Of a DNA stretch of 27,021 nucleotides, positions 1 through 27,021 are shown one piece after another (the first letter of the stretch is position 1; the number at the start of each line of letters is the position of its first letter). This DNA is from a virus (Duplodnaviria; Caudoviricetes). A model generated the notes under the pieces. It was not told the origin of the DNA. It did not search any database and saw only the letters and a list, made by a program, of their open reading frames with translations. The stretch spans positions 1 to 27,021 of IMG/VR virus record IMGVR_UViG_3300010358_000012. One strand, written 5' to 3'. The translations under genes and the position numbers were made by a program.

Positions 1-13
1 AGGGAGGCCGCCG

Positions 14-166
14 ATGCCACTGAGGAAGGGCGCGAGCCGGGCAACGGTGTCGGCCAACATCTCGGAGCTAGTGCATAGCGGCCGGCCACAACGCCAGGCG
101 GTGGCAATCGCATTGAGCGAAGCTCGGCGGTCCCGTCGCAAGGGCCGCCGACGCCCCCGCCGCTAG
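14..166 (+). CDS. Small basic phage protein (50 aa, [50 protein letters not shown])
   Basis: Translated by hand (below the ORF-track cutoff); AGGGAGG RBS at 1-7; resembles a common small phage family with an 'MPL.KG.S...NI.EL..SGRP.KQAVAIAL' pattern; Arg-rich tail. Confidence 0.85.
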
Positions 167-170
167 ACTC

Positions 171-238
171 AAAAAATAAAAACCAAAAAATTCAGAAAAA
201 ACAAAGGCTTGACAGCCACTTTATAGGGACTATAAAGT
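171..238 (+). promoter_or_regulatory. Sigma70-type promoter with A-tract UP element and overlapping palindromic operator
   Basis: A-tracts 171-205; TTGACA 209-214; TATAAA 231-236 (16-nt spacer); perfect inverted repeat ACTTTATAG-gga-CTATAAAGT 218-238. Confidence 0.7.
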
Positions 239-1008
239 TGGATCTGCGCACCCCCCGAGAATCTAAGCCCCTGCGGGTCCTGTCATTGGGAGCCGGCGTG
301 CAGTCGACCGCCCTGGCGCTGTTGGCCCAGGAGGGCCGCCTCGAGGCGCCCCACATCGCCCTGTTCGCCGACACCGGCTGGGAGCCGGCCGCGGTCTACG
401 ACCACCTGGCTAGGCTTGAGCGGGCGCTGCCGTTCCCCGTGCAGCGGGTCTACAGCCACGCCGGCAAGATCCAGGACAGCATCGCCACCGGACGGTTCGA
501 GCCAATCCCCTGGTTCACCGCGGACGGTGCGATCGGCCGGCGGCAATGCACCAAGGTCTACAAGCTGTACCCGATCCGGCGCCGGGTGCGTGAGCTCCTA
601 GACGGCAAAACGCCGGCTGGCGGCTGCCGGATGCTGATCGGTATCAGCACCGACGAGGCACACCGGATGAAGCCGTCGACGGTCGACTACATCACCAACA
701 CATGGCCTTTGATTGAGATGCGCTGGAGCCGGGCCGATTGCCGCGCCTATCTTGAACGTCGCGGCTGGGCCAGCGTGCCGCGCAGCGCGTGCTGCGGCTG
801 CCCCTATTTGTCGGACGCCGACTGGATCGCCCGCGCGCATGCTCCCGAGTGGCCTGAGACGGTGCGGCTGTCGCACGCCCTGGCGGCCACCGGGCAGTAC
901 ATGCACCGTTACCTCAAACCACTTGATCAGATCGATTTTTCCACCCCGGCCGAGAAGGGCCAAGCTGACCTGTTCGGCGACGATTGCGAAGGCCTCTGTG
1001 GGGTCTGA
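238..1008 (+). CDS. PAPS-reductase-like / adenine nucleotide alpha-hydrolase (PP-loop) family protein with Cys clusters
   Basis: PP-loop-like VLSLGAGVQSTAL, FADTGWE, RQCT..YK..PI, IGISTDE..R, WPLIE, SACCGCPY, terminal CEGLCGV; start codon uncertain (TTG). Confidence 0.8.
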   Translation: MDLRTPRESKPLRVLSLGAGVQSTALALLAQEGRLEAPHIALFADTGWEPAAVYDHLARLERALPFPVQRVYSHAGKIQDSIATGRFEPIPWFTADGAIGRRQCTKVYKLYPIRRRVRELLDGKTPAGGCRMLIGISTDEAHRMKPSTVDYITNTWPLIEMRWSRADCRAYLERRGWASVPRSACCGCPYLSDADWIARAHAPEWPETVRLSHALAATGQYMHRYLKPLDQIDFSTPAEKGQADLFGDDCEGLCGV

Positions 1009-1759
1009 GCCGCCGCTGTTCTTCGCCGGCCTGCACCAACCCAGCGATGCCGGTCAGGTTGAGCGCGGCATGATCTCGGCGCTGCGGCTGCGCTCCCGGC
1101 GCATGCGGCTCAAATGCGCCCCTGACTGGCCCTGGATGCTCGACAGCGGCGCGTTCAGCATTCTCGCCACGCATGGCCACTATCCCCATCCGCCCGCCGT
1201 GTACGCCGCCCTGGTGGGGCGCTGGCGGCACATCGGCAACCTGCTCTGCGCGGTCACCCAGGACTACATGTGCGAGACGATGATGCTGGCCCGCACCGGG
1301 CTGACGATTGCGGACCATCAGCGGCTGACCCTCGAGCGTTACGATGCCCTGGTGGCGTGCGCGCATTTGATGCGCGGCGCGTATCTCATGCCAGTGCTGC
1401 AAGGCTACAGCCCCGCAGATTATGTCCGCCATCTCGACCAGTATGGCGCCCGGCTCGGCCCCGGCGCCTGGGTGGGCGTCGGAAGTCTCTGCAAGAGAAA
1501 CGGCTCGGCCGCGCAGATCGAGGACGTATTGCTGGCAGTCAAACAGACACGGCCGGATTTGCAGCTGCACGGGTTCGGCATCAAGACGACCAGCCTCGGC
1601 AGTGCCCTGGTGCAGGATCTGCTCTATTCGGCCGACAGCATGGCCTGGAGCTTTGCGGCTCGCTACGAGGGCCGCAACCAAAACGACGCGCGCGAGGCGC
1701 AACGGTTCGCTGCCCGGATCGCCAGGCTGCCGCAGCAGACCAGCCTGCTCGGGCCATGA
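998..1759 (+). CDS. tRNA-guanine transglycosylase-like (DpdA-like) protein, putative deazaguanine DNA-modification enzyme
   Basis: Motifs MLDSGAFS, QDYMCE, PVLQG, GVGSLCKR, LHGFG, SADSMAWS typical of phage TGT/DpdA-like TIM barrels; start reassigned to GTG 998 overlapping the end of the upstream gene (track ORF starts at 713). Confidence 0.8.
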   Translation: MGSEPPLFFAGLHQPSDAGQVERGMISALRLRSRRMRLKCAPDWPWMLDSGAFSILATHGHYPHPPAVYAALVGRWRHIGNLLCAVTQDYMCETMMLARTGLTIADHQRLTLERYDALVACAHLMRGAYLMPVLQGYSPADYVRHLDQYGARLGPGAWVGVGSLCKRNGSAAQIEDVLLAVKQTRPDLQLHGFGIKTTSLGSALVQDLLYSADSMAWSFAARYEGRNQNDAREAQRFAARIARLPQQTSLLGP

Positions 1760-1839
1760 GCTATCTCTGGGTGCTATGGCCGGCGATGGCGATCGCGGCA
1801 TGGTTCATCGCCCGCTGGCTCGAGCGGCGGATGCGTTAA
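1756..1839 (+). CDS. Small single-TM membrane peptide (27 aa, MSYLWVLWPAMAIAAWFIARWLERRMR)
   Basis: ATGA overlap with the upstream stop; hydrophobic core and basic C-terminus; stop overlaps the convergent gene's stop at TTAA 1836-1839. Confidence 0.55.
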   Translation: MSYLWVLWPAMAIAAWFIARWLERRMR

Positions 1840-2096
1840 CTGCGCTCCCGATAAGCTTTCAACGAATTAACCGCAATCAGTTTGCGCACGAGCTCGATGT
1901 GGCCGTTGAGCACGATCTCCTGGAACTCCAGCGCAGTTTTCCTGTTGCCTCTGCGGTCGCGGTGGCCGACCACCCAAATGGCCAGCAGATCGGCCAGCGC
2001 GGCGCTCTGCACGGCGGGTGGCTTGCCCGCCAGCAACGGGCCGATCGCCCTCACCAGTTCGGTCACCTCCCGCGCGTAGTCATCGAATTTAGTCAT
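1836..2096 (-). CDS. Hypothetical helical protein (86 aa, MTKFDDYAREV...)
   Basis: Protein-like C-terminal half of track ORF 1836-2372; ATG at 2096 overlaps the end of the upstream gene. Confidence 0.7.
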   Translation of the reverse strand: MTKFDDYAREVTELVRAIGPLLAGKPPAVQSAALADLLAIWVVGHRDRRGNRKTALEFQEIVLNGHIELVRKLIAVNSLKAYRERS

Positions 2097-2460
2097 ACCC
2101 GAGCGTCCCGTCTGGCCAGATGATGGTGACCGGCAGCCACGCCTTGCGGGCGTAGCGCACCGTGGCCCAGGTGCCCGAGCGGAGTTCTTCCTGGTCACCG
2201 TAAGGCGCGGCGTATAACTCGGCCACCGCGTTGACGATCTCGCGGTTGCGCGCGAGATAATCCTCTGACCGATGGCCAGTTGGACGGTGCGGCACCACCC
2301 GATAACCGTAGACGTAGGCCAGTTGGGCGGCCTCCTGGTCGGCGCCGATGGCATCGCCGTGGTGGAACTCACCCTCGCGGTCGCGCAGCAATCCCGCCAA
2401 TGTCGCCTGCTGCGGTTTGGTCATGCCGTGACGGGTGCCAGTGAAACCGATGTTCGTCAC
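2089..2460 (-). CDS. SLOG-superfamily (YspA/DprA-like) nucleotide-binding protein
   Basis: IGFTGTR, FHHGDAIGAD, YLARNREIV, RSGTWATVRYARK motifs; GTG start at 2460 in GTGA overlap. Confidence 0.8.
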   Translation of the reverse strand: MTNIGFTGTRHGMTKPQQATLAGLLRDREGEFHHGDAIGADQEAAQLAYVYGYRVVPHRPTGHRSEDYLARNREIVNAVAELYAAPYGDQEELRSGTWATVRYARKAWLPVTIIWPDGTLGYD

Positions 2461-2678
2461 CCCAGCCTGCCCCGGTGCGCCTTGATCCAGCACGCTTCGC
2501 ACCAGGCCTGCGGGCGCTTGCCCGGTGTGAGCGAGAACAACCCGGCGGCCCGGTCAGCTTCCTGGCCGGGCGCCACCGCGAACACCTGATCGGACCCACA
2601 GTCGCACGTCAGCCCGAGCTTTACCGCCACCGCGGGCGGTGCCTTGGTGCTGCCGATCGCGAGCCGTCGCATTGCCAT
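2457..2678 (-). CDS. Small putative zinc-binding protein (CDC...CEAC)
   Basis: 73 aa; CxC and CxxC pairs; stop overlaps the next start; ATG lies in the last pentamers of the array. Confidence 0.6.
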   Translation of the reverse strand: MAMRRLAIGSTKAPPAVAVKLGLTCDCGSDQVFAVAPGQEADRAAGLFSLTPGKRPQAWCEACWIKAHRGRLG

Positions 2679-3540
2679 GCCTGCCTATCCTTGCCACGCC
2701 TTGCCCAGACCCGCGTTGCCGGGCCTGCCCGGCCGGGCCGGGCCGGACCCCGCCCCGCCTTGCCGTGCCAAGCCATGCCGGGCCTGCCCCGCCGAGCCAT
2801 GCCGTGCCCCACCGAGCGGCTCCCCGTCGAGCCCCGACGAGCCGTGCCTGCCGTGCCATGACCCGCCTGTCCCGGCCCTGCCACGCCCACCCACGCCTGC
2901 CGTGCCATGCCGAACCCCTCCGTGCCTCGGCTAGCCAAGCCTGCCCGGCCCCGCCATGCCGCGGCATCCCCAGACCGGCCACGCCTAGCCCTGCCTGCCG
3001 AGCCACGCCTAGACCGGCCACGCCTAGCCCTGCCTGCCGAGCCACGCCTGTCCTTCCCAGGCCACGCCGCGTCCCGCCGTGCCACGCCTGCCAAGCCACA
3101 CCCCGCCTGCCTCGCCACGCCCAGCCACTCCCCGCCGCGCCGTACCTCGTCGGGCCTTGCCCCGCCTGCCCTGCCCTGCCTGCCAAGCCTAGCCGTGCCT
3201 TGCCAGACCATGCCAAGCCCAGCGTTGCCCTGCCTGCCGTGCCTCGTCACGTCTTGCCGCGCCAAGCCTCGCCGCGCCTGCCCTGTCGAGCCGGGCGCCG
3301 CCATGGCTTGCCACGCCCACCCAAGCCCTGCCTGCCCTGCCCGGCCCCGCCTAACCGTGCCTAGCCTTCCCGTGCCCTGCCTTGCCTGCCCTGCCGAGCC
3401 ATGCCACTCCGGGCCGCGCCCCGCCTGCCAAGCCGCGCCGCGCCTTGCCCCGTCGAGCCCAACCTCTCCATGCCGGACCTCACCGAGCCTGCCCAGCGTT
3501 GCCCTGCCATGCCCTTCCACGTCTTGCCACGCCTGCCCCG
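2672..3540 (-). repeat. Non-coding GGC-NN pentamer array (156 pentamers in 18 units delimited by GGCA); putative guide-RNA array
   Basis: Minus strand reads GGCGT GGCAA GACGT GGAAG GGCAT...; 19 GGCAGGC junctions (plus-strand gcctgcc at 2679,2723,2782,2846,2895,2939,2993,3032,3086,3105,3164,3178,3232,3276,3330,3384,3423,3487,3531), all spacings equal 5n+4. Confidence 0.92.
2972..3049. repeat. Exact 39-nt tandem duplication inside the array
   Basis: agaccggccacgcctagccctgcctgccgagccacgcct at 2972-3010 and 3011-3049. Confidence 0.95.
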
Positions 3541-3993
3541 TCAGTCCGCCGCGGCGATCTCGACCGCCGGCTTGCGGCGGCGACGCGACACCTTGTCCCG
3601 CGCCGCCCACACTTCGCTCAACTCCTGCAAGTGCTGATATTTCCGCTGCACGCGCTCCAACTCCGCCAGCGCATCGCGCAGCATCACCTCGCGCAGATCG
3701 ATCCGCTCCAGCACCTCGTTGATCGGGCGATAGCCGCCCTCCTTCCGATCGATCGACAGCGAGACGAACTTCCGGGCGCCCTCACTGTCCACGATATGCA
3801 CCGAGATCAGCGTCCGAACCTGCCAGATGCGATATCGCTCCCCAGCAACCGAATCGTCCCATTCGAGCTTCGCGTGCAAGTGTGAGTCGACATTGGTCCG
3901 CGCCCACTCGACCGCCTCGGCCGGATTGATCTTGCCCTCGTCGTTCTGCAACGCGAGCAATTCATCCCCGATGCTGTCCATCTGCTTGCTCAT
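3541..3993 (-). CDS. Conserved-looking phage hypothetical protein, putative partner of the RAMP/array system
   Basis: 150 aa, 'AVEWAR...HLHAKLEWDDSVAGERYRIWQVRTLI' motif; ATGA-coupled to the RAMP-like gene; its stop abuts the array. Confidence 0.85.
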   Translation of the reverse strand: MSKQMDSIGDELLALQNDEGKINPAEAVEWARTNVDSHLHAKLEWDDSVAGERYRIWQVRTLISVHIVDSEGARKFVSLSIDRKEGGYRPINEVLERIDLREVMLRDALAELERVQRKYQHLQELSEVWAARDKVSRRRRKPAVEIAAAD

Positions 3994-4706
3994 CCCTCCA
4001 CCACCTCGAACCGGCCCCAGCCCAGGCCGTTGCTGTTCGGGCTGTCCGGCCGGCCCTCGCCGATGCCGACCTGCAAGCCGGCGCGCATCATCAAGTTATA
4101 AACGTCGGTGGCGCTGAACTGGTCCTCGTCCCAGGTCACCCGCACCGAGGCCCGCCACTCTTCCCACGCCGGCCGCCAGCGGATGTCAGCGACACCGCTC
4201 TCGTTGCGCACCGAGGCCTGATGAATGTGCGGCTCGCCAAGAATGCGCACCAAGGGCGTGCCGTCATTCCGATCGACGCCGTCGGCCTCGATAAAGATGC
4301 TCATCTTCGCGTGGGTCATTTTGAAGCCGACCAGCCGGCACGCAGCGATGCAGGCATTGCGGAACGCTGGCGCCGGAATGCCGGGCCAACCTTCTTTACT
4401 GACGTGCTTCGCCGCTTCGTAAATCGCCTCAAAATCTTTCGGCGTCCGGGTGCGCCGGCTGCGGCCTTGCTGGCCGGCGCGTTGCGTCTCCTCCATCTGC
4501 TTGCGCTGCTTTTCACTGAACGCGTGCTGGACATATTGCGATATGCCCTGGATCACGATGGTCGCTTCGCGGAGCCTCGGCCGGGTGATCCGAACCTGCT
4601 CAGGCGCCGAGGCCAATGCGGTGAGCCGCTGCATCTCGTCAGGGGAGACCGGCGGTACCTTCAACCGCTTGGTCCCGCCGTTCGACTTCGTTTGACTGAG
4701 TGACAT
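3990..4706 (-). CDS. Stand-alone RAMP/Cas7-like RNA-binding protein
   Basis: N-terminal strand TIVIQGISQYVQH; GIPAPAFRNACIAAC resembling the RAMP 'IPGSSLKGALR' helix; thumb-like VRNESGVADIRWRP; C-terminal Gly-rich loop VGIGEGRPDSPNSNGLGWGRFEV; GGAGG RBS. Confidence 0.75.
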   Translation of the reverse strand: MSLSQTKSNGGTKRLKVPPVSPDEMQRLTALASAPEQVRITRPRLREATIVIQGISQYVQHAFSEKQRKQMEETQRAGQQGRSRRTRTPKDFEAIYEAAKHVSKEGWPGIPAPAFRNACIAACRLVGFKMTHAKMSIFIEADGVDRNDGTPLVRILGEPHIHQASVRNESGVADIRWRPAWEEWRASVRVTWDEDQFSATDVYNLMMRAGLQVGIGEGRPDSPNSNGLGWGRFEVVEG

Positions 4707-4721
4707 GTGTTTTCCTCCGAA

Positions 4722-4958
4722 TCAGTTGCAATGAGTGGTGCCAAACGAGCCGCTGTACCGGGTGGTGCAATTCCTGGTTTCACCGTTCGGCCCCACGAAG
4801 TGGTACTGGCGGAACGATCCCGTCTGTCGAGACGAGCCGATCCAACCGTCGTCACTGTGGTAGTTGGTGAACGGTCCCGAGCGTTGAGACGACCAGTTCT
4901 GTGCCCCAGCAGGAAATGCTGCCAACGACAGCACGGTGATGAGAGCGAATGATTTCAT
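4722..4958 (-). CDS. Small secreted/periplasmic protein with signal peptide
   Basis: MKSFALITVLSLAAFPAGA|Q Sec-type signal; two C-terminal Cys; AAGGAG RBS. Confidence 0.8.
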   Translation of the reverse strand: MKSFALITVLSLAAFPAGAQNWSSQRSGPFTNYHSDDGWIGSSRQTGSFRQYHFVGPNGETRNCTTRYSGSFGTTHCN

Positions 4959-5149
4959 GGTTTGTCTCCTTCAAGGATCGCCTCGGCGGCCTTGCGGATT
5001 TCCCCGAGGCAGCGCTCGACACGGACCTGATCAGTCCAGTCTTCCCTGGCGTCGGCGAGGTCTTTGGGCAGGCTGTCCAAGGCTGCGATGATGCCGCGCG
5101 CTCGCGCCTGGATGATGCGCAGCTTCCAGGCCAGATCGGGCACGCTCAC
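4955..5149 (-). CDS. Hypothetical helical protein (64 aa)
   Basis: GTGA and ATGA overlaps with both neighbours. Confidence 0.7.
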   Translation of the reverse strand: MSVPDLAWKLRIIQARARGIIAALDSLPKDLADAREDWTDQVRVERCLGEIRKAAEAILEGDKP

Positions 5150-5484
5150 CACACCACCTTGATGGTGTCGGCTTTGACGCCGGTGAGTTCGGAGAGCCGC
5201 TTGACCAGCATCTGATTGGGTCGCGCGGTGCCGCCCAGCAGATTGTAGTAACCTTGCCGCGAGATCCCGATTTCCTTGGCCCGCTCGGTGTGGGTCTCGC
5301 CCGGCACCTTCAGCAAAATCTCCTTGGCGGTGGGCAAGGGCTGGATGGTTTTCTTCAGCCGCACCGCCATAGTCATGAGCGCGCCAAGATCGGGCCGCTC
5401 CGGCGGGCCTAACTGCGCGGCCGCCATGCCGGAGATCAGCTCGTCCAGCAACTTGACGGCCCGGTCATACTCTTTTCTGGTCAT
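5146..5484 (-). CDS. XRE-family helix-turn-helix regulator
   Basis: C-terminal HTH THTERAKEIGISRQGYYNLLGGTARP...LVKRLSELTGV; start reassigned to ATG 5484; first gene of the leftward operon. Confidence 0.8.
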   Translation of the reverse strand: MTRKEYDRAVKLLDELISGMAAAQLGPPERPDLGALMTMAVRLKKTIQPLPTAKEILLKVPGETHTERAKEIGISRQGYYNLLGGTARPNQMLVKRLSELTGVKADTIKVVW

Positions 5485-5552
5485 CGTGTTGTCACTCTTG
5501 CATTGACGACGAAACACGTCCATACATAGACGACAAACGCGGCGGTGGTCAA
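5485..5552. promoter_or_regulatory. Divergent promoter/operator region
   Basis: 68-nt gap between divergent operons; TTGACG (+, 5503-5508), TTGACC (-, 5552-5547) with TATGTA 18 nt downstream; repeated GACGAC(G)AAAC at 5505 and 5529. Confidence 0.55.
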
Positions 5553-5771
5553 ATGATTCGTGAATTCTCTGTTGGATGCAGCAAAACCGTGAACTTGGGG
5601 AACTACAACTCAATCCGGGTGGAGGCGTCGCTGACGCTGGTAGTCCCGGAGCGCACCACCCTAGAGGCGATGAAGCCAAAGGCGCTCGAGGATCTCAGGT
5701 TGCTGCTCGAGGACGTCTACCGCTCACAGTTGAAAGAAAAGCCTCAGAAGGAGCCCGCGAAAGATGAGTAA
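5553..5771 (+). CDS. Small phage protein with NLGNYxSxRV motif
   Basis: 72 aa, KTVNLGNYNSIRVEAS; overlaps the start of the recombinase gene. Confidence 0.8.
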   Translation: MIREFSVGCSKTVNLGNYNSIRVEASLTLVVPERTTLEAMKPKALEDLRLLLEDVYRSQLKEKPQKEPAKDE

Positions 5772-6510
5772 TCTCATGTTGCCCCAGACCTACTCTGAGT
5801 TAGAGCGCTGGGCGCAGAAGGCGGCCAAGACCGAGATGATCCCCAAGGCCTACCGGGGCAAGCCGGACGACATCACCATTGCCATCCAGTACGGATCTGA
5901 GATCGGGCTGGGTCACATGGAGTCTCTGAAATCGATAGCGGTGATCAATGGAAACCCCGCGGTTTATGGCGATGGTCTGTTGTCGATCTGCCAGCGCCAT
6001 CCGGACTTCGAGGATCTGATCGAGGAGCCCGAGATCAACGACAAGGGGGAGGTACTGGCGTTCACCGCGATTGCGATGCGCCGCGGCCGCAAGCCCAAGA
6101 TCTTCCGGTTCAGCCAGGAGGACGCCCAGCGTGCGGCCCTCTGGGGCAAGCCTGGCCCGTGGACGCAGTATCCGCAGCGCATGTTGCAGATGCGCGCCCG
6201 AGGGTTCGCGCTGCGCGACCAGTTCGCCGACGCGCTCAAGGGCCTGATCAGCCGCGAGGAGGCCGCCGACTATCCGACGGTGGACGGCTCCGGCCAGGAG
6301 ACGCTGGGGCGGGCGCAGTTGCTGGAAGCGGAGGATCTGCTGGTGAAGGCCGGCATGGATTCGAACAGCTTGCTGAACACGATGTTCACCGGCATCGACC
6401 GGCTCGAGGACATCCCGATCAAGGACTGGCCGCGGGTCAGGAACGCGCTCTCGATGCGCGCCGCCCGGCGCAATCCACCGCCGCAGGACGGAGGAGAGGA
6501 GAAGACGTGA
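5764..6510 (+). CDS. recT: RecT/Redbeta-like single-strand annealing recombinase
   Basis: IPKAYRGKPDDI, G.EIGL, SIAVINGNP, FS.EDA.RA.LWGK.GPW.QYP.RML.MRAR.FALRD.FAD.L.G. Confidence 0.85.
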   Translation: MSNLMLPQTYSELERWAQKAAKTEMIPKAYRGKPDDITIAIQYGSEIGLGHMESLKSIAVINGNPAVYGDGLLSICQRHPDFEDLIEEPEINDKGEVLAFTAIAMRRGRKPKIFRFSQEDAQRAALWGKPGPWTQYPQRMLQMRARGFALRDQFADALKGLISREEAADYPTVDGSGQETLGRAQLLEAEDLLVKAGMDSNSLLNTMFTGIDRLEDIPIKDWPRVRNALSMRAARRNPPPQDGGEEKT

Positions 6511-6722
6511 CCGAGCAATTCATCGAGGTGACCGAGGCAGACGAAGCTGACGGCGACCGCTTGGTGCTGATCAACCTGCGCGCCGTCAGCCATATCGCGA
6601 CCCACCCTACCGACAAGGAGGTTACGGCCGTTTACTTCAACCAGGATGAGTACCTGCTGGTCAGGCAAGGCTACGACCAGATCATCGAGGCGTTGGGCTG
6701 GATAAGGCAGAAGAAACCATGA
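6507..6722 (+). CDS. Hypothetical small beta-rich protein (71 aa, MTEQFIEVTE...)
   Basis: GTGA/ATGA overlaps on both sides; GGAGAGGAG RBS. Confidence 0.75.
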   Translation: MTEQFIEVTEADEADGDRLVLINLRAVSHIATHPTDKEVTAVYFNQDEYLLVRQGYDQIIEALGWIRQKKP

Positions 6723-7414
6723 AGATCATCGACACCGACCAGCGCAGCGATCGCTGGCACAGCCTGCGCATGGGCCGGCCCACGGCGTCGCAGTTCGATC
6801 GGATCGTGCTGCCCAACGGCAAGGCCTCCGGTAAGGCCCGCGGCTACCTCTATGAGTTGCTGTGGCAGCGCCTGACCGGGCAATCCACCGACAGGGATCT
6901 CTCGCGGGTGCCGGCGGTGCAGTGGGGCATCCAGCACGAGGATGAGGCCGCGCAGCAGTTTGAGGCGATCGAGGGCAAGCGGCTCAAGCGCATCGGGTTC
7001 TGCCTCTCCGACGACCGCCGCCTCGGCTGCAGCCCCGACCGCGTCATCGAGGGCGCCAATGAGGGCGTCGAGATCAAGTGCCCGGAGGGGCCGACCCATA
7101 TCGGCAACTTGCTGGCGCCGCTCGAGCTCAACGTCGCCGGAGGTGACCCGCTCGAGCGCTACTTCGCCCAGGTGCAGGGCCAGATCTTCATCTGTGGGTT
7201 CGACCGCGTGCATCTCTTCTCGTACCGGCCGGAAGCACCGCCCACGATCATTACGGCCGAGCCGGACGCCGTGTTCATCAGCAAGATGGCAGCGCTGCTG
7301 CACCAGTTCTGCGACTCGCTCGACGCGTGTGAGAAGTTTCTGCGTGCCTTGCCGGGCGGGTTCAGACGGCTGCCCAACGACCCGCTGCCGGGGTTCCCTC
7401 AAGAGGAGGAGTGA
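6719..7414 (+). CDS. Lambda-exonuclease / YqaJ-like viral recombination nuclease
   Basis: QRSDRWHSLRMGRPTAS, WGI.HE..A, GCSPDRVI, VEIKCP (PD-(D/E)xK), Y.AQVQGQ. Confidence 0.9.
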   Translation: MKIIDTDQRSDRWHSLRMGRPTASQFDRIVLPNGKASGKARGYLYELLWQRLTGQSTDRDLSRVPAVQWGIQHEDEAAQQFEAIEGKRLKRIGFCLSDDRRLGCSPDRVIEGANEGVEIKCPEGPTHIGNLLAPLELNVAGGDPLERYFAQVQGQIFICGFDRVHLFSYRPEAPPTIITAEPDAVFISKMAALLHQFCDSLDACEKFLRALPGGFRRLPNDPLPGFPQEEE

Positions 7415-7779
7415 TGCGCGACCTCCACCAGTTGGATCGCTACCGTATTCGTGGTCACATCGCGAGCAATGTCTACGGTTGGGACGGCGACGGCACGTGC
7501 GGCTGTTTTTCCATGACGTCACCAGTGGATCATCAGCCGCTGGTTATCGTCGCCTCGTCTGAGGGCGGTTGGGACCATGTCAGTGTCAGCCGCAAAAACA
7601 GGTGCCCCAACTGGATCGAGATGGATTACGTCAAGCGGTCGTTCTTCCAAGACGACGAAACGGCAATGCAGTTGCACGTACCGCCGTCCAAGCACCTCAA
7701 CGTGCATCCGAATTGCCTGCACCTGTGGGCCCCCAACGACGGAACGGAGATCCCGCTGCCGCCGCCGATATTCGTATGA
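7411..7779 (+). CDS. Conserved phage hypothetical protein (GWDHVSVS...RCPNW.EM...HPNCLHLW)
   Basis: 122 aa; recognisable widespread phage family motif; GAGGAGG RBS. Confidence 0.85.
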   Translation: MMRDLHQLDRYRIRGHIASNVYGWDGDGTCGCFSMTSPVDHQPLVIVASSEGGWDHVSVSRKNRCPNWIEMDYVKRSFFQDDETAMQLHVPPSKHLNVHPNCLHLWAPNDGTEIPLPPPIFV

Positions 7780-7790
7780 GGATTTGACTG

Positions 7791-8048
7791 ATGCCTACCC
7801 ACGCCCGGCGAGCCACACGAGGGGCAATACAACAGTGGCAGTATATACTCCAAGAACAGCTATCCGCAGTAGATCAAGCCCTAGAAGAGCTTGGCAGGAC
7901 AACGCAAAAGCTCCAACAACTGCGAGCAGAAGTATCAGTCTTGCTGCGAGAACTCGCGCCGCAAAGTTCAGCGAACCCAAGACGCTCGCCTTCCAGGCGG
8001 CCCGATGGACCCACTCCTGGGGAAGAGACGCCGCGCCTGCTGGACTAA
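7791..8048 (+). CDS. Putative coiled-coil protein (85 aa), antisense-overlapping a membrane ORF
   Basis: GAGG 9 nt upstream; heptad-like ILQEQLSAVDQALEELGRTTQKLQQLRAEVSVLLREL; stop overlaps the stop of 8045-8392(-). Confidence 0.5.
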   Translation: MPTHARRATRGAIQQWQYILQEQLSAVDQALEELGRTTQKLQQLRAEVSVLLRELAPQSSANPRRSPSRRPDGPTPGEETPRLLD

Positions 8049-8214
8049 GCGGCGGTGTCTGGATCGTCGTCGTCGGCGTCGTGGGCGATGGCGAGCCTGG
8101 CTGGGGCTGCAGCTGCGGCGCGTCGGGCACCACTCTTTCCGCCACCACTGACATGCGTCGTCTTGAAGGCACCGGCATACTTTCTGACGGCGCTTCCTGC
8201 GTTGTCTGACTCAT
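7795..8214 (-). CDS. Putative two-TM membrane protein (holin-like candidate)
   Basis: Two hydrophobic segments (LILLLAVVGAFALSCQALL; IAVLGVYTATVVLPLVWLA); last ORF of the late operon; start uncertain (8214/8178/8154). Confidence 0.55.
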   Translation of the reverse strand: MSQTTQEAPSESMPVPSRRRMSVVAERVVPDAPQLQPQPGSPSPTTPTTTIQTPPLSPAGAASLPQEWVHRAAWKASVLGSLNFAARVLAARLILLLAVVGAFALSCQALLGLDLLRIAVLGVYTATVVLPLVWLAGRG

Positions 8215-8392
8215 TGGCCGCCACCAGCTTAATATTGCGCGTGAGATACATCCCCACCGTGGTCACCATAGCGAGGCGTTCTTTGAACGCGAACTGGTCG
8301 GGGTGCTCCTCCATCTCGCGCAGCAGGAGATCGATCTGCGCCTCGACCCGGTAGTGGATCTTGAACGGGTCACTGTTGCTGTCTTGGGCCAC
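8045..8392 (-). CDS. Hypothetical protein (115 aa)
   Basis: GTG start with GGAG upstream, overlapping the end of the 547-aa gene; protein-like composition. Confidence 0.7.
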   Translation of the reverse strand: MAQDSNSDPFKIHYRVEAQIDLLLREMEEHPDQFAFKERLAMVTTVGMYLTRNIKLVAANESDNAGSAVRKYAGAFKTTHVSGGGKSGARRAAAAAPARLAIAHDADDDDPDTAA

Positions 8393-10013
8393 TGATCTCT
8401 CCTGCCGCCTCCCCGCCAGGGATCGCTCCCCTGGGAATCTGCTGGCGCAACGGCGACTGCGCTATGTCCCGCGCGATCCCCATTCCGGTTGGGGAATACG
8501 CCGCCCCGGTCGAGATTGCGCCTGCCGCCATCGGCAATATCAGGTGGGGATCGTGGCGCGCTAGCTCCAACGCGCCTAGCCCGCCGACCGCCTCGGTGAA
8601 CCCCGACGGCACCTGACCTCCGGTGATCCGGTTCACCGCTTCAGACAAGTCCTTCATCAGTTGGGCGTCGCGGAACGGAATGTTGTCGGTTTGGTACCGT
8701 CTGCGCCCGATCTGCCTTTGCAAGGAGGCTAGGAAGCTCGATGGCGAAACCACGCTCTCCGCCCTCACTCCGGCGCCGGCCGCAGCGGCCTCCAGCACCG
8801 AATACTTGGCATAAGCCCGGCGCGCCGTGTCGCGCAGATCGCGCGCCCATTGTGGCCCGGTCGAGTGCTCCATCATGACATTCGCCATCGCCCGGTAGGC
8901 ATCGGCCAGGGCATAGTCATCGCGCGACGGGTTGGCGCTGCGCACGCTGTCGCGGGCAAGCTTGGTGAAGTTGGAAACCGCGTCGGCCAGGGTCGCGCCC
9001 TGCAACAGTCCATTGTTGTTCAGCACCGGCTCACGGAAATAGCGCACCACCGCGCGCTGGAACTCCTGGAACGCTTGGCCGGACATCCGCGCCGCCGTGT
9101 CCTGGGCCAGCGAGATGAAGTCCTGCTGGAAGCCGGGCCGGGGCGCGGTGGCCCCTGGCGGCAGCAACTGTCCGCCCTGAGCAAACGGCATCAGGCTCAG
9201 TTCCCGGTTGGCGCGATTCAGCCGCTGGGCGATCTGGCCCTCAACGTAGTTCAGACCGCCCGATCCAGCCGCGACCGGCGCGCCCCGCGCCACCAGCCCA
9301 TCCAGCACCCAATCATAGAGGCGGCGGTTGTAATCGCCGATAGTGGTTCGCAGCGCGCCCCGCGAGATCGCCGGAAACGACGGCAGGAAGCCCATCATCT
9401 TCTCCGCCACCGATCCGCCCGGCAGCAGTCGGGCCGGCGGCACCCGGATATTGTTGTCCAACAGATGCTGCGCATCAGCCGCCACTCGCGCGCCCGGAAG
9501 ACCGAACAAACCACCGGTCAGAGCACCTAGACCGGTACGCGCCCTAGCGTTGTCCCAAAACTTTCCAGGCTCCTGCGGGGTAAACAGCCCGCCAATCCCG
9601 CCCCGCAGCGCCGAGGCTCCCGTCCTCGCCAGCGTACTCAGACCCGCCTCGCCCGGCAGCAGCATATTGGCCGGCGAGATCAGACCGCCAGCGAACTCGC
9701 CCAGCGCCGGCATCGGCGCTTTCTTGGCCTCCCGCCGCACCGCCTCGAGCGGTCCCGGCAGAGAGAAGCCCAGCGCCTGGGCGATGCCCTCCGGCAGGTT
9801 CAGCACGCCCTGGAGCACCGAGGCATGGGTTGGCAGTGCGGCAGGACCTGTGAGGCCTTCCGCTTCGCCTGATGCAGCTGTGCCCAGGGCCTCGCCTAGA
9901 GATTGGCGGCCCCTGGCCGGCGGCTGGTCAGTGGCTGGCGTATCGAGCGTGAAGCCCTGCGGCACCGGCTTATCGAGGGTGAACCCTGCTGGGGGCGGTT
10001 TATCTGCCATCAC
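8370..10013 (-). CDS. Putative internal virion / DNA ejection protein
   Basis: 547 aa, Ala/Gly-rich; N-terminal repeated GFTLD motif; last of three large genes after the tail genes. Confidence 0.65.
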   Translation of the reverse strand: MMADKPPPAGFTLDKPVPQGFTLDTPATDQPPARGRQSLGEALGTAASGEAEGLTGPAALPTHASVLQGVLNLPEGIAQALGFSLPGPLEAVRREAKKAPMPALGEFAGGLISPANMLLPGEAGLSTLARTGASALRGGIGGLFTPQEPGKFWDNARARTGLGALTGGLFGLPGARVAADAQHLLDNNIRVPPARLLPGGSVAEKMMGFLPSFPAISRGALRTTIGDYNRRLYDWVLDGLVARGAPVAAGSGGLNYVEGQIAQRLNRANRELSLMPFAQGGQLLPPGATAPRPGFQQDFISLAQDTAARMSGQAFQEFQRAVVRYFREPVLNNNGLLQGATLADAVSNFTKLARDSVRSANPSRDDYALADAYRAMANVMMEHSTGPQWARDLRDTARRAYAKYSVLEAAAAGAGVRAESVVSPSSFLASLQRQIGRRRYQTDNIPFRDAQLMKDLSEAVNRITGGQVPSGFTEAVGGLGALELARHDPHLILPMAAGAISTGAAYSPTGMGIARDIAQSPLRQQIPRGAIPGGEAAGEISGPRQQQ

Positions 10014-12511
10014 TCCACCGGGCTATGGTCGGAGTGATACCAATTGCCGTCCTTGCCCAGGAAGATCTTGGCGCCGCCTTTGTCGGTGGCTGACGCCTTC
10101 GCCCAGTCAGGCAGTCCGCTAGGTTGTGTCACCGCGCCTTGGATCGGGGCTAGCGGACCTTCGAACAAACTCCGCGCCTCCGGTGTCACCATTCTTTCGT
10201 TGAAGTATTTCTCCCGCTCAGGATCACCTCGCGCATACGCCTGCCGCAACGGGCCGTAGCGGCTGCGCACGAAATTGGTCAGCGTGTTGGCCGCTCCCTC
10301 CAACTGATCGGGTGAGTCGTAGGGAGCGAGCAGTTTGGCGATGCCCTCGCGATCAGCCAGGGTGCCCCCTGTGGTCGTCAACAGGCGGATCACTTCGTCG
10401 CCGGTAATGGTTCCCGCCAGGGCGAACGCAATGACCTCCGGCGATCCAAACTCGGTCGCCAGACGCTGCTGCATCCGGGTGATGGTTTGGTTATTGCCGG
10501 TTTTCAATGCGGCGGCGTATTGCCGGAACAGCCCGATATGATCGGCAATCGTGTTGAGTGAGATCAAGTTGCGGCCGTTGAGGCCCTGGCCGAACCCATT
10601 CTCGATCGCTTCAACCGCCCGCTTCTGGCCCGCATATTTGATGGCCTGAGCGCCTTCATCGAAAATGCCCAGCGCCTTCTGCGCCAGCGGATAGGCCTGC
10701 TGGACCAACCGCTGTGTCTCTTTGTCCCGGCCCAGTCCAACCCCCGGCGTCTTGCCTTGCTGCACGGCAAGCTTCGCCATTTCCCAGATATCCGGCCTGA
10801 CCCCCGGCGGCGGCGAGTGCGGCGATCCTGGCCACGCATCGGGCATATCGGGCAGCGGTGGCGGCGCTGCGCTCGCACCAGCGCCTTTGAACGCCCGTTG
10901 GCGGGCGGCCATGAACTCAGCTCGCTTTTGGCTGATCTGTCGGTCGGTCGCTTTCGGGTTCTGCTCCTTCCACTCCTCCAGATCGGCGTCCGCCGCCTCG
11001 CGGGCGAGCCTACGGTTCTCGGCCGCTTCTTCCTGGGTCTCGGTCTCCGCGCGTGGCTTCGCCTCGCGCTGCTGGCGGGCGGTGGCCCTGGCCTGGGCGA
11101 TCTGGCCCGCTGACGGCTCCTTGCCGTCGTGATCCTGCTTGTATTGCTCAACGAAGTCGTTGACGTCCGCATCGACGGCCGCGTCGATCACCCGCTGATC
11201 CTCCGCCGTTTTCCGCTGCGTCTCGCTCTCCGGCTTCGCCTTCAACTCCTGGGTCGCGGCGGCCAGGTTGTTGAAGTGCGCGTGCCGCATCTCGTCGTCG
11301 GTGGGCTCGCGGCCGTTGTCCCGGACGAATTGCTCGCGGTAGTCCCGATCCCGCGCCGCCACCTCGGCGGCGATCTCCTTGTGCTGCTCCTGCGCCTGCT
11401 GCCATTTCGCCAGCGGCTGATTCAACTGATCACGGCGCTCGTTGATCCGGAACGCGGCGTCGAACTGCTTGTTCTGCGCCATCTGCATCAGGTGCCGGTC
11501 CTGGAACCGCCCGGCGATGTCCATCAGTTCACGCTGCAGCCCGTCGGGGTTCTTGTCTTTGTCGAACTGGATGAAGGCATCACCGACCGCCTGTCCTTCC
11601 AGGGCCTCCATGTCCTGGTGCTGCTTCATCGCCAGTTCCCATTCCTGGGACCGCATCTTGAAGTCCAGCTGGTCGCCGTTCTGCCGCGCCCGCGCCATCG
11701 CGCCGTAGGCCTCGAGCGCAATGCCCAGCGGCATCCCTGAGGCAAGGGCGGCAATCGGCAGCAACAGCCCGGCGAACCCCATCAGCGACGGCACATCGCG
11801 CTGCGTCGGCATCAGCCCTGGCGGGCCGCCTATCATCCAGCTTGGATCACGCCGGCCCCACTGGTCCGGCCCGCGCGGCTGCGGTGAGACCAGGTTCTGG
11901 TTGCCCATCGCCTCGGTCACCTTGCGGGAGTAGGCGAAGGTCGGATCGCCCCTGGCACCGCCATACTCCTGCAGCGCGGCCTGGAAATTGCCGTTGTGCT
12001 TGCGCAGCAGTGTTTGCATGTAGCGCCCACCGGCATCGAGCGCGCGCGGCGCGTCGGTCGGATCGACCCCGAACTGGCGCGCCGTTCCCGGCATGAACTG
12101 CACGATCCCTCTGGCGTTCTGCACCGAGCCGTCCGCCATCCGGACCGGCGGCCCGACGGCGTCGGGGTTGCCCTGGCTTTCGACCTCGACCAGCCCGCGC
12201 ATTGTCCCCGGCGGCAGGCCGTATTTCTGCTCGATCTGTGGGTAGAGGCGGCTGAAGTCGGGATAGCCGCGATCGCTCGTCGGATACTGCGAATAGTCGG
12301 GGCGGGTCAGCGAGGCGACTTGCTGACGATCCGGCGGCGGCTCCGTCGGTCCGGCCGGCCGCGGGGTCTGCTGCAGAAAGCTCAGCAGCGTGGGCGCGAG
12401 CGGCGCCGATAACCCCAACTGCGGAGGGCGTGGCAGCGAGATAGTGGGAGCTGGAGACGCCGCCGTCGGGGCGTCGTCATCGCTCCGGTCCTGGGTGAGC
12501 GAGGTGCTCAT
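10010..12511 (-). CDS. Internal virion/ejection protein with soluble lytic transglycosylase domain
   Basis: LVEVESQGNPDAV (catalytic Glu), ARGIVQFMPGTARQFG, AGGRYM..L, AALQEY at about 11960-12240; long helical remainder. Confidence 0.85.
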   Translation of the reverse strand: MSTSLTQDRSDDDAPTAASPAPTISLPRPPQLGLSAPLAPTLLSFLQQTPRPAGPTEPPPDRQQVASLTRPDYSQYPTSDRGYPDFSRLYPQIEQKYGLPPGTMRGLVEVESQGNPDAVGPPVRMADGSVQNARGIVQFMPGTARQFGVDPTDAPRALDAGGRYMQTLLRKHNGNFQAALQEYGGARGDPTFAYSRKVTEAMGNQNLVSPQPRGPDQWGRRDPSWMIGGPPGLMPTQRDVPSLMGFAGLLLPIAALASGMPLGIALEAYGAMARARQNGDQLDFKMRSQEWELAMKQHQDMEALEGQAVGDAFIQFDKDKNPDGLQRELMDIAGRFQDRHLMQMAQNKQFDAAFRINERRDQLNQPLAKWQQAQEQHKEIAAEVAARDRDYREQFVRDNGREPTDDEMRHAHFNNLAAATQELKAKPESETQRKTAEDQRVIDAAVDADVNDFVEQYKQDHDGKEPSAGQIAQARATARQQREAKPRAETETQEEAAENRRLAREAADADLEEWKEQNPKATDRQISQKRAEFMAARQRAFKGAGASAAPPPLPDMPDAWPGSPHSPPPGVRPDIWEMAKLAVQQGKTPGVGLGRDKETQRLVQQAYPLAQKALGIFDEGAQAIKYAGQKRAVEAIENGFGQGLNGRNLISLNTIADHIGLFRQYAAALKTGNNQTITRMQQRLATEFGSPEVIAFALAGTITGDEVIRLLTTTGGTLADREGIAKLLAPYDSPDQLEGAANTLTNFVRSRYGPLRQAYARGDPEREKYFNERMVTPEARSLFEGPLAPIQGAVTQPSGLPDWAKASATDKGGAKIFLGKDGNWYHSDHSPVE

Positions 12512-14037
12512 GTCGGGATAACGTCAGTGTCGGTCGCGATCCCTGCCGGGGTGGACCAGAGGTCAGCCACCTGAGACGTCGGTGTGCCGACCACTCCGGA
12601 CCCGGCCCCCTCCGCGGTCGACCAGAAATTGGCGACATCGGACGGCGACGAACCGCCGCCCCCGAACAATCGATTGAGGATGCCGCCGAGATCTCTGCCC
12701 AGCCCGCCACCCGCGGATTTGTTGCCGAGGCCAGCGATGGTGTTGATCAGCGACTGATAGGCCGCCTGATAATCGCGGCTGGCGTTGGTGATGTTCGTGC
12801 CTGCCCCGCCCAGGAAACTCTCCCCGCCCTGCAGCGCGGACAGCCCGAGCTTCTCCTCCAACGCCGCCAGTTCGGCGCTTTCGGCCTCGGACCGCAATTG
12901 GTTGGCGTTGCGATCCTGGGTCTCCATGGTCGACCCGCCCAGGCCCAGATCAGCATAGCGACCGGACGTGCTGAGGTTCATCTGATCGAGCGTGCTCTTC
13001 ACCAGCGCCTGATCGGCCGGCGTCAACTGCCCCGATGCACCGGCCAGCAACTGACTGAGCCCGACACCGGAGACCGCGGTTCCCAAGCCGGTCTGCAACC
13101 CGCCCAACGAGGCCAGTTGCCCGGTATAGGGATTGCCGGTCAGGTTGATCGCCATTGGTGTGCCTCCAGTGCCACCTGTTGTGCCGCCCGATCCGCTGGT
13201 GGCGAGCGAGGCGACCTTTTGCGCGAGGTTCACCCCTTTGAGGGCAGTATCTGTCCAGCTTGGCAATCCGAGCGAGGATAACGGGTGAGAGAGAAAGCCA
13301 AACAGGCCACTGCCGCCGGTGGTCGTGCCCGTCCCACCAGCTGCAGCACCACCCGCACTCCCCGCCACGTCAGCCGCGGTTGCCGGTTCTGCGGTGGTCG
13401 CCCCGAGCGTGATGTCACCGGCCGCAGTACCCGCCTCGGCACCTGCGCTCGTCGCCCCTGCCCCCGCCAGTTCCGGCCCGAGCAACGACGCGGCACCACC
13501 CACCGCCAGGGGGAACCCCAGCGTCGCGATCGCGCCGGCCGGGGTGCCGAGGAACCCACTGATCCCGGACCGGTTCTTCGCCGCATTGCGGTAGATATCG
13601 CGCAATTGTTGCAGCGCGTAATCGTTGAGGCTGCTCTCTCCCTGCGGGGTCAGAACGCCATAGCCGGCCTCATTGATGGTGAAGTTCGGATTGCCCTGCG
13701 TGGGGTTGAACGGCGATCCCTCCACGCCGACCGGGATCTGCATACCTCCACCGTAGTGCGAGGTATTGGCAGTCATCCGCTCGTACATCGTGGTGTACTG
13801 CGAGGGGTCCATCGGCACAGCGCCGGCCGGCGGGCTGCCGCCGTATTGCAGGTTCGTCCAGTAGTCTTTGGCGGCCGGGCTGCCCGGTGGCGGGGTCAGA
13901 CCAAACGGCCCCCATTGGCTCGACGGGACACCGGCCGGCTGGGTGCCGCCCGCGGGATAGGCCGCGGAGACCTGCGCCCACTGCGCCGAGGTCATGGTGG
14001 GATCGGTGAGCGACGGCAGCGCGGTGGTGCCACTCAT
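12508..14037 (-). CDS. Putative DNA ejection/pilot protein (Gly/Ala/Thr-rich)
   Basis: 509 aa, low complexity with hydrophobic patches; position matches podovirus ejection genes. Confidence 0.6.
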   Translation of the reverse strand: MSGTTALPSLTDPTMTSAQWAQVSAAYPAGGTQPAGVPSSQWGPFGLTPPPGSPAAKDYWTNLQYGGSPPAGAVPMDPSQYTTMYERMTANTSHYGGGMQIPVGVEGSPFNPTQGNPNFTINEAGYGVLTPQGESSLNDYALQQLRDIYRNAAKNRSGISGFLGTPAGAIATLGFPLAVGGAASLLGPELAGAGATSAGAEAGTAAGDITLGATTAEPATAADVAGSAGGAAAGGTGTTTGGSGLFGFLSHPLSSLGLPSWTDTALKGVNLAQKVASLATSGSGGTTGGTGGTPMAINLTGNPYTGQLASLGGLQTGLGTAVSGVGLSQLLAGASGQLTPADQALVKSTLDQMNLSTSGRYADLGLGGSTMETQDRNANQLRSEAESAELAALEEKLGLSALQGGESFLGGAGTNITNASRDYQAAYQSLINTIAGLGNKSAGGGLGRDLGGILNRLFGGGGSSPSDVANFWSTAEGAGSGVVGTPTSQVADLWSTPAGIATDTDVIPT

Positions 14038-14462
14038 GCGAGGTCAATCCGGTAGCGCGGATGCGCCACGACCGCGCCCACCCGTTTCGCGAGCGCGCTG
14101 ATATCGTAGTGCGTTTCGGAGGCGAACCACCATGACCGGCACCCGCGCTCTTTCGCCCACCCCACGGAGCGCCTGAGCAGCCGGATCGCCTGCCAATGCG
14201 CGCCCGGCTCGCTGCAGAGCGCCAATACGTTGCACTCCGGCCCGTCGGAGCGCCAGACCGGGGTGATAATCGCGGCCAGTAAAAATGCATCGTCAGTGCG
14301 AATAAACAGCGCCTGCGGCGCGCTCAGCACCTCGGCCAGATAGAGCAGCGTCTTGCCGGGGTCGTAGGCGCCGTAGCGCCGGTAGCCGAGCGACATCGCC
14401 CACGGCAGGTCATCGACCGCCACACGGCGGACCTCACGGGTGCCCTGCGCAGTGTCGAACAT
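14034..14462 (-). CDS. GNAT-fold-like virion assembly protein
   Basis: EVRRVAVDDLPW start; WAKERGC; ISALAKRVG; GNAT-like genes typically precede ejection genes in podoviruses. Confidence 0.6.
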   Translation of the reverse strand: MFDTAQGTREVRRVAVDDLPWAMSLGYRRYGAYDPGKTLLYLAEVLSAPQALFIRTDDAFLLAAIITPVWRSDGPECNVLALCSEPGAHWQAIRLLRRSVGWAKERGCRSWWFASETHYDISALAKRVGAVVAHPRYRIDLA

Positions 14463-14465
14463 CGG

Positions 14466-14765
14466 TCATGGGGCGTAGAGGGCCAGGGAGTAGGACGTTC
14501 CGGTGATCACCACGCCGAGCCGCGCCGTCGGTGACCCGACCGGTGGCGTGCTGACGCCGCCGACATGGAGGTCATCGATCTGGGCCTGCAACGCGGCAAC
14601 CTGGGTCTTCAGTGTCTCGACCTGGTTCTGCAACTGGCTGATGTACGAGTTCTGGTCGAGGAAGTTCAGCGCATCGGCGAGCCGGAAGAACCGGCTGCCG
14701 GGCTGCAACAGCGTAGTCGAGGCCGGGATCAGCCGCTGGCCGGCGGCCGTATCCAGTGGCGGCAT
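14466..14765 (-). CDS. Short coiled-coil virion protein (tail needle/plug-like candidate)
   Basis: Heptads ISQLQNQVETLKTQVAALQAQIDDL followed by a short beta-rich tip. Confidence 0.6.
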   Translation of the reverse strand: MPPLDTAAGQRLIPASTTLLQPGSRFFRLADALNFLDQNSYISQLQNQVETLKTQVAALQAQIDDLHVGGVSTPPVGSPTARLGVVITGTSYSLALYAP

Positions 14766-15043
14766 CAGCGGCGCCGTGCGATCAGCGTTGACTCAGCATC
14801 GTATGGCACCCGCCCGATCGGATCGTGTGATCGCTGACTGACCCGGTCGATGCCAAAGTCACTGGCGCTGGCGCCGTCGACACTTGCGGTGCCGACGCGA
14901 GGGCCGGCACCTGGGGCCGTACCCCACCGCAAAGGCCCTGCGAGTGAGCGATCTGAGTTCAACAGACCGTCCGGCGTCTGCGTGAGCGCCCTCGGACTGC
15001 GGGCCTGCCCCTCGTACGGCCAACTGCGCCTCCTGTCAGGCAT
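14765..15043 (-). CDS. Hypothetical protein (92 aa)
   Basis: GGAGG RBS at 15050-15054 before ATG 15043; TGATG overlap with the downstream gene. Confidence 0.7.
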   Translation of the reverse strand: MPDRRRSWPYEGQARSPRALTQTPDGLLNSDRSLAGPLRWGTAPGAGPRVGTASVDGASASDFGIDRVSQRSHDPIGRVPYDAESTLIARRR

Positions 15044-15079
15044 ATTATTCCTCCAAAGCAATCATTTTGGGGTTTTCCT

Positions 15080-15163
15080 TTAGGAACGCACGCGCTTACG
15101 GCGGTGTGCCTTGCGCATGTTACGCCGCCGCGCGGCTCTTTGTTTGTAGCTCCCCTTGGCCAT
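15080..15163 (-). CDS. Tiny basic peptide MAKGSYKQRAARRRNMRKAHRRKRVRS (27 aa)
   Basis: ATG 15163 with AGGGG upstream; fills the gap between genes; similar in character to neighbouring Arg-rich peptides. Confidence 0.55.
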   Translation of the reverse strand: MAKGSYKQRAARRRNMRKAHRRKRVRS

Positions 15164-15638
15164 AGTAGAGATCCCCTGTCGACTGTCGTTCGGCTCGGAA
15201 AAACGGCCCGTCCCTGCGGAGTTGTCGGACGATCTCGGGCCGCACCGGAAACCGTTCGCGGTCGAGCGCATCGATCACCGCCTCCGGGGTGCGGCAGACA
15301 TAGACGTGGCAGCCGGCCCGCTCGAGCTTCGGATGTGCCGCCCGCTGCGCCTTGCTGATACTGCCGTGCGGACGCTTGAGCTCGAGCCAGACCACGCGGC
15401 CGTCGTAGATCACCTCGATATCGGGCACCCCATCCTTCATCCCGTACGCTTTGAGCCGGCCTCCGACATGCCGTGGCAGGACGTACATCCCGGCCGGGAA
15501 CGTGGTCCAGAACGCCGGTTCTAACAGAGCTCGATCGAGTAGCTGGGCGACCGACTTATGGAGTTCGTCCTCCTGCGGCTCAATGTCGGTGAGTTTGAGC
15601 GGCTTGGGCCGCCTTTTCCGGACGATCGCCCTGGTCAC
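15120..15638 (-). CDS. VRR-NUC domain nuclease (PD-(D/E)xK; probable junction resolvase)
   Basis: EDELH, GMKDGVPDI, WLELKRPHGSISKAQ, L..AG..VYVCR. Confidence 0.88.
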   Translation of the reverse strand: MTRAIVRKRRPKPLKLTDIEPQEDELHKSVAQLLDRALLEPAFWTTFPAGMYVLPRHVGGRLKAYGMKDGVPDIEVIYDGRVVWLELKRPHGSISKAQRAAHPKLERAGCHVYVCRTPEAVIDALDRERFPVRPEIVRQLRRDGPFFRAERQSTGDLYYGQGELQTKSRAAA

Positions 15639-15724
15639 TACCGGCGTCGCCCGCGACGCGCCCTCGCGGCATGGCGTGAGGCCGGAACCAGCACCATCCG
15701 GCGATGGCGTCGTCTGCGGGCCAT
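15638..15724 (-). CDS. Protamine-like peptide MARRRRHRRMVLVPASRHAARARRGRRR (28 aa)
   Basis: Strong RBS AAAGGAGGT just upstream of the ATG; TAGTG overlap with the VRR-NUC start. Confidence 0.75.
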   Translation of the reverse strand: MARRRRHRRMVLVPASRHAARARRGRRR

Positions 15725-15805
15725 TGTTACCTCCTTTGTATTGGTCGGCGGGCCGGTCAAGCCGCCCCCCGGCATGCGGTGACGATGTCCGTCATCCGCC
15801 ATCGG

Positions 15806-15955
15806 CTAGTACCGTCTGGCTTTCCGGACGGAGCGGGATGTCCCGCCGCCCTTGACCCCCCGGAAATGCGGCGGGCGCGGGAAGCGATACGACGACCCAT
15901 ACATCATCGGGGTCATCCTGAGCCGTCCCGCGCGTCTGGATTTGGCCATAGGCAT
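15806..15955 (-). CDS. Small basic protein (49 aa, MPMAKSRRAGRLRMTPMMYGSSYRFPRPPHFRGVKGGGTSRSVRKARRY)
   Basis: GGAGGT RBS upstream; begins 2 nt after the preceding stop; no acidic residues. Confidence 0.7.
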   Translation of the reverse strand: MPMAKSRRAGRLRMTPMMYGSSYRFPRPPHFRGVKGGGTSRSVRKARRY

Positions 15956-15957
15956 AG

Positions 15958-15999
15958 CTACCTCCGGCGTCCGCGCCGGCTACGACGACGACGAGCCAT
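15958..15999 (-). CDS. Protamine-like micropeptide MARRRRSRRGRRR (13 aa)
   Basis: GAGGGAGGT RBS upstream of ATG 15999; its 3' end supplies the RBS of the next gene. Confidence 0.6.
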   Translation of the reverse strand: MARRRRSRRGRRR

Positions 16000-16068
16000 C
16001 TCGACCTCCCTCGCTAGAGTTGTAGTGCAGCGTAACTATGCGTCTGTCCTGGCGCAGGCGGCAAGCCT

Positions 16069-17631
16069 TTACGCGCCGAACAAAGTCCGTTCCTCGAACG
16101 TGACGTTGACCCGGTTGATGGTGAAATCCGGGCTGAAGCTGCGCAGGTCCAGCATCGCCGCGATCCCCTTGCCGATGGTCGGCGACGGCACCGTATCGGC
16201 GCCCTTGGGATCGAGCGAGTAGCTCACATCCTCTACCCCGTTCGGGATACCCCCGCCGCGGGTCGCCATGGTGCCGGTGAGGAACACCCCCTCGGGGCCG
16301 CCGCGGTTGTCGACCAGTTCGACATAGGCGCGCTTCCAGTCCTTCACGGTCAGCACGTTGGCCCCGACATAGGCTTTGGTCTGCACCCGCTTGATCAGCG
16401 CCGGGTCGGGCTGGGCGAACAGCCGGTAGAGCGACGTGCCGTCGGTGCCGTAGGGCGTGATCACCGAGTTCTGCTCGTAGCCGCCGATATGGGTGAGGGC
16501 ATAGCGCTGCGAGCACACCACCCACTGGTTCAGTTGCGGCCCGGACCACACCAGGATCAGCGAGCGGACCACCCCGTCGGTGTCGGTGAGACGAGCGTTA
16601 AACAGCAGGAATTTCTGGCCGAACAGATGCGCCGCGGTCTGGGTCGGCTGGAACGTCACGGTATCGATGGTCTGCAACAGCGTGGAGATCTTCTCCGACG
16701 CCCAGGCCGACTGTGTTCCGGTCATCAGGTAGATGCCGCCGGAGTTGAACAACGCAAACTGGTTCGACCATACCCCCACCTGACGGAAAAACGAGTGGCC
16801 CACCTGGGGGTCGACATTGCTGTTGAGGAACTGGGTCGTCGACACCGTACCGATCGGGGTCGTTGTCGGCACCAGCGAGAGGTCGGTGATCTGGTTGGTC
16901 GATGAGTCGGCGAACAGGTACAGAAACCCGGCCGAGGACTTCATGTCGGTCCAACTTACCGTCAGCATATCGCCATGGTAGGGGAACGACCCGCCGCCGC
17001 CGGAGGTCGAGAAGTCGGACCCGTTCGACGGCGCGGAGAAGCTGATCACCGTGGTGCCCATCACCCACAGCCTCTCCTTGTAGACCTCCATAGCAAAGAT
17101 GCCGGGCAACCCGACTGGGATGGTGAAACCGGTCTGGCCGTTGGTCAGCCAGGTCGGCGCCGCTGCTCCGGGCGCGGTAACGGTGAGGTTGGCATCGACC
17201 GCATAGAGGCCCTTGGGCGAGCCGATCAGGGCGCCACCGATCTGTCCGCCTGGGGTGGACGGCGCCCAAAGCTTCATATCCGCCGGATAGATCGGCGACT
17301 GCGGTGTCCACACCGCACCGAGCCCGGTGGTGGCGTTGGTGTTCAGATGCACCGCGGTGACCGTGCCGTCGGACAGGAACATGAAGCCGAGCGGATCGGC
17401 GCCGCTGATGTTCATGAAGAACATCCGCACGATCGAGACCCCGCCCGGTGCGGTGTAGAGCGCCGCCGATGGACCCCAGGCGCTGCGCAGCTGGGTCGGT
17501 GCCAGCGGCAGCAGGTTCTCGAGCCACCAGCATTCCTGGTCGTCAATGCCGGTGCGCGCGGCCTGGCGGTTCATCCCCGACCATTGTTGCAGCGAGATGA
17601 TGTCCGGGACGTTGGCCGATTGCAGCGGCAT
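16069..17631 (-). CDS. Tail nozzle / packaged-DNA stabilisation protein (P22 gp10-/T7 gp12-like position)
   Basis: 520 aa, beta-rich; WSGMN...WLENLLP N-terminus, YKERLW, ISFSAP; follows the adaptor gene. Confidence 0.7.
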   Translation of the reverse strand: MPLQSANVPDIISLQQWSGMNRQAARTGIDDQECWWLENLLPLAPTQLRSAWGPSAALYTAPGGVSIVRMFFMNISGADPLGFMFLSDGTVTAVHLNTNATTGLGAVWTPQSPIYPADMKLWAPSTPGGQIGGALIGSPKGLYAVDANLTVTAPGAAAPTWLTNGQTGFTIPVGLPGIFAMEVYKERLWVMGTTVISFSAPSNGSDFSTSGGGGSFPYHGDMLTVSWTDMKSSAGFLYLFADSSTNQITDLSLVPTTTPIGTVSTTQFLNSNVDPQVGHSFFRQVGVWSNQFALFNSGGIYLMTGTQSAWASEKISTLLQTIDTVTFQPTQTAAHLFGQKFLLFNARLTDTDGVVRSLILVWSGPQLNQWVVCSQRYALTHIGGYEQNSVITPYGTDGTSLYRLFAQPDPALIKRVQTKAYVGANVLTVKDWKRAYVELVDNRGGPEGVFLTGTMATRGGGIPNGVEDVSYSLDPKGADTVPSPTIGKGIAAMLDLRSFSPDFTINRVNVTFEERTLFGA

Positions 17632-17632
17632 C

Positions 17633-17926
17633 TCAGTTCTCGGGCGACTCCCGCATCAGCAGGATGCGGAACGTGCCGCCCGAGAGGTCGGCAGCGCAGA
17701 TCTCCCAACCCTTGGCGCCGAGCTCGTTCAACTGGCTGGTGACGCCGGCATGGTCGGCGGCCGAGACCCCGACATACTGGTATTCGAACGTGGGGCCGGA
17801 ATAGGGCGCTTCCTCTTCCTCCGCCTCGGCTTCGGGTGCCGGTGGCGGGCCTTCGGCCGGTGGCGCCTCGGCAGGTGGTGCTGGCGCTTCCTCGGGGGCT
17901 GGTGTGGGTTCCTGGGTTTCGCTCAT
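17633..17926 (-). CDS. DUF4177-like small protein with acidic Pro-rich N-terminus
   Basis: FEYQYV...LNELGAKGWEI...ILLMRE; GAGGAG RBS. Confidence 0.75.
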   Translation of the reverse strand: MSETQEPTPAPEEAPAPPAEAPPAEGPPPAPEAEAEEEEAPYSGPTFEYQYVGVSAADHAGVTSQLNELGAKGWEICAADLSGGTFRILLMRESPEN

Positions 17927-17941
17927 GGGATTGCTCCTCGG

Positions 17942-18628
17942 TTATCGCGGCGGCCACACCCGTGACCACAACGGCGCCTGCATATCACTGCGGCCGATCG
18001 GCACGTGCTGCCATTTCGCTTCCCGCTGATCGGCGAATGCATCAGCGCTTGCCTGATCGGGAAACGTCGGCCAGTTCAGCCCGCTCTGCTGCGCATACGC
18101 CGCCGCCTGAGCGTCATCGACCATCACCGGCTTGCCATGCACCAGCCACAGACCAGGCACCACCGCGTAACCGTCGCCGTATGGGACGGTACGGGTTTCC
18201 TCGGACGACCACAGCCCGCTGCCGCGATCGACATACTCACCGGGGCCAAAGGGGCGGATCGGGCCGAGTTGGTTGAAGTGCGACAACAGATAAACGTCCC
18301 CGCGCATCGGCCCGAGATGCGGCTCGTCGACCCCACTCATCATCGCATCGGCATCAGCCTGGACCTGCGCATAATGTTCCTGCAGCGAGGGCTGATCGTC
18401 GCGGAACCCGGCATAAGTCAGGCCAACATTTGGTTTGGCGGCATCGCGCCGAGCGCGCCGGGCGAGCCTGGGATCATCCGGGATGGAGTAGCGGACGTCG
18501 AACATCCGCTCGCGCGGCACGCGCGCCCCACCGCCTGCCGGCGGATCGCCCAAGATGAGTTCGGGGCTGCCGCCCAGGTCAGCGCGTTGCTGGGGCCGCT
18601 GCTTCAACCACTCGGGCGTGTCGCTCAC
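17942..18628 (-). CDS. Hypothetical protein (228 aa)
   Basis: GTGA overlap with the adaptor stop; fills the operon. Confidence 0.7.
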   Translation of the reverse strand: MSDTPEWLKQRPQQRADLGGSPELILGDPPAGGGARVPRERMFDVRYSIPDDPRLARRARRDAAKPNVGLTYAGFRDDQPSLQEHYAQVQADADAMMSGVDEPHLGPMRGDVYLLSHFNQLGPIRPFGPGEYVDRGSGLWSSEETRTVPYGDGYAVVPGLWLVHGKPVMVDDAQAAAYAQQSGLNWPTFPDQASADAFADQREAKWQHVPIGRSDMQAPLWSRVWPPR

Positions 18629-19317
18629 GACGACCGAACCACAGCACCGTACGGCGAGGTCACCATAGATGGCGCCACCACCGAGGCGGCGTGCGGCAGT
18701 TCAGCTTGGAAGATTTGCAGGATCGCTGCGGCATCCTCTTTGCGCTGTTGCTGCAGCATGCAGAGGAACGCCGCGTAATAGGGCACCGCGTCGGACCACG
18801 GCAGGCAGATCGCCTCAGGGTCATTATCCGATTGCAGTGGGAACGGCATGCAGCTGCAGTCCAATTCCATCGGCTGCTGCAAGGTCGGGATCGGCGCGAG
18901 GAAGATCGAGCCGCCCACACCAAACCCATACTGAGCATAAAAGCCGGGATACGAGATCACGCCCATCCAGGCCTTGTTCCAAATTCTAAATCTCGCTTGG
19001 AAGTCGGTCCACGGCAGCCTGTTCCACACCGGCTTCCACGCACCATCGCCGGGACCGATTGCGATCGCGAGGCTGCGCACCGCGAGGATCTCACGCACCC
19101 CTGCCGTGGCCTGGGCGAGCGCAGTCCAGTCGTGGAATTTATACTCTTCCTGGTTGGCTATGGTTTGCGCTTGCACCAATACGCGCACGCAGCCTGACGC
19201 AGAGGCGACGCGACGGCGCGAGCGGTTGATATACGAGGTCAGCGTGGAGGCGTTAAAAAATTGCCCCCCGCTATCATTCAATAAATTCTGCGTCTGGGTT
19301 TGGTACTCGGTAAGCAC
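18625..19317 (-). CDS. Head-to-tail adaptor protein
   Basis: LLND..GQFF....LTSYINR.RR.VA N-terminus, IFLAPIP, AVPYYAAFL; position after the capsid genes. Confidence 0.75.
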   Translation of the reverse strand: MLTEYQTQTQNLLNDSGGQFFNASTLTSYINRSRRRVASASGCVRVLVQAQTIANQEEYKFHDWTALAQATAGVREILAVRSLAIAIGPGDGAWKPVWNRLPWTDFQARFRIWNKAWMGVISYPGFYAQYGFGVGGSIFLAPIPTLQQPMELDCSCMPFPLQSDNDPEAICLPWSDAVPYYAAFLCMLQQQRKEDAAAILQIFQAELPHAASVVAPSMVTSPYGAVVRSS

Positions 19318-19326
19318 ATCAACTAA

Positions 19327-19584
19327 CTACGGCCGCTGTCCAACCGGCGTTGCATACCCACCGCCCAGGCAGTTCACGCCGTCGCTGACGACGTAACCTC
19401 CGGGGATCGGGCCACGCTGCACTCCGGCTGCATCAATGATGACGTAATTGCCGTGCTGTATCCACGCACCGGCCGGCAGCGGCGCGTTATTCGCGAACTG
19501 CACCGAGGTGCCGAACTTGCCGTACAGGATCGGGTTGGCGGGGGTGCCGCCGGACCGGGCCACATAGACGACGCCACCGCTCAT
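19327..19584 (-). CDS. Small virion protein, paralogue 4 (decoration-like)
   Basis: 85 aa; GGVVY, PAGAW, VSDGVN motifs; ATGA overlap. Confidence 0.75.
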   Translation of the reverse strand: MSGGVVYVARSGGTPANPILYGKFGTSVQFANNAPLPAGAWIQHGNYVIIDAAGVQRGPIPGGYVVSDGVNCLGGGYATPVGQRP

Positions 19585-19844
19585 GGATACCTCACCCGGC
19601 CGACCGGGATGACCACGCCGGCCAGTGTCAGAGTGACATTGACCCCGTCGGACACGCACCAGCCGTAATTGGTCCCGTAGGTGTTGCCGACGTTGTCGGT
19701 CACGCCGTATTCCCCCGGCACAATCCAGACACCGGCCGGGATCACCGCGCCCGCTCCCAGCGACAGCGGCACGCCATAGCGCAATTCCAGCGATGGCGCT
19801 CCCGCCGTGCCGACCGTTGTCGTGTAGGCCAGACCACCGCTCAT
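19581..19844 (-). CDS. Small virion protein, paralogue 3 (decoration-like)
   Basis: 87 aa; GGLAYTT..GTAGAP..E.RYG, PAGVW, VSDGVNV, IPVG. Confidence 0.8.
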   Translation of the reverse strand: MSGGLAYTTTVGTAGAPSLELRYGVPLSLGAGAVIPAGVWIVPGEYGVTDNVGNTYGTNYGWCVSDGVNVTLTLAGVVIPVGRVRYP

Positions 19845-19850
19845 CGGACC

Positions 19851-20120
19851 CTACCTTTTGCCGACCGGGATGATGATGTTGCCGGCGGCAACCGATGTGA
19901 CGTTGGTACCATCGGAGGTGATCCACCCGCCGGTGATCTGATGGGTGGTGCCGTCAGCCGAGATGATATTGACCGCCCCGGTCGAGATCCAGGTGCCGGC
20001 CGGGACCGCCGAACCGATCGCGCCCTGAGTGATCGATAGGCCATAGCGCATCTCCGAGGCGGGCGCCCCGGCAGTGCCGGCCGCTGTGGTGTAGACCACT
20101 CCGCCGCCGGCAAAACTCAT
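19851..20120 (-). CDS. Small virion protein, paralogue 2 (decoration-like)
   Basis: 89 aa; GGVVYTT..GTAGAP..E.RYG, PAGTW, TSDGTNV, IPVG; ATGA overlap with the capsid stop. Confidence 0.8.
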   Translation of the reverse strand: MSFAGGGVVYTTAAGTAGAPASEMRYGLSITQGAIGSAVPAGTWISTGAVNIISADGTTHQITGGWITSDGTNVTSVAAGNIIIPVGKR

Positions 20121-21145
20121 ATCGGCGCACCCCCGGTGATACCGTTGAGGATCATGCCGGTGGCCGGCTTCGAGCACACCAAATTAAGCGCGGTGAGGCT
20201 CAATCCGACCGACGCCACCTGGCCTTGCGGGATGGTCGAGTACCAGCCAGTCCACGCAAAGTTCGCGTCTTCATGCACCACCAGGGTGATGTATCTACTA
20301 TTGAATAGAAACGCCGTCCCTTGCGGACACTGCAAGTCGAAGAAGATCGGCGTGTCGCCCAACAGCAAACCGCGGAACCCGGAGTTCACCGGATCTTCCT
20401 TGCCCCATCGCGAGCTCGGATCGTTGTTATAACGCTCGACCGCCATGAAGTCGGTCATCAGGGTCGTCCAGTCTTGAATACTCATCACTCCAAAGTCCGG
20501 TGCCTCGCCACCAGCGGCCTTGGCCACTGACAGCAGCCAGGGGATGAACGCAGCGCGGGTCAGGATCGCGCCTGACGAGTTATGCACGTTGCCGGCCCAG
20601 GCTGGATACGTGGCGCGCGACAACCCGCCATACACCGGCACGTTGGTGCCGCTGTCATAGGCATCGAGGAAGCCAAACATCTGCAGCGGATTGACCGTTC
20701 CGCCCGAGGTCGATGAGCCGAACAACGAGGTGCACAACTGCTGCAGCGCACTGTTCTTCATGTCGTTCATCTTAAGCATCAGACGCGACGCCACCGCGAC
20801 CGCATCCTGAGTGACTAACTGCTCCAAGCCGAAACTCGTCACCGGTGTCGCGAGCGCGCACAAATTAAATTCTGCATTGACGGTTGCCGCCACATCCGGC
20901 GGGATCGTGAAGTTACCGGCAGGCCCGATCCAGCTTGACGGCACATACTGCCCGGTCTGCACCGGCTGGGTGTATGGACTGACGCCACCACTGGCGCGGA
21001 TCGCGTTGCGCAGCAACAGCGCCAGCGTCGGGTTTTGCTTGTAAATCAAAACCACGACCATCTGCGCGAAGACTCTCCTGACCGTGGCCTGTAGTTCGTT
21101 GCCAACCGGACCACTTGGAATTAAGCCAGCGCCTAGTTGCGGCAT
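20117..21145 (-). CDS. Major capsid protein (HK97 fold expected)
   Basis: 342 aa after the scaffold; YGGLSRATY..W, GFRGLLLGDTPIFFD..CP.GTAFLFNS.Y. Confidence 0.85.
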   Translation of the reverse strand: MPQLGAGLIPSGPVGNELQATVRRVFAQMVVVLIYKQNPTLALLLRNAIRASGGVSPYTQPVQTGQYVPSSWIGPAGNFTIPPDVAATVNAEFNLCALATPVTSFGLEQLVTQDAVAVASRLMLKMNDMKNSALQQLCTSLFGSSTSGGTVNPLQMFGFLDAYDSGTNVPVYGGLSRATYPAWAGNVHNSSGAILTRAAFIPWLLSVAKAAGGEAPDFGVMSIQDWTTLMTDFMAVERYNNDPSSRWGKEDPVNSGFRGLLLGDTPIFFDLQCPQGTAFLFNSRYITLVVHEDANFAWTGWYSTIPQGQVASVGLSLTALNLVCSKPATGMILNGITGGAPI

Positions 21146-21175
21146 CGCAACGTCTCCCTAAAACCTTTTATGAAG

Positions 21176-21490
21176 CTACGAGGTGTAGACCTGCATGATG
21201 TTGGCGTTGCCGGTGCCGGAGAGCGCAACGTTGAGGCCGTCCGAGACCACCAGGGCCTTGCCCGCGTTGGGGATCAGCACCCACGGCGAGGGCCAGCCTC
21301 CAGGCAGGTTGGTGACCCCCGTCATGATCATGATGCATGAACTGTTGGCCGGTGAGCAGTCGACCCACCAGGTACCTCTGGGCAGGATGTACTGGTTGCC
21401 GGTGGCGCCGATATTGATGATCTGCGGCGGCCCGAACCCCGCCAGCGATCCGCCGGGAGAGCTAGGACTTGCTAAGACGACGCCTGCCAT
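21176..21490 (-). CDS. Small virion protein, distant paralogue 1 (decoration-like)
   Basis: 104 aa; LPRGTWW and VVSDGLNV motifs; GGGGAG RBS. Confidence 0.75.
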   Translation of the reverse strand: MAGVVLASPSSPGGSLAGFGPPQIINIGATGNQYILPRGTWWVDCSPANSSCIMIMTGVTNLPGGWPSPWVLIPNAGKALVVSDGLNVALSGTGNANIMQVYTS

Positions 21491-21505
21491 TAACTCCCCC
21501 TAACC

Positions 21506-22072
21506 TTAATACCTGCCGTTCCGGGCAGCCGCTTCGTCGCGCTGGATCGCGCCGAGGATCTCCTGATAGGCGTAGTCCTCCGGGTCGGCCACAATCCGCT
21601 TGAACTCATCCGACTTGTGGTGATTCCAGAAGTGCCCGCTATGGGTAGTCTCGATCGGCTTCGGCTGACGCGACGCAAAATGCTCGGCCATCACCTCGTA
21701 GTCGTAGACACGTTTGTCACGCATCTCGGCTTCCATCCGTTCCATCGCGTCGTCGGTGAAGCCGTGCCGCTTCTGCACATCGGCCTTCTGGGCCGCATAG
21801 AAGTCAGAGGCCTTTTGCTTCTCGGCCTCCTCCTTCTCGCGGGCTCGTTCGTCCCGATCCTTCTTCAGCTCGTCGCGCAGCTCCTTGCGCAGATCGTAAT
21901 CAGCGATCGGGGTATCGGGGAATTTCTTCTTGGCCAGCGCCTTCGCCTCATCGGAGAGCGCGGGGTCGTTCCAGATCGCGTTGGCGAACTCGGCGATCTG
22001 CTTGTCGCGCTGCCACTGCTCGCGCTCGGCCTTAAGTGCCGCGACCTCCTGGTCGGTGAGGGTAATCGGCAT
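21506..22072 (-). CDS. Putative capsid scaffolding protein
   Basis: 188 aa, highly charged and helical; lies between portal and capsid. Confidence 0.7.
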   Translation of the reverse strand: MPITLTDQEVAALKAEREQWQRDKQIAEFANAIWNDPALSDEAKALAKKKFPDTPIADYDLRKELRDELKKDRDERAREKEEAEKQKASDFYAAQKADVQKRHGFTDDAMERMEAEMRDKRVYDYEVMAEHFASRQPKPIETTHSGHFWNHHKSDEFKRIVADPEDYAYQEILGAIQRDEAAARNGRY

Positions 22073-22074
22073 GG

Positions 22075-22260
22075 TCAGTAGCTATTGGTCTTGCCGACGA
22101 TCGAGCGCTGCAGCGGGATGCCGCCCTCGAGCTTCGGAACGACCCTAGGAATCGCTCCCCACTCGCTCGTTTCACTCTGCGTATCGACCTGCCGCACCGT
22201 GCGCGGTGGCACATCGGGCGGGGTCGAGATCGGCGGATCGTAGCTACGGTTCTGCGCCAT
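22075..22260 (-). CDS. Hypothetical protein (61 aa)
   Basis: AGGAG RBS; tight packing between neighbours. Confidence 0.7.
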   Translation of the reverse strand: MAQNRSYDPPISTPPDVPPRTVRQVDTQSETSEWGAIPRVVPKLEGGIPLQRSIVGKTNSY

Positions 22261-22261
22261 C

Positions 22262-22684
22262 TTATGCTCCTGGGAACGGGGTGGCGGGCGGCATCGACCG
22301 CGGCCCGGCCTGGCCGGCGATCGAGCCCATCAGCGCCTGGGCGATCTGCTGGCGGCGGAGATCCTGCCCCGCGGTGCGCTGCACGCCCTGGGTTTCCGGG
22401 CCGATCGGGACGTGGCGGGCGAGATCACCGATCGCCTTGTTGGCGGCGCGGTGGATGTCGCTGCCCACTTGCAGCCCCATCATCGCTTCCTGGATCATCT
22501 TGATCGCCTGACCCAGCTTGACGAGTGAATCGGCCTGATTGCCGACGCCTGGACCCATGCCGTGGGGCATGCCGCCGGGACGCATCGGGAATCCGGGGGG
22601 AGAGCCAGGACCGCCGGCAAGCGGTGGCATCGGCTGGGGTGGACCAGGACCGCCGGCTCCGGGCGGCGTTATGCTGTCCGACAT
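22262..22684 (-). CDS. Pro/Gly/Met-rich hypothetical protein with helical core
   Basis: 140 aa immediately after the portal. Confidence 0.75.
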   Translation of the reverse strand: MSDSITPPGAGGPGPPQPMPPLAGGPGSPPGFPMRPGGMPHGMGPGVGNQADSLVKLGQAIKMIQEAMMGLQVGSDIHRAANKAIGDLARHVPIGPETQGVQRTAGQDLRRQQIAQALMGSIAGQAGPRSMPPATPFPGA

Positions 22685-22725
22685 AAGCGACGGAGCTAAA
22701 TCCCGTTACAACCTAATTGCAAGCC

Positions 22726-24423
22726 TCAGTGCGTACGCGAACCCTTACTGCCACTCCTGGGTGCATCGGGATTAATGCCGTGGGCCATCAGTTCCTGCGC
22801 GTGCGCTGCCTGGGCCTGCTGGCGCTGGTGGAGATGCGCGAGCAGCAACTCCGCGTTCGGCGGATTAAGCAGCATGATCAGATCTTCCGCCCCGATCGCC
22901 TGGGCGCGCGCCAGCGCGATGGCAATCTGGCGTGAATCCTCCGCGAACGCCGGGCTCGCCGAGTGTGAATCCACCTCGACCTGGAACAGCTCCGGCATCT
23001 GCTGGAGGATGAACTCGAGGCCAGACTCGGTTTTGTAGATATGCGGGTCACGGTCCTGCATCAGCCGCGAACAAAGATAGCCCGACTCGGCCAGTTGGCG
23101 TTCGATTCGCGTCGCCGGGTCGATCAGGCCGGGGCTGGAGGTCCGCACCAGAGTCTGCGCATGGGCGCCGGAGCGTACGTTCGGATCCGACGCCTGCCCG
23201 GTCAGCACCGGGGTGAAGCCGGCCGACTCGTCATACATCTTCCAGATGAATTCCAATTCCTCGAGATAGCCTGGCGGCGGCGGCTCGGTGAGCTTGGCGG
23301 CCTTCGCATTCGGATTGGGATCGGAAATAAACCCGCCCTCAGAAATTATCTTGTAGTATTGTTCCTCGGTAACGCCCTGGAAGCCCGAAAAGGTATAGGG
23401 CGCCGCGGCGTTGCGGTCCCACATCACCTTCAGATCTCTGAGCCGCTTGTTGACCACGTCCTGCAGCATCTGGACGTCGGCAATCGCCGAGCGGCCCCAG
23501 AAATAACCGGGCGTGATGTCGGCCTCGACCTTCACGAACGGCTGGCGGTGCGGGATGCCCGAGAGGTTGCGCCTGGTGTCGCCGCCCTCGATCAGGATGT
23601 CGGGATACACCAGCTGCATCGTGGTCCAGTCGCCCTCGCGCTTCTCGTCCTTCACCCACAACTCACAGAGCTTTACCGTATCCGAGATGCGCCGCTGCGG
23701 GCGCCACGGCGTCGGCACCGGGAACACCTGGACGATGCCGGCCGCCGATGGGGTCTCGCCCACATCGCCCAACGGCCGCATCCCGCCCACCACCATCTGG
23801 TGGAAATACGCCGGCTCTTCAGTGTCGCGCCGGGACGCGCGGGTCTCCTGGATCTGACGGTAGATCTTCTCGGCCTGCGGGTGGCCGTTCTCCTTTAGGA
23901 TGCTGCGCAGCCGCGTCGCGGTGGGATAGCTGACGTGGCAGATCGCTTCCTGCTCCTCGAGCCCGATGATCGATTCGGTCAGCACGCCGAAATTCACCGG
24001 ATGCACCGGCACCACCCGGAAACTGAACCCCTCCCCCATATGCTTGATCAGGTAGCAGCCGCAGATCAGCGCCCAGGTAACGGCATCACCGAATCTTAGA
24101 TCGGCGTCAGACGAGCGATAATCCGCCGTCAGCATCTGCGACATCATGCGCCCGCGCTCCAGCACGTCGGCCGGCTCGGCGCTGTCAAACACGGTGTTGA
24201 ACCTCACCCCCTGAGGCAGGAAGAGGTAGCCCGCGAGGCGGTCGATGAACGGCCGGACCTTGTTGTGGATCGCCGCCCGGACGTCACCCGAGCCGGTGTA
24301 GTAGTACTGAGCGGATTTCTGATAGATTTGTTGCCTTTCCTCACTGGTCGCGAGGCATTCGTCCGTTACCTCACGGGCAAATTCCATAGCTTCTTGCGGC
24401 TTCTCTGGGATTCTAAGAGACAT
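22726..24423 (-). CDS. Portal protein
   Basis: About 565 aa between terminase and scaffold/capsid; HNKV..FIDRLA, GYFWGRS.I.D...LQ..VN..L, Gln-rich C-terminal tail. Confidence 0.85.
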   Translation of the reverse strand: MSLRIPEKPQEAMEFAREVTDECLATSEERQQIYQKSAQYYYTGSGDVRAAIHNKVRPFIDRLAGYLFLPQGVRFNTVFDSAEPADVLERGRMMSQMLTADYRSSDADLRFGDAVTWALICGCYLIKHMGEGFSFRVVPVHPVNFGVLTESIIGLEEQEAICHVSYPTATRLRSILKENGHPQAEKIYRQIQETRASRRDTEEPAYFHQMVVGGMRPLGDVGETPSAAGIVQVFPVPTPWRPQRRISDTVKLCELWVKDEKREGDWTTMQLVYPDILIEGGDTRRNLSGIPHRQPFVKVEADITPGYFWGRSAIADVQMLQDVVNKRLRDLKVMWDRNAAAPYTFSGFQGVTEEQYYKIISEGGFISDPNPNAKAAKLTEPPPPGYLEELEFIWKMYDESAGFTPVLTGQASDPNVRSGAHAQTLVRTSSPGLIDPATRIERQLAESGYLCSRLMQDRDPHIYKTESGLEFILQQMPELFQVEVDSHSASPAFAEDSRQIAIALARAQAIGAEDLIMLLNPPNAELLLAHLHQRQQAQAAHAQELMAHGINPDAPRSGSKGSRTH

Positions 24424-24424
24424 C

Positions 24425-24443
24425 AAAATCTCTCCGAGATTTT
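24425..24443. promoter_or_regulatory. Inverted repeat over the portal ribosome-binding site
   Basis: AAAATCTC-tcc-GAGATTTT; on the minus strand it contains GGAGAG just upstream of ATG 24423. Confidence 0.5.
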
Positions 24444-24598
24444 AAACCTTTTCAATGGGTTAGTCACCTGGACTCTACCGGTACTGGGTGTGGAGTCTGG
24501 GCGCGCTTCGTTACGACTATCAACATACTACTGACATTATGCTGACAGGATTCCCGGATTTTTCCATTTTTGGGATTTTTCCTGGGCAAACATGACCC

Positions 24599-25048
24599 TT
24601 ACCACCCCCGGATACTCCGCTTTTTCGACATCTCGATCAGGTCCGGCTGGGTGCCGTTCTTCAGCGAGGTCTGCAGTGCCTCGAGGCCGGAGCCAAAGCG
24701 CAGCCGGTTCTCCCGCCCCAGCGCCACCGCCTGCTCGAGCGCCGCGGTGTTGGCAGACCAGGTCGACGCACCGGCCGGCGGGGCCGCGTCCTTGTATCGT
24801 ACCGTCGGCGGCCCCCCTTTGTTCGGCGTCATATCGGCAACGCCATAATCCTTCTCGGCGATGTCGTATGCGAGATCGGTGGCGCGGCGGATATGGCTGC
24901 CGGTGATCGCGGGCGGCTTGAACGCCTGGCCCATCACGGCATCGGTGCAGTGCGGACACTCAGGCGGCTCCTGGTCCCATTGATCGGCACGCAGTTCCAC
25001 TTCCAGGAAGTGCCCGCAGTTCTCGCAGCCGTAGGTCCGCAGGATCAT
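24599..25048 (-). CDS. Zinc-ribbon (FmdB-like) phage protein
   Basis: RTYGCENCGH.LE...PECPHC; TGATG overlap with the terminase stop. Confidence 0.8.
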   Translation of the reverse strand: MILRTYGCENCGHFLEVELRADQWDQEPPECPHCTDAVMGQAFKPPAITGSHIRRATDLAYDIAEKDYGVADMTPNKGGPPTVRYKDAAPPAGASTWSANTAALEQAVALGRENRLRFGSGLEALQTSLKNGTQPDLIEMSKKRSIRGW

Positions 25049-26898
25049 CAGAACCTCTCGCGGTGCTCCCTTTGACGGCGGTTCAGCGCCTGGAAGAAGT
25101 TTTGGAACATATGTGAGGTCAGGTCACTCATCGTTTGCGGCGGCCGGTCGCCTTTGACGCTCTCCCAGGTCATGTTGCGCGACACCAGCGGCGTCCGCGT
25201 CCCCACCGAGGGCTCCACCCAGGCCCAGTGCGCCAAGGTCAGCGCCGAGACCAGATCATCGTTCTCCCCGGTGTCCGGTCCAGCCCCCACATAGCCCTGG
25301 TCCTCCACCACCGCCTGCATCTGCTGCACCAGCCGATACGACCGAAACTCCACCCGGCGCAGCATCAGGCTGTCGCGCAGCGCCGAGTAGACCATTAATT
25401 TGTTATCGGAATTTGTCTTCCAGTTGAGGATCGATCCGACACCCCCCATGCTGTCCTGGCGCTTGTAGAGGAACCACCGGACGTTACCGATCATCGCCAA
25501 GATCGGGTCGTCTATCCCGGGTGTCGCATTGAACAGCCCCTGCTCCGCCAGCTGCCTCAGGTTCCTGATCTCGGGCATCACCGCCGCCCCCACCCCGGTC
25601 ACCTCCAGGTTCGCCACATGGGTCCGGTAGGCGCCGCACAGATGCGCCAGAACCCACGCTAATTGATACGTGGTCGGCTTGTTCGCCTGGAATTCGGCGA
25701 CCTGGATGATGCGGTCTGAGTAGCATCTCAGCACCTCCACAGCATGATCGTCAGCATCGCCGCCACCACCGCCAGAAGGGTCGCATCCGATGGCATAAAT
25801 TCCCTCCGGCTCCGGCGGCTCCCACACCCGCAGCATCGCAGTGTCGGTGTCCCGCGTCTGCTCGATCCGGCTGTCGAGGAATTTCTCGGTGAAGTGGTAC
25901 GAGTACGCCTGATAGGGCGGTCCGGCCGCCAGCGCCTCGGCGATCTCCAGGGTACGGGCAGCCGGGAAAAATCCTTGCCCAGACGCAATAAAGCACTCGC
26001 GCTCATGCCAAGGGTAGTGCCTCAACATGTATTCTTCGGGGGAATGTTCCGCTTCCCGACGCCACCACGCAATCTGCTCGGGCTTCACCGTGTAGCCGTA
26101 CTGCTGCTTCACGTAGCGCGCCCTGGTGACCTCCTCCTCGGTCAGGTGGCCGTCCCACCACACCTTGAACTCGGGGTCCGTCTTCGGGATCGAATAGGTA
26201 GGATTGGCCCAAAAACCGATGAAAATGAACTTCATCCGCCGGTCGGTCTTGGCTTGCTGACAGAAATGGTACCACCAGTTGAACCCGTTTGCGACCGACT
26301 CCCACAGGTACAATCTGTGTGGATTCTGGCGCGCCAGCGCCGCCTTCAGGCTCTCCACCCCAGCCAGCGATCGCCACAAACTGCACTCCGTCGCGTGCAT
26401 CATATTAAGTGCTCGTGAAGCACCCAGATCAGGGTTATTGGCCGCCGCAAGTAAATCGATCACCGACCGGTTGGAGAACATCAAACCGTTACGGTTGTTC
26501 TGGATGATCCGATGTTCCGGGCCTCGCCACTCAGGCGGTAGCGTTTCCAACAGGTTAGCGAAGATCCTTCGGAGCCGCTCCAAATTGTCGGTGCGGTCCG
26601 CGATGATCGCTCCCTGGACACCCTCGTTGGCCAGCGCCCAGAACAATTCTATCACGGAACAGGTGGTCGTGATCGCGACCTGCCTGCACTTCAAAACCAC
26701 GAACTCGTGGACCCCCTCCTGGAGCCCCTTGGCGACCGCGTCGATGACCAGCTTCTGGGACGGCCACGCGGTGACGTGAGTGCGGCCCTGCTCCTTGGTG
26801 TCGATCTCGACCGCGTTCAGCAGGTCGTAGATCCCCTGGCGGATCGTCGGCACCCCAAAAACCCCCAAAATCGGTTGCCTATCGCCGCCTGTTACCAC
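25048..26898 (-). CDS. terL: Terminase large subunit
   Basis: Walker A-like VVLKCRQVAITT, Walker B MHATE, motif III ESVANG, RNase H-like GCDPSGGG..D, NDDLVSA; start may be GTG 26853. Confidence 0.92.
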   Translation of the reverse strand: MVTGGDRQPILGVFGVPTIRQGIYDLLNAVEIDTKEQGRTHVTAWPSQKLVIDAVAKGLQEGVHEFVVLKCRQVAITTTCSVIELFWALANEGVQGAIIADRTDNLERLRRIFANLLETLPPEWRGPEHRIIQNNRNGLMFSNRSVIDLLAAANNPDLGASRALNMMHATECSLWRSLAGVESLKAALARQNPHRLYLWESVANGFNWWYHFCQQAKTDRRMKFIFIGFWANPTYSIPKTDPEFKVWWDGHLTEEEVTRARYVKQQYGYTVKPEQIAWWRREAEHSPEEYMLRHYPWHERECFIASGQGFFPAARTLEIAEALAAGPPYQAYSYHFTEKFLDSRIEQTRDTDTAMLRVWEPPEPEGIYAIGCDPSGGGGGDADDHAVEVLRCYSDRIIQVAEFQANKPTTYQLAWVLAHLCGAYRTHVANLEVTGVGAAVMPEIRNLRQLAEQGLFNATPGIDDPILAMIGNVRWFLYKRQDSMGGVGSILNWKTNSDNKLMVYSALRDSLMLRRVEFRSYRLVQQMQAVVEDQGYVGAGPDTGENDDLVSALTLAHWAWVEPSVGTRTPLVSRNMTWESVKGDRPPQTMSDLTSHMFQNFFQALNRRQREHRERF

Positions 26899-27021
26899 AG
26901 TCCCCCCGTTCCTCCCACCGGTTCGGGCCGCGGGGCGGCTTGCCTGCCCCCTCCAACCGTGGCCGCGGCGGGCCTCAGAGGGGGCCTACACGCCGCCTAG
27001 GCCTCGCCCCCCTCCCTCGCC

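Follow-up and report, generated by a model that had tools for sequence, protein, structure and literature searches.

A GGCA-delimited, staggered pentamer array beside a Vipr-like gene in a soil phage fragment: a predicted multi-guide VIPR locus

The window analysed here, a whole stretch of 27,021 nucleotides from a record listed as a virus (G000), is a 27 kb phage fragment with terminase, major head protein, RecT/YqaJ and HTH genes, and its best public holders are soil metagenomes; the public runs listed as holding it include no RNA set, which argues neither way. It contains a repeat of about 850 bases in which a strict five-nucleotide register is punctuated by the tetramer GGCA, and the question that this locus raises is what such a repeat is for. 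We propose that it is very probably a multi-guide VIPR array of about 16 guides, predicted to direct the neighbouring Vipr protein to the DNA of rival mobile elements, with its free dinucleotides as the DNA-targeting code that Vipr reads, a code absent from the preliminary description of this DNA. As both the VIPR system and the staggered layout have already been described in 2026 preprints, the kind itself is not new. In minus-strand order, the 238-aa vipr ORF is followed by a 150-aa ORF, the array and a 73-aa ORF, as follows:

3990..4706, minus strand, predicted vipr gene (238 aa), with a RAMP (Cas7/Csm3-like) fold and a glycine-rich loop at the C-terminus
3541..3993, minus strand, candidate vap gene for a mostly helical protein of 150 aa, stopping a few bases short of the first GGCA and the start of the array
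2682..3533, minus strand, predicted staggered vrRNA array of 18 units, each of 2-12 GGC/NN pentamers and closed by GGCA
2457..2678, minus strand, 73-aa ORF with a start codon that lies in the final array pentamers

Because the 73-aa ORF starts within the last pentamers, there is no separate tail between the array and the next gene. A Pfam scan of 20 window proteins showed no cas genes, and the locus has the minimal VIPR form, being phage-borne and having a candidate vap gene but neither a CRISPR array nor cas genes. PAPS-reductase-like and DpdA-like genes also lie in the window (238-1759), which suggests DNA modification by this phage.

The preliminary description had listed 19 GGCAGGC junctions at 5n+4 spacings, units of 2-12 pentamers and no other indel, and a direct parse of the sequence reproduced all of this exactly. 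Minus-strand GGCAGGC (GCCTGCC on the given strand) occurs 19 times from 2679 to 3531, with junction spacings of 44, 59, 64, 49, 44, 54, 39, 54, 19, 59, 14, 54, 44, 54, 54, 39, 64 and 44 nt, which sum to 852 and are all 4 mod 5. The array totals 156 pentamers, 16 of the 18 units hold 7-12 of them, and the GGCA steps are the only breaks of register. GGCAGGC was far rarer in 500 dinucleotide shuffles of the array (mean 2.2, maximum 9) and in 1000 sequences made by putting the pentamers in random order with the tetramers left out (mean 0.21, maximum 2). Within the array, GGCAG stands before GC at 19 places, which are all of the junctions, and before GG at 11 in-register places. Successive units share 1 nt, GGCA/G overlapping the next GGC, as is the rule in staggered arrays. 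The triplets are GGC (111), GGT (10), GGA (9), GAC (8), CGC (5), GGG (5), GTC (5) and GCC (3), so that 121/156 are GGY and 35/156 are not, and all 16 dinucleotides are present. The entropy at pentamer positions 1-5 is 0.20, 0.63, 0.85, 1.91 and 1.99 bits, respectively; these counts and this per-position entropy, a check that the preliminary description had itself suggested, bear out its view of a mostly GGC triplet with a freely varying dinucleotide. Unlike a CRISPR array, it has neither long direct repeats with contiguous spacers nor cas genes. An Rfam search gave no match, no terminator-like site was seen at the array end and no promoter-like site in 2300-5800, and a codon test of the window dinucleotides, sense versus antisense, did no better than uniform.

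Three features depart from the typical unit:

3167..3180, minus strand, unit 8, of 2 pentamers only
3089..3107, minus strand, unit 10, of 3 pentamers only, where run X4 has 30 extra bases that make a 9-pentamer unit
2972..3049, no strand assigned, a 39-nt exact tandem duplication that makes unit 12 a hybrid of its neighbours

Given the 30 extra bases of run X4 in unit 10, the short units are likely to be deletion remnants; unit 8 is probably a remnant too short for specifying a target. In a possible source run, contigs cover 2400-3001 and 3020-4518 with zero differing letters, which is not independent support, and the contig bridging the 39-nt duplication has a depth of 9.8 against 22-24 alongside. 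The depth suggests that the duplication is possibly carried by part of the population only.

The register also holds among strains. Aligned pieces from related soil strains differed by net -10, -5, +29, -5, +30, -20 and -10 bases, all 5n or 5n+4, the strain joints being metagenome contigs taken at a lowered likeness threshold, with other organisms possibly included. Of 48 substitutions 40 were listed, and among these dinucleotides took 23, triplets 16 (for the most part exchanges of one tolerated form for another) and a delimiter 1; in runs X2 and X4 vap-proximal units were lacking or replaced. These differences bear on whether the repeat might simply encode a low-complexity protein, its periodicity a by-product of coding. 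ORFs of 220-329 aa do cross the array on both strands; however, the period is 5 and not 3, most of the strain differences (net -5, -10, -20, +29, +30) would shift the frame, and variation is concentrated at pentamer positions 4-5, and we consider a coding origin next to impossible.

The guide-array reading depends on the identity of the adjacent gene. The 238-aa protein had no match in Pfam, and its best PDB sequence match was SUSP1 Vipr, at a single-sequence E of 0.062, which became 2.1e-6 (chain 36pp_D) with a profile of 10 sequences (A1). Its structural model (pLDDT 72.6) gave Csm3/Cmr/Cas7 chains as best Foldseek matches (E ~2e-4). The SUSP1 RNA-contact residues R138, D177 and R179 align to R178, E217 and R219, which are invariant in A1, as is the G-loop motif. 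From these alignments and the model, the 238-aa protein is identified as a predicted Vipr, a RAMP protein with a single RRM, a thumb and a glycine-rich loop, of the kind encoded beside VIPR arrays. At E<=0.001 it has 2315 relatives among 50%-identity representatives. In all 10 A1 sequences a glycine (G218 of the window protein) aligns to SUSP1 W178, which, in the available part of its structural description, stacks onto the second G of the triplet (10.64898/2026.04.26.720927); the glycine may explain the tolerance of GAC, GTC and GCC triplets. The 150-aa protein has a homolog at 79/89 vipr loci and belongs to PHROG 15946, whose function is not known; despite a model pLDDT of 91.1, neither a sequence nor a Foldseek search of the PDB matched it at E<=0.001 (best VIA Z 4.9).

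Homologs of this vipr gene allowed the delimiter to be followed beyond the window. Arrays were present at 81/89 vipr loci, with a modal unit of 9-10 pentamers. There were 821 off-register steps in this set, of which 795 were 4 nt long; 595 were GGCA and 81 CGCA, together 676/821, and GGCA was the commonest delimiter in 69/81 array loci. These are locus counts and not independent events, because some loci are near-duplicates. The GTDB loci had arrays at 49/60, with GGCA at 257/376 steps. The selection on register that had been proposed for the window is thereby supported, strain indels keeping the register and the delimiter being conserved in homologous arrays. No conserved 3' tail was detected, 167 array-downstream 40-mers being no more alike than random (14.2 versus 14.4 matches). 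Across the homologous arrays (L001-L089), GGC was rarer ahead of dinucleotides starting with C (0.44-0.63 versus 0.61-0.76 for others), and it was the first pentamer past the delimiter in 428/461 units, compared to 286/461 at mid-unit.

The definitions of VIPR, of its one-base-skip code and of 'staggered arrays' come from 10.64898/2026.04.26.720920, whose fig. S18 deals with this last layout, consecutive guides sharing 1 nt. The legend of that figure gives processed vrRNAs with ends at these boundaries, and sRNA-seq is given for the ribozyme-interspersed and single-guide layouts only. Its text holds no delimiter sequence, staggered-array targets or staggered sRNA-seq, and the letters GGCA are absent from the text of its supplement; figures or supplementary tables may show delimiter, type and targets. 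For SUSP1, the parts available of this preprint and of 10.64898/2026.04.26.720927 describe one Vipr protomer per pentamer with the triplet hidden, and dinucleotides that pair with DNA while every third base is skipped, binding of which silences transcription. Recombinase targeting and anti-vipr guides appear in the accessible portion of 10.64898/2026.10.15.759431, and we also drew on part of a further preprint (10.64898/2026.10.21.760802).

By every feature tested the locus belongs to VIPR with a staggered array, and it is placed at that level and not within types I-VII. It resembles the published staggered systems in its phage-borne two-gene locus of vipr and vap, its GGY/NN pentamers and its 1-nt overlap, the end of one guide being the start of the next. 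With the type II VIPR of SUSP1 and P. fulva, as far as these are covered by the portions available, it shares the RAMP fold, the thumb and G-loop arginine and acidic residues, the one-base-skip code at the wobble base, and recombinases and rival vipr genes as targets. It does not fit the tailed guides of type II: SUSP1 is described in the same portions as having four separate RNAs of ~100 nt, each with a structured 3' tail, whereas the window has 18 fused, tail-less units with no sequence between them. The window also differs from SUSP1 in its more degenerate triplets (35/156 non-GGY), in the glycine in place of W178 and in an accessory protein that has no match to any solved structure. Because of this glycine and the lack of a conserved 3' tail, the details of the mechanism may differ from those in SUSP1. 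Class 1 CRISPR systems, with their Cas7/Csm3 backbones, are alike in having a RAMP filament on guide RNA, a multi-guide precursor and unit content that varies between strains; in contrast to these, the window has no long direct repeat or contiguous spacer, and its specificity is spread over dinucleotides.

Whether the units behave as guides was examined in the homologous arrays, whose units were decoded by the one-base-skip code and searched against the fetched loci with arrays masked. For 434 units, hits with <=2 mismatches numbered 33 with a skip of 1, compared to 13, 13 and 12 with skips of 0, 2 and 3, respectively. In a search of 627 units against 3.56 Mb, 11 reached >=18 matched bases, versus 2-5 in five order-shuffles. 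When 765 homolog and window units were compared with 249 vipr/vap genes, five scored >=14, against a mean of 0.15 and a maximum of 1 in 20 shuffles, and no score >=14 arose with skips of 0, 2 or 3; in the seven best of these matches the skipped base was the wobble position. The predicted targets of the strong homolog units were vipr/vap genes of other elements. One-base skipping with the skip at the wobble base was thus found for homolog units and, in the window, for unit 11 only.

The matches also stop at the delimiter. Across 11 selected matches, 207/224 bases agreed inside the unit and 22/74 in the adjoining units, and the delimiter itself read as a dinucleotide matched at 9/20 bases; these 11 were kept from 15 listed matches, four (L001, L036, L045 and L246) having been dropped by judgement, which favours the result. 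A less selected test of interior dinucleotides gave 11/237 for real units versus 7-9 in shuffles, and 3 exact cores versus 0 in shuffles, with the first dinucleotide after GGCA agreeing in all three. Neighbouring units 4 and 5 of one array (L049) matched two different motifs at separate loci (L263 and L051), both of which we take to belong to one ATPase family. GGCA as a guide boundary, proposed in the preliminary description as a processing or boundary signal, is therefore supported, being conserved in homologous arrays and marking where decoded target matches end. By dinucleotide position, agreement with targets was 20/22 bases at the first of the unit and 14/22 at the last. One record in which no A1-type vipr was found (L165) has a minus-strand array (called at 3998-4074) with a 12-pentamer unit that matches at 23/24 bases by the one-base-skip code, in at least 4 related phages (L168, L147, L144 and L114).

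These decoded matches also weigh on a second alternative, that the repeat merely drifts as a microsatellite, or is a hot spot of recombination, and does not encode guides. The exact 39-nt duplication and the two very short units would be its slippage products, and most window units have no target found. Against it stand the near-maximal dinucleotide entropy next to conserved triplets, the tight linkage to vipr and the restriction of decoded matches to a one-base skip, and the vipr/vap gene test weakens it; we rate it as very improbable.

For the window array itself, read as a set of guides, one unit gave a candidate target:

3035..3088, minus strand, unit 11, of 10 pentamers, a guide whose predicted target is the VTEAVLNHVS motif of tyrosine integrases

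The unit 11 query comprised nine dinucleotides with one two-way position, and it had 36 IMG/VR matches, 33 of them in the VTEAVLNHVS motif of a phage integrase. The tenth dinucleotide, outside the query, agreed in 10 of these 33, and most of those without it use an alternative serine codon. The window version of unit 11 matches this integrase catalytic-region motif at 19/20 bases, with one mismatch; all of the integrase sites carry the variant base of runs X2, X4 and X6, and a perfect match needs that variant. The integrases are carried by small integrated phage-like elements, one of which (16.8 kb) has integrase, primase, portal, head, tail and terminase genes. In our judgement, unit 11 quite likely targets this motif, as predicted from the decoded letters. 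As it was one of six units scanned against the collections, a chance match on a conserved motif is possible, and by our own estimate this has a small though appreciable probability.

The unit 11 site was found in 0/251 sampled alphaproteobacterial genomes (the class of G043), the fifteen other units had no matches in 454 kb of integrase-bearing elements, and homolog units searched against 32 integrases gave 1 strong match in 751. No target above chance was obtained for 15/16 of the long window units in the searches run. The 16 long units gave nothing above chance against up to 2.9 Mb of relatives (among them 80 terminase relatives with their far ends) or against vipr/vap genes, and had no self-target within the 27-kb window (best match <=81%); window units decoded to peptides likewise matched nothing in 150 Vipr homologs. 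In exact collection scans, the core of unit 16 had 3 viral matches, units 4 and 9 had 1 match each, and unit 2 had 1 metagenome match and 0 in GTDB, none of which extended. The core of unit 7 had 83 matches, mostly in AT-rich records, with both flanks agreeing in 1/83, and these were taken as chance.

The mechanism that we propose would place vipr, vap and the array on one early transcript. By analogy with SUSP1, Vipr would coat each unit with one protomer per pentamer. The 4-nt step would break the 5-nt register of the filament, ending one filament and starting the next, so that a filament could not read across the delimiter. The RNA would then probably be cut near GGCA/G by some nuclease, and each unit would, again as in SUSP1, silence a DNA site in a competing element. 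New guides may arise via point changes in dinucleotides, 5n indels and recombination between units.

The cut is the step on which a rival model differs, in which Vipr filaments would lie in separate blocks on one long, uncut transcript with GGCA as a register break only. It accords with the array having no evident tail, ribozyme or terminator and running into the next start codon, the staggered layout is outside those confirmed by sRNA-seq (10.64898/2026.04.26.720920), and none of our evidence on targets discriminates between a cut and an uncut RNA. However, the fig. S18 legend of that preprint has processed vrRNA ends at the boundaries, and the strict A after the triplet (GGCA or CGCA at 676/821 steps) would seem to exceed the need of a mere register slip; we consider an uncut array unlikely. 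With cleavage, a tentative and rather speculative possibility is that staggered arrays are self-processing, tail-less cassettes, in which the Vipr filament or the 150-aa partner cuts GGCA/G, like an ancestral Cas6, and scaffold recombination gains, loses and rewrites units, giving heritable RNA-guided immunity without Cas1. If true, this would bear on how the first CRISPR-like multi-guide arrays matured and were updated.

What is added here to the published system is a conserved delimiter with a named sequence (usually GGCA, sometimes CGCA), computational evidence that units are independent guides, a candidate integrase target, strain-level guide turnover, and the occurrence of this layout in cultured phages that infect Mycobacterium smegmatis and Gordonia terrae. 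The maturation of staggered guides and the origin of new ones become directly testable questions, a modest but usable contribution. In Quico (M. smegmatis), Pipp (G. terrae) and Cy-LDV1, GGCA-staggered arrays lie beside unannotated vipr homologs:

2659-2908, array of phage Quico (L012)
3566-3799, array of phage Pipp (L013)
4632-5580, array of phage Cy-LDV1 (L011)

This Vipr clade was found in 0/31 terminase-related records (G001-G031), many of them incomplete, and the cassette therefore looks patchily distributed; a search for the window terminase in five genomes that carry Vipr homologs found none. Three terminase relatives (L169 at 3435-6776, and also L182 and L137) contain pentamer runs without stagger, which keep a single register for as many as 87 units. 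Those of L169 flank a G-loop gene that profile A1 misses and that resembles a Vipr from a different clade; such runs offer a natural contrast to the staggered layout.
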